A stretch of DNA of 64,000 bases, taken from assembly GCA_001662655.1 (NCBI GenBank), contig KV460219.1. The stretch is one strand, 5' to 3'. Source of the DNA: Pseudogymnoascus verrucosus. Its lineage: Eukaryota. Below, one piece after another: positions 1 through 64,000 of this stretch; position 1 is the first letter of the stretch; each line of letters starts with the position of its first letter. The notes under the pieces are model-generated. The model was given only the letters and a program-made list of their open reading frames with translations. It did no database searches and was not told the origin of the DNA. A program made the translations under genes and the position numbers.

Positions 1-560
1 ACAGCCCGCTTGCTGCGGACGAGTTTCCCAAATACAACATTCCTGCACCGTTGCCGGGAGAGCTCCCCGCCGTCGCACAGCATCTCGCATGCACTTCGCG
101 CAAACCGCGGTGCAAGGCGGTCATATTGCAGCCCAAGAGGAGACATTATTTGCGCGCGGGTTGCCTCAATCAGGCTTCTGGCCACCATGCACGGAATCGC
201 GCGTCGATCCCCATCGAGGACCAGACTGGCGGATCCAGTGTGTCCCAGCCTTCCGGTCTGTGGGTGGGGAGAGCGCTAGGTATAAGACTCGGGACCATCC
301 CACGTTGATGGTAGCAATGAAAGAGGTAGCTGCTATCCCAATTCGTATTGCCATTTAGAACTACCCAAACAATTATTCATCATTAGAAAGATTCCCAAGC
401 AAGGCTAGTCGTCTTATTCTGGATACCTGACGCACGGCGTGTTCCCGTCCACACCTCTTCCCGCATACCACGTATATATCATATCTCTGCCAACCCCTTG
501 CGTCAACAGCGCCCCCTTCTCAGTTCTTCAGTGATAAGAAACCCACCGCCCTAGCCAGAG

Positions 561-1496
561 ATGGACGACGATGAGAGCGTGTCCACGCCGTCCACAACAC
601 CCGCAACATCGCCATCCACAACATCTCCGTCTCTATCCACGCCTCGGTCACCACCAATGTCCGGGACGAAAGTGAGGCTGTTTGACGGCAACAACTACAA
701 CAGTAGCCGAGAGAGAAAGAGGCCATCTGTTTTTCAAGGTGATGGACTCGCTGCCTTCATAGATATCTACTGCAGCCCGGATGCGTCCAGGAGCCCAGGA
801 ACACCCGAGTACCTGGCACCCCAGTCGCCGATGGAGAGATACTATCAGGAGGAGGAAGTGCCTTGGCAACTGAGTGGGACGATGGATGGCACTGTCGCTG
901 GGGAGCCTAGAGAGGAGAGAGAAGAGTAAGTTTAACCTCTTGGACGTTTCAACCTGTACTAAACAAGTCAGCAGCGAACGCGAAAGGCGGTTAAGCAACG
1001 TCGTCGAAGATGCGCTAAAGGTCTTCAGCGGCACAAATGAAGCTTCAGCACAACCTCCAAATTCGAAATCACCGGCTACAATCGAGGTGGTAGTAAACCA
1101 CGGCAAGAATACCATTCCCACAAGCGAGATGCAGGAGAGGTGGGTGCAACCCCCGTCCACTGCGTTGCCGACCCGTCGTCTCGTATCCCAGTGGGAGAGG
1201 AACGTATTGATTGACCGCCAAACAATAGCCTCCTCCACGACCTGATGGTGCCGAGTCAGGTTGAGCGTAAGAAGAAAATGTTCACGAAGGGAGCCGTGTA
1301 TTCGCATATTCGGCAACGAAAATCTGCGAGGAAAGAAGACGGTGCGATAGTTGTTGAGGACGCGCGTGGGGTGGAGAGGGGCAAGAAGAGGAGGGGGAAG
1401 GGGAACTCGGTGGCGTCGGATCGGAGTGGATATGATAGCTCTCAACGCTTGAGGAGTTTCTCTGTGAGTGATGAGGAAGAGAAGAGAGTAAGATGA
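561..1496 (+). CDS. Hypothetical low-complexity protein, exon structure only partly resolved
   Basis: ATG at 561 after a TATA-like element near 473. GTAAGT donor at 926 and tandem CAGCAG acceptor at 971/974 join ORF 561 to ORF 874 in frame. The link to the 1245-1496 frame is not resolved and could be a frameshift. Confidence 0.35.
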
Positions 1497-2389
1497 TGAA
1501 GCTCCGGGATAGACATGTGTGAGTGCTTATAGAAAGAAGGGGGTTCGGCTTTATTTCTGGGAACGCAGGTTATACAGGCGGCACTTTGGGTTATTGATGT
1601 TTTAAAAAGATATCTTAAAATATTTAAACATTTTAATAAAAAGAATTGGTTATTAGCGATAGAGGTTAGCACGCATTGCTTTTATAACCAAAATTAAACG
1701 AATACAACTCAATAAGGAATTTAACCCCACTAGTACAAGGGCTGTGGCCATAGAAATGGAATTTGGGGGACAAAAAGGGATGATATTTGTTATCCAACAA
1801 TCAAATCAACCATCCAATGACCCTCGGCCCGCCAAATTTAAAATCACAAGCAATCACGTACTGTATTCATGACGGCAATGCACAAGATATCAAAACACTT
1901 AAACATTACTCGGAACCCCCCCCCAAAAATGGGGAACTCTAGTAACATCATACGACACCCTGCAGCCCTGGAGACTGGAGAGGTCCTCCTACAGCCATTG
2001 CCCATTTGACACGGCGAGACTTGGCCTCAACGCGGCCCACCCCCAACAAATACAAATGCTAGACTTCCTGTTGGCATCGAATATCTGATGCTATATGTCA
2101 TCAACGACGTCTCGAAATTTATGGCATGCTCTGCATATGTCTTGTCGCGGCCCGGGTAGCCGCAGTGTCTCAAACGCAAGGACTGGCATGGACCCCAAAG
2201 TTTCTAACGCCACATACACGGCCCTGTCTCAGTCCATTGGACAATATATAGACGGTCTTTCCGATGCATTTGAGGTATATGCAAAACGTTTACCGTTTCA
2301 TACCGCGCATTCTGTTTAGCGTTCTTGCCTCTCCCGTAGGTGCCGTAATAAGTGATCGAAGCAATACCTTCAACTCGGATTATACAACC

Positions 2390-3040
2390 CTATCTCTTCT
2401 TATCCACCGGCTCATTCAAGCGTATGTGATCTCTGGCCACCATAAGCGCTTTCCCCAGTCTGTTCTCTCCCCAGTGTTTCTGGTGCGCCATAGCATGCTT
2501 CGCCGAGTATCCGATTCCCCAAACGGGATCTTGCGACGACGCCTCAACGAGCAAGCGATCGCCAGTGGCGAGCAACTTGCCCCTCAGCTTCCGGTTTCGG
2601 GAGAACTTTGCGATGCTCCCAGCAACAACCACGTCGCTTTTTACCTCATCCCATCGCGCGTCGTAAAACCCGTTTACCTGCCTGCCGAGATGCTTCTGCT
2701 CTTTGGGGCTGTCGGTCGCGAGGACGCGCCTTTGGGTATCCGTGTCGTGGAAGCGACCGGCTTTGCAGTACATCATAAATTGCTCGGCGCAGGAGAAGGT
2801 TATGTGTTCGTCTGTGCTGGGGTTGTCGTCGGCGCCGTCAGAGTCATCGATGAGCGAGGCAATTTGAGAGGTGCTAACTGTGAAAATGGAAGGAAACCAC
2901 TGACAAAATTCTCCATTCACAGCATTTGGCAGATGAAAAAAGATGGGCCATTCATCCCTGGTGGAATCTTCTTGCTGGGGCTTTGTTAAGGAACTTGATG
3001 GGGTACCTTGATCTCTGGGGTTCGTTGGTTGGCGATCCAT
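2390..3040 (-). CDS. NADAR (YbiA-like) N-glycosidase domain protein
   Basis: Intronless 216 aa ORF with family motifs FCQWFPS, FSCAEQFMMYCKA, LGRQVNGF, LVEASSQDPVWGIG and WGENRLGKALM. Confidence 0.88.
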   Translation of the reverse strand: MDRQPTNPRDQGTPSSSLTKPQQEDSTRDEWPIFFHLPNAVNGEFCQWFPSIFTVSTSQIASLIDDSDGADDNPSTDEHITFSCAEQFMMYCKAGRFHDTDTQRRVLATDSPKEQKHLGRQVNGFYDARWDEVKSDVVVAGSIAKFSRNRKLRGKLLATGDRLLVEASSQDPVWGIGYSAKHAMAHQKHWGENRLGKALMVARDHIRLNEPVDKKR

Positions 3041-3426
3041 TGGAATAGTCGCAGCGTTGAAACTGGACTGTGATTTAAAGAATCAGCTTGGAGTGGGTGG
3101 ATTATAACTGAAGTTAAGTAGGTATAAACTCCACTTTAGCCAAGAGACTACAATATATACTGCTAGTCGAGTAGAGTCACTGCCCGAGAGAGTCATCGGC
3201 GTAGAACGCCCCACATAGTAAAGTTTAGCTCCTGGACCGCCCCTTCCCGCAAATTTAAAGTTTGGCAGATGTCAAGGTGATACTTTAGCATTTTTAGTGT
3301 TGCTAGTTAGTGGAAAATCATTTCTCCCAATGAACAAACCCTAGGGAACGCGGAGAAAGGACGTGTACCAAGATCAGAGATTGCAGAAATTAAAACTGTA
3401 TATTTATGAAAATTGCAACAATGGCC

Positions 3427-4203
3427 TCATTCGCCCAAACTATCCGCTTCGTCCACCTCCGCTTTACCCTTCTCCGATTCTTCCTTCTCCTCTTCGTCAT
3501 TCTCCGCTTCATCTTTCTCAGCTTCCTCCTTCTCAGCTTCATCCTTCTCAGCCTCGTCAATCTCCATTTCCTCGATCTCAAGGCGATGATCGACCCAGTC
3601 GATATATGACAACGCCTCCCGTAGTGATACCCGCTTGTTAGGTTCGTATTGCAATAACTCAATCATAGGCCGAAGAAGGCACTTCAACCGTTTCAAGGGA
3701 TGGCCCAAGTAGTTCCATGTCTAGGCAGTTGTGGATGCCGTTTGGGCCCTCATGGCGAAACCAATCAAAGAGCTGAATAAAGCCCCTTGGCTTATCCTGT
3801 GAGCCTTTGATTTAGTACTTCTCCAGATCTCTCATAGCTTGAATTTCGGGATCTTTGTCCAGATCATCTGTAGAGTCATGATCTTTTTTTATCTTGATAG
3901 CCGCCCATTGCCTATTGTGGCATTAGCAGAGGCTAGATACGCTCGGAATATAAAAGCGCCCAATTCAACGCACTCTTCCTGAATATCTTGGGTTAACCAG
4001 ACAGTTGAGTGTCCGCCATAGCCAAGCTTGTTCTGAATACAGTATCGTCCATTGTGGAATGTGTCTCCCAGCGTGACCGTGTGCAAACCCCCAGCTACAT
4101 ATTCCTGTAGGGGCTCATGCGGCTGTATAATGCTCTAGTCATCATCATACAAATGCCAGTCAATCCGCAACGGTGAAGGATTGTTCTGTGAAGCCATATC
4201 CAT
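3427..4203 (-). pseudogene. Degenerate SRPK/Sky1-like protein kinase
   Basis: EYVAGGLHTVTLGDTFHNGRYCIQNKLGYGGHSTVWL, then WAAIKI and FRHEGPNGIHNCLDMELLGPSL. In-frame stops at about 4136 and 3812. The sequence then jumps to the C-terminal LLQYEPNKRVSLREAL with no HRD/DFG core. Confidence 0.8.
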
Positions 4204-5148
4204 GTAATATGTTATACGCTGCTCGCAGTTGTCAGTCCTGACCGCCAATCTACGAGGGTAAACGCTGACATCGCGCAGATCTCAGCAAGTATCCGATCTG
4301 TGAATGGTTGCCTAATTATGACTCCAATTATAGGCGATTGGCTAGATCATGTAAATTATGCAATTCGAGTGCTATTTTGGGTGATTATACGCAATTTACT
4401 CCACAGTACACGGCTTGGTCTCTATAACCATTCGATATGAAATAGGCTCTGGATCAGCAAAGAAGCTGTGGCTGATATCGGGTTGCATGTTAGTCCAACT
4501 AAATTGGGAGGGCAACGTTGAATATATCGCATCTTAAATAGATGCATTACCCATCTGGAATATAATTTACAAAGAATAGATTAATATCTACGCAGCTCTA
4601 ACCCGTGAGCAAGGCAAGGGAGATGTAGTATTGCATACCAGTCTGGTGGCCATTGAAATTAGAAGCTGACACAGAGACTACAACCCTGCATTCATCACCT
4701 CATGAGAAGTAGACATTGTTAACCTGGAGCCAACGAGCATCGAAGTACTCGAAGCTAAGCCAAATTTGCACCAGTTCCCTGTTGACCACGTGTGAAAATA
4801 TGCGGGCCTGTTCTCGCCATTGAAATGCCTCGGTATGTATAATGTAGCCTAGAGTGAGTGGCTGAAGTACTCCGCATCGGGACTTCCCCTTTGAGCCTCG
4901 GCGTTTGTTGCAGCTGAAGTGGAAGAGAGAACAGGATTATATTTTATGATTATATTTTACTGCCGCATGGCGTAGAGACATCGCTCTAATCTACATAATA
5001 AACAAAAAGGCCTCTGGCGTCTATCCCAGGGCCTGGATACCCATTCATTCCCAAGCTCCAGTGCTGAACCCAACATCAAATAATTTACTCGGGATTGCCA
5101 AGGTCCGCACAGCGTGATTTTCAATCCCCAACTCCAGCCCTGAGTCTC

Positions 5149-6528
5149 TTATGCTTTACTGTTCTGCGCGCGGCTCTTCCGTACCTCCTTTTGGTATTCC
5201 TCCTCAAACTGCATCACCTCCATCTGTATCGTAACGCCTTTCGTCCCCTCCATGCTATCCTCCTCGCTCTCACTCCTCCTACTCCGTGCCGACACCATCG
5301 CCTGAGTCCCCAAGCGCCTATCTGTCAGTCCCATCACATCGTCCTCGATATTATTATAGCTTCTCCCCGCCCCACTCGGATACGTGCCACTCGGCCCCCC
5401 CGTCTTGCTCCCGCCCTTACTCGATGAACGGTTCCACGCCACGAAGAAGGCGCGACAAGATGGCACGCACGCGCAGATGATTGATACATGTACCTCGATC
5501 GACGCCCACAGCCAGCCGGCGTAGCCGTACCACGACACGTCGTACGATTTCCGCATGATGATGACTACATACACCAGCCGGACTGTGGAGGCGGCGATGA
5601 CAAGCAGTCCAGCGGAAAACAGGGATATGAGGTGGACTTTCTGGGTTGTGCGGATTCGGAGGGCGAAGAGAGAGCGGAGCGGGATGAGGAAGATGACGAT
5701 TTCTATGAGGATGTTGAAAGCGGCGCTGGTGATCATATGTATGCTCTCGTCGATGCAGGTGCCGGCGGATTTAGGGATTAGGATTTCCCAGTAATGCTGG
5801 AGGGGTCTGGTAGAGTTAGTATGGGCAGTGGTTGGATAGATTGGGCGATATACCGGCACTGGAGACAGAGAATTAAGAAGGCGGCTATGTAGTAGACGAC
5901 AACGACTCCGAGGGTGATTTTGGTGACTATTTTATCGATCTTGGCGACAAGAATTCGTAGATAAAAGACGAGGATGGACGCTTTGGCAAGAGACGCGGTT
6001 GTCATGTATAGGACCATGCTCGCCCAACTAATCTGTAATGGTAGCCAATGTCAGTGGATGTCAGAGTAAAACTTGAACATATTATAAGAGGATCGCAGGT
6101 GAACGGTAAATCGAGTAATTGCTTACCATCCGGCTGGTAACCATATCTTTTGGTGGAAGATCCCAGACATGTATATCCCAACCATATCGTTTGATAGCGA
6201 GCATAACACTGGCAGTCAGGCCCATCGCGAACACCTGTTAACGTCCAATTCCGTCAGCTTCGTCTTTCACAAAGGTCTGCGCGAGTAGTCCTCGCGCTGG
6301 CACTATTTGGAGCGATAAACGGACCCAAGAAATGATGATCATGGCATCATCCAAACCAATGCCGGCCCTCGTAATAACAATCCTCGCATATAGACGTATG
6401 ATAACTATTGCCGTGACGAGGACGACGAGTATGGCTTGCACGATGACGCCCTCGTTCCCCCTACGTTGCGGGTCGACATAATTCGGCTTCGGCCACGATG
6501 CCAGGACTTCTGGCGGGGGAGATCTCAT
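5149..6528 (-). CDS. PTH11-like fungal rhodopsin-domain integral membrane protein (no CFEM), 4 exons
   Basis: Exons 6528-6325, 6234-6127, 6032-5854 and 5806-5149 with GT-AG introns. Motifs SWPKPNYVDP, GLDDAMI, YGWDIHVWD, AKASILVFYLRI and IEVHVSIICACVPS. Confidence 0.88.
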
Positions 6529-8761
6529 GATGGCGGGTCGTCAGGCACCATGTGGTCTGTTATCGACGGTGGGAATCCGATACCGACGTTGGAGACCATA
6601 TGAGGATCAGACGAAGAAATAGACCTGAGACTGTCTGGGGTTTGCCTTCATTTAAGTGCGACAGGGCTGACGTGCTAATGGGCTTTGTGGAGCTGGATTC
6701 CCCATTATTTGAGAGCTGGAACCTCAGTGAGTTCACAGGCCAAGAGATTTCATGGATGGAGTGGAGGCGCGATCGACGGCCCCCCTACAAAGAGCTCTCC
6801 AATGAAGGCGTTTGCGGGCACCAATGAAGATCTCAGGGGGGTCAATAGATGTGATAGAAATAGTGGAAAATAATCCACAATAATGCACAATAGCGAAAAA
6901 TAGCTACACTAGTAGGGGGTGGGGACGGGTCAAGTAGGGGACAGTAGATGAGACGGAACATGATATCAATGCACGGGCACAAAAGACGCGCCAGTGTGAG
7001 GGTTTCTGGGTCTCTTGGAACACTTTGGCCGAGGCCCCTGATTTTCTGATAGCGGGCAAGAGATGAGATACAGGCGTGGCGCAGGCATGATGCAGCCCAG
7101 TTTCGAGTTCTGGAGCAGTACTGGTGGACTTGGCGATATTGGGGGATTTCCAAAAAGGTACCCACGAAATGTATTCGTTGGAAGCGGGGTTTGTGGGGTT
7201 CTATCCCGAGGCTGGGGCGGCCCATCACTTAGTAAAAGTAGACCACGGAAGGAAAGAAGGCACGCCCACAGGTAGCCCGAAGATAATATCGACAGTGGCC
7301 AACAGCCCGGGAACTCTTTGGAATGAACAACACGGGGGAAATCCGTTTCCCGTCCAAATAAAAAGGCGTTCGACACCGTTGAATTGAGATGTGATATTGC
7401 CTGTTTATGTGGCAGCGATGTCCGTTTCTGTAGGGGTTTGATAAGAAATGTGACGAGAATAACTAGGGCAATAGTCTGGCGCAGATCATAGCGGGGTGTA
7501 TTATATGACCCCTACGGAGAAACCACGGAGTATTTACAAGCCACTCAATTCTCCAACCAACAACACCTCAGACACCCTCGTGGCGCGTACTCATCAAATC
7601 CTCAGCACCCATACACCAATTAATGCATCTTCGCTATGATCTACACCAAGCACTGGGGCAGGCCATTATAACAACTCTCACAAAATCCCCAAATTATACA
7701 AAACGAGACATAACCCCGATGAACGCACATTACAGGCACGTCGGGCTTGCCACATCACATCGCAAGCTCCACCGGAAGCATCACCAACATCCCCAACACT
7801 GCAGATCAACCGCGGGTGGACACGGATCCTATCCTCGCCTGGCCGGGGGCCGGGTACGTACAGTACGGCGCCAAATCCTTCAGCATCGCAATCGTCGCCG
7901 GGTATGCAGCTGGCGCAGAACCCCATCGCGCGTCTCACATATCATCTCCAGCGGTCAGTCTACTAAAGCAGTCGTAGTGCTCGCAGCTGCTTGCTAGTTT
8001 GCGATGTTACTGCAATGTTAGTTGCTGAACAACAAATGATGGGGATGCGTAACCCCAACATCTTTCCTCTTAGCGCGCCCCACAAACTGACCTACTCACT
8101 GGCGTGTACCGGCGTTCGCTGGCGCATTCTGGCGCGCTCGCAAGCGGCCAGTGCACGGATATGATAGCTCCCTACGTAAGTATCGAGGCAGGATCGCCGC
8201 GTTGAGTTAGCGGGGAATCTTGGTCTCGGACGCGAAGCCGAGGAGGTGGTGAGGGTGGTCCGGCATCTGGTGGTGATCTTTTATCTGCTGTACGCTACGA
8301 AACGAAAGGTTGGTTACAACGATTGCCGAGTTGATTGAGGGTATGTCATTGCGCACGGCTGAATAACACGGCACGTCCAGCTCTCGAGCCCTCGGTAACG
8401 CATGGCACGAAAGGCGGCCGGTGGTGGCCATGGCGCAAGATGGCGTCTCATATTACCCTGATGTGTCCCATATTCGGCGCTCTTTGACCTCAGACGGCTG
8501 ACAAACACACCCAGTCTGCTATAAGTAGGCTAATTCCTAGGGCCTCTAACTAACCCCTAAACTAGAGCTAAATAGTAACTAAATAGGGTAGGACCTAAAT
8601 TGGCCACGTTGTGCACGTGACTCTACTGCTTAGTAATGAGCCACTAGATTTCACTGTTCGCCTTGGCATTAACATTGTTCAAGACACATAACAAATCGCC
8701 AACCACACTAAGGCGGCCTACGTCTAGTATTATATATGAACAATAATGAGTGAACAGTCCG

Positions 8762-10252
8762 ATGACAGACGAGGCAACAAATTCTAGCAGCCAGCGCCTG
8801 CGTGCCTGTGATGCGTGCCGGCGCCGCAAGGTTCGATGCAATGGCCAGCAACGATGTCAACAGTGCAATCATCTGAATCTAGCGTGCATCTACTCAACAA
8901 ATACCAAAGGGCTATCGAGGAAGAATGCCGCCCAGAGAGGGACGATTATTGATTCGTGTAGGACCAATGCAACTAGAACTCTAACTGGAACCGTAACCCG
9001 CTCTACCTCGAGCTCGATCGTGGGTAGCATAGCACCAATTCATCAGCCATACAGCACAATTCACATTCATCCTGATCCGTCGTTTTTTACCTCTTTGGTC
9101 CCCGAGTATATGTCGTCAGTCTATCCAGTGAACCCCGTCATCACGGAAAGCGAAGTACGGCATTGCATTCAGCGGATAGGATGTGACAGGGATGGAACAT
9201 CTTTTCTGTACGCTTATGCTGCCGTAACCATAAACCTATCCAGGATCGATAACGTCCAATTCGCACCAGACGTCCAAGAGCAGATTGGCGACCTGCTCAC
9301 CAAATCCTTTGAGCATCGGGACCAGCTTGGTCTTAGCGAGCGACCAACAATGCTGCGTGTCATGAGTTCGCTGTTCATCGAGATCTGTCTAATGGGTCTG
9401 CGTAAACCCGATCTGGCATTCACGTATCTTCGTGAAACCATCTCGCTACTGTACATGCTTCACGTTGACAAGCCCGAAGTTATGAGCTCCCTGCCGCCAC
9501 ACGAGCGAGGTAGGATAGAACGGGCCTTCTGGGAATGCTTCATCCATGAACGCTTCACAGCCCTGACCGAGTTTAAGCCCATCTGTCTGTACCCTCTACA
9601 CACACCTCCGTCCCCTGACCCGTTGTTACCTCCTTCGTTGGATCTCGGATGGAGACTACTGATTCAGACCTTCTCGCTCGTTGATCGGGAATTCGTGGAC
9701 CTTTGGCTAGGGGACCGCTCGCAGGTCACGTCAGAGTTCATCGAGCGGAAGCACCATCAGCTAGATGAATGGCAATGGGAGGTCGAGGTACCGACGCTGT
9801 CGCCCATGCAGAAGGCAGACCTGATCATCACCCGCCAGTGGTTGCGCACTGTGACTTGGCAGATGGCCATTTCCAACATCCAGCTGCCGGCCGAGAACCA
9901 GTCCGAGTCGCTGTCGCTGTCGCTGCCGCTCCGACTCTCGAGCGAGCTACGGCAGTTTCTGGCGCACATGTCACACGAAGACGTGGGGATACACGGCTCC
10001 GGTATCCTGAACAAGCTATTCGAGATCACAAATACCATTGCAGACGTCGTGATCCACTTGCCACAAGCTTCGACTAGCGACACGCTACAGCGGGTGGACG
10101 ACATCCTGGCGCTCAAGCGGTTCTTGTTCTCATTTGACAGGATCGAAAGAATCCACAAAACCATCATGATGGAGAAGATGGAGAGAATGAAACAAGTATA
10201 CCCTGCGATGGCCGAGATCGACCTGCTCGTAAACTCGCCCACCATGCTATGA
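8762..10252 (+). CDS. Zn(II)2Cys6 transcription factor, probable maltose/alpha-glucoside regulator
   Basis: CDACRRRKVRCNGQQRCQQCNHLNLAC cluster and C-terminal QKADLIITRQWLR / IHGSGILNKLFEI motifs as in MAL/AmyR-like regulators. First ATG at 8762. Adjacent to maltase and permease. Confidence 0.88.
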   Translation: MTDEATNSSSQRLRACDACRRRKVRCNGQQRCQQCNHLNLACIYSTNTKGLSRKNAAQRGTIIDSCRTNATRTLTGTVTRSTSSSIVGSIAPIHQPYSTIHIHPDPSFFTSLVPEYMSSVYPVNPVITESEVRHCIQRIGCDRDGTSFLYAYAAVTINLSRIDNVQFAPDVQEQIGDLLTKSFEHRDQLGLSERPTMLRVMSSLFIEICLMGLRKPDLAFTYLRETISLLYMLHVDKPEVMSSLPPHERGRIERAFWECFIHERFTALTEFKPICLYPLHTPPSPDPLLPPSLDLGWRLLIQTFSLVDREFVDLWLGDRSQVTSEFIERKHHQLDEWQWEVEVPTLSPMQKADLIITRQWLRTVTWQMAISNIQLPAENQSESLSLSLPLRLSSELRQFLAHMSHEDVGIHGSGILNKLFEITNTIADVVIHLPQASTSDTLQRVDDILALKRFLFSFDRIERIHKTIMMEKMERMKQVYPAMAEIDLLVNSPTML

Positions 10253-11176
10253 ATTACGACTAGATTTGAGCATTTTCCTACATATTTATACCACAGCTAG
10301 GAAGTATAGAATTATTAATTGTATTATTCTTAGCAGTCGTCGGGACCTTAACTTTGCACATTTCCTTTTGAGGTGAAGGGTTCAGTTGTAAATATGTAGC
10401 ATAGAATATTACTAGGCGCGTCAGTCTAGAGTTGTGAACAAGGATGATATTGGAACTAGACTGTGATTAAGGTAAGGCACAGTGAGTTGTCGAAATTTCA
10501 TCAAGGTTTGATTTTAGAGTTCTAGGATTCGAAGCCAATTTATGATAACTTACTTACATGCAGTTTCATTTTTGTCCCTTTGACGAGATACACTTTTCTT
10601 CTGATATATCTTTCCTTCCCTCTCACCTCCATTTAACTAGTCCCGGTCTTCGAATTTTGCAAGATTCTTTCTGTCATCTCTATACAAGGCTAGATTTTAT
10701 CATAGACTTTTATAATGCCGCTCGAAGTTTAGAAACACTATCTAACCCGCGAAAAGCATACGCCAACCTAGAGTATTGGAGCCCTCAGAGTCTATATCTC
10801 ATCCACTCCGCTATTAGCGTCCCTCGCAGAGCCGGCCGTTCTCCAGTTCAAAGAATCTACTACTGATGTTTTATTCTCGGTGAAATATTATCCGGTCGAG
10901 AAATGTTCAAAGCTCTCCAGGGACGTTAGAAGGTGGGTTTGAACGGACTACGAGTAGAAAAAATCAGGGTGAATTCAGGTTTATCCGCAATTTCCTAGGG
11001 TTGCATCACACGGAACTGATATTGCTCGTACAGGTTTCTAGGCAAAGCATGGGTGTAACTTTTGATAAATGATACAAGTAGTCTTCTTCGGAAATTTGCT
11101 AATATAATTTAATAATATATGTAAAGTCTAAATGCGCCAGTCTATCCCATAACCAGTCGTAAAAAGCATATTTAAA

Positions 11177-12895
11177 TCATTGCGTTAGATAGATCCTACC
11201 CTCGAACGGCCTTAGAGTACCACTAACTTCATCATCGTAGTTCCCAGTCAAACGCTTCAACGTAGAGTCTGAAGGCAGGGCGAGTGACTGATCAGTTTCT
11301 GTGAAGTTCAACGCGACAATTGCCTTGCCGTTTGTACCCTTCTTCTCGAAGACAAAGGTGCTGTTGTTCTCCTTGTCAAGGACGGTAAAGATGCCATGAA
11401 CAAAAGTATTGGATTGCTCCTTTCTCAGTCGGAGCATCTGTTTCCAGAAGGAAAGAATAGAGTTTTTGTCCTGAGCCTCTCGCCTGACGTTCACTTCTGG
11501 GTAGTTGTCGTTTACCCGCATCCAAGGCTTGTTGGTGGAGAAACCGCCGTTTTTCGAACCATCCCACTGTATCGGAGTGCGAGCGTGGTCTCTGGCAAGG
11601 TGTTGGATTGCGGCCTTTGTGCGAGCGAGAGCAGCAGGATCAGCGTTGGTCTTTGCTTTGACAAAGTTATAATAGTTGTTACTGTCGACATCCTTGTATT
11701 CCTCTATCGGCCAGCTCTCGGGAACGTTGGTCATACCGATCTCTTGACCTTGGTAGACAAAGAGGGTACCGGACAAGCTGGCGACAAGCATAGAAAGCAT
11801 CTTGCCGCTCTTTTCACGACCCTCAGGAGTCTTGTCTGAGCCAAAGCGAGAGATAGACCTAGCCTGGTCGTGATTTTCAAGGAAAGAGGTAGTCCATGCA
11901 TCAGTTCCCTCGATCAGATCTTGCGTTGTCTCAATCGCATGCTTGAGCATGGGGAGTTCCCACCTCCTTGGAGTGGTGTCGAATTTTTGGTCTGCTCCAA
12001 AACCAACATCAACGACGTCGAACATAAAAGTCATGCTCAGTTGCTTGGCTTTGGCAGATACGTAACGAACGACATGGCCCTTGTCGTGAGTGTGCGGAAG
12101 CTCACCAACAGTCATGGCTCCGTACTTCTCCAGCACGGTGTTCATCTCAGAGAGATACTCATGCATCCTCGGGCCATTGCAGTACAGGCTGGCTGCAAAC
12201 TGCCACTTCTCCCCCACGTCTATGACGGGGGCATCCCTGTACTCAGGGTCTTTGCTGTACATATTCACGGTGTCGACGCGGAATCCATCGACTCCCTTAC
12301 GCAGCCAAAACTCCATGGCGGACTCGTAGATGGCAGCGCGAGTCTCTGCGTTCTCCCAGTTTAGGTCAGGCTGCTCTGTGCAAAATAGGTGAAGATAGTA
12401 TTCTTGGGTGGCATCGTCCCATTCCCACACGCTTCCGCCAAAGTTGCCGCGCCAGTTGTTTGGGGGGTGGCGATTGCCTTGCTCATCGTACTTGGCTGGA
12501 CGCCAAATATACCAGTCTCGCTTTGGATGATCCTTTGAAGATCGCGACTCCTTAAACCATTTGTGCTGGTCAGAAGTGTGGTTGACGACAAGGTCAAGTA
12601 GGACACGGATACCGCGGGAATGGCAATCCTGGATGAGCTTCTCCATGTCGGCAACGGTACCATATGGCGGGTAAACACTCTCATAATCAGAGATGTCATA
12701 TCCCATGTCGACCTGAGGGCTGTCGTACATTGGGGACACCCATATGGCGCCTACACCCAAGTCTTCGATGTAGTCGAGTTGTGAAATAATGCCAGGAATA
12801 TCACCGACGCCATCGCCGTTGGAGTCCTTAAAAGAGGCAGGGTAGATCTGATAGATGGTTGTGTCCTTCCACCATGGATGTTGAGTGACAGTCAT
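11177..12895 (-). CDS. GH13 alpha-glucosidase (maltase/oligo-1,6-glucosidase)
   Basis: WWKDTTIYQIYPASFKDSNGDGVGD, DLVVNHTS, QPDLNWEN, GFRVDTVN, TVGE and ENHDQAR. Intronless, ATG at 12895, no signal peptide. Confidence 0.96.
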   Translation of the reverse strand: MTVTQHPWWKDTTIYQIYPASFKDSNGDGVGDIPGIISQLDYIEDLGVGAIWVSPMYDSPQVDMGYDISDYESVYPPYGTVADMEKLIQDCHSRGIRVLLDLVVNHTSDQHKWFKESRSSKDHPKRDWYIWRPAKYDEQGNRHPPNNWRGNFGGSVWEWDDATQEYYLHLFCTEQPDLNWENAETRAAIYESAMEFWLRKGVDGFRVDTVNMYSKDPEYRDAPVIDVGEKWQFAASLYCNGPRMHEYLSEMNTVLEKYGAMTVGELPHTHDKGHVVRYVSAKAKQLSMTFMFDVVDVGFGADQKFDTTPRRWELPMLKHAIETTQDLIEGTDAWTTSFLENHDQARSISRFGSDKTPEGREKSGKMLSMLVASLSGTLFVYQGQEIGMTNVPESWPIEEYKDVDSNNYYNFVKAKTNADPAALARTKAAIQHLARDHARTPIQWDGSKNGGFSTNKPWMRVNDNYPEVNVRREAQDKNSILSFWKQMLRLRKEQSNTFVHGIFTVLDKENNSTFVFEKKGTNGKAIVALNFTETDQSLALPSDSTLKRLTGNYDDEVSGTLRPFEGRIYLTQ

Positions 12896-14031
12896 ATTGG
12901 CAACATGTAATGTGGTATGAAACTTCAAAAACGTGTCGATGTTCAGAGAGGGATTTAATTTAAGATGCCGATGACTGAAAGAGACCAGGGCAGCCTTTTA
13001 TCTTCAATCCCCAAAGACATGCACGGCGAAAAGCCCGTTCTGTTTCACGATGGAGACAATAATTAGGGTGCTGTACCCATCTCGCTCCGACATAGAGCGA
13101 ATCAGCATCGAGGTGGACCCTTATGGCCTGAGTTTAGTTAGCCCGAGTTTTGGCCCCTTTTCGCCCCACATGACCTCCTGAAGTCGTGGATGCTAGTATT
13201 GTTCCCCGCCACTTTAGTTGACTCGATTAGGCTGCCTAGTAAGATGAGGGGAAGATGGGAGGAAGATGGGGGAAGATGGGGGAAGATGGGGGGATGATGG
13301 GGAAAGATGGAGAGTAGTCGGTGTGGAGTTGGGAGTCGAGCTGTGACATAGGGGCCGACAAGGGTCATGTCGGACCGACATAGCGTTCGGCCTTATTTTG
13401 GTCCATTTTTGGTTGGTGTAACCGTTAGTGCCGATCTAAGACAGGGACAGAGTAACACCCCCGCCATCCGTCATAGAATTTCTCAACTAAACATGTGAAG
13501 CAAATAAACTTACACCATCTAGGTGGGATATTGACGCGATTGCCAAGCCAGTCCTAAGCCAGTCCTAAGCCGGTCTGCCATAGTCGCATGGCTGGACACG
13601 CATGCATCTCATGGGTGTCCAGCCGTGTTCTCGTTGGAATACACTAAGCGACCCACTATGGGGTATTGGCAGAAAATGCGGGGGACTCAGGGTAATGAGA
13701 TTCCGAGAGCAGCCATGGGGTCATGGCCAGGGATGGAATTATGGTAAATGATAAAATCATCCGTAGGAACACAGCCTCTGATTCGTTGATTCTCGGGCCG
13801 CGTCGACTTTCCTCTGAATTTTGCGTCAACACCATGTTTCCAGGCATGAGCATGTTCTCCATAGACTTAATATATAAAAGTAGATATGTCCCATCGCATT
13901 CATATCTTAACAAGCACTTCAACTCTTCTGAACCATTAGCCACATATTGGATCTCCGGAATTGGCCTAAGAAAACTTCACACTTACCTCTCTTCTTTTCG
14001 AACGGCAGCTCCCTTGAGCTGGACTCGCACA
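12896..14031. promoter_or_regulatory. Shared divergent promoter of maltase and permease
   Basis: Head-to-head genes. TATA-like TATATAAAA near 13871, several SYGGRG (CreA-type) matches (about 13165, 13204, 13459, 13678) and paired CGG/CCG triplets (about 13024-13037, 13087-13100). Confidence 0.5.
13248..13310. repeat. Degenerate 10-bp tandem repeat (GGGGAAGATG)n
   Basis: About 6 imperfect copies visible directly. Confidence 0.8.
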
Positions 14032-15729
14032 ATGGCTTCTCAAGACAACAATGTCTCTGAGAAGGCCGTCGTCACACTTGACGAAGGTCAATTACGCCGT
14101 ATGTCTATCAGTAAAGCCGACTACAGCCATATCGCCAATGATGCGGCCAAGGCTGCCAAAGCAGAAACGACGATGACTCTCCGACAAGGACTGAAGATTT
14201 ACCCTTATGCGGTCTTCTGGTCTATCCTTTTGTCAACCTGCATCGTTATGGAAGGTTTCGACAAAACTCTCCTCAACAACCTCTATGCATACCCGCCATT
14301 CCAGAAGAAGTTTGGTGTCCTGCTCGCCAATGGAACTTATGAGCTGACGGTCGCGTGGCAAACGGGTCTGTCCAATGCCGCTTTGGTCGGTGAGATCCTC
14401 GGCCTCCTGCTCAACGGTATCGCTGCAGAAAGGTTTGGATACAGGAAGACTATCATCACCGCCATGGTTATGGTTACTGCCTTTATTTTCATCGTCTTCT
14501 TTGCCGAGAACGTCATCACAATCCTCGTCGGCCAGGTCCTTCTCGGTGTTCCGTGGGGTATCTTCCAGACTATTACGACCACGTACGCCGCAGAGGTTTG
14601 CCCAGTCGCGTTGCGAGGTTACCTGACTACGTATATCAACCTCTGCTGGGTCATGGGTCAATTAATCGCTTCTGGTGTTCTCCGCGGTATGCTCACCCGT
14701 GACGACAAGTGGGGATACAAGATCCCATTCGCCTTCCAGTGGATATGGCCAGTCCCAATCATCATCGGTGTTATCTTTGCTCCGGAATCTCCATGGTGGC
14801 TCATTCGACGTGAGCGCACAGATGAGGCCAGGAAGGTACTGGTCCGCCTTACCTCAAAGGATCCCAACTTCAACGCCGATGAGACTATTGCTATGATGGA
14901 GCACACCAACGCCATGGAGAAGGCCCACAACGCTGGCACATCATACTTAGACTGCTTCAAGGGCACCAACCTTAGGCGCACTGAAATTGTTTGCTTTACG
15001 TGGGCAGTCCAGACTCTTTGCGGCAGCACGTTCATGGGATTTTCAACCTACTTCTACCGCCAGGCTGGTCTTGGTGTCGAGCACGCATTTACAATGAGTT
15101 TAGCCCAGTACGCTCTTGGTGCGATAGGGACCATCTTCTCCTGGATTTTGATGAGCTGGTTCGGTAGACGCACTCTCTATCTTTGGGGTCAGTTTCTCAT
15201 GTGTGCTTTTCTGTTCATCATCGGCTGCCTCGGAATCATATCTCGCGAAAACATTGGGGCGCAGTGGGCCATCGGGTCCATGCTTCTCATTTACACCTTC
15301 ATATATGATGCTACCATCGGACCAGTCTGCTACTCGCTCGTCGCCGAGCTCTCCTCCAACCGTCTGCGTGCTAAGACGGTCGTCCTTGCCCGTATCCTCT
15401 ACAACATCACCGGCCTCGCCACCAACATCATCACTCCTCGCATGTTGAACCCAACCGCCTGGAATTGGGGTGCAAAAGCTGGATACTTCTGGGCTGGTTC
15501 CTGCCTTCTCTGTACGCTCTGGACTTACTTCCGTCTTCCAGAACCGGCCGGTCGCACGTACGGAGAGCTGGATGTCCTTTTTGAACAGAAGGTCTCGGCT
15601 CGCAAGTTCAAGAGCACTCTCGCTGATCCATTCCTTGCCTTGCAGGCTGAAAGAGAAGCCTACGGTCTGGAGTCTGATGTCGAAGCGGAGAAAGTGGGTC
15701 CTACCGTCGAGAGGGTTGAGCGTGCTTGA
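14032..15729 (+). CDS. Maltose/alpha-glucoside permease (MFS sugar porter)
   Basis: STCIVMEGFD, YAAEVCPVALRGYLTTYINLCW, PESPWWL, NLRRTEI and RLPEPAGRTYGELDVLFEQKVSARKF are MAL permease hallmarks. ATG in good context at 14032. Confidence 0.95.
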   Translation: MASQDNNVSEKAVVTLDEGQLRRMSISKADYSHIANDAAKAAKAETTMTLRQGLKIYPYAVFWSILLSTCIVMEGFDKTLLNNLYAYPPFQKKFGVLLANGTYELTVAWQTGLSNAALVGEILGLLLNGIAAERFGYRKTIITAMVMVTAFIFIVFFAENVITILVGQVLLGVPWGIFQTITTTYAAEVCPVALRGYLTTYINLCWVMGQLIASGVLRGMLTRDDKWGYKIPFAFQWIWPVPIIIGVIFAPESPWWLIRRERTDEARKVLVRLTSKDPNFNADETIAMMEHTNAMEKAHNAGTSYLDCFKGTNLRRTEIVCFTWAVQTLCGSTFMGFSTYFYRQAGLGVEHAFTMSLAQYALGAIGTIFSWILMSWFGRRTLYLWGQFLMCAFLFIIGCLGIISRENIGAQWAIGSMLLIYTFIYDATIGPVCYSLVAELSSNRLRAKTVVLARILYNITGLATNIITPRMLNPTAWNWGAKAGYFWAGSCLLCTLWTYFRLPEPAGRTYGELDVLFEQKVSARKFKSTLADPFLALQAEREAYGLESDVEAEKVGPTVERVERA

Positions 15730-16152
15730 GATAATTTTAACGGAGCTGGCGCGTGTTAGAGACTAGTGTGTGTTGAGAGTTATGCAATTATGGAATGCAA
15801 CCTTCCTTGGAAATCGTTTCGTACAATAGGCTATACTAAATATCTTCTTCAAATAATCTTATTCTACCCTGATTCCGCATAATGCATGACTATTGCTAGC
15901 ACAATAGATCTAGCAAGTGTTAGATATCAGTGACACAGTAGAATTCAACTTTCGCAGACAATCTTGATTTACAATATCTTCATCTTGCCATCTAAGAAAG
16001 CGGAGGAACAAACAAATTCATAGGTGATGTAGTCGACTATATTCGCAAATGTTAGATTCGGTCGCGCGATATGCTGTGATGCTATGATAGTTGCTAAGGC
16101 AGAAGAGCTGCGCATAGTAATGACTCGTAAGCTAATCGTAGTGTAAGCTGAC

Positions 16153-16290
16153 CTGCTCTACCTGCTCAACAACATCCCTCTCATCTTGTAGCTCCTGCGC
16201 CTGCTGTTGACTAACTGATCCCACTTGCTGTAGTCGTGTTTTCCTAGCCCTCCTACGCTTACTTAGTACTTCATTTGCCTGTCGTAGGTT
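16153..16290 (-). mobile_element. Fragment of a pogo/Fot1-family transposase C-terminus
   Basis: Minus-strand translation NLRQANEVLSKRRRARKTRLQQVGSVSQQQAQELQDERDVVEQVEQ resembles the ANExLSKRRRAKKTR tail of fungal Fot1-like transposases. No TIRs or DDE domain seen. Confidence 0.7.
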
Positions 16291-16430
16291 TTAGTAGAAC
16301 GAGCAGACTGAGATCAAGGAACTCTTCCAAATCACTTGGCAGTCTCTGTATAATTGAGAAAGACCTTGGCGCGCCAAAGCAATGAAATCACTATTAAAAG
16401 GGTAGATATAGAGGCTAGCTAGTATAGTCA

Positions 16431-17376
16431 TTACCACGGAGCAATAGCTCCATCGTACTGGTTATTTCCTGCATTCTTCTCCCAACCCTTAACCAGAACC
16501 TTTGGCATCAGCCCATTGTACTTCTGCCCTGGTGTAAAGATAATATCCAACGAAGCCTTTGCACCTTGCTCGGCTGTCAAGTCGGCCATGTTGCCACCAC
16601 CGAGATCGGTTTTCATCCACTAAGACGGCAGTCTCTTAGTATTATTCGACATTGTAGAGGGAAGAGAGAAGGGGTACGTACGCCAGGGCACAGGGCGATG
16701 AAGCTAAATCCTTCTTTTTCATGGTCGAGAGCGTATTGGACGGTGAGGGCATTCATTGCCGCTTTCGATATCTTGTAGGCTGGGGCGGGGAGGTAATGGG
16801 CTGCAGGAGCTAGAGTAGTAGAGCCGAGGGTGGTAGAGCTTGGTCCAGTTAGAAACTAAAATGGTATTGATAAAGGAGTGATTATTCATCTTACATATTA
16901 GCAACCTTTTTGAGGCTGCCCTTCCGTAGAAGTGGAAGGAAAGCTTGGGTCACCCAGTGGACGCCGAGGACATTGATGGCAAAGCTTTCCTCGAGATTAT
17001 CCCTTGAAGAGCTTTAAGTTAGCAGACCGGGGTAAATTTACCAGCAAAGAAAGTGATAAAATGCGTACATAGACTTCACTCCGTCAGCAGCATATTGGCA
17101 GACGCCAGCATTGTTGATCAAAACGTCCAGCCCCTTGCCATCTAGTTTCGCATCGACTTCGGCTGCTGCTAGCTTGATGGACTCTGGGTGGGTTACGTCA
17201 AGCTTGACAACGACAACCCGACCAGAAGAGCTCTTCGCAAGCTCATCTAAGTCGGGGGAATCTCCCCGCGCTGACGCGAAGACCTTGCTAACGTCTGTGT
17301 CAGGGAGAGAAACAAGCTCGCGGGCAAGTGCTAGACCGAATCCTCTCGAGGCACCGGTAATGAGGAAAGAAGCCAT
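16431..17376 (-). CDS. Short-chain dehydrogenase/reductase (C-factor-like), 4 exons
   Basis: ITGASRGFG, LINNAG, spliced ISTTLGS and YKISK (YxxxK), and CPG|WMKTDLGG. Introns at about 17068-17003, 16894-16839 and 16681-16620. Confidence 0.9.
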
Positions 17377-18324
17377 TGTGATTGAGAATATGCCGTAAAG
17401 TAACGATAGGCGTCTTAGACTAAACAGTGAAAACTGCGGGGTGAGGTAGTAGGAGGGTAATTCAGCGTCAGAGATGACCGATATTACGTTCTTTATAGTA
17501 ATTATAGAGAGCTCCTCCTGTCTCTCCAGGCTCCGTTTACAGGGGGTGATTTTGTAAGAGACAGTCCATTTGTAAGTCAGGCTTCAGTATTTACGCGAAG
17601 AGGAATTTATAAGCCTGCGCCGGTTGAGATAACATAAGCAATACTTTAAGATGTGATTGCAGAGATCTGCTGGGAATAGCATTAATAAGATTTGTTGGCC
17701 GAAGTCTTTGGGCAGGCATGTTGTTGGAACTTCCAGAAGTAGTAAAGTCGTATGTATAGTACGGACATAGCTGTTAAATCCGCTTGCGTTTCCCAGTGCA
17801 AGGCCCGCGTTCTGATCATGACAAACCAGACTGTATTGCATCCTCTTAACATATCGTGGTAACTCTTGTCTTCCAACTTCTATAGCTCTAGTCTTACTTG
17901 CCAGAAATTTGAAGGCTGCCGTCTCATCATGGACAATATGCCTTCAGCCTCAGGTCCGGCCGGGCCATCTTCCCGCCGAGGTTACGAAACCTACCAACAA
18001 CACATCAATGCATTTCCAGGGATCATGCACATTCATTGATAATACGCGCGTCTTAGGGGAGAGTATATAGAACCTCATTGGTCCATTTGCGCCTGCTGCT
18101 CTATTACTGTCAGCGTTGTCCTACCCCAACTGACATTACCCATACTCACACCTGCATTCCTGCATTATCTTACACTTTCCTGCTTCCCCAATTCTTAATA
18201 TATCTTCAATTCCCCCAATTCAAAATTCCATCTAGATAGCCCTTCCTTTCTGCCAAACCTCATCTAATACTACAGATTAAATCAACCATTCTCGCATCTC
18301 TCATCCTGTATTAAGAGCAGAACA

Positions 18325-19321
18325 ATGAGCACCGAGCTCCCACCAACCCCGCCATGTCTTGCCTGGAACCACAGAATCCCCAACCCATTCGGGTACCAAC
18401 CATCACTTCCAGCAGCCATCATCTTTTCCACAATCTTCCTCGGCGTATTGGTCACACATAGCTACCAAGCCTATCATTTCCGAAAGCTCTGGCTCATCAC
18501 ATTTGTGCTAGGTACCCTCGGCGAGCTGTCGGGTTGGGTGTCGCGCATTGGTTCCCATGCATGTCCTTACTCAGTTCAGTCGTTCGAAGCCCAGCTTGCA
18601 TCCCTGATTATGGGTAAGTCTCTTAATAAGAAAAACTCGACGACATCCCCATTTAATTTCAAACCCAGCTCCTGCCTTCACGACTGCTGGAATTTATTCT
18701 ATCTTAGCTCTGATGATCCCAGTCATTGGCTACAACACATCACCTCTGAAACCCAGGCTCTACTTGATTATCTTTCTGACCGTGGATTTCTTCTCTCTGC
18801 TCCTGCAGGGTATTGGTGGTGGTATGGCTGGCGCTGCCTTTAGCAAAAAACAGGATACGACGACGGCTACTACTATTATGGTCACTGGCATAATCTTCCA
18901 ACTAGGCTCGACTTGTGTGTTTGCGACTCTCTACGAGCTCGTGCTTTACCGCGGTAGGAACGTGCTTCTGAGGAACCGACCTCTGCTGATATTGTCGTCT
19001 GCGACCCTCCTGTCGGTGACTTGCATGGTGATACGTGGCATATACCGGTCTATGGAGCTACTCCAGGGTTGGAGAGGCTATGTGGCAACAAACGAGAGAT
19101 TTGCAATTGCCTTGGAAGGGAGCTTGATGGCTATCTCCCTTGTTAGCTTCAATTTCTTCAACCCTGAGCGATTAATCAGGGAGGCAAGGGTGGTTGCTGC
19201 TGAGAATGAGAATCAGGGTTTTTTGACGATGGAACTCGATAGAAGAGACAAAGCCCGGAAGTCGAGAGGTGACACAACGGGCGTGGTTGGAGAAGTCGGT
19301 GGTATAGACGAACTTAGTTGA
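18325..19321 (+). CDS. RTA1-like (lipid-translocating exporter family) membrane protein, 2 exons
   Basis: FGYQPSLPAA, GELSGWVSR, SLLLQGIGGG and IRGIYRSMELLQGW. Intron 18614-18668 joins the two ORFs (MAPAFTTAGIY). Confidence 0.9.
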
Positions 19322-19414
19322 CGGGCCGAGCTCTCGGATGTGAGAAGCCAGAGCAGACCGAGGATCAAGGAACCCCTGTGTATAATTTTGTAAGAAAAAC
19401 TACCATCGGTTTTG

Positions 19415-21095
19415 TTACACACTACCAAAAGCCATCCCCTTAGGAATCTCCTTCCACTGCCCCGTCTTCATATCCAGCAGTTCCTTCGCCTCCTCCCACT
19501 CCCTCTCCACCATTGCCGCCCTCTCCTTACTTGTCGGCACAATATCGCACACAAACTCCTCAGGCATGCACACGAACCCCTGTGTCAGCCTCTCCGCATC
19601 TGGCAGGACATCATTCCCCGCCGCATCCTTCCTTGGTCTGATCTCAAACGCCCACAGAATCCGTGATATCGCGATGAACAGACTGCGCTCAGCGACATGG
19701 ATACCAGGACAGATGCGACGCCCAGCGCCAAAGGTGAATTGATCGCGCTTGGACGCGTCGGGGTTTGCGGCCGATTCGCCGAGAGATTGGAAATCCTCGG
19801 CGTACCGCTCTGGTTGGAACTGTCGGGGGTTTGGGAACCGAACGGGGTCCATGTTGATGGTGTAGACGTTATTCATAACACCTGCTCCGGCGGGTATCGT
19901 GTAGCCCTGGTAAATATCGTCCTTTGTGACGGCATGTGGTACCGCTCCGAGGATGGTGGTTGGCATCCAGCGGAGAGACTCCTTCATGATACCGCGGATG
20001 TACTGGAGGTCTTTCTCATCCTCCATAGTAGGAAGGCGATTGGGCCCAACGACCTTCTCGATCTCGGCCTTCGCTTTCCTCTGGACTTCTGGGAAGAGGA
20101 GCATGGCTTGCACGAAGGCGTAGATGGTTGAAGAGGTCGTGTCTGAGCCGGCCTCGAGGACAGTGCCGGATATGTAGCCAGCTTGGTTGTCTGAAAATCC
20201 CTCGTTGGCTTGGGAGCGAGCGAGGTCGACGCAGAAGCATGGCTTGGCTGAGCCATCTTTGATGGTTTGCTTGGCCTTCAGCCAATGCCCAACGTATAGC
20301 TCTTTCTCAATACGGTGTAGCTCGCGAGCCTTAGCTTGCGCTGTGAGGATAAACTCAGGGAGGTAGCGCAGAATGGGATAGTAGTCAATGATGGCTGCAG
20401 TGCCTGTTTGGTTGAGTACGGCAAACTTCTCGAAGCCTGAGAAGAGCTGTTGCAGCTTTGGGTCTTCATGAGAAGGGGTGCGCCAGCCGAAAGTCATCGC
20501 TGTTGTTAGGGAGTTGGAGTAGCGGCGGATTGCTTGCAGAACATTTTGAGGCTCGTGCAGGATCTCATGAAGCATTTGCTTGTTCTCGAGCATTTGGTAC
20601 GGGACGTAAGAGCGGGCGGAAGAGACGTTGAGGAGGTTGTGGGTGAGCTTGCGGCTCATGCGCCATGTTGGTCCGTATTTCTGGGTTGCGTTAATTATTA
20701 GTAGAGATTAGCATAGAGAGAGGATATACCATCATCAATACACGGAGCCCGCCAGAGCATAACTCCTGTCCAATGTACATGTCCTGACGATCACTGTAAA
20801 TGGCACTCTTCTTGTCCAAGAGATCCTTAACGGCCTGATCACTCGACAGGACGATCAAAGTCTTCGTTCCTAGGATCAAACTGTACACCGGACCATACTC
20901 CTTCGCCCATTTTTGGAACTGGAGGTGAGCATCACGTTTTGGCATTAAATGCAGATTACCAAGAATTGGGATTGTCGGTGGTCCTGGGGGGTAATTCGAA
21001 GGTCTTCTTCCAATGCGCAGGATGCGAACGAGGGAGACGACAAAGATGATGGCCGAAGTCACTAGCGTTAATGATGAATAGGTGAACAACGCCAT
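19415..21095 (-). CDS. Cytochrome P450, 2 exons
   Basis: N-terminal TM plus PPGPPTIPILGN, AGSDTT, ESLR, PERY and heme motif FGAGRRICPG. Intron 20729-20681. Confidence 0.95.
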
Positions 21096-21843
21096 GATGA
21101 TTATATAAAGCTCTCTTGAGCGGCAGAGGAACCAAGAGGAAAATAACCTGGGAAGGTAAGAGGTGAGTAGGAAATTCGCTACGGGGGAACTAGAGATTTA
21201 TATATGAGAATCTCTCTAGCCAGTAAGGATAGGGATATATGCCCCCAGAATACTTAGGTTATAGATTGAGGAAAGGAAAAATGCTAGGGAAAGGCAGGTA
21301 TATCGATTATTCTGTAGGATGTAGAAGAGGGGCCATGATGCGGGGAACGCTTAAAAAAAATGCGGAGTATGCATTAAAAGTGCGGAGAGAAAATGGGGAA
21401 TTCATCGATCATCATCGGCATTATGGAGAAGTTGATTGGTCCAGGCTGATTCTCGCCCATACTAGTGCAGATAATACTGCCGTTCTATCTGCCACCATTT
21501 GACGATCACTCGTCCCGAAAGCTCGGGCCAACCCCTAAACCTGGTTACCCCGCAAAGATCGCTGTTCCAACGTACTTTCTGCCAATCACTACAGTACACA
21601 TGCCGATTTCTTAGAACCCAAGAAACAAAGACCGATCTATCTTGGCTAGTTGTAAGAAATTGCTCTAATCAAGATTGGCTTGTCTCTGTAATATGAAGTC
21701 GTAGTGCCGTGGATGTCTACCGGAGAACTCGGCGAGTTATACGTTGGCTAACGGGGAAAAGATAAATAGACAAAGAGACGAAAAAATACGAAAGGAGTAT
21801 CCCAATTGAAATACCAGGACAATACTTTATATTCCCCATCGCA

Positions 21844-23196
21844 ATGCTTACCGACGCTCTCGTGGTGTCTAAGCCAGGGGCACCATTTAAGTTTCAGAAG
21901 ATTGAGGTGAATGACAATCTCCGCGACAATGAGGTCTTGATTAGAATGAAAGCCACCGGCGTCTGCCACACAGACCTGAATTTCAGCAACGAAACTAGCA
22001 TCCCAGGGTTGTTTCCTGCTGTATTTGGCCATGAAGGTAGACCGTTTTACTCTTTATATGAATTCTTATTTCCCCAAAGTGATTGTGTTTGCCCACATAA
22101 TATATGGCAGCTATATGTAGGGCACACAGACCTGCATCGTTGTCCACCGACTTTGTTCTCTATTTCCTTAATCATCACTACTTGTCTCAGCTAACACCTA
22201 CCTTAGGAGCCGGAACGGTCATCTCCATTGGCTCCTCCGTCACCACCCTATCCCCCGGCGACAACGTCCTCACCTCATACACATCCTGCGGCGCCTGCAC
22301 CAACTGCTCCTCCCGCCACACCTCCTTCTGCCGAGACTGGGAGCGTGACAACTTCGGCGTCGGCCGCTCCGACGGCTCAAAAGCCTACTCCTCCACCTCC
22401 GGCGAGGCAGTCACATCCCACTTCTTCGGCCAAAGCAGTTTCTCCAGCCACGCCGTCGTGACGGAGCGCAGCATCATCAAAGTCCCATCCGACGCCCCCC
22501 TCCAGCTCTTAGCACCGCTAGGATGCGGAATCATGACCGGCGCGGGCGCGATGCTGAATGTCGTCAAGCCGACCTCGACCTCGATCGTTGCGGTCGTCGG
22601 CGCTGGTGCGGTGGGATTAGCCGCCATCATGGCGCTGAAGTTGAATAAAGAGGAGCAGCCGAAAATGGTCATTGCTGTTGATCTCATCCAGGCGAGGCTG
22701 GATATGGCGAGGAAGTACGGCGCGACGCATGTTATCAACTCGGCTGAGGTCAAGGATCTAAAAGCTGCGTTGCTGGAACTCACGGATGGAGAGGGTGTAA
22801 GTGGGTCGATCGATTGTACGGGGCGGGCGGATGTGGTTAATACGCTTATGGAGGCGACGGCGAAGAGGGGTACGGTTGTTAGTGTTGGTGTTGGGAAGGT
22901 GAGATGCTTATTACCCTAACCCGTGAGCCTTGATCACACTGCTGACTTTCGATGAGCTTGACGCCACCGTGTCGGCGAATATCTTCAACACGGTTAACTC
23001 GGGGCGCATCTATACCGGCTGCTGTATGGGTAGCTGCTACCCGCAAGAGTTTATCCCGATGCTTGTTGAGGCGTGGAAGCGGGGGGATTTTCCATTTACG
23101 GAGTTGATCAAGACTTATCCGGCAGAGGAGATGGATAAGGCTGTTGAGGCGGTCCTTGATGGATCTGTGGTGAAGGCTGTTTTGACTTGGGAGTAG
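21844..23196 (+). CDS. Zn-dependent medium-chain (aryl/benzyl) alcohol dehydrogenase, 3 exons
   Basis: GVCHTD, GHE|GAG, CGACTNC..C, HFFGQSSFS, LGCGIMTGAG and GAGAVG. Introns 22037-22206 and 22899-22956. Confidence 0.9.
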
Positions 23197-24501
23197 GCGG
23201 AGCATATATAAACAGTGGAATGTCATACATGGCACAGCAGACAGGGTGCCCAGGTGGTGTAGTTAAACAAAAGTAGCTTCAGCTTTAGAACCACTCACGC
23301 GATACAACAACTAGTTATCAAGTTTCCATCAACGGGAACCTCAATTGATTGACGATGTCCAAGCTCCTCTTATACCTCTCGAGGAGCTTGGGGATATATA
23401 CAGAGGAGATGCGTGAATTGACGGACGTAACCCCTCGATGGGATAGGGATAGATAGGGATGGGTCACCCCGCCATCGACGGCTTGGTTCAACGACAATCC
23501 ATTCCCAACTTCACATTGGGTAATAGTAGGATGCCTCTCTACTAAACGTCTAAGTTAGGAAGGCGCGAATGACACAACCTGTCCATCGCGCCTTTCCAGT
23601 TACCCAAAAACCTCAAGTCCCCTCGTCTCTTTTCCGTGTTCAAAGTTGTCTCATCCTGCCACCATCTCCGGCAGCGATGCCCAATTCTCTTTCGTCCATG
23701 GTTGTATGTGACAATCATGCGTGTGCTGGGGACTAAATATAACTGCTGACTGCTCTTATGCTGGCCCAGGGCGAGAACTGAAAAACATACATGCATCTTC
23801 CCATCTCTTATCTCCCCACCTTCCCCATCGCGGGGATCGGCTATCTCATCTTCTATCTCGCCCCGCCTTATGCAATGGGAGATAACGTCGCACACACAAT
23901 AGCGGCGACATGTCCCCAGATTCTCCGCGCATTCCGCTTATCTATCTATGTACACCCTGTCACTACGGATAGCGAACGTTCGCGCCGGGAGCTGTGCAGT
24001 TGAGGGCTGGGGAATGGGTCTTGTGAGGTCGGGGTGGCGGGGGGATGGGTTTGTAGGGCTGTGGTGGCTGATAAGAGGCTTGATGATCGCCCGTCTTGCC
24101 GTTCTTGCCCGGATTCTGTGTCGCGCCGAGGTGAGTGTAGAAGGTGCCCTAGAGTTGTACTTGTTGGGTCTGCGATTTGTTTTGCAGCACAACGACTATG
24201 CAGGCCTGACAGTTACATATGCGCCAGTTGATGATGAGTCAAACATGAGTCCCCAAAGTTCGAATGTGAATGCATCTGAATCAATTGATTTTAGACGAGT
24301 TCTGGGAGAGCAAAACCTCTAATTCCAAAACTCTAAGCCCCATCTAGCCATTTTTTCTTTCCCATCGCTGTCACACAGCTATAGACAAGCAATTCCTCTA
24401 AACACCAAATCTCTGCATAGCAAAACAACCTCACCCAGCGCACTCGCACTCAAACGCCTCCAACTCCCCTCCCCCATCCTTGTACCTACAACTCCCTCCC
24501 C

Positions 24502-25172
24502 TTACTCCTCCCTACCCTTCCCCTTCCCAACCACAACCTCCATCTCCCCCCCCCCTTCCTCCTCCATCTCCATCCCCTCCCCCTCCTCCACCTCCTCCTC
24601 CTCCTCATCATACCTCGGCCACTCAACCCCCCACCCCTCCTCCCCCCTAACCCTAAACGCCACCACCCCCCCTTCCGCCACCCCAACACCCTTCATCCCC
24701 TCCCCCCCCTCCTCCGCCCAATCAATCTCCCTCCACCCCGCCGCGGGATCATACGCATCATTCGGGACCGCCAACTCTATCTCCTCCACCGACTTCGGTA
24801 GCGGTGTGAGAGTTTCCACCACCACCACCTCCATTTCATCGTCACCCTCACCATCCTCATCCTCATCCTCAGCGTCGCCGGTACCAGAGACCCCGGCGGC
24901 ACGGGAGGTGACCGGGTCGCGCCTGGTAGTGGTAGTCAAGATCGGCAAACCATGAGGATACCGCTCTTGCAGCGCGGAGAGGAGGTCTGCAACCAGCGTC
25001 GAGAGGGGGGTGATGGGGGAGGCGAGGAGGAGGATGGTGGTGCGGGCGTGTTTGAGGCGGAGGTAAGTTGATGGGGGGGTGGGTTTTTTGGGAGGCTGTG
25101 GAGGGGGATGTGTTAGTTGGTTGGTCTTTGCTATGGGGGAGGGGAGGGGGAGGGGAGTAAAGGTGGTACCAT
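24502..25172 (-). CDS. Hypothetical protein, 2 exons, first coding exon is ATG only
   Basis: AAAATG|GTACCA donor at 25169, ACTAAC branch site, CAG acceptor at 25096. Gives MPPKKPTPPSTYLRLKHARTTILLL and ends in an acidic tail. Confidence 0.7.
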
Positions 25173-25666
25173 TTTTGCTTGCCTGGGAGTGGTTTGGGTG
25201 AGGTGTGTGTGGTGTGGTGTTTGAGGGTTGTTTGTGAGTGAGTGAGTGAGATGGGTGAGGTGGGTGGATATGATGTGTGGTCAAGATTGGGGAGAACAGA
25301 GAAAGGCTGTTCCTGGAGGACCAATACGCTGGTGTGGTGTAGATTTCGAGTTGTTTATTCGTTATCAAAGAGTTGGTACAGCTCTATATTTTTCGTGGCA
25401 CATACACACAATCTACGTGACCAAGAATCCGAAGTTGTTCGTGAAGAACCTCACTCGCATCTCGCCCCGTAACCAAACCTCACCCAACCGCCAAGCCCTC
25501 CACCACCAAAACCCCCCCCGCGCCAACCCGCGCGCAAAGAACGCGTCATCACGTGACTCCACCTACCAAAAAAGATCCCTGAACCGAGGAATCCATATAT
25601 ACGCCCCAAAATCCCATCCCGCATCCCTGTCACTACGAAGCTCCAAAGCTTCAACACCCCCAAAAA

Positions 25667-26891
25667 ATGGCGTCAGATCCGCCCAACCCGGCCATAATGG
25701 CGACGACGACGACGCCCAATCCCAGCGCCGAGGGGAATTCAGACCCGAAACCAAACACCACCACCCCCACCGACGCCGACGACTGGACCCCCGCCCAAAA
25801 AGAAGCTCTTCAAGCGCACCTCTCCGCCCTCCGCACCTCCCGCACCGCCGACGCGCGCCTCTCCCTCCCCCCCCCCCAGCGCCTCCTCCTCGGCACCAGC
25901 ACCGCCTTCCTCGTCGGCTTAACTCTCGGGGGCTCCCACGGATTCGGACTCGCCGGTTTACGGTTCCGTGCAGAGAACGCGCATCGCTTGCCGAAGGAAC
26001 CGACGGGGTGGTATTTATATCATAAGAGCAAGAATTATAAGATGTTGCTTGAGGGGGTTAAGGAGGGGGTGAGGATGGGGGGGAGGGTGGCGGTGTGGAC
26101 GGCGCTGTTTTTGGGGACGGAGGAGGTGCTGGATGTGGTGAGGGGGGGGAGGGATGCGGGGAGTACGGTTGTGGCGAGTTTGACGGTGGCGGGGGGGTTT
26201 AGTTTGTGGAGTAAGTTTTATTTTCCGTTTGTGTTTTTTTCTTTTGGGTGGTGTTGGTGATGGTGATGGTGATGGTGTGTGACACGGGGATGAGGGCTAG
26301 ATGTGGGAGGGAAGGAGCGAGGCTAGAGTGCCTCGTCCGTCGAGAGGGGGAAAGTGCGCCAGAGGGGAAGAGGAAAGGCGATGCGATGGTTGTCTCATCC
26401 GGGGAGGTAGGAGCGATACACCGGCGCCTCGTCTGAGAAGGAAGGTGCGCCGGGCGGTAAGAGAGAGCAGCTACGTGGAACATCGTGAGAGGGGAAAGAG
26501 CGACACGGGAGTACCTGGTCGGCGGGGAAGGCACGATGGATGGATCTACTAAGCCATTGCGCCATGTAAGGAAAGAGCGACGCGCAACAGCCGACTGCGC
26601 GAGTGCCTGAGGGATGGAAGGAGCGTTGTTGGTTTCGGTGTTGGATTTTTTTTGTTGATCATATGACCTACCTACCTGAAAGAAAGACACATTTGCTGAC
26701 GAACTTACCACCACACAGACCGCTTTCCGATGGCTACGGCGGCGCGGACGGCGAAGACGGGGCTTGCGATCGGGTTGGCGTATGGGTTGGCGCAGGATGC
26801 GGTTGGGGCGTTGCGGGGGAGGAGGCCTGGGTATGTGGATTTTGTGATGGGGAGGAGGGGGGAGGGGGGGAGGGAGAGCACGACATTATGA
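25667..26891 (+). CDS. Tim17/Tim22/Pmp24-like membrane protein, 2 exons
   Basis: LRFRAENAHRLP..PTGWYLYHKSKNY and Gly-rich TM segments. Intron 26211-26718 (GTAAGT, GCTGAC, CAG) gives FSLW-NRFPMATAARTAK, ending at TGA 26891. Confidence 0.8.
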
Positions 26892-27144
26892 GGGGTGGAT
26901 GGCTGGGGATACGGGGATACGGAGGAGGAGGGGTGAGGAAGACTGATTGAACGCGAATACGTGAGAAGAGGGATTGAAGGAATACCTGAGAAGAGCGATT
27001 GGGCACGAATGGGTGAAAAGGAGCGAATGAACGCGCATTGTCGAAGAACAGCGATTGAGCGCGAAATACTGAAGAACAGCGATTGATTGAGGAGGATATA
27101 CCAATTGGAGACGAAGAAGAAGCGAAGAGGAAAGAATTGAAATG

Positions 27145-27181
27145 GGAGGGAGTGAGGGAGTGAGGGAGTGAGGGAGTGAGG
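27145..27181. repeat. (GGGAGTGA)n tandem repeat
   Basis: 4-5 copies visible. Confidence 0.8.
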
Positions 27182-28389
27182 ACAAGAGGACGGTGACAAA
27201 GCGGAGAAAGAACAACGGCCACGCCGCCTCATCACCCTCTCCCTCGTGACTCTCTCCCCTCACAAGAAGCAAAGAAAAGCCAACTAATCCAAACCCCAAC
27301 TCAGCACCTGCGCACCACCACCTGCATTCGGCCCGCCTGCATTGGTGCGTGTCTTGGTGTCTTAGAAGTCAATCCCGATAACGGCAGCACCGGTCTCGCC
27401 TGATGAGGTTTGGGGAGGGTCGTGGGTTCGGGGATGACACCTGGATGACAGTGGATGACACTCGGAAATGGTGAATTGGATGATTGTATGGGGAAAGACT
27501 CAGCGAGTATATGCGAGGGGAGATGCACACAAGTACCGTTGGTTTGCATTACGGAGTGTAAGAGTTGTAGTTGTTAGTAGTGTTTTAGTAGTGTTTAGTA
27601 GTGTTAGTAGTAAAAAGAGTGGCTCGACTGGGCCCGTTGGCGCTGGTGAAAAGCTTCAAGTCGGAAATATGTGGGGGGGTGGAGGTAGAGAGGTAGGGGC
27701 CACAAGGGCCATGATGGGGATAATGGGGGCTGGAGTTACTGTATCAGGCCCATCTGTGGGTAAGAAGAGGTAAAAAGGGTCAGGTGACACCGGCTAGAAT
27801 CGCGAGTCGGTATGGATCATTCAATAGACTTTGCAATTCATTACTCACTCCCGCTGCAGTGGCGTAGGGTATTTTGACTGTTTTAGGTTTAGCCCCATAG
27901 ACATCACCAACACAATGGCACACTGTGCTCCTTTCCCGTAGATTCCGTAGACGCAATGTCACCTTCCCCGTAATTTAGTCGCCTTCTATCTCGGCTTTCG
28001 TCGGGGCGATGTCCTTTATCTTGTCTGGACCCTCTCGAAGTTAGTGCGACTATGCGACTATGCGACCATACTAACGGATACAGAGCCTAAAGATAGCGTA
28101 AGTAGTGTCAAAGTAGTGCATGTACTCTACTTATCTTTTTTTCTATCTTCTTTTTTCTATCTTTGGTCTTTTGGTAGCTGTACTAGGCTGCATTAACCGT
28201 GATATATGGTGATGGTGGTGCATGTGGTGTAATCTGGTCTATTATCTGGTGGGGGGTGGGGGGGAAAGGGAAACAATGGATAACAACAAGAGGCCACAGG
28301 GAAAATGGGGGGAAATGTCTGGTGTTTTTGCCATTGAACTATGGCATTTGGAGGGGTATGGTATGTAATGGTCTGTATACCTCATAAAG

Positions 28390-28525
28390 TGTATGTATGT
28401 GTGTATATTGTATGTGTGTATACTGTATATCTTGTATTATCTGTATATCTGCATATCTTGTATTATCTGTAGAGCTGTATACCAATTGTATATCCTGTAT
28501 TATCTTGTATTATCTGTATTATCTC
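28390..28525. repeat. Degenerate TGTATTATCT / TGTATATC low-complexity tandem array
   Basis: Repeated TGTAT(T)ATC units visible. Confidence 0.75.
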
Positions 28526-29391
28526 TGCTCTCTATACACAATTGTATACCCCCCTTCCCCCCAGATAAGCCCATACCAATTGCCTCCCCTCCCACCCTCC
28601 GCCCACCACGCCCAAGCTTATCCGTACCTCCGCCACCCAATTCCTACCAATTCCTACGTGCACGGTACATTTCCAACCACCACCAGCTGACGCCGCCTCC
28701 AACACTCCCCAAGTACCACAAAGGCGATTACGACTTCGAACCACCTCCCACCACCAACCCCGACCGAAACCACCGAACCACCTGCTCCCCCTCCACACAC
28801 TTTCCCACCTTACACACCAATTCCATTACACACTCACTACCACAACAACCCACCTGATGCCGCAGAAAAAAAAAAGACTACACTTACACATACACCCACC
28901 ACCACACCAGCACCCACCCACCCGCCCCATCCCCGACCGACGGACCCACGATCGTCTACGCCGAAGTCGCTGTCCTTATGCCATGAGGTGTGTAGTAGTC
29001 TCGGCCTGCGATGGGTCTCGGCTTTGTGTTGACTAGCTGTGCTGTGTGTGCTGTGCCTGGATTGTGTGTGTAAGAAGGAAAAAGTGGCGTGTGATGCCAT
29101 GTGTAGTGCGGGTGTGTGGTGAGATGACTGTAGGTAAAGGAAAATAAGGTGTGTAGGCCACCAACGGCTCTCGTACGGTTTCCCCTCCACCCTCTCCCCC
29201 TCCACACCATACGGGTGGGTGCGTGCCGTATCATGGTGGTGGCGGCTGTATATATATAAAGGTAGGTGGGATGCCCAGGTATGTTGTGACGTGGTTCTAT
29301 CTTCTGTTATCGGTATTATTCATCATCATCGAGTCTGGTCATCTTTCTTGCTCTTGCTTAGACTCCTACTGCCGCTCATACATCTCTATCG

Positions 29392-29426
29392 TTGTTGTTG
29401 CTGTTGCTGTTGCTGTTGCTGTTGTT
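29392..29426. repeat. (TGTTGC)n microsatellite upstream of PUT1
   Basis: Direct observation; it produces the spurious poly-Cys ORF. Confidence 0.85.
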
Positions 29427-29834
29427 ATTGCCGTTGCCACTATCTGCCGTCATTGTCTGCGCGAGGAAGGAACGACCAAAGAGAGAGATTGGAAGCAAGC
29501 GATATACCCGGAGATATTTTTGTTCGCGGAGGTGAAGTCGGATCAATCAACTGTGAGGTTGAGGTGAAGTCGAACTATCGGACCTTCATTTGAAGTCTAC
29601 CTACCACCGCGATCGTGAGCTTCATTGACGTACATCGCCTACACTACTACCACACCAACCGACCGAGGTATATCCCGGACTGCTATAACACCCACTCAGA
29701 TACACACGCATCGACTTCACTCCATCGAGCGCACAGCTTTCACACCGCGTCTCTTTGACTGCTCTCCTAGCGAGACACTCCAGTCACCTCATCTCACCTC
29801 ACTCACCCCATTGTCCATACCCACCACACACACA

Positions 29835-31316
29835 ATGGCCGGCAAATCCCCACCCATGATGAAGCTGAAGCTGGCCACATCCGGCACAAAAATCAGCCAA
29901 AACGCCCCCTACCCCCGCGGTCTCTCCTCCCGCACCCTCCAACGCCAGGCCGCAGCATCCACCTCCTTCCCCAACGACACCCTCTCCCAACTCACCACCC
30001 CCCCAACCACCACCCCCCGCCCCAAACTCCCCCCCCTCTCCATCCTCCCCCTCCCCCTCCTCCTCCGCAACATCCTCATCTCCTCCATCTCCTCCTCTCG
30101 CCTCCTCCTCCCCCCCTCCCTCGCAATCCTCTCCTACCTCGCCTCCTCCCCCTCCGCCTTCCTAAACCCCGACCGCAACCCCCTCCTCCGCGCCCTCCTC
30201 AAGCGCACCTTCTACGCCCACTTCTGCGCCGGCGAGACCCCCACCGAAGTCTCCCGCACCATCGACTCCCTAAAGTCCATGGGCTACAAAGGCGTCATGC
30301 TCTGCTACGCCCGTGAAGTCGTCCTCGACGCCAACGCCGCCGCTGCCCTCGAAGCATCAGGCGGGAAAGCCACCGCGGCAACAATCACAAACGAAATCCT
30401 CCCCTGGAAACAAGGGACTCTCAAGACCGTCTCCCTCGTCGCCCCCGGCGGATTCGTGGCTGTCAAACTCACAGGCGCGGGAAGCCAAGCCCTCTACAAC
30501 CTCTCGCACAACCTCGCACCCAGCCCCGCTCTCGAAGACGCAATCACATCCGTCTGTGACCTCGCTGCGGCCCGCGGCGTCCGCCTCGTATTCGACGCTG
30601 AGCAGGCCGCGCTCCAGACTGGCATCGACTCCTGGGTCCTCGATCTGATGAGGCGCTACAACAAGGAATCCGCGGTGGTCTACTCAACATACCAAGCCTA
30701 CCTCAAGGGCTGCCCCGCAGTCCTCGCGCGCCACCTCGCCGTCGCAAGAAAGGAGGGGTTCGTGGCCGGCGTGAAATTAGTGAGGGGGGCGTATATCAAC
30801 TCCGATCCACGACACCTCATCAACGACACGAAGGAGGACACGGATATAATGTACGACGCCCTCGCCGAGTCCGTCCTGCGCCGCACCTACAACTCTGTTC
30901 TCCTCCCTGCAAGTACCGAAGAAGCAGACAAATTCCCAGAAGTCAGCCTCGCCCTCGCCTCGCACAATCCCGAGTCAGTCCGCCGCGCCATGGCCGTCCA
31001 AGAATCCCAAGCCGCCAAGGGCGAAGCACGCGTAGAACTCGTATACGGCCAACTCCAGGGTATGGCTGACGAAGTGAGCTGCGAGCTTGTCCAGCGCGCT
31101 GTCGAGGTCGAGGGACAGGTCGTCGTGGGGGGGGAGGAGAAGACGGTGGTGCCGCAGGCGTATAAGTACCTGGTTTGGGGGACGACGGGGGAATGTATGA
31201 AGTACCTTGCCCGCAGGGGGCAGGAGAATAAGGATGCGGTTGAGCGCACTAGGGAGGGGAGGGATTTGATGGCTAGGGAGGCGGTGAGGAGGGTTAGGGG
31301 GGTTTTTGGGTGGTAG
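29835..31316 (+). CDS. PUT1: Proline dehydrogenase (proline oxidase), mitochondrial
   Basis: TFYAHFCAGE, FDAEQ, TYQAYLK, GVKLVRGAY, LASHN, QLQGMAD and YLARRGQEN. ATG in context ACAATGG at 29835. Confidence 0.95.
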   Translation: MAGKSPPMMKLKLATSGTKISQNAPYPRGLSSRTLQRQAAASTSFPNDTLSQLTTPPTTTPRPKLPPLSILPLPLLLRNILISSISSSRLLLPPSLAILSYLASSPSAFLNPDRNPLLRALLKRTFYAHFCAGETPTEVSRTIDSLKSMGYKGVMLCYAREVVLDANAAAALEASGGKATAATITNEILPWKQGTLKTVSLVAPGGFVAVKLTGAGSQALYNLSHNLAPSPALEDAITSVCDLAAARGVRLVFDAEQAALQTGIDSWVLDLMRRYNKESAVVYSTYQAYLKGCPAVLARHLAVARKEGFVAGVKLVRGAYINSDPRHLINDTKEDTDIMYDALAESVLRRTYNSVLLPASTEEADKFPEVSLALASHNPESVRRAMAVQESQAAKGEARVELVYGQLQGMADEVSCELVQRAVEVEGQVVVGGEEKTVVPQAYKYLVWGTTGECMKYLARRGQENKDAVERTREGRDLMAREAVRRVRGVFGW

Positions 31317-32493
31317 ATTTTTTTTCTTCCTTCTTCTTTCCGTTTCGAGTTGGGGGAGTACAGACGGTATTGAAAATGCGAGATTTGGTGGATTTGGAAA
31401 ATGGGGGGAGGCGGGGGGTGAAGTTGATTCGTGTTTTTTGCAATACAAAGCGCTAGATTGGAGCGTTTGTTGGGAGTTCGGGAAGATTGTCATCGCGTTT
31501 TGGTTTTTTTTTTGGGAAGCTCATCATCTTACCATTTTTGGTATTGGAGCTGGGAGTTTTTTTGAAGTTTGTTTTGCTCAGCGATCCTGTTCTCATGGGA
31601 AAGAATGATAGAGAAGCAAAGATTGGTTTTGAGTTTTGAGAATTTTAATTTATAATTTCATGAAATGAAATGAGCTTGCTGTGTGTCTTTGTTTGGTGTT
31701 GAGTGAGGTGTTTTTTTGGGTTGATGGCGTGGGGTGGGATATTTTGGGGTCTGGAGTTTCTGGTGATGAGGGGGGTGTGGTAGTACGAGTCCTAAATGGG
31801 GGAATAATGATGATAGAGAGGGAAGATGATGAAATACGGTGTCTTTGGTGCTGAGTGGATTGTTGTGGTTTCAGTCGTGAGGGTGCACACTTTGGGGGTT
31901 CCAGCCTTGGTTGTGACGATGAGGGTAGTCTCCATTCCTCATCCCCAAATATAACAACTTTTACTTTCAAAGCTTTCGGTCTTTCTTTGAACTATATATC
32001 TAGTATCCAATCCAAGGCCCGTCCCGCCTTCCCGCAATCCTAAACCAAAATCGCCTCCACCCCTTTGTCCCCCCTGCCGCCCCCTTGCTCCCGGCGAGCA
32101 AAATCCCCATCACATCACCATCACCAGCCCTCCCACCCCTATAAGCAAAATTCACTTGAATAGTATAGTATACACTTATCGTGCCTGTAAATAATTGTCC
32201 AGCCCCACTTAGCAAGATAAGCAGGAACTGAATGCCTTTGTTCGACACCGCATGAAGTGGGGCGGCAAGGGCGGCTGGCTGTGCCGCTTACTTTCGGTGT
32301 GAACTCACTCTCCTTTCCTTCCTCCTTTCTTCTTCTTTTTCCTTTTTTTTTGATTCAACAACATCAAGGATTTCGATTACGATCACTTACTTCTTTCCAA
32401 CTCCTTCGTCTTGTTCTTCTCTCTTGGCTTCGGCCTGTCAATACCTACCTCTTTCTACTCCGTAGACATCAAGCACAGAGAGCCAGCACTCCT

Positions 32494-32573
32494 TCCTTCC
32501 TCCCCTCCGGACTTACCTTTCCCCCAGCTTCCACCTCCCCATCCTTCCTCCCCTCCGGTCTTACCTTTCCCCC
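32494..32573. repeat. Two copies of a 32-bp pyrimidine-rich unit, period 48
   Basis: TCCTTCCTCCCCTCCGG(A/T)CTTACCTTTCCCCC at 32494-32525 and 32542-32573. Confidence 0.85.
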
Positions 32574-32716
32574 TCCGGCTTCACGGCCCTGCCCTATCCT
32601 CCTCTTCTTTTCCTTTCCGCATCTGCGCATCGACTTTGCCACGGGCCGTCTCCGTGCCTCCTCTTGCTCTCGGCTCACCCTTCCCTCCTCTTCTTCTTTT
32701 TCTTCCAGTTCTCAAG

Positions 32717-34896
32717 ATGTCCGGACTCGAATCCTCCAGAGGATGGCACCGAGTAAGTCCCCCCCTTTCATTGCTCTTCATCCCCTACTCTCATCGCTTT
32801 TCATCGCAAGCATTCTTGGGCCTGTGAAAGCAAAGCCGATGTTTTTGCCTCTTTGATCGGCTCAACTAATCGGCTACTATCGCTTCCTTTCTCTTGCTCT
32901 GTCCCTTTGTCCAGACTTCCTATCATGGCGGTGCTATCCGCCTTGTTCCCCAACACGTCTTTGTTCCCACATCCTCCCTTCTCATTTCTCACCCTGGAAT
33001 CAACTATAAGTTTCCTTCCTTCCAGCTTTTGCTAACCCACCACCACCAGACTCGCAAACACACGGTCCGGCTGGGTTCTCTCGGCATGGCCAGGAACGCT
33101 GCGGGTGCCCTCGTCTACCGCGCGGATGGTCAGACTGAAGTTGCTGCCGAGGAGATCGGTGAGTCCCCCCTCCGCTCCATTCCGCAATCAACAAGCTCTC
33201 TAACTCACCATCCAGAGCAATACGCCCGTCTGTTACGTGGAGGGTACTATCCCTCCCACGAACACCCCTGGGAGACGGTGCCAGTCCCGGAGAGACACGC
33301 CTGGGGTCGTCCGCCCGCACCCCAGCGCCCACCGGGACTTGGGGCTGCCACTTCAGAGAACGCAGCGCTTTGGTATTTGATTCCGGAGGCAGAACAATTC
33401 TGGCCGGCCGAGGTAAGCCGCTCTCTTCCTTTTCCTTCCTTGCCTTCTTTCTTCGTTCACTTCTTTCATGGACCGGAAGATTGGCCTCGCTTCTTGATCT
33501 GGATCTGGACTGACTTTTTTTTTCTTCCTCTCACAGTTCAGACAATTCGACCGCAGATACGCGGGTGCTCTGATCACCCCACCAGTGATCATCATCACCA
33601 GCGCCGGTGGACCGATCCGTCGACCAACGGGTCAAGTCGCGGGTCAAGCCGCATCACCGAGCCCGGCTGCTTCAGGTTCTCAAACTGGTCGCACCAGTCG
33701 CGGTGCTTTCGTGCAGCTCGCCGGATGTAAGTTCTCCTCCTCCGAAGGCCGCGCTTGTGTGGACTTATTCGGCTTGATACTGACTTTGAAAAGTCTTCAC
33801 CGTTGACCAGCTCCGGAGCTCAGTGGTCATTTTTCCACCCCGAAACATGGAGGGCGAGTCCACCGCTCAACAAGGACTATCTTTAGCAGGTGGTGGCAGC
33901 ACTCTTCCTCCTGTGGCTCCGCGTGGTTCTGTCTTTCACAGACCACAGTTATCCGCATCGGCTCCTGCGTTCATCCCACGCACAGCTGCGCCAGAATTCT
34001 TTCCGCGTGCAGCCACGTTGGCCGCACAGCCCGCTACTTCGGTGACTGTCACGACCTTTCCTTCTTCGACTGCCGTGGCTACTTCCAACCCCGTCCCGAT
34101 CGTTAACCTGCCTCCCCCTTCCGCGAGTGTGGCATCGAAGCCGGCAGCCACACCGAACTGTCCCAGCGAAGATTCTCGCATGGTCGTTCTCAGCGGGATT
34201 CCAGGGTGGGTGTCCGTTGCCAACATGGCAGATTCCGTCTCCTCTGGCCACTACGGGGCATTATTTGCAATCCAATTCGGTGCAGACTACGGCAAGCTCT
34301 GTGCCCGCATCATCTTCCGAGATGCGGCAAAGATGGACATAAACCCCGGTGCAACACCCGGGGCGAAAGGATACTTCGATGCTCTCACGGCCGCAAAATC
34401 CCAACCCTGGGCCGACCGAAGCAGGGCACTCTGGCCCTTCCCTCCCGGATGCGCCGTCGACGTCCGCTTGGAGAATTTTGCAGCCAACGCCTTCATCCTT
34501 GGCATGCGCCCAAGCCTCGGTGAGGATGGGAAGCGAATCCAGGCAGTCAGCCGACGCCTGAGCCTGGTGGGGCTTGAGCAGCTGTTCAGCAGCTTCGGGG
34601 AGAAGGAGATGAGGAACGCCGTTGTGGGTGGTGGCTTCGTTCGCGCGTCGAGCATCGAACGAGTGTGCATCTACAACTCCGGCAACGCGACGATAGTCTT
34701 CGCGGACGTGCCTTCGGCCGTCCAGGCACTCAAACGATTCGAGACTTACAACACCAGCGTGAACGACGCCCTCAAGATCAAGGCGTCTCACTCCAAGGAC
34801 CCTTGCGAGGTCGTCGTTCAGTACACCCCGAACGACTCCTTTGCTCCCCAGCCGACAGCTTACCCGCCGCCGCGTCCCCGGCCCGGCCCAAAGTGA
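32717..34896 (+). CDS. Putative RNA-binding protein (two divergent RRM-like domains, tandem PAM2-like motifs), 5 exons, 544 aa
   Basis: Exons 32717-32752, 33050-33158, 33216-33412, 33537-33726 and 33794-34896 total 1635 nt in one frame. Donors are GTAAGT, GTGAGT, GTAAGC and GTAAGT with CTAAC/CTGAC branch sites. RRM-like segments SRMVVLSGIP..ARIIFRD and SRRLSLVG..NATIVFADVPSA..KDPCE. Confidence 0.72.
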
Positions 34897-36271
34897 TCTT
34901 TCACCGGAAACAGAGGAGGCCGTTCTTGATTCGCAACGGAAAGTTTCGTGTTTTCGTACGTGGGCGGCTCTATCCCTCCCGTCCCCTTTGGACCGGTAGT
35001 CGCCTTGCAGAACTTATCTGCGGTTGGTCTGGCGTTGCTGTCTGTGTTTTTGCCACAGCGGTTTCCTTCGTTTTTTTGGGGGGGGCCGCTGTACGTGGAC
35101 AGCGACGTCAGGCCATCCCGCCATCCAACATGGTTGTGCTGCTCTGCGCGCTTTCGTTTTCTGGATTACCCCTTTACCTCTCCTGGTATGGGGCGGGGGT
35201 TGCTGCCTTTGTCGTTCCACAGCAGCTCCTCGGGGCTGCTGCACGTGGGCAGCAACTCCTGGCTTCTTTCTCGTGAGTGCTTTAGTTCTTGAACAAGGGT
35301 TCTATCCATAGGACCTGGTCCGGTTGTCGTGCTTTCCGAATCGACTTGTGTTGAGGATTCTCACGAGCCTGAGTTCTCCATCTTTAATGGGAGTGTGATA
35401 ATCTCTCGGTCATCAACCAGCGACTACCTATCCGAGATCTTGATCAAATCGGTATCAGACACCGCATTCTCACCGAAGTTGGTACTAGGACTATTTCAAC
35501 GGCTTCGCAACTCGACTTGGCTATCTGTCCAGGCACCCTCCATCGGATCCATCCGCATACGAGCATACTTTTCATCTCCTATTTCCAGTTTCGCTAGCTT
35601 TTATATGACTTCGCATTCATCGACTTTGGCTTTTTTACCGCGAATTTGTTACTTTGGCTCTTTTGTGCGACTCTGCATGTTTCTGCGCTTTGGCATCTGT
35701 TTTGGCTTGGTACATTGAGTAACTCTGCAACTTTGGTTTCTTCTTTCGGCATTGGCGGCTACTTCTCGACTTGGTGCGCATATTCATCGACAGCTTCTGC
35801 TTTTCCTTTCTGTACGAGTAGACAGAGAAGTCAATAAAGCGTGCTTTTAAATTGAGGTCCTCCTGAATGTGGCTGTGAATGTGAATGTGACATAATTGCG
35901 GTGATAAATGCGAGTAATAGAGTGAGGAATTGTGAATGGGCGAAGGGCGTGAAGGGTTCTGTGATTGTGAATCCGCAATCCTGTCTCATTTCACTCCACT
36001 CACTGATCAATAACTTCACAGCATTTGAACAACGAAAGATGACACGGTAGATAAAGCGCATTGATTCTCCGGGCTAATTCACGGCTTAGCCAAGAACACA
36101 ATATAATACGGTACGATATGGTATGGTATACACACCCAACCTCCCAACTCCACCCCACCTTCCCAAACGCCATCCTCACCCAAAATCACCACCCCATCAT
36201 AGCAAACCCATCCACAAACGCCAACCCCCAATCATACATTTTACAAGTCTCCCCCCCATCTTCATCCCCCC

Positions 36272-39200
36272 TCACGCACCACCACCTCCACTCCCAATAT
36301 CAAAAATATTCAACGGCCACGCTCCCCCCGTCGTCGCACCCCCACCATCCCCCATCATCCCCCCCCCCTGCTGCTGCTGCTGTCCTCCCATAACCCCCCC
36401 ACCCATCTGCCCCATCTCCGCCCCTTGCCCCCCTCCTCCTCCTCCATCCCCAGAACCCCCACCCATCTCCCTCCCACCAAGTTGCATCAGCGCACTCGCG
36501 CTGTAACAATCCTGCGGTTCCAGATTCCCCGCCATAGTCGACGTCCACAGCTGCCACGACTGCGACCCAGAGTGCGGATTCCCGTTCGCCCCGGTAGCGG
36601 AGCCATTAACGCCCATCCCGCCGACGCTGTTCCCCGTGGCGGTGTTGGGTTGGGCGTTTGATCGCACGGGCCATGCGGCTGGTACTTGTGATGCTTGTGC
36701 TGCGAAGGCGGCGAGAAGGGGCGCTTCGACGCTGTCGCTCATGCCGGGTGTGTAGGCGTATCCGTGCTCCTGTGGTTGGTACGGTACTCCTGATGATGCT
36801 GGCGGGTCGGGGTAGTACTGTGTTGCGGCTGGGTAGGGTGTGGATTGGTGGGCAAGACCTTGTTGGTCGGGTGTGAGGTATGCATTTCCGGCTGTTGGCG
36901 AGCCGTGGGTGTTGTCGGGATATTGGTTTGTGAAGGTGGAGGTAGAGGGTTGGGGGTATGCGCTAGGATTCGCGTGAGTGGGTGTAGCTGTGGTGCCGGT
37001 GGTAGAGGGAGCGGCGTTGGTGTTTTGGGATTGTGGGCGGCGGGAGGGTGATTTGGAGTGCTCGGCTGCCGCTTTGCTTTGAAGGTTGCGGCTCAAGAGA
37101 CCGATTGTACCATCAGTTACAACGCGGACGGCTTCGCGGAGGCGGGTGCCAGAGCCTGGCGATGTTAGTCTTTGTAGGGATAGAAATTGGAATAAGGTAA
37201 GACATACCGAGTAGCGCGCCAATATCACCCATGATATTCAGCCACTCATCCATCTCAACTCTCAGTGCCGATAGGTCCGAAGCAGTCGTCTCATTGCGCT
37301 TCTCCCACTGCGCAAACAGTGTCGTAGTAATCGCCATCACAAATACAGCGCTATTATACCAAGTCGTATCCAAACTCTTGAAAGTCTGTAGTTGCTTCGC
37401 AGCCACAAGCATCTGCCCTGCGCACTCGACACAGATTCGCATGCTCTCCGTATTAAACGCCACATCTTGCGTCATAGACACAGCCGGGTGTCGTAGCAGC
37501 ATGCGGAACTCGAGACCCCATAGCTCAGCGTACAGAGCGAAAACGCGGGCCTCCTGTCCGTTCGACGCTGACGAGGTAACGAGCTCGCTTGGCAAGCCAT
37601 CGCGCCACTCCTTGATCTTGGCCTCGAGCGTGTGCACGGCCTCCATGTATGTGTCTGGCGACCGTTGCACGGTGTATATCGTGCTGAACATGCCCAGGAA
37701 TAGCGCGTGGACCTTGAAGGCCTGCAGGCCGATGGTATGGAGGCACTTCCCGCTTCTCTGTGACAGGGGCATCTCGAGCTCGGCGAATACTTCATCGTCC
37801 ATTGGCTCTGGAATTTCAACATCGAAGTCCTCGAGGCGGAAGGGCATGGGGCGCCCCAGCTTGCCGCTCAGTGTAATACTGATGACGAGGATTGACCAGA
37901 AGATACGCTTGCGGATCTCCTGGTCGTAGGCGCTCACGTCGCTGTCAGGTCCCCATCGCTTGACTGAGCGGTGCAGGCCGAGCTCCATGGCAAATATTAC
38001 CGTCACCCGCGAGAGGATCCAGCTGGCGCCTGGTTTGGGGAAATTGCGAAGGTGTGAGCAGACCAACGCCATGGCCTGCGCGTCTTCAAGAGTGTGGCTA
38101 CATGATAGGTCGTAGAACATGCCGAGCGCGTAATGGTAGTGGAGGTTGGACTGGGCGTTGAGGTAGGCTTGCTGCGACGAATCTTCCAGGTTGCGGACAG
38201 AGTATTGGAAGAACATGATCGCGAAGACCATGTGGATCATCACGGTCTGAGCGACAGTCGGGCGGAAACTTGGGTCATCGTAAACGCGAGTCAACTATCG
38301 TATATTAGAATCCTAAAGGCAATTTGAGAAAGAGGGCAATACATACCAGAGCCATGAAAGTTCCCTTGTGAAGAATTGGCATAAATGAATTGATGACGCG
38401 GAAGAACCATTGTGCATATGTGATCCCCTCTTCCCTATCAGGCAGCTTGACCTTATCAAGCTTCGGGTTGATATTGAGGGCACTCTGCAGGAAGGCTTGG
38501 TACGACTTATTATATAAATTCGGGTGTAGCGTATTCTGCTCCGGCTCATCGAGATCCTGCGACGGGAAATCGGTAATGTCAATCTCCATCCCCAGAATCG
38601 ACAGCGCCGTGCCCTTGATCGAGCTCAACGCCGACTTCGGCGGCAACACGCCCAGGTAGTTATCTCCAGGACATCCTGCTCTAAACGCCGGCAGCGCGCG
38701 GAACAGATTCGTCTCCTGTGGGTTCGTGGAAGCGTTGTGGCTCGGCGTCGGAGTCGCGTACACGCTGGAGTTCGGACCCGCAGTCCACATCGACGGGAGA
38801 CCATTCTGAGAGACGTTGTTGTAGTACTGGGCAGCTGGCTCTGGGAAGGTATTCGATGGCTTAACTTCAATGCCATTCTGCATCAATAGGCCCTCTAGCT
38901 CGCGGATCCGCGACGATTGATCGCGGTTTTGTTGCTCGATTGACTCCACGTAGCCTCGCGGGGCAGCGCGGCCGGTGATGCGGTCCGTGGTTCGACATTC
39001 TGTATTATTTTGTAGGCAAGGCGAGCATCCATTCGTCAGGCCATCGCAGCGAATCTTCCGCACCTGTGAAAATCAATCAGCGACTATAATTTAGTTGCGG
39101 TCTCCCCGCGGTCGCATTGCCTGGGGCCGATCCGGCAGGGTTTAGTTAGTTATAGGGGACGTATGCGCCGTACCTTGCATCGGTCGCAGGCCTGACCCGT

Positions 39201-39323
39201 TCTGGTCGACGACTGTAGACGCTTCTTGACTGAGTTGGAGAAAGTCTCTGGCTTCGTTTCTGGCTTTGGTAACTTCGCTGGCGTGCCCGTGGGCGACCCT
39301 GAGGCCGTTCGCTTTGGAGGCAT
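36272..39323 (-). CDS. Zn(II)2Cys6 transcription factor with fungal middle-homology domain (Cat8/FacB-like cluster region), 4 exons
   Basis: Spliced GQACDRCK|VRKIRCDGLTNGCSPCLQNNTEC..PRGYVESIE, ELGLHR, RKRIFW and KLGRP. Exons 39323-39174, 39063-38347, 38294-37208 and 37155-36272. Confidence 0.9.
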
Positions 39324-41012
39324 TGGGTGAGCTCGAGGTGGTGCGGAGGATGCCGTGCTTAGGATGCGTATGGAAGAAGCCGAAGGTGACGGAGACAGGG
39401 ACGGCGACACTGAATGATGACCGAGATGGTCTCGATGAGTTTGTCGCAACGCGCCCACGACAAGCTGAGACGATAACGACAACGACGACGCCGTGTTGTC
39501 GCGAAGGAATCGATGGAGATGGTGGTTTTGGGTGTCTTGAGTGCTCCAAGAGCCCATTTTTGGGATCTTGTGGGATTTTGTGCAGTGGACAGGGAAAACG
39601 CGCTAATTTTCGAGGCTGGGGGGCTGGCGTGTAAATACCACGGCGCTGGATATCACTGTGATGGGATATATAGGGAGCACCGTGCATCACATTGAGTATA
39701 TATATATATAATATATATATAAAAATGTATTAATGAGTAAGAAAGAGTATGGGATTTGAGGATATTTGGGATTCGAAGGGGGTGGGAAATGGACAAATGG
39801 GATAGGGATGGAGAACAATATATCGAACGACTTTCATACTCTCTGCCGCCTTTATGAATATTGATATTGACATTGATATTGGCTGTCTTGCATTCTCAGG
39901 ACTGCGCGCATAGCTATGTGTAAGATAGCAGGTGCATATGTATAATGTCTTTCTTTATATTTATTTTTATATCATATATTTAGACTTGGCTGCATCGTGA
40001 ACAAGCTTCTTCCTTCATACGAGGAAGTATGGACACCCTGCTCAGCCCCGCCAACCACATCATACAACTCTGTCAGCGTCAACTCTGTCATCATCCAGAT
40101 CTCAGACCCCTAGGAGACCCCGATGAGCCAGGTTTAGTCTAGAGCGTCTGGGGAGAATCAACCGGACCAGCATACTACCACATATACGGTGCAACGTTCT
40201 TTCCCAGCCTATCATGAGTTACAAAGCGCCTGAGCCAGCCGTCTGTGAGTGACAGGTCCTGTGCATACATCCATACATCTTTCTGTGATGAATGCGGCTG
40301 AGCATCTTTGCAGCACCTCACCTTAAGAAATCCCCGAATACGGCTGGTTCTCGTCCTACATCGACGATTCTTTGTCACCGCATCGTGGCTGACTGATGGT
40401 CTCTCTGGACATATTATTGGCATGTCTCTATATATACTTCGTATCGGATGTTCCTGGACAACCAACCAGACAAGCCGATGAGGTAGCTACCGGGCATCCC
40501 GGGGCGGCAGGGTAGATGCCGATGCATGTTGAAGCTGCAGATGTGGATATCCTGCAATGAACATCAGCCCTATGGCCGCCGGGTTATGTGAGATGCGGGT
40601 TGTTCACTTTCTAGTGGACCATTTATTAGCATTTGTCGCCTAAACATACCCCGCCGGGGCATATCATCGACCATCGACATGTCAAAAACAACCACAACCA
40701 CAACCACAGATATCCCATCCCGACCCAAGCAACCGCCGTCTTCGTGTCTTCCCGCAACTGCATCTCCTGAAACAATACCAAGAATTCCCAAGGGCTCTAT
40801 TCTGGAAACTATTCTAGGCCTCATCTCACCTCACCCGCACTGAAAATCACGGGATCGGCGATTGGACCCCAAAACTCAGCTGAACAGCTCTGCCCCGCCA
40901 TCCCCCACCATCACCGCCACCACCACCACAACCCAAGACATCCAGCGCATATACCTCTCCTTACTCGGCCTCATCACGCCTTCCGCGTACGACCTCACCT
41001 TCACCGCCCCCA

Positions 41013-41819
41013 ATGTCTCTCACCACCATCGCCATCGAACACCTGCCCCCGGGTCACGATGTCCATATCGCCCTCTTCCACTCCGTCACCAACGCCGCCT
41101 TTCTGCATGCGCAGCTGCTCGCCGGCAACACCGACTTCGAATATGCCCTCATCGATGCTAGCGTCGTGCGTCTCCCCTTCCTCTTCCCGCCCGCCACTCT
41201 CCTGTCAGGGTTGATGTGCATCACGTGATCATGGTGTGAACAGGAGAGACTGGCTTACTGGCTACTATAGGTCGTGTCGAAGGTGCAGATCCTCGCCGCA
41301 GCATTCAGGGCGATAAACGATAATATTGAGGGCCGATTGCGGACGCGGAACGTGCATTCGGAAATAGTCTTCTGTCTCAGCCCTAACAACAACGTGAGTC
41401 AACGCCCGAGTTCGAGACTCCTCCCCACATGGCCACAAGCATCACCCCTCTCGCATCCATACTAACTCCCCCACCAGATCGCAGAATCCTTCCGTCGCTT
41501 CGGCGTCTCCCCCACCACCACCTCCCTAATAGCCATCAAAATCACCACCCCCTCCTCCCCCCCATCCCTAACCCCCGCATCGATACAAGAACACCTCACC
41601 TCCGCCGTGGAGGGCAAGCAGGCCCCCTTCAGCGACGAGGAGCTCGGCACGGTGACGGACTGGGCGAGGGTGAGGAAGGTGTATAAACTCCCGCTTGTGG
41701 GGCAGCAGGGGAAGAAGAAGGGGATGGGGGAGGAGGAGAAGAGGGAGGAAGAGGAGAGGGAGAGGAGGGAGTTGGGGGTGCAGGTTTTGGGGGCTATGGC
41801 GTTGAGGGGTGCGTCGTAG
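41013..41819 (+). CDS. CGI121: KEOPS/EKC complex subunit Cgi121, 3 exons
   Basis: [35 protein letters not shown] and [12 protein letters not shown]. Exons 41013-41165, 41271-41393 and 41478-41819. Confidence 0.92.
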
Positions 41820-42201
41820 TGAAGGATGGGATTGCAAATAGAAATCATGAAATTTAATAAAGTGACTATCTGGTTGCTATCCGTGAGACATGTCATCATG
41901 AAGCACCACCTTATAAATGAGCAACCACAGCTACTACTGAACTCAACACCAACTGGATATCATCACAAAAAACCACAAGAACAACCACAGAAACGATGAA
42001 TGAAGAAAAACAAGTTCTCCAGGAATTCATATCAGTACAATACAAGAAACCGGCTTTCGCCACGCCACGCCCATTCCCACCTACTACTCCCAACCCAAAC
42101 CTGTATAATGCATACAAACCCTAACATATGCTCGAACTTTCAAAAAAAAACAGCCACACAAACGCCTCGCGCCGCCTCATCCCTTCACTTCCCAACAATC
42201 A

Positions 42202-45200
42202 TCACCGCCAACCCCCCTTCCCCACAACCCCAACCACACTCTCCCTCTGCCTTGGCGCCCCCACAACCCCCAACCTAACAGCCTGCACCGCACTCATCCC
42301 CCCCACCGAACTGGCAATCGTCGTCCTCCTCGGCGCCCCTCCACTCGACGCATTCTTAATCACCGGCGCCGATCGTGGACTAAGCACACTCACACCCACA
42401 ATAGGCTCCTTCCCGGACCCAACCATCCTCCTCGCCTGCCCGGCCGAGAAATGCGCTTCTGCGGGCGGACTCCCAGCGGAAGCAGCGGTGGGACTACGGC
42501 GGCGCGCGGTGCGAAGGGCACTCTCGGACATACTGTGTGCGTGGCTTCCGCGGGAGCGGCGCAGCGCGGCGCGGATCTTAGCACTATCCGCGTGCGAGAT
42601 ATTTTCCGTGTCCGACGTCGGCGCGGACGAGTCCGGGGTCGAGGACGGCGTGAGTTCATTGGCGAGCGCCGAGGTGGGGGGAGCGGATGTCGAGAGACGG
42701 TTTCCGGCTTTGGTGGGGTCGATGGAGCGGAGGGGGGAGGTGTCAGAGGAGGATGGGGATGTGGAGGTTGGGTGGGTGGTGGGAGATGTGGTGTCGGGTC
42801 GCTTGGAGAGGAAGCCGGTTTGGAAGCGGTTGTTCTTGGGCTTGATGTCCAGGCTTGGCTGAGGCGCTTCGGGAATGGGCGATGAATCTGTAGCCTCGTC
42901 TAGTAGTTCTGAGGCGAGGTCCGATGGAAGCGGTGGCAGGATAAAGCTCGCTTCCGCTGAAGAGGCCTCGGGTGTGAACTGAAGCTTCTGCGGTGTCTTC
43001 TCAAACTCCGCGAGGGCGCCCGAGTCGGCATCGTCGCGCCAGCGCACGCTGCGCTTCTTCGGTGACTTCTTGTTTGGCGTGAAGGAGATGCCCTTCTTGC
43101 CTGGGATCTTGCGACGTCTAGGCGAGCCTCTCATTGGGGAGGCGGCTACATGTTCTGGGACTGGAGCGGGCAAGGGCTCCAATGCTGGCGGTGCGATCTG
43201 AGTATCGTCGTCTACGAACAAATTGACTTGCTTCTTCGTCTTCGGCGTCCCACGCTTCATTGGTGGGAAAGCTTGGGTAACGTTGAGCGACCCATCGGGC
43301 TTGATGACGTGCGACGCAGCAGTCGAGCAGCTGTTAAACAACCTCGTCAAAACCGACTTGGCGTGTCGAACGGCATCTTCTTGACTCATGGCGAGGATGT
43401 CACCGAGAGAAGAGATCAGGTCGAACTGGGCAGAGAGCAGCACTTGCATAACGCCCGAATCTCCGGATTTCTCTAACTCGACAACCTCCAATAGCGCATC
43501 GCGTGCAGCGTTCGCCTTGAGAAGCTCCGCTTCGCGTTCCAAACTCGCGACTTCTGTTCCATCTGTTGTGCCATCGGCCTCGGTCAGCTGACGAATGCTG
43601 TTCTGCGCCGCGGAATCAATGGCGCGCTCCCAGTTATTCTTCTGCTGGCGTTGATGGTAATGCTGGCGGCTATGCTCTAGCTCGACCAGGATTCCTTGGG
43701 CTGTCTTCCTCATTGAGGTCAAGCTTGGTGGCATGACGCCATCGTCTCTGTTGTCGCAGATGCTGTCGAAGGAAGCAATCCATGCTGACAGGATCGAGAT
43801 TCTGCGCTCAATTTGGTGCAGCTTCTTCATGTTATTTGACTTCTCCTGCCTCTCCGAAACCGACAATTCGTATGCCGCGCGAATCCTTGCGATGCCTTCT
43901 TTCGCGATAACTTCTCTCTTTTCGGTCTGCTTCTTAAATTTCACAAACGCGGCCTCCTCATAATTCTTCTGCTGGGCCCGAAGTTCAGTAATGAGAGCCA
44001 TTTGCTCATCGATCTTAATTACGAAATCCTTCACATGGCGGTTGACATTATAAACGTTTCTCGTGACCTTCGTTTGGATGTTCTTGGCTCTGTTCGCATA
44101 CCGTAATGTATTCTGCGTCTCGTCGAAATGCGCGCTCGAGGGGCTGACACAAACAATCATAACCGTCCTGCAGTTGCCTCCGAGGGAGAATTTAAGCAGT
44201 CGAGTGAGCTTTGAATTTCTGTATGGGACGTGGTTCTTCTTGCGGGGGTCACATAATGCGTTGATACAGCTTCCCAAAGCTAGCAGCGATTTGTTGATGT
44301 TCGCACCTTCAAGAAGGCGGTCTCCTCGATTCTTCGTCACACTTGCGCGCTCGCTGCCCGCAAGATCGATAATGCTGAGTGTTGCCATGGTATGTGGCTC
44401 GTTCACGGCGGCGTTCCTGTCCTTTTGCGCCACATTGATCTGTAAAACTGCGTGTGATCGTGATGATGTCGCGTTCGCTTCTGTCGGTGATATTGTGCGG
44501 TATTCGTTTCCCTTCACAATCATGTCCATGACTTCCTGGACATCTTTGGGGTGGTGGCTAGATAACGCAGCCACGGAGACAGTCTGGTTCGCATCCTCTC
44601 TCAACATCAATCCTTGTTTACTTCCACCAGGCTCGAGCAAATCTCGGATCGTCTCGTTATAGATCTCCAGGTATGAAAGGGACACCTCAGTATGCTTCTC
44701 GTCGCTCCTCTCCGCAATCTTCTCAAACAACTCTTGCATTGTCAAGAAAATGATGCCAGGCTGCTGAGCTGTTCCGGTAATCGTATGGGTCTTGCCGCAG
44801 CCAGTGGCTCCGTATGCAAAAACGGTTGCATTGTATCCGTCCAGTACGCTGTCCAGAAGGTTTCGAGTCGTCGCTTCGTATACGTCGCCTTGTGTTGTGT
44901 TCTCGTCAAATACTCGGTCGAATCCAAAAGTCTGATCCTTGCTTCGCTTTCCCATACTCATGAGGTTTCCCCGAGAGAATTTTGACATGCCATTGTCTTC
45001 GGGTGGATCGAACACACTGTAAGAATTGTCAGTACCAGCTGCCGTCTCCAACATGAGCAACATACAGGCATTTATCGTCCACGACTTTGATCACCGGGTG
45101 TATGCCTTTATTCGTAATTCTCGAGGTAGGCGCTGCTGCGAGGGACCCATCGCCCAGAAAGATTGTTCCATCATCGCATTTCTTGCTACAAATTGTCAGA

Positions 45201-45359
45201 GTCCGGATTCTGAGCTGGGGCGGATACACTTACAGTTGCGCAGCCTCCTTCAGCGTGAACGGTCTCACACGAACTAGAAAATGTTATTCCAGCTCATAGG
45301 AGTGTATGGTTACCCTTACCAGTTACTGAGATAGAAGACGCTCCTGTAGGTGGCTCCAT
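42202..45359 (-). CDS. KIP3: Kinesin-8 family motor (Kip3/KipB-like), 4 exons
   Basis: SISVTVRVRPF, P-loop AYGATGCGKT, NATSSRSH, DLAGSER and HVPYRNSKLTRLLKFSLGG. Exons 45359-45320, 45273-45234, 45185-45066 and 45016-42202. Confidence 0.93.
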
Positions 45360-46091
45360 CTCTGTTGTTGCTCGGATCCTCTGTCAAACCTCCTCCCAGA
45401 ACTCGCGTAAACAAAGCCCCTTTGGCTCCTGGTTGAGCCTGGTATATCGTAATTATAAATGCGAGTGGCAGAATAATATTTCTGGTATCTTAGGCGTTTG
45501 CTGTTGTTAGTAGGTCGTGTCGCAATTGTCGCGAAGAAAGGTCGTTATCATTGTTTGCTTGGTATGGGCTGTAAACTGAGGGTCCTCCTTGATGTTGTGG
45601 TGGTTGTCTATCCAACGCAAGCGACGCAACCAACTGCAAGGCTGACGAGACAAGGCTTCACGACTTGAAACATCACCCCTAGCATGATTTTCTATTTCTC
45701 AGGAACCACTTTTATAAACTCAGGTCTTTAGCTGCTGGATGTTTAATTTTATATAAATCCCGTTCATTCACAACTAAAGTTTTTATTTCCCCTAAAGATA
45801 GTTGGTTAAAATGTTCGGTCACAAGAAGGGATTGTGTCAGAATTTCATTTAAGACAGCGATTGCATTGCAGAGCATCTCAGGTCACGAGATTGTCGTGGA
45901 ATTTTATTGAAAACAACGGTTCATAGCATTCATTATAATTCATTCACCGAGCTTGCAGAACCAGCCAGTCATTCCAAATAGAAGAGTAGCCATAAAAGAG
46001 CAGAGAACCTGTGGGTAACCAGGTCACAAAACACCAACCGAACAGACAGAACAGCCAGAACAGCCAGATTAGCCGGAACTTCGCTCCATCC

Positions 46092-47051
46092 TCAAGAGAC
46101 CACAGTAACCTCAGGTGGAATTCGTATCACTATAGGCTTTGCTGCGATTCTCAGATCAATCACCTCTTTTCCTTTCTCGTTGGTCCAACCCCTCTCCGGC
46201 CCCCACGATATCACTTTCCGATGCTGGTTCACCACACTCGTCAAACCGCTTATCATGGGTCCATCCTTGTTGATTGAAGTCCAGGCGTCAAGCTGGACCT
46301 CTCTGATTGATGGCACAGCCTCCAAAATCTTGTCAAGCAAGGATTTCGAAAAATCTTCATAGAATGATTCGCCCAGACCTCTGGCGCGGTACCCATTAAA
46401 CATTGGATCTGATGTATCAACCTGAACCATGACTTTGAGTATGCGAACATTTGTAGCATCCTTTAGGCCTAGAGATTCCGTCACCGCCCAGTTCTTCGGA
46501 GGGCTTGCAAACCCTGGGCCAAGGCGTAACTCAAGCGATGATATAGAGTTCCGGCATCGTGGGGATAGGCGGGCAAGAAGCGGCCGCTTTGACTTGAAGT
46601 ACCGGTCGATACATGGGAAGATCCGGAACGTCCTCGTGGAATAAAGGAGATGAGATGCCTCCCCATGTATTTGGCGCGAGGCATATAATATGGACAACTT
46701 GCGGTGGATATTTTTGTAGTTGTCCGGGTCCAGATCAATGACGTCGGGGCAAGAGTGGAATATCAAGGCGTATATCTTCAACCGAAGCTCCGAGGGGAGA
46801 TCGAGAAGTCTGAACGGCTCTGTTGCCTCTGACTTCGATGTCACATCTTCCGCAGGGTACGCTCTAGTCGCCGAGATCTTTGCACCTCCCCGTGCCCTCA
46901 GCGTCAAGACTTTGTGTTTCATTGACGAGTCTTCCGGCTCCGATTTCTGATCTTGTGGAGAATACGCGGATGAGTGGATCGCACCACTGGTCCCAGAGAC
47001 TTTCGCACTTCCTCCTCCCCGTGACCTCAGCGTCAACACTTTATTCTTCAT
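46092..47051 (-). CDS. F-box-like hypothetical protein
   Basis: FRLLDLPSELRLKIY (fungal F-box-like start) and LYASRQIHGEA..LY. First in-frame ATG at 47051; the ORF is open up to 47096. Confidence 0.75.
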   Translation of the reverse strand: MKNKVLTLRSRGGGSAKVSGTSGAIHSSAYSPQDQKSEPEDSSMKHKVLTLRARGGAKISATRAYPAEDVTSKSEATEPFRLLDLPSELRLKIYALIFHSCPDVIDLDPDNYKNIHRKLSILYASRQIHGEASHLLYSTRTFRIFPCIDRYFKSKRPLLARLSPRCRNSISSLELRLGPGFASPPKNWAVTESLGLKDATNVRILKVMVQVDTSDPMFNGYRARGLGESFYEDFSKSLLDKILEAVPSIREVQLDAWTSINKDGPMISGLTSVVNQHRKVISWGPERGWTNEKGKEVIDLRIAAKPIVIRIPPEVTVVS

Positions 47052-47575
47052 TGATGCAGTGACTTTCTCGATGATTTCAGGGTTTGGATTTGTCAAAGAG
47101 TAGTTTTATTGAACGTTAAATCGTAAAATAGGTAGCTTAGGGCCAAGATAGTACGAAAGTTGTAGTTGAAGGGTTTGGAGTGTAGCACTACAACGGGCGA
47201 GATCCTTTCATGGAGCGGTCTTCGAGAAGAGCCGGACTCATGGTCTCGTCTTTAGCAGAGCCATTTCGCTCTCCCCAGCTAATACAACTCTACGTCCATT
47301 GAAAGTAAAGGAGCGTCGAGTCAAATTTCGTTCACTGGGTGCAACTTTGAAGAAGAAAGGACGAGAAGAGGACAGGAAGTTTGTTTTATGTTGAAAGAAC
47401 TGCTAGCGTGGTCGAGTCGGCCACCGTACCGACCTAGGCTGGTTTTTTTGGGAGGACCATAATTCCATCATCGAATTACCCCCGAGCCTCATCCAAGCTC
47501 AAATGTCCTTCTAGTCGGAGTGTCGCATTTGTAGGATTCACATATTGGGCATCCTTTGAAGCCCATATTTCCACA

Positions 47576-49270
47576 ATGCTTTCAAGAGCAGTGCGCGGCT
47601 CTCTGCGCGCCCCAGCCCTCAGGGCGGCGCCAGTAAGATTCCTCCGACCCTCAACAGCTCTATGGAGTCGGGGGCTTGCCGACCAGCGACCAGGTCAGCC
47701 AAAGAAGCCGACAACCCAGCAAAGACCTTCATCGGAACTTCCGACGAAGGCATCCGCTGGCGGCGCTGCGGCTGGTGCAAACGGGAAAGCGTCATCCATC
47801 GAAGACCCCGACGTATCTTCGCAACAACCCGAATTCGAAACTCAAGCATCACCATCGGAGAATGCCCCACTGAACGAAGCCGCATCTACCAGCGGCGCGC
47901 CGCAACACTTCAAACTGCCTGATCTCAGGGGAGGCCTACCGTCGACGCTGGAGTTCGAATCCAAGGGCAGCACAGCCAACGAATCTGCGGCGTCGGCCCT
48001 GAACCTTACGGAAGACCCACATGAAGCAACTGGCGGAGGTGGACGAGGGCCGAAAGGCGAGCTCCCAGCATCGGCATATGTATCGTCTTCGGAGAAGAAG
48101 CGTGCTCGTGTTGCAAACTACCTGTACGGGTCATTTTTCGCAACGTGCATTGCCGCATACGTATACTTGGGCAGAAACTGGGAGTCGGATGAGGAAGAGC
48201 GACAACACGTCGATGCGCCTTCTGGATGGTCTCTTGGACTCATGTGGGCTCGTTTCCGAGCTCGCACGGGAGACCAGCTGAGCTACTACAGCGAGCCAAC
48301 ATTTAAGAAGCTCTTGCCAGACGTTGACCCAAGCTTCGGACGCCCATACACACTGGTTCTGAGTTTGGAGGACCTACTCATCCACAGTGAGTGGTCAAGA
48401 GAGCACGGATGGCGGATGGCAAAGAGGCCTGGTGTGGACTACTTCCTGAGATACCTCAGCCAGTACTACGAACTGGTTATATTTACCTCCGTCCCGTGGG
48501 CCATCGGCGAGCCAGTCATTAAGAAGCTAGACCCATACCATGTCGTCACCTGGCCATTGTTCCGAGAGGCTACAATGTACAGAAAGGGCGAATATGTCAA
48601 GGTATGAACTGCAAACGGTTGGATTGCTGACATTAAGCTAACTATCTGCCAGGATCTCTCATACCTGAACCGTGACCTTTCAAAGGTCATTATCCTCGAC
48701 ACCTCTAAGGCCCACACGGAAGAGCAGCCCGAAAACGCCATCATAATGCCGAAGTGGAAGGGCGATTCCAAGGACAAGGAGCTGGTTTCACTCATTCCAT
48801 TCCTGGAGTATATCCCCACGATGGCCGTTCCAGATGTGAGGAAGGCCATTGCCTCGTTCGAAGGAACTCATATCCCAACTGAATTTGCGGCACGCGAAGC
48901 AGTCGCCCGTAAGAAGTTCATGGAACAAATTGAAGCCGAGAAGAAGAAGAAGCCGAAGAAGGGCGGCGTCAGCTTCTTGAACTCTGCTCTTGGCATCAAG
49001 CCACAGGCTGCCTTTGAGGGAGAGCAGTCAGCCAGCGAGGCGTTTGCCCAAGGTAAGATGTTGCAAGACCAGGCGAGAGAGAGAGGCCAGAAGAACTATG
49101 AGGCTTTGGATAAGATGATTAGGGAGGAGGGTGAGAAGTGGCTGAAGGAAGAGGCTGCTCATGAGGAGATGGCGAAGCAGGAGGGCATGAAGGCTATGAA
49201 GAGCGGGCTGACTGGGTTCTTTGGTGTGCCTGGAGATAAGCCCAATGAGCCTTCGTCTTCGTCCTCGTGA
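47576..49270 (+). CDS. TIM50: Mitochondrial inner-membrane translocase subunit Tim50, 2 exons
   Basis: Arg-rich presequence, single TM, FCP1-like domain PYTLVLSLEDLLIHSEW..KRPG..YVK|DLSYLNRDLSKVI. Intron 48602-48652. Confidence 0.96.
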
Positions 49271-49773
49271 ACAGGGAATGGCATGGGTGGGTGTGGCACT
49301 TGAGTCGAGGGGAAGCACTTCTTGCGACTGTTCGAGTCCCTAACTCAACTCTCATCTCTTTTGTATGTTGGTTTGCGTTGCGAAGGTACGATCTCCGTGT
49401 CTGAAAAGTGTGCAAAATTGTACAATACATCGGTTGGATTGGGTAAGGCTGTAAGATATATATAGATGGGGTGTAACGAATAATATACTTTCTATGAATT
49501 TATTTTGTTATACTTATTTTATTTATGGTGGTTTTGGTTGGATTAATATATTTGGACCGAAAAAATAAATACGTCAAGTGAGATAAATACCGTTAGCGAT
49601 TATCTACGGTAGGGAAAATTACATCAATCTCGAAGAATATGGTAGGCAAAAGTGTAAAATATATATCTCTGGACTGGGGATAAATAATTGCATCGACTTT
49701 GAATTAATGAATTAATTTGGCACAATTTTTTTTTGCAAAAAGATGAATTTCCGAATTGGAGATTGGTCGTGTT

Positions 49774-49844
49774 TGCATCAGCCGTGAATCGAACACGGGG
49801 CCCATCGATGGCAACGATGGATTTTACCACTAAACCACTGATGC
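49774..49844 (-). tRNA. tRNA-Gly(GCC), intronless
   Basis: Minus strand GCATCAGTGGTTTAGTGGTAAAATCCATCGTTGCCATCGATGGGCCCCGTGTTCGATTCACGGCTGATGCA. It has a 7-bp acceptor stem, GCC anticodon, GTTCGA T-loop and a T5 run about 35 nt downstream. Confidence 0.97.
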
Positions 49845-50309
49845 TTCTCATTGTTGGCCAATCGCGTATTGTGACATATGATGGTTGGGCCCCGGATCTC
49901 GCTCTTCCCGTTACCCCTCCCGCCGCTTTTGCGATCCGCCATTTTTGTAATTTTCGCCACTTGCAAAAGCGGCTCCCTTTAGGCGTTGGCTGCATGACCT
50001 AGAGTGGGCAGTGCAAGCACGGTTGTGCCCCTCCTCGACGTGGCTGAGGGCTGAGAACCTGAAAGTGACTAATGGGCCAGTTCCGCATCGTGGTGTGAGT
50101 CTCATTTTGGCCCCTCCTCACTTTGCCCAGCCAAGCAACGGGCTAGAACAGGGGGTTTGCATGAATAGAAGAAGGCTAGTTTTGCGCTGGTTCTAGCGTA
50201 AGGCCCATCCCTACAAATGGCAGCACGCTTCTGTGCAGGACCTCGCTGTGACACAATGATCTTAACATTATGTTATTAAAGCTATAAGGTCCTAACTTTA
50301 AGCATAGGA

Positions 50310-50422
50310 TATTTTAGCGCGTAGCCAACCTTCAATTTAGGCACTTCCTGATCCTTCTCTTCTCTTCTCTTCCCTTCTTCCCTATCGTCTTTCCTGTCAT
50401 CTTCCCTTGCATCTTCCCTTTG
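50310..50422. repeat. Diverged dispersed repeat, copy A
   Basis: TTAGCGCGTAGCCAACC..TCTTCCCTATCGTCTTTCCTGTCATCTTCCCTTGCATCTT aligns by eye with 52930-53057. Confidence 0.65.
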
Positions 50423-50831
50423 TGCTTGAGAATTTAACGAAGGCTTATTTCTCGCAACCTCGTTAAGAGATAACAACTTAAGTAATAAGAACTAGATTTG
50501 CAATGAATTTTGAAATGTCAACATTGTTCTGTATTTCCTTCTCCGTGATGATAAAAAAGTTGCAGTCTTCATTAACATAGATTATGCGCCATCTAGGGAC
50601 ACTAGGGATTTGTATAGAGGAGCGCTTTAGGAGAGTCTACTGAGTGGAGTGGGTCACAAGACTTTCAATATGCAATTTATAGCGATGGAGATGTTGAAGG
50701 GAAGGGCTCCATTGAGGCTCTACATATCAACTTGATTCTTTTTCTGTATTTTGTAGACTCAATTTTAATGTGAATTTGTTATGTATCAGACGAATTAGGA
50801 GACCAAGTAGAGAGTCTATTGTACCCTCAAC

Positions 50832-51920
50832 TCAGTCGTCTATCTCACCAGCTATCTCGACATCTTCTTCCTTCCCGGAATATGGAACTGCTGCCATGTA
50901 GCTATTCTTTGTGCGAAGTGGCACAAGTCTTTTAGGACCCGGCCAAGAAGTGACAACCTCGCAGTTTCTCTTACCTGTGGAGTCACCTGCTGCTTCAGCT
51001 TGGTAGCTCCTGTTGATAGTTGTAGTCAGTAAATTATTTGTAGTTGAGTGTGAAAGGTATGGTCAGCTGGTGAAACATCACAAGGCGCAGCAACTTACTG
51101 GTACCAGTGGAAGAGTTCGCCATTTTCCTTACGCGAGAACTCCTCGCACTCAGTTATATTAGAACTCGCCTTGCCAAGTTGCTTAATGTTTGCTGCGTCA
51201 ACCTTTGCCTGGCCTCTGCAGTAGAGACGGTATAGTTTGCCGTTAATCTTCCACACTTCGCCTTCTTTGGTCGCTAAAGGGCATAGTGGAGTCTCTGCAG
51301 GTAGCGAGGTGGGAATAGCAAAGATTTTCTCGTTTGTTCCGTAGTGATAGACATAGAGCTGGGCGGACTTGTCGACGAAAAGGTAGCAGGCACCGCTGCC
51401 TGGATACCAGTGGAAGCCATATGTAGCACTGGTTGTGTCTATTCAGCATCAGCCTTTTGCACTACGAGAGATTTTTTGGGACAAGCGTACAGCCGTTATA
51501 CTTTGACTCGCATTCTGACGAAGAGTTTAGCAAAGGGTTCTAAAGCTGTGTGTCGGAGGAAAAGTTCACCTTCAAGGGTTGGCAAATAACCCATTCCAAC
51601 GAAGCCATTCCACTTAGAGTTGTAGCAATAAGTGCGATAGTCGCGGCCGTTGATGCTCTGGATAGAGCCTTCCGCGCCGTAGCAGACTTCAGTGTATGTA
51701 TGCTCTCCAGTCTCCGCAAGTGACAGAGGAGATTGAGAGCTGGATTGAGAGCTGGCGCCATCATTAACTTCGTTCATTAAAGTCTCTTAAGATAAACGAG
51801 CCTTCGGAGCTGGGACAGAGGAGCAAGCTGCTCCATCGGCCCCATGAACATGTTAGCATTAGTGGCAGCTATGCCTTGCGCGGCTAAGGCAAGGGCTGTA
51901 GAGATATGCACTGGCTTCAT
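50832..51920 (-). pseudogene. Decayed secreted protein with two Cys-containing repeats (PAN/apple-like, tentative)
   Basis: Signal peptide MKPVHISTALALAAQGIAA. Repeats C..EGSIQSINGRDYRTYC..GFHWYP and C..EGEVWKINGKLYRLYC..LFHWYQ. A frameshift and in-frame stops follow the signal peptide; GTAAGT intron near 51097. Confidence 0.6.
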
Positions 51921-52929
51921 TATGTTGGAATGGTAGTTTGAAGTAACAACAATGGTGAAAATAAGGAAAACCTTAGGAGCAAGGCAAAATAACGTAGAGC
52001 AAGACGGCTCCTTTATACCTATAGAGCTGAGCAACATGCTTTAAACTCAAACTCACCCTTCTTATATTACTCGTTGATGTAATGATGAGATAGCATTGTT
52101 AGAAGTACAATACTCAAGTGGTTATATCAGGGTTAACTGATGACAACAATATGAACTTTCAACTGCTTTTCACTGTATCAAATTAAGAAATATGTAGACA
52201 GCTAAGCTGCGTGCGTGCGTGTTCGAACAGTACGACGTGTACGAAGAATGAATCTAGGTCAGACTTTTAATCGAAAGGGGTAATTGAATTACATCAATTT
52301 GAAACTTCTCAACCACTGCTCGCTATCTCTTGCCTCATCTGTGTCAGGGTAAAAATCGATTCTCCTGCCCTGGACAGGAACTAGTTGCTCCCATCTCCTA
52401 TAAATCATCACTTTGTGATGGCGAGCCAACTATCAACTCGGGAGTCGTAACCGATTGACGCATGCAACAATCGTTTTTACCATGAAGTCAAGCTGACCTC
52501 ATCCGGTCGGAATAGAGCCGTTCCCAAGCTTCTGGACGATCGGTGCCTAAGCCTCCCACGATCTATAACGGAACTTCCCGACGATCTGTGATGGAGCTTC
52601 CCGCCTATCCCAGTCCTTATGGAGAATAGTTCAGGTAGATCACTACCAACGCTTTTGTCTCTGTGCCATGAGCTACATATGCTGTGATCCACCTACAATG
52701 TAGCTTCTCAATTCCGTTCTATGTTAGGGGGCCCGACTGCTTTTACCACCACGCTTTTCGGTTTTCGCTACTTCGCAAAAGCAGCCTCCCGTTTCTCTTT
52801 TCTCTTCCCTATTTCCACACCATCTAACACAACATTCCATTTCTAATTTCTAGATCCTAGGCTGCTATGCGTCCCTAATGAGTTTCCGATTCTTGGATTC
52901 AGCTTTCTGTGAGCATAACGCCATGGACA

Positions 52930-53057
52930 TCATGTTAGCGAGTAGCCTACCCCTAGTTTGGTGTCTACACACATCTACTCCGTCTCTTCCCTTCATTCTC
53001 CCGTCTTCCCTTTCGTCTTTCCTACCATCTTCCCTTGCATCTTTCCTGTCATCTTCC
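52930..53057. repeat. Diverged dispersed repeat, copy B (same orientation as A)
   Basis: TTAGCGAGTAGCCTACC..TCTTCCCTTTCGTCTTTCCTACCATCTTCCCTTGCATCTTTCCTGTCATCTTCC, with an internal 12-bp periodicity. Confidence 0.65.
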
Positions 53058-53406
53058 ATGAAATCTTACCTCTCATTTTCGCTTTGTTCTTAAGGATTTT
53101 CTTAGTTATTTTGCGATTTTTCACGTCACTCCTTTACTTGCCTCTTAGGTCCCTTGGTCATTAAAGTAGAATAGTAGGCATGAAGCTCTTAAAGGATAAA
53201 CTACCAGCAAATATTAAGCTATATGGATTAACAACGAAACGTCTACTAAAATTTGCCCCTCTAATAGAGAGAGGATACAAGTCCATCCTCTTACTATAGG
53301 AAGAGTACGATTCCGTCCTTTAACCAAATGCAAAGAGCTACTAACAAAGATAACAAAGAGTAAAAGGTTTGCATTGCATATTGACTAGCTAACACTAGTC
53401 CTAGAC

Positions 53407-55371
53407 TTAAACGGGGTCCCTCTTCACAAAAATTAAATTCAGAGGCGCCACGTCAAGCGTAAATACATCCTTTGTATCCCGTAATAGACTCTGGCCTGTT
53501 TCGTTAGCCGCAAAGCGGATGTCGAAGCGCTGTACAAGGCGAGCCACAACGGTCCGGAGGGAGAGGAGCGCCAGTTGTTTGCCAACGCAGGAATAAGGGC
53601 CTGCGGTTTTTGAGTATTTAGCTAAAGACTAAGAAAGGAAGGCAGAGAGCATTAGGACTGGATATTTCAAGAACTGACCTGTAGAAAATGGCATGAATGC
53701 GGCTTTGTTCTTCAGGAGCTCGGGAGACGTTGTCCAGCGCTCAGGTACAAAGGATGAGGGATTGGGGAATGCGCCTTCCACTATTGCAATTATGATCAAG
53801 TCAGTATCAGAGATCTTGAAGACTGAATGTTGGGACGCACAACGACCCAGTGACCAAATCGGCATCGATATCGTCACATTCCCAGGAATAAAAGTATCTC
53901 CAAATACCAGGCCGCTGGCGGGAGTCTGGCGCAGCACACCGGAAGGCACTGGCGGGTGGAGACGTAGCGTCTCATTGATGAGGGCAGCAAGAAACTTGGC
54001 ATCGCAAGGCGCAGTGGTGCGAAGTTCATTACGAAGCTTAGTCCCGAGAGTAGAGTCAAGGGCAAGGTGGTAGAAAATATGGCTAAGAGTGGCGGCGGTG
54101 GTGTCGCTGCCGGCCACGATCATAAGGCCGGTATCACCATTTAGCCACCTGCGAGATTGGGGTATAGATTAGATCACGAGTGTCCAATTGGTATCATTGT
54201 GCGAGGAGAAATGAAGTGGCTTGCCTCGGATTCTTGTTCATTGGGTCTGGACTGTTTTCCTCGGCGTCGAGGAGCCAGCTCGTGATATCTGGAAGTAGCG
54301 GGGTGTTCTATTTGGGAAGGATCAGATTATTAGGTGATCTATGGGGAAATGTAAACATGTGTACTGGCTGGAACTGTACTTTTCTCCGAGTTGCGGCTTG
54401 GTCTTCAATAAATTTCGTGAAGATCTTGGTGCCGGTCCCTGCGCCGGGGATGGCCAGGAGAATCGGGAGGATCCACGGAATGGGCGTGAGGATACCGACG
54501 GGGCGCATGCCATCCTGGAGCAACTTGAGGGCAAAATGTTTCTCCCCGCTCTTCAACATGTTGAAGGACTTGCCGAATGCAAGATCACCCATGACATCGA
54601 AGCTGTAGAAGTTGAACCAGAGACTCGCATTGACGGGCTGGTTGGCGAGATTGTCCAATTGCGCAATCAGTTGGTCCACATAGCCATCCACACGGCCTTC
54701 ATAGTTCCGTAGTGCTACATAATAGGTGAGCACAGGAAGGGGAGATCAGCACAATATAGAGCGTGTAACTCACCCCTTGCGCTGAATGCCTGGTCCCAGA
54801 TCTTTCGCCGTTTGTCATGCGTGTTTCGGTTGCGAGTCAGTTGTAGGGATGGGTTAGGGCCTCCAATCGCATCATACCAAGGTGCTTTGATGCATTTAGA
54901 GCTGGAACTGTGAATTGCGGCAATTGCATCTGGATTGATAATTGTCAACTCGTTGGGGCCGACTCTCACGATTTCCCCATATTTTTGGTGTAGTTGATGG
55001 GCCTGGGCGAAGTTGTCGGAATTTGGAAGGAGACGAGCGACGTGAGTAAGCTTGGTCAGGCGGGCAGAAAAGGGGCCAGGAAAGTGTCGTAGTGGATGAA
55101 AAAAGACACGATAACTAAGAATGCTAAGGGTCAAGGCTACAAAAAAAGAGGTCGATGCCACGATGGTCGCTTTCCCGGCCTCGATAATAGGAAAGTCATA
55201 GAGAAAAAAATTGCATGCGAAGAATATTAAAGGGCCCAAAACAAATATGCAGAGGATTCGTACGGACTGCATGTGGTGTTCGCCATGGATGAAGTAACCC
55301 AGATGAGAGATGACTCCAAGGGCTCCAGCAAGCACCGAAACGGAAGCAATGGGGATAGAAGACAAGAACAT
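53407..55371 (-). CDS. Cytochrome P450, 6 exons including one GC-AG intron
   Basis: Exons 55371-54774, 54714-54380, 54307-54225, 54148-53841, 53780-53679 and 53600-53407. Motifs AGSDTT, ETLR, PERW and spliced heme motif FSTG|PYSCVG. Confidence 0.9.
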
Positions 55372-57365
55372 GAAGATCGATGTCGATAAACACAATTTAT
55401 GTAATCAGCACAATATTCGCAATCTGATGCTAAATTCGGATGTTGAACGAGTTAAGCGGTCCTCTTGCAAAGGTGGGACACCAAAGCTCTTATGAGTACG
55501 TAAGGACAAGTTCGACAATAGATAACACATATCCAAAGGTCCGTAAGCTGGAAGTAGCGAAGCAGACAGATATATCACATATATTTCTTTGTGACAATAC
55601 GTTGATGGTTGAGGAGCAAAACTGTGGTTTTCGTACTTTATCTCGGACTCGCCGAGATAATTTCCCGTTCGAGGTTCTACTGAGGCTGAGAGCTGAAATT
55701 ATGCAGGCTTCGCTACCATAGAAATTAAACAACGTACAAGCTTCAAGCGACAATTTCATGGTTACATATAGTAGTGATCCAATTAATGTGTGGAAGGGGA
55801 CGGGACGTCACAGGAATAATGTAGCCTATTGCGGGGTGTCTCACATGACACCTCGCGCAAAATCAATATCAATCTTTATTCCAAGCCACAGCAAGACCCC
55901 ATAGCAGGAATAGAGCCGTGTAACAGTAAACAGGTCATACGGCTGGATTGGTACATAGTAGGAGTCTGTATTATGTGCATAGCTAAATACTGTGCCAGTC
56001 CAAGGTGATCATGAATACTATTCTTGCATAGTCTGTTAGGAAGGTACCACGGAGCCACGTCAACTCCTGTACATGGACCACTGCGTAGCCTAAAGAGAAT
56101 ACACCAACCTTACCTAGATGATCGCCGCTTATGCCCTAACATTTATCAGCCCAGGGACACGGCATGTTGATGCAGAGACTTGCAAGGATCATGTCATCAG
56201 CCCGACCCTTAGCCGTGATGTAAGCATCTAATTGGTGCCTTGATGCAAAGTGATGCGATAAGCTGCTAGACACAAACTAGAGCTGGAAAAGTTGTTTGTC
56301 AAAAGCACGGCGAAAAGCGTCAGTGAAGATTGTGACAAATCATACGGCATATCGCCGTACATCAGCCGCGACCACTATTGATGTTAATTGGGTGGCCTGA
56401 CTTTCTGCCGTCTAGCAACGTTCAACTCCTCGAATTAAACGAACGGTGACGATTCCAACGATATAATTCTAGCGTGTATGCAACACGGAGAGAAGCGTGA
56501 CAGTTTAGGGGGAAACGCCAACGTTAGCCATGATGTCAGTCGTCTAATGGCGTAGGTTGCCTTGTTTTCGCAACCACAGCCACTGTTACTAGTTTTCCTT
56601 AACAACTAACTCTCTAATATTCTACTACAATATAGTCATAAACCTCCTCTAAGTCTTCTTCAACCAATTTAACGTTATTCATGTTTGTACTACTTCCTTG
56701 TTACGGCTCTCAGGAAGACTATTAGCCGTGTGGGTTTCGGTTTGTAGAACAGTAAAACTGATACGGGAACCTCTCAGATACTATTTGGTGATGAGTAGTA
56801 TTTAGGCCCTTTTTAAAGTATTCGGCGAGTATTTACCAAGGACCCGAATACTACAAGAACTCGAATACTACTCGAGACCTTGGCAAGCTGATGCCAAGGG
56901 TGCTAAGCCCGGAAACTACGACGGAAAGCTTAATCTCGCCACGAATCTAGAGTGGCGGGTTGCCTTTGGGCCGGGTCAGTAATGCGCGGGCATTGGCTAA
57001 TGCACCTGCAACCTATTGGCAGGGATCCGGATGCTAATTATTAGACTCGAATCACACATCCCCATGTCGACGTCCAACTCTTTTCTAGGCAACAGAGCGC
57101 TAAAATGTCGCTGCTTTTCTAGGAGTCAAGAAAGGCGATTTAGGAAATGGTAAACTGGCATTAGAGGGCCCCTTGATGATTCTAATTCAAGCACGTAGCG
57201 AAATAATTCTCTAGCATTACGTATAAATAATGATCTACCAAATATTCAAAGATCGTCACAACCCTACACACAAAGGAATAAGAACAGACTAGGGTCTCAA
57301 TCGCAATTAAGATACGTAGTTAATTCAGTCTGCTTACTTCAAACACGAGAGTTCTAACGCGTTCC

Positions 57366-58481
57366 CTAAGTGCTCTTCCAGTTCCCAATCTGCGTGACAC
57401 CATCCACTGTTGCCACCTTACTATCCGAATAGACATTGAACAAAAACTGTTTCGAATTATAACCTCCGCCTGAGATAAAATCCCCCGCCCAGGTAACCCA
57501 ATAAGCCCACGGTATATCCTGACTAGCCTGCAGCTCTGGATCAGGAATGACACCCACCTCCGCGAGGGCAAGCACCCTCGATCCCCCTGTGACCCCATAC
57601 AGTGTCTGCCAGGCGCTAGCCTGTGGATTGTGGTCACCAGCAGATGCATATATGTCGGTGGTAGCAATATCACATTTATCGTTGCCCGGATACCAGTCTG
57701 ACGCCATGGTGTTACACACCCAGACCATATTATGTAGACCGTGGTAGCTAGTCAGACGGCTATAGATGAGATTCCAGAGCTGCTTAAAGGGGCCAGATCC
57801 ATGGGCGCCCCACCAGAACCAGGCTCCGTCTGGCTCGTGCAGGGGCCGGAAGAGGATGGGCACATTGGCGTCGGAAAGGCGCTTGATCTGCACGGCAATA
57901 GCGTCGATATCGCGGAGGAGCAATTGGTAGTTGGCACCGTTGGAACCCTCGTTTAGTGCGCTTTGCACGTTGAATGAGGTCGCTGCAGTGTAGAAACCAG
58001 AGTACCAGGGCTCAGCGCTAGTGTCGTAGAGGCCGGTTGGGGCGTTCCAGTGCCAGACGAAGGTGTTAATGCCGCCCTTCTTGTCAAAGGCAATGGCGTC
58101 TTCAACAGCTGTGGACGAGGTGCCATGCGCGACGCGTGATGGAGAGTAATCAATGAAGTCACTACCAAGGATGGCGGGAGTCTTTCCAATCTGGGACTGC
58201 ACCCAGGCGAAACTGGTTGGATCTTGCTGGCCAGAAAGATAATGCCATCCAAACTGCGACTGGATGAACTTTAGGAGTACCTTTGCTCCTGAAGTGGCGG
58301 AGCCGTCAATGTTGTTGTAGCTCATCCAGGTACGCTTATTAAGCTCAGTAGATTCACCTAGTGCAGCATTGCGACGCTGGGCTGGTGTGAAATCATTCGC
58401 TATTGTTTCGACGGGAGAAGCTACGACAGAACCTAACAAGGAGCAGACGACGATTGGCTGAAGTAGATGCATCTTGAACAT
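57366..58481 (-). CDS. Secreted GH26 endo-beta-1,4-mannanase (no CBM)
   Basis: Signal peptide and propeptide ending in KR. Motifs [39 protein letters not shown] and LALAEVG. Confidence 0.94.
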
Positions 58482-59300
58482 GTAGAAACGGGAAGAAGAG
58501 AAAAGGTGGGAGCTGAAAGAGTAAAAAAATGATACGATATAGCGTACTACTTATATATCACAAGCCAGTGAGACCATGCTAAGGTCGAAGCTACAGTATG
58601 AGGTTCTTTCCTGCGCAGCGTGTTAATAGCGGCTTGACCTATAGTAAATGCTATGACGATTAGTGTTATAGCGATATCATCCTTTTGTGCGATAAATTCC
58701 CCTCGTCCGATACCATGTTCTCCGCCAATTCCAAACAATGTCTAGGCACACATACATTTGAACATGTCTACCTGCATGTTTACCTGCAGCAAACCCTCTA
58801 TTCTCTTTTACTCCAGCCACTCGTACAACGAGAAGCTCCTCTTGCTAGTTAAATTAAAAAAACAGCATTCTTCAGATCCTAACGCGGTAAGGCTAAGCAG
58901 TCCGCATAATGTGTCCACGTTGAGTAGTTAGATCTAATGCTTCCAAGACACATCATTTGGTTAAATTTGAAGAAAGACGATGCGCGGAGGAGCTTCCTCC
59001 TTCCTCCATAACAGCGAGGCATCTCGGTGCTTAGGATTCCGTGACTTTCTCTCATGGTAGAAATTACGGATGAACGAGCTGCAAATTTTACTAACTTGAA
59101 TAATACTATATTTCTTACAGGGGTTGTAAGGAGTCACCACTGATCGCTTCACGCCCGCGTCTCTATAGTCGCATGGAACTTCCCTATTTACAAGGGCTTT
59201 GACGGAGCCGAGAAAGTTGGATCCCAGATTACATGCCACCGATGGGTAACTGCCTGTTGGTCAGCTGGTGGCATAGTCTGAATGAGGATAGCTACGACAA

Positions 59301-59483
59301 CTACCATTCTAAATAGTTCTCGGCAGTTGGCTCGGCGATGGCTCCGGCTTTGGCGGCGCGCTTGACTTTGCCACAGGGCTGACCGGGGCGCTAGCGGAAT
59401 GCCGTGGGCTCGGGAGCGGCGATGGCGACCGAGTTAACGACAGCCACAAGGACGGCGAGACAGAGGGTTGCAAGATACTTTAT
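59301..59483 (-). pseudogene. Dead alpha-pheromone-like / Kex2-processed peptide precursor
   Basis: Translation (ATA)KYLATLCLAVLVAVVNSVAIAAPEPTAFR*RPGQPCGKVKRAAKAGAIAEPTAENYLEW*. It shows a signal peptide, xP/xA dipeptides, RPGQPC and KR. The start reads ATA and there is an internal TAG at 59391-59393. Confidence 0.7.
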
Positions 59484-60631
59484 GGTTTGGGGTGGTGTTC
59501 ACACAAGTATGTGTCCTTAGTGGGCCCCAACCTTAATTGCAGCTTCTCGACCAACTAGAACCCTAGTCATTTTGGGGGATTTCGCGACCAGGGTTAGCCT
59601 TTTACGGTGCACGTTCCACGAAAGTTTGTATATGCCGAAAAACAGAAAGAAGTGCAGTAGGTGCGAAGTATTCCAGACCTCAGTACTGCGATCTGTGTAG
59701 TTAACACCATGACTCTATCGACTATTTTAAAATGGCAGAAAGGCTCTAGAGCAAAAGCCACAATGTGGAATGCAGCTCCACGGCGCAGGCTCTTCCGGGC
59801 TAATTAGGGAACAACGGAGTTTGCGGAGGATATCATTTCGACATCAACCTTGCCAAAGCTCTTGGTCAGACTTGCTAAATGACTGTGAAGAAAGGAGTTT
59901 GTTCAAACTCGCTTTGGCTTTGGCGTAAAATGATCACAGGCACCACATATTGAAATGACGTTCCAGTGACGGCATGATCGTCTTGTACCGCGTCTTCGGG
60001 CAGAGTTTCCATCCATCGCGAGTTCAAACAATTCGATGTTCAAAAGACCGCACTTCAGCACTCATATGCAATGTTATATACGCCGCTCCACCGCACTTAA
60101 AAGATCTTTCTTCACTTTTCTAACCTGCGTGGCAACAAATCATGGAGATTTCTAGCACTATTAACATGGAAATCTGCATTTATCCGAGGCTACATCCATG
60201 CAACCCCACATCGAGCGAGGGTCAGAATTTTGTCCACCGACGGAAGAGAAGATACCGAAAGACAAGATCCACCTGTACGACGATACATAGCAACTCACTC
60301 TAAATAGAGTAACGCATTTTTGCCATATTAAAGGCCCGTTGTATAATTCAGGTACGCGGTGGTATGATAGGCCATGGGAGAATATAACGGCGGATCGTTT
60401 GCATATGAAATGAGGAGGTCAGATGAGGCGTCTTGGTTCGCCGAGCTCAGAGGAGGGAATGGTAAAAGTTATTTTTGATAGTGAGGGGAAGGCCTAGATA
60501 CAACGTACGAGATTGTTTAGGCAGAATGGACCGACACAGCGAATCCGTATAAGACCACATGCGCGGCCAATCGTTGATGCTCAGAGCTCCTCCCGTGATC
60601 CCACATCGATAACCGCAGCATCACCTTTAAG

Positions 60632-62068
60632 ATGCAGATTTTAATTCCTTTCGCAGCGTTGCTCGCCCTTCCTGCGACTCAAGCTATTGTCCTCCCAGAT
60701 GGCACGGTTTGTACTTTGTTGTTGGTGGCACAGGAGACACTAATTAGTGTAGGGAAGATTGCCGGCACTAGGTTGGAACTCGTGGAACGCTTACTACTGC
60801 GACATCGACGAGGCAAAGATTTTGACAGCAGCGCATGCAATCATTGATCTCGGTCTAAAGGATGCAGGCTACGAATATGTCAACAGTAAGGCCGCGCTCC
60901 TTTTCGAGCGAACTCTAACTAATCATGACTAGTCGACGACTGCTGGTCAATAAAGGACAGCAGAGACAATGTCACGAATCAAATAATTCCCGACCCACTG
61001 AAGTTCCCTACTGGGATCAAAGGTATTGCCGATGAAATACACGATCTCGGTCTCAAAGTAGGAATCTACGGCTCTGCAGGTACCAAGACATGCGGCGGCT
61101 TCCCGGCTCAGATAGGCAACGAATACCTCGACGCAGCAACCTTCGCTGCTTGGGAAATCGACTACCTAAAATACGACAACTGCTACGTGCCTGACAACTG
61201 GACCGACATCTACAGCGCATGCGTGCCGGATCAATGGCAAACTTACGGACCATACATCAACGGGACCTGCCCCAGCGCCTCTAGCGGACAAGACGAAATC
61301 TCGGCGCCTCCCGGCTACGACTGGAGCACCTCGCTCTCGGCAATCCGCTACGGCATAATGAGCGACGCCCTCCTTGCCCAAAACCGCACGATCCTCTACT
61401 CCCTCTGTAACTGGGGCCACGCCGCTGTTCAAACCTGGGGCGGCAGCACCGGCTCCTCGTGGCGCATAACAGGCGACATCACGCCGTGGTGGGCCCGCGT
61501 CGCCGAAATACTGAACGAAGGCTCCTTCCTGAGCAACTACGCCAATTTCTGGGGCCACAACGATCTCGACATGCTGCACATCGGCAACGGGAACCTCACG
61601 CTCGCGGAATCGCGGAGTCATTTCGCGTTCTGGGCTGCTATGAAATCGCCTATTATCATTGGAACCGATCTATTAAAACTCGATTCTGAGAAAGTCGCGA
61701 TATTGAAGAACAAAGCGTTGTTGGCGTTTCATCAAGATGATAAATTCGGAAAGCCGGCGGAGCCGTATAAATGGGGCGTTAACCCGAATTGGACTTTTAA
61801 TGCTACCCATCCGGCTGAGTATTGGAGTGGAGCTAGTAAAGCGGGCACGTTGGTGCTGGCGATGAATACATTAGAGAAGAAAGCGTGGAGGGAGATTAAG
61901 TTTAGTGAAGTCCCGCAGCTGAAGAAATTGGGTGCCTCTAAAGACAGTTTTGAGGTTAGGGATATTTGGTCTGGGAAATATTTGGGTTGTGTGAGAGGGA
62001 GTATTGGGAGGTGGGTCGGGAGCCATGATACGGTGGGCTTTGTAGTTGGGAAGAAGTGCCGGGGGTGA
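60632..62068 (+). CDS. Secreted GH27 alpha-galactosidase, 3 exons
   Basis: Signal peptide, spliced [32 protein letters not shown] and HNDLDML. Introns 60707-60752 and 60886-60932. Confidence 0.94.
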
Positions 62069-62309
62069 GGGTGGAGAACTTAAGCTTGAGTTCAAGTGGA
62101 GACAAGGGAGTAAGAGGGGAACTGGATGCTAGATAGAATGAGACTGTGAGAATGGTGTGTCTCAGGGCATGAGCGTCGCATAGAAGCCAGCGGCTGTTCA
62201 TGCATATGGTGTGGCTCTTAGCTTTCGAACAATATCAAGGGTGCTCTGCTCTTGCTTTCCAGATGATCCACCATATTCTCACAATCGCCCTCTACTTTAC
62301 AAAAGCCTT

Positions 62310-62740
62310 AATGGGTTTTAAGCCCTCCACCTAATTAAAAGTACCTATAATATTAGTTAACTATACATCTTAAGGGCCTTACGAAACCTTAGGTGTATTA
62401 TCTTCATTTTTCTAGAGCAAGCTACTAAGAAAATTATATAGGAAGCCTAGATTAAAACGATAAGCCCTTTTAATCTTTATAATATCTTCCTTATTTTAAT
62501 TAACTATGAGCGCGTTAATGTTGCCCTTAATGTGATCTACCCTTCGACCTCTAACGAGTGGGAAGACGTATAGTGTCTTTTATATAACATATGCTATTGT
62601 AATTTCTATGTTCTTAGTAGAGGCAAGATCTTCTATAACTTTAGAGACAGCCTACTTACTAGAAGATAGTTTATCTTTATAACTAGGGTTTCTTACTTTA
62701 TGCTCTTTAAAAGATTCCTTAGATTAGAAATGTCCTTAAC
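62310..62740. other. AT/TpA-rich tract, probable RIP-type decayed repeat
   Basis: Sharp AT enrichment with dense TA, TAA and TAG and no ORF; identity unrecognisable. Confidence 0.4.
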
Positions 62741-63186
62741 CAAGAGTACCATAAGGTAGCAAAGCCATCCCCTCGTCCTTGCATATACAAATAATATCAC
62801 GCTTAAAATATCGCATCGCTACATTCCACTTTCCCTAGTAGACTGTAAATTAGCGGAGACTATAATCACGTGCATACTAGTTGGCTTTCGCAACGGCCTA
62901 GGCGGGAGATTCAGAGATGCCGAGATACATGACCTTTCTAGAGACAACAAGGTCGTTAAGACTATGCATCAGTTCGGGAATGGTGGTAGCGTAGTCCTAC
63001 TAGTGTAGATACAGCAAGTCTATGTAAGAGGTACACAAACATTAATTAATCATAATAGCAAGATATTAAATAGAAATAAAGCACTCATATCCTTGACTTG
63101 GTGGTCATTCAGCCTTTAGCTGCTAAATTTTCCTTACACACAGCTCATAAAACAGTAAATAAACAGACGATTGCTCCAATGATTAA

Positions 63187-64000
63187 TCATGTCTCCTGCC
63201 CAAAGGGTGGGTAAGCAGGGGCTTCTGCCCCATTGCACGAATATTGAACAATGTATGGATTGGGAACACTGTTCGGGCCCAAAATCACCGTCCCATCTGG
63301 CGCTGTCACACTTATAGCTTCATTGGAACCAGTCTGGGCATTAGCATATACAATGCGGAGCGCATAATACTGTCCCGCTTGCAGTTCCTTTGTGAATGAT
63401 ATGAGTTGTCCTGACGTTGGGCTGTACCATGCATCCTCTAGATCCGCATCCGCTCTAGTCCACCCAGAATATGCTTTTGGACCTATCCAGTAGAGTACAA
63501 TTTCATCGGCAAGGAGTGAGGTGAAGGTATATTGACCGCCTTGCAAAGCGTGGATGTAACCGCGGTGGTTAAGGGCAAAGTAGTCAGGCGTAAATGTCCC
63601 AGGAGAACCGTAAATATGAAGCGGTGATCCCCCGTCCCCGGATAGAGCCATGTAGGTTGTAGTGCTTGTATAGGTTGGGGTCAGGGTTTTCAAAAGGGAA
63701 GGGTCGAAGCTTGAATAACTCGTGCCAGGCAAATTCTCTTGTTGGTCAGGGTTAACATAGTAGGCCCACTCCATGCCGGAGTTGCTGACACATGCCCCTT
63801 GGCAGCATGTAGTAAGACTAGAGCACTGATAGTTTAGAGACACGAAATTAGTAGTCTAGTCTTGATATAGAATAAACATCAGTCTGGCTTACTTGATTAC
63901 CACACGCGCCACAGTTGCTTGGGTCACTAGAGGTATCCACACAGCGCTTATCACAAAGCTCCTCAGAGGCAATTTTCTTGCAAGGGCCGCATTCATAGCA
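63187..64000 (-). CDS. 3' part of a Cys-rich STIG1-like plus GLEYA/PA14-domain protein, 5' end outside the window
   Basis: Intron 63892-63826 joins CVDTSSDPSNCGACGNQ|CSSLTTCCQGAC to GMEWAYY..ALNHRGY..ADE..WIGPKAYSGWTRADA..GQYYALRIVYANA. Confidence 0.82.

What the first reader, a model, noticed from the sequence alone, without database searches (positions are those of the whole stretch)
32717..34896. Orphan-looking RRM protein with an eRF3-style overlapping double PAM2 motif
Seen: five exons assemble into a 544-aa protein that the ORF track shows only as fragments. At 33949-34005 it reads LSASAPAFIPRTAAPEFFP, in a low-complexity linker before two divergent RRM-like domains. Known: PAM2 motifs (LxxxAxxFxP) bind MLLE domains of poly(A)-binding protein. 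As I recall it, mammalian eRF3 carries two overlapping copies, LNVNAKPFVPNVHAAEFVP, with the same 19-aa length and 9-residue Phe-Phe spacing. Inference: this may be a lineage-restricted mRNA regulator that couples RNA recognition to PABP or another MLLE protein and could compete with release or deadenylation factors. I do not recognise it as a named family.
Basis: partly seen in the sequence, partly recalled or inferred. Interest (0 to 1): 0.7.

Follow-up and report, generated by a model that had tools for sequence, protein, structure and literature searches.

The report
Fungal RRM protein with double PAM2
A fast-evolving, unstudied RNA-binding-type protein of Pseudogymnoascus fungi carries two overlapping copies of the short peptide that docks onto poly(A)-binding protein, laid out exactly as in human eRF3 and kept across the genus, so it probably hooks onto mRNA tails, although neither binding nor expression has been measured.

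Summary
The five exons give a 544-aa protein identical to an NCBI Pseudogymnoascus gene call. Residues 230-248 match the eRF3 PAM2-N/PAM2-C register at all seven key positions, lie in a predicted disordered linker, and arose by a 9-codon duplication. All 14 genus relatives with an intact linker keep at least one site (9 the first, 8 the second, 3 both). The C-terminus folds as two RRMs. It is not an orphan: it is a diverged member of an uncharacterised Leotiomycete family (e.g. Botrytis BCIN_05g07990) whose RRM pair is homologous to the Nrd1/Msa2-Mrn1 pair. This lineage lacks the family's N-terminal RRM, its SWAxxA motif and the RNP aromatics, and has the PAM2 pair instead. Best reading: a Pab1-MLLE-docking mRNP regulator (docking about 0.75; docking plus RNA binding about 0.5). 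Limits: Pfam PAM2 score is under the cut-off, RNA binding is doubtful, nothing is measured. Overlapping PAM2s are known from eRF3 and plant ataxin-2, PAM2 plus two RRMs from plant CID8-13, and this genome's own Sup35 has overlapping PAM2-like repeats. New variant of a known kind; moderate interest.

The parts
32717..32752 (+). Exon 1 (codons 1-12, start ATG)
   Evidence: same N-terminus in KFY70496.1 and homologous start in P0002; P. verrucosus VE01_03982 is annotated from Met25 instead
33050..33158 (+). Exon 2; start of a genus-specific conserved N-terminal region (residues about 17-135), no known fold
   Evidence: AlphaFold pLDDT under 50; no Pfam or Atlas hit; no match in 148 outside family members (best E 0.077)
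33216..33412 (+). Exon 3; includes the conserved LIPxxxQxWPAE block (33374-33409), which fits the L...A..F.P pattern here by chance but is not a PAM2
   Evidence: Trp is the conserved residue, the Ala and Phe are not
33537..33726 (+). Exon 4
33794..34896 (+). Exon 5 (AAG acceptor): linker, double PAM2, tandem RRMs, stop TGA
   Evidence: contig of run X1 shows only frame-keeping indels (-3, +27) in this exon
33919..33936 (+). Conserved PxGSVF block (residues 220-225) just before the PAM2 pair; unexplained
   Evidence: P 10, G 9, S 8, V 8 of 12 other aligned relatives; also survives in relic copy L003
33949..33978 (+). PAM2 site 1 (eRF3 PAM2-N type): L230, S231, A234, F237, P239
   Evidence: present in 9 of 14 relatives
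33970..34005 (+). PAM2 site 2 (eRF3 PAM2-C type), sharing F237: F237, P239, R240, A243, E245, F246, P248
   Evidence: present in 8 of 14 relatives; 27-nt tandem duplication 33955-33981/33982-34008 with 4 of 5 shared residues on synonymously different codons
34174..34473 (+). RRM-A (residues about 305-404), beta-alpha-beta-beta-alpha-beta, RNP aromatics absent
   Evidence: (Z 9.2, rmsd 2.0, 76 aligned to RBM22 RRM; ties with other RRMs)
34546..34803 (+). RRM-B (residues about 429-514) with family signature RR..., YNxGNAT and SKDPC
   Evidence: (Z 9.4, rmsd 2.0, 79 aligned to PTB RBD34; ties with other RRMs)

Best explanation
[quoted passage not shown] Shown by sequence or model: the gene structure, the two overlapping PAM2 sites in a disordered linker, their conservation, a rigid pair of RRM folds descended from the Nrd1/Msa2-Mrn1 type, and an intact MLLE pocket in Pab1. 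Inferred from eRF3: one MLLE binds either site 1 (L230 + F237) or site 2 (F237-P239 + F246), one at a time because F237 is shared, so the overlap raises affinity and gives redundancy without changing the 1:1 ratio. Inferred: the RRM pair holds RNA by a non-canonical basic and polar surface (invariant R430-R431, Y470-N471, G473-N474, conserved R306, R352), and docking on Pab1 replaces the N-terminal RRM and SWAxxA motif that Helotiales relatives have. Occupying the MLLE would displace Sup35 and Pan3 on target mRNAs and so change their deadenylation, decay or storage, most likely towards repression as for Mrn1/Nrd1. I put MLLE docking at about 0.75 and the full model at about 0.5.
For: Seven-position register match to eRF3. 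Position-by-position fit to the structural definition in PMC2854688 section 6: site 1 has L, S, A, F, P at positions 3, 4, 7, 10, 12; site 2 has F, P, T, A, E, F, P at 1, 3, 5, 7, 9, 10, 12. 14 of 14 relatives with an intact linker keep a site; in the 12 tested by shuffling 0.115 were expected by chance, while the RRM pairs are mostly 43-58% identical. In the MAFFT alignment F237 and P239 are each kept in 11 of 12 other rows while most flanking columns are kept in 0-4. Losses of site 1 (5) and site 2 (6) never coincide (p 0.028; 0.071 after dropping two dependent rows). Duplicated unit has diverged at silent sites but kept A, P, F, P, R. Region is under pLDDT 50. Pab1 keeps 15 of 18 named pocket residues including KITGMLLE. 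In a fungus, L, F and P at these positions were each required for Pab1 binding (Upa1; PMC11572963 section 9). RRM folds. Homology to the genome's Nrd1 orthologue: HHalign probability 95.8, E 8e-9, 171 columns, against 25 for Pab1; it was the best of 1015 frames from the RRM and other loci fetched (42 bits; next unrelated 14.5).
Against: Pfam PAM2 score 12.4 bits, below the cut-off of 20; no relative passed it either. Site 1 has Ala at position 5, a change that cost Paip2 five-fold affinity, and lacks the preferred Asn and Glu. The linker is rich in A, P, S, T, so a bare AxxFxP core arises in 16% of shuffles. Only 3 of 14 keep both sites, rows are related, and F237/P239 counts are fixed by the anchoring. 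RNP2 position 2 and RNP1 positions 3 and 5 are non-aromatic in both RRMs, and aromatics kept by outside relatives (F/W at 308, Y/F at 346, W/F/H at 468) are replaced in this clade. The clade's own profile does not detect Nrd1; the link runs through the wider family. Verified PAM2 motifs were dispensable in Ustilago Upa2 and Upa1 (10.1101/455378 passages), so docking may matter little. The direction of the effect on mRNA is borrowed from distant relatives.
Confidence: 0.5

Rival explanations
1. It docks on Pab1 through the PAM2 pair, but the RRM pair no longer binds RNA: it is a pseudo-RRM platform for a protein partner or for dimerisation. The protein is then an adaptor or a Paip2-like competitor that reaches mRNA only through Pab1.
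For: All canonical RNP aromatics are absent, including those that outside relatives keep; the N-terminal RRM found in 69 of 74 outside relatives is undetectable in 11 of 11 clade members; no Pfam RRM hit; the PAM2 gain coincides with these losses on the tree.
Against: Invariant Arg pair and YNxGNAT hairpin are shared with relatives that keep aromatics; RRMs without RNP aromatics can bind RNA (general knowledge; PTB RBD34 is among the tied top fold matches); the sister rows P0017, P0019, P0020 also lack the N-terminal RRM yet have no strict PAM2, so the two events are not one.
Confidence: 0.25
2. The repeat is a conserved short motif for some other partner, or a low-complexity duplicated element that merely resembles PAM2; no MLLE is bound.
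For: Sub-threshold Pfam score; A/P-rich context; the adjoining PxGSVF block is equally conserved and is not part of PAM2; five relatives lack the Leu that was essential in Upa1.
Against: Those five all keep the F-x-P-x-x-x-A-x-x-F-x-P form in which Phe replaces the Leu pocket in the eRF3 PAM2-C crystal structure; the conserved positions are exactly the MLLE-contacting ones and the solvent-exposed ones vary.
Confidence: 0.15
3. The physiological partner is the other MLLE protein of this genome, a Doa10/MARCH6-like RING-variant membrane ligase with two inserted MLLE domains, so the motif acts as a degron or recruits the mRNP to the ER.
For: A genome search finds only two MLLE proteins, Pab1 and this ligase; its first MLLE keeps 10 of 18 pocket residues, with mostly conservative changes.
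Against: Pab1 keeps more of the pocket (15 of 18) and is the abundant, known PAM2 receptor in fungi; nothing links the two genes; the ligase's range in fungi was not examined.
Confidence: 0.08

Closest known systems
eRF3/GSPT1 overlapping PAM2-N and PAM2-C (PMC2854688; PDB 3KUI, 3KUJ)
   Same: Identical spacing of L, A, F, P, A, F, P and a shared central Phe; second site begins with F-x-P in place of Leu.
   Different: No GTPase domain or any homology to eRF3; arose by a local 27-nt duplication; first site has S-A instead of N-V at positions 4-5; either site decays in relatives.
S. pombe Nrd1/Msa2 and S. cerevisiae Mrn1 (4-RRM family; PMC8783092 passages, PMC3261880 abstract; PDB 2RT3)
   Same: Collinear homology of the tandem RRM pair, linker and C-terminal SKDPC/GKDRC end to the genome's own Nrd1 orthologue.
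   Different: About 20% identity; one pair instead of two; RNP aromatics lost; the true orthologue is another gene (G000:C26); PAM2 pair added.
Uncharacterised Helotiales three-RRM family (e.g. Botrytis cinerea BCIN_05g07990, Glarea, Sclerotinia, Hymenoscyphus proteins)
   Same: Same C-terminal RRM pair (profile without the clade scores this protein 79 bits); a family member's best match in this genome is this gene.
   Different: They have an N-terminal RRM (69 of 74) and an SWAxxA motif (112 of 126) and rarely a PAM2 pattern (6 of 126); this clade has the reverse, plus its own N-terminal region.
Plant CID class D (CID8-CID13/RBP37) and class B (CID3/CID4) PABP partners (PMC4574140, PMC4105795)
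   Same: Class D: PAM2 followed by two RRMs. Class B: two overlapping PAM2 motifs likened to eRF3.
   Different: Described in land plants; class D has conserved RNP1/RNP2; no homology was tested, convergence is the likely reading.
Ustilago maydis Upa1 and Upa2 (PMC11572963, 10.1101/455378)
   Same: Fungal PAM2 ligands with demonstrated Pab1 MLLE binding that needs the same L, F, P positions.
   Different: Endosomal adaptors without this RRM pair; PAM2 copies are separate; the Rrm4 machinery is reported as most likely lost in ascomycetes (10.1101/467787).

Membership tests
PAM2 motif | Hydrophobic residue at 3, Ala at 7, Phe at 10, Pro at 12 (PMC2854688) | tested here: met
   Site 1 L230/A234/F237/P239; site 2 F237-P239/A243/F246/P248
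PAM2 motif | Asn or Ser at 4; Pro, Val or Thr at 5; Glu preferred at 9 | tested here: inconclusive
   Site 1: S met, A and A not met. Site 2: R at 4 not met, T and E met
PAM2 motif | Pfam PF07145 gathering score of 20 bits | tested here: not met
   12.4 bits, E 0.13; relatives P0012, P0087 and P0098 score 12.0-13.5
PAM2 motif | Lies in a disordered region and is conserved above its flanks | tested here: met
   pLDDT under 50 over residues 95-301
PAM2 motif | Binds an MLLE domain | not testable with these tools
   Needs ITC, NMR or pull-down; receptor pocket is intact
eRF3-type overlapping PAM2 pair | Two sites offset by 9 residues sharing one Phe | tested here: met
   F237 and F246; complete in 3 of 14 relatives
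eRF3/Sup35 proteins | Translational GTPase domain | tested here: not met
   No such Pfam hit; the genome's Sup35 is at G000:C66
RRM superfamily | beta-alpha-beta-beta-alpha-beta fold, twice | tested here: met
   AlphaFold pLDDT 95.9, pTM 0.91 with 77 sequences; each half Z about 9, rmsd about 2 over 73-79 residues; 143 Foldseek matches at E<=0.001, listed ones almost all RRM proteins
Canonical RNA-binding RRM | Aromatic residues at RNP2 position 2 and RNP1 positions 3 and 5 | tested here: not met
   RRM-A V308, C346, R348; RRM-B S433, N474, T476 (positions assigned through the alignment with Nrd1)
Canonical RNA-binding RRM | Binds RNA | not testable with these tools
   No assay possible
Nrd1/Msa2-Mrn1 family | Homologous tandem RRM pair ending in G/S-K-D-x-C | tested here: met
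   HHalign 95.8, E 8e-9; control Pab1 25; L014 named through PDB 2RT3, E 5e-33
Nrd1/Msa2-Mrn1 family | Four RRMs and orthology | tested here: not met
   Two RRMs only; the four-RRM orthologue is a separate gene
Helotiales three-RRM family (unnamed) | C-terminal pair with RRL[ST], YNxGNAT, SKDPC | tested here: met
   clade nests among these rows in a quick tree
Helotiales three-RRM family (unnamed) | N-terminal RRM and SWAxxA motif | tested here: not met
   0 of 11 and 0 of 12 clade members against 69 of 74 and 112 of 126 outside
Plant CID class D | Sequence homology of the RRM pair | not tested
   Architecture matches; no plant sequence was fetched
Neurospora SAD-7 (meiotic silencing RRM protein) | Orthology to NCU01917 | not testable with these tools
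   No sequence obtained; supplement of PMC5555490 too large to read; no Neurospora name among the 100 hits listed

The most novel reading that the evidence does not exclude
In the Pseudogymnoascus lineage an Nrd1-derived RNA-binding protein was rewired: it gave up its N-terminal RRM, its SWAxxA motif and its RNA-contacting aromatics, and by one 27-nt duplication evolved, independently of animals and plants, an eRF3-type double PAM2 that makes it a high-affinity Pab1 competitor or adaptor displacing Sup35 and Pan3. The genus then preserves a natural allelic series (site 1 only, site 2 only, both, never neither) that would directly test the proposal that overlapping PAM2 sites are redundant and that a Leu-less PAM2-C site suffices alone.
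Probability: 0.3. Interest if true: 0.6.

Novelty: new variant of a known kind. Interest (0 to 1): 0.42.

Why it matters
PAM2 ligands of Pab1 in filamentous ascomycetes are little described in the papers searched, and this family, with members across the Helotiales including Botrytis and Sclerotinia and a copy in P. destructans, has no paper under the four locus tags searched. If binding is confirmed, it adds a third independent origin of the eRF3-type overlap (after eRF3 and plant ataxin-2), supplies natural site-1-only and site-2-only variants for testing the redundancy model, and shows a short motif replacing RNA-binding parts within one lineage. The mechanism class, PAM2 docking on MLLE, is textbook, which caps the surprise.

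Tried and rejected
Co-folding of residues 220-254 with the MLLE of a Pseudogymnoascus Pab1 (P0118, 697-779): no verdict, score 0.33 in three runs against a mark of 0.34, controls 0.01, alignments not used, peptides untested by the tool; not used as evidence either way. RNA evidence: no RNA holder listed; the one run, X1, is a contig that spans the introns, so no junction was seen. Sequence search of PDB with A1 found 0 matches and with A2 only weak RRM matches, best E 0.06. Atlas search of residues 14-200 gave no usable hit; full-length AlphaFold with 21 sequences was poor (pLDDT 44), so the N-terminal region has no fold assignment. Metagenome locus scan returned 1 locus (L012, a Helotiales-type member) of 82 pattern matches, with no blastn match to the window, so synteny and dN/dS could not be tested. 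Idea that the family's SWAxxA motif is a PAM2w variant: rejected, Phe at -7 in only 13 of 50 and Ala at -3 in 18 of 50. LIPEAEQFWP as a third PAM2: rejected, Ala and Phe not conserved. P0002 lacks the motif, but its annotation reads another frame through this stretch, so it was left out of the counts; also left out: fragments without the linker (P0004, P0005, P0016, P0021, P0048, P0042, P0061, P0080, P0099, P0314, P0315, P0317) and cluster duplicates (P0097, P0098, P0316; P0001 = P0312). SAD-7 orthology could not be tested. The careful tree did not finish; only the quick tree was read. HHalign A6 against A5 is inflated because A5 holds three clade members; one search is the clean test. Earlier findings of the scan: none by sequence, place or the five-word query.
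Full report
1. Observation. Joining 32717-32752, 33050-33158, 33216-33412, 33537-33726 and 33794-34896 gives one frame of 544 codons and a stop; the four introns (297, 57, 124, 67 nt) begin GT, end AG and carry CTAAC or CTGAC near the 3' end. The product is identical over 544 of 544 residues to KFY70496.1 (Pseudogymnoascus sp. VKM F-103), and residues 25-544 equal P. verrucosus VE01_03982. These are independent gene predictions, not transcripts. A contig of run X1 covers the stretch with 129 substitutions; its indels in exon 5 are -3 and +27, a -1/+1 pair four bases apart lies in exon 3, and the rest fall in introns or behind the stop, which fits a frame under selection. Intron 4 ends in AAG; an in-frame CAG 30 nt further on is an alternative that leaves the motif intact. 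Bases 33949-34005 encode LSASAPAFIPRTAAPEFFP, residues 230-248, the only double match in six frames of the window. In 200,000 shuffles of the 125-aa linker the double pattern arose once, site 1 in 0.93%, site 2 in 0.14% and a bare AxxFxP core in 16%. Pfam PAM2 scores 12.4 bits, under its cut-off of 20.

2. The motif. PMC2854688 (passages; section 6) gives eRF3 contacts L69, A73, F76, P78, A82, F85, P87; L230, A234, F237, P239, A243, F246, P248 have the same offsets. By that paper's definition site 1 meets positions 3, 4 (Ser), 7, 10 and 12 but has Ala at 5 (five-fold weaker in Paip2) and no Glu at 9; site 2 meets 1, 3, 5, 7, 9, 10, 12 and has Arg at 4. The pair is a 27-nt tandem duplication: 16 of 27 bases match, 5 of 9 residues are kept (A, P, F, P, R), and 4 of those 5 codons differ silently. 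AlphaFold gives pLDDT under 50 for residues 95-301 (a shallow alignment, so only consistent with disorder).

3. Conservation. Searches returned a clade of 16 rows with support 96 in a quick tree; every named member is Pseudogymnoascus, several are unnamed. Their RRM pairs are mostly 43-58% identical, whereas Pab1 of another strain is 93% identical to this genome's over the region searched. Of 14 non-duplicate relatives with an intact linker, 9 have site 1, 8 have site 2, 3 have both and 14 have at least one (rows left out are listed under Tried and rejected). For 12 of them, shuffles expect 0.115 matches in all. In the MAFFT alignment F237 and P239 are each kept in 11 of 12 other rows, A234 in 10, A243 in 9, F246 in 8, L230 in 7; most flanking columns in 0-4. 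An adjoining PxGSVF block is conserved as well and is unexplained. Five losses of site 1 and six of site 2 never coincide (p 0.028, or 0.071 without two dependent rows); rows are related, so this is suggestive only. Both subclades hold a full double (P0312/P0313 and P0012), so the double form is probably ancestral and decays at either end, as the redundancy proposed for eRF3 predicts.

4. The domains. With 77 sequences, residues 302-524 fold at pLDDT 95.9, pTM 0.91, into two beta-alpha-beta-beta-alpha-beta units. Each half aligns to solved RRMs at Z about 9, rmsd about 2 over 73-79 residues, with many ties; Foldseek lists tandem-RRM proteins with low whole-chain TM-scores (about 0.3), so the packing of the pair matches none closely. 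The Atlas places the domain with Ascomycota 'RRM domain-containing' clusters at 0.91. The RNP2 and RNP1 aromatic positions are V308, C346, R348 in RRM-A and S433, N474, T476 in RRM-B; outside relatives mostly keep F/W (40 of 60) at 308, Y/F (34 of 60) at 346 and W/F/H (55 of 60) at 468, which this clade has replaced. R430, R431 are invariant in 77 of 77 rows and the YNxGNAT hairpin nearly so.

5. The family. It is not an orphan. A profile search gave 92 representatives and a second search 100 hits, named ones from Botrytis (BCIN_05g07990), Sclerotinia, Monilinia, Glarea, Hymenoscyphus, Cadophora, Lachnellula, Rhynchosporium and others, annotated as hypothetical or RRM proteins or with evidently automatic names. 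A profile without the clade scores the window protein 79 bits, and a member's best match in this genome is this gene (E 2e-5), so it is the probable orthologue; synteny was not testable. Outside the clade 69 of 74 have an N-terminal RRM against 0 of 11 inside; 112 of 126 have an SWAxxA motif against 0 of 12; 6 of 126 have a PAM2 pattern (0.72 expected). That excess suggests the family picks up PAM2 motifs sporadically. The clade's N-terminal region matches none of 148 outside members. The family profile aligns along the whole RRM3-RRM4 pair of a four-RRM gene at G000:C26 (HHalign 95.8, E 8e-9, 171 columns, 20% identity; Pab1 control 25), which is the S. pombe Nrd1 orthologue (PDB 2RT3, E 5e-33) and the best of 1015 frames tested, taken from 30 of 93 RRM_1 matches plus other fetched loci. 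The clade's own profile does not find it, so the link is indirect. Mrn1 and Nrd1/Msa2 bind U-rich RNA, tethered Mrn1 promotes decay (PMC8783092 passages), and Nrd1 joins Pabp-positive granules (PMC3261880 abstract).

6. Partners. The genome has two MLLE proteins. Pab1 keeps 15 of 18 pocket residues named in PMC2854688, with KITGMLLE intact. The other is a RING-variant ligase with two MLLE domains keeping 10 and 7 of 18. In Ustilago, L132A, F139A and P141A each abolished Upa1 binding to Pab1 MLLE, Kd 15 uM (PMC11572963 section 9); yet all four Upa2 PAM2 motifs were dispensable for growth (10.1101/455378 passages).

7. Mechanism. Most likely the protein docks on Pab1 through either site, one MLLE at a time, and holds mRNA through a non-canonical RRM surface, displacing Sup35 and Pan3 and shifting targets towards decay or storage. 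Gene, motif, conservation, folds, ancestry and receptor pocket are shown computationally; docking (about 0.75), RNA binding, competition and direction of effect are inferred (whole model 0.5). Rivals: Pab1 docking with pseudo-RRMs (0.25), a non-MLLE motif (0.15), the ligase as partner (0.08).

8. Novelty. Overlapping PAM2s are in print for eRF3 and for plant CID3/CID4 (PMC4105795 passages and section 9); PAM2 plus two RRMs for plant CID8-13 (PMC4574140 passages). I found no paper on this gene or family: the locus-tag search gave 0 papers, and searches listed none that describes it (listings only, except the papers named here). The library lacks most subscription papers, and supplements were not searched, so expression data may exist there. 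SAD-7 (PMC5555490 passages) is a sexual-cycle RRM protein with missing aromatics and could be related; its supplement was unreadable. Rrm4-type MLLE proteins are reported as probably lost in ascomycetes (10.1101/467787, first of two parts). PMC7356810 (passages) was used only for the PAM2w test.

9. Verdict. Observation confirmed; interpretation partly supported. A new variant of a known kind: a convergent eRF3-type double PAM2 on a rewired, fast-evolving Nrd1-related RRM protein, with a useful natural allelic series, but a textbook docking mechanism and no measured binding or expression. Interest 0.42.

Noticed in passing
L005/L006 (G000:C7:375629-379033): A RING-variant + DUF7889 protein of Doa10/MARCH6 type (family name from my recognition of the architecture) carries two inserted MLLE domains (Pfam MLLE 86.9 bits); the first keeps 10 of 18 pocket residues. 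None of the 15 papers listed, of 208 holding two of the terms, contains 'MLLE'. An ER ligase with PAM2-receptor domains may deserve its own look.
   Followed up: partly
L050:847-1350 (G000:C66): This genome's Sup35/eRF3 N-terminus has three AxxFxP cores spaced 7 residues apart, so each Phe sits at the Leu position of the next: an overlapping PAM2-like array in a different register from human eRF3.
   Followed up: partly
L052:1031-1276 (G000:C43): Pan3 has two PAM2-like motifs in one exon.
   Followed up: no
L008:1500-1900 (G000:C7:43137): A 2276-codon open frame with several PAM2-like repeats; no Pfam family at E 0.1 for the stretch scanned.
   Followed up: no
L002:1501-1735 (G000:C88) and L003:1299-1647 (G000:C4): Two decayed copies of this gene with stops or frame changes; L003 keeps PRGSVF and a broken first PAM2 site. 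With the truncated duplicate P0087 in the strain that also has P0009, this points to repeated duplication and loss.
   Followed up: partly
window 34894-34929: The stop TGA stands where close relatives have Gly and continue for about 11 residues; the old tail is still readable up to the next in-frame stop.
   Followed up: no
proteins P0017-P0096, P0237-P0310: An [ST]W[AS]x[IVL][AV] motif precedes the RRM pair in 112 of 126 outside family members; its partner is unknown to me.
   Followed up: partly
L011/L013 (G000:C3:88434-88661, minus strand): A second Nrd1-related tandem-RRM paralogue with non-aromatic RNP2, bridging this family and Nrd1 in searches; a candidate to compare with SAD-7.
   Followed up: partly
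window 29619-31316 (+) and 36272-39652 (-): Neighbours look like a proline dehydrogenase and a Zn2Cys6 transcription factor (recognised from the translations, not searched); no link to this gene seen.
   Followed up: no
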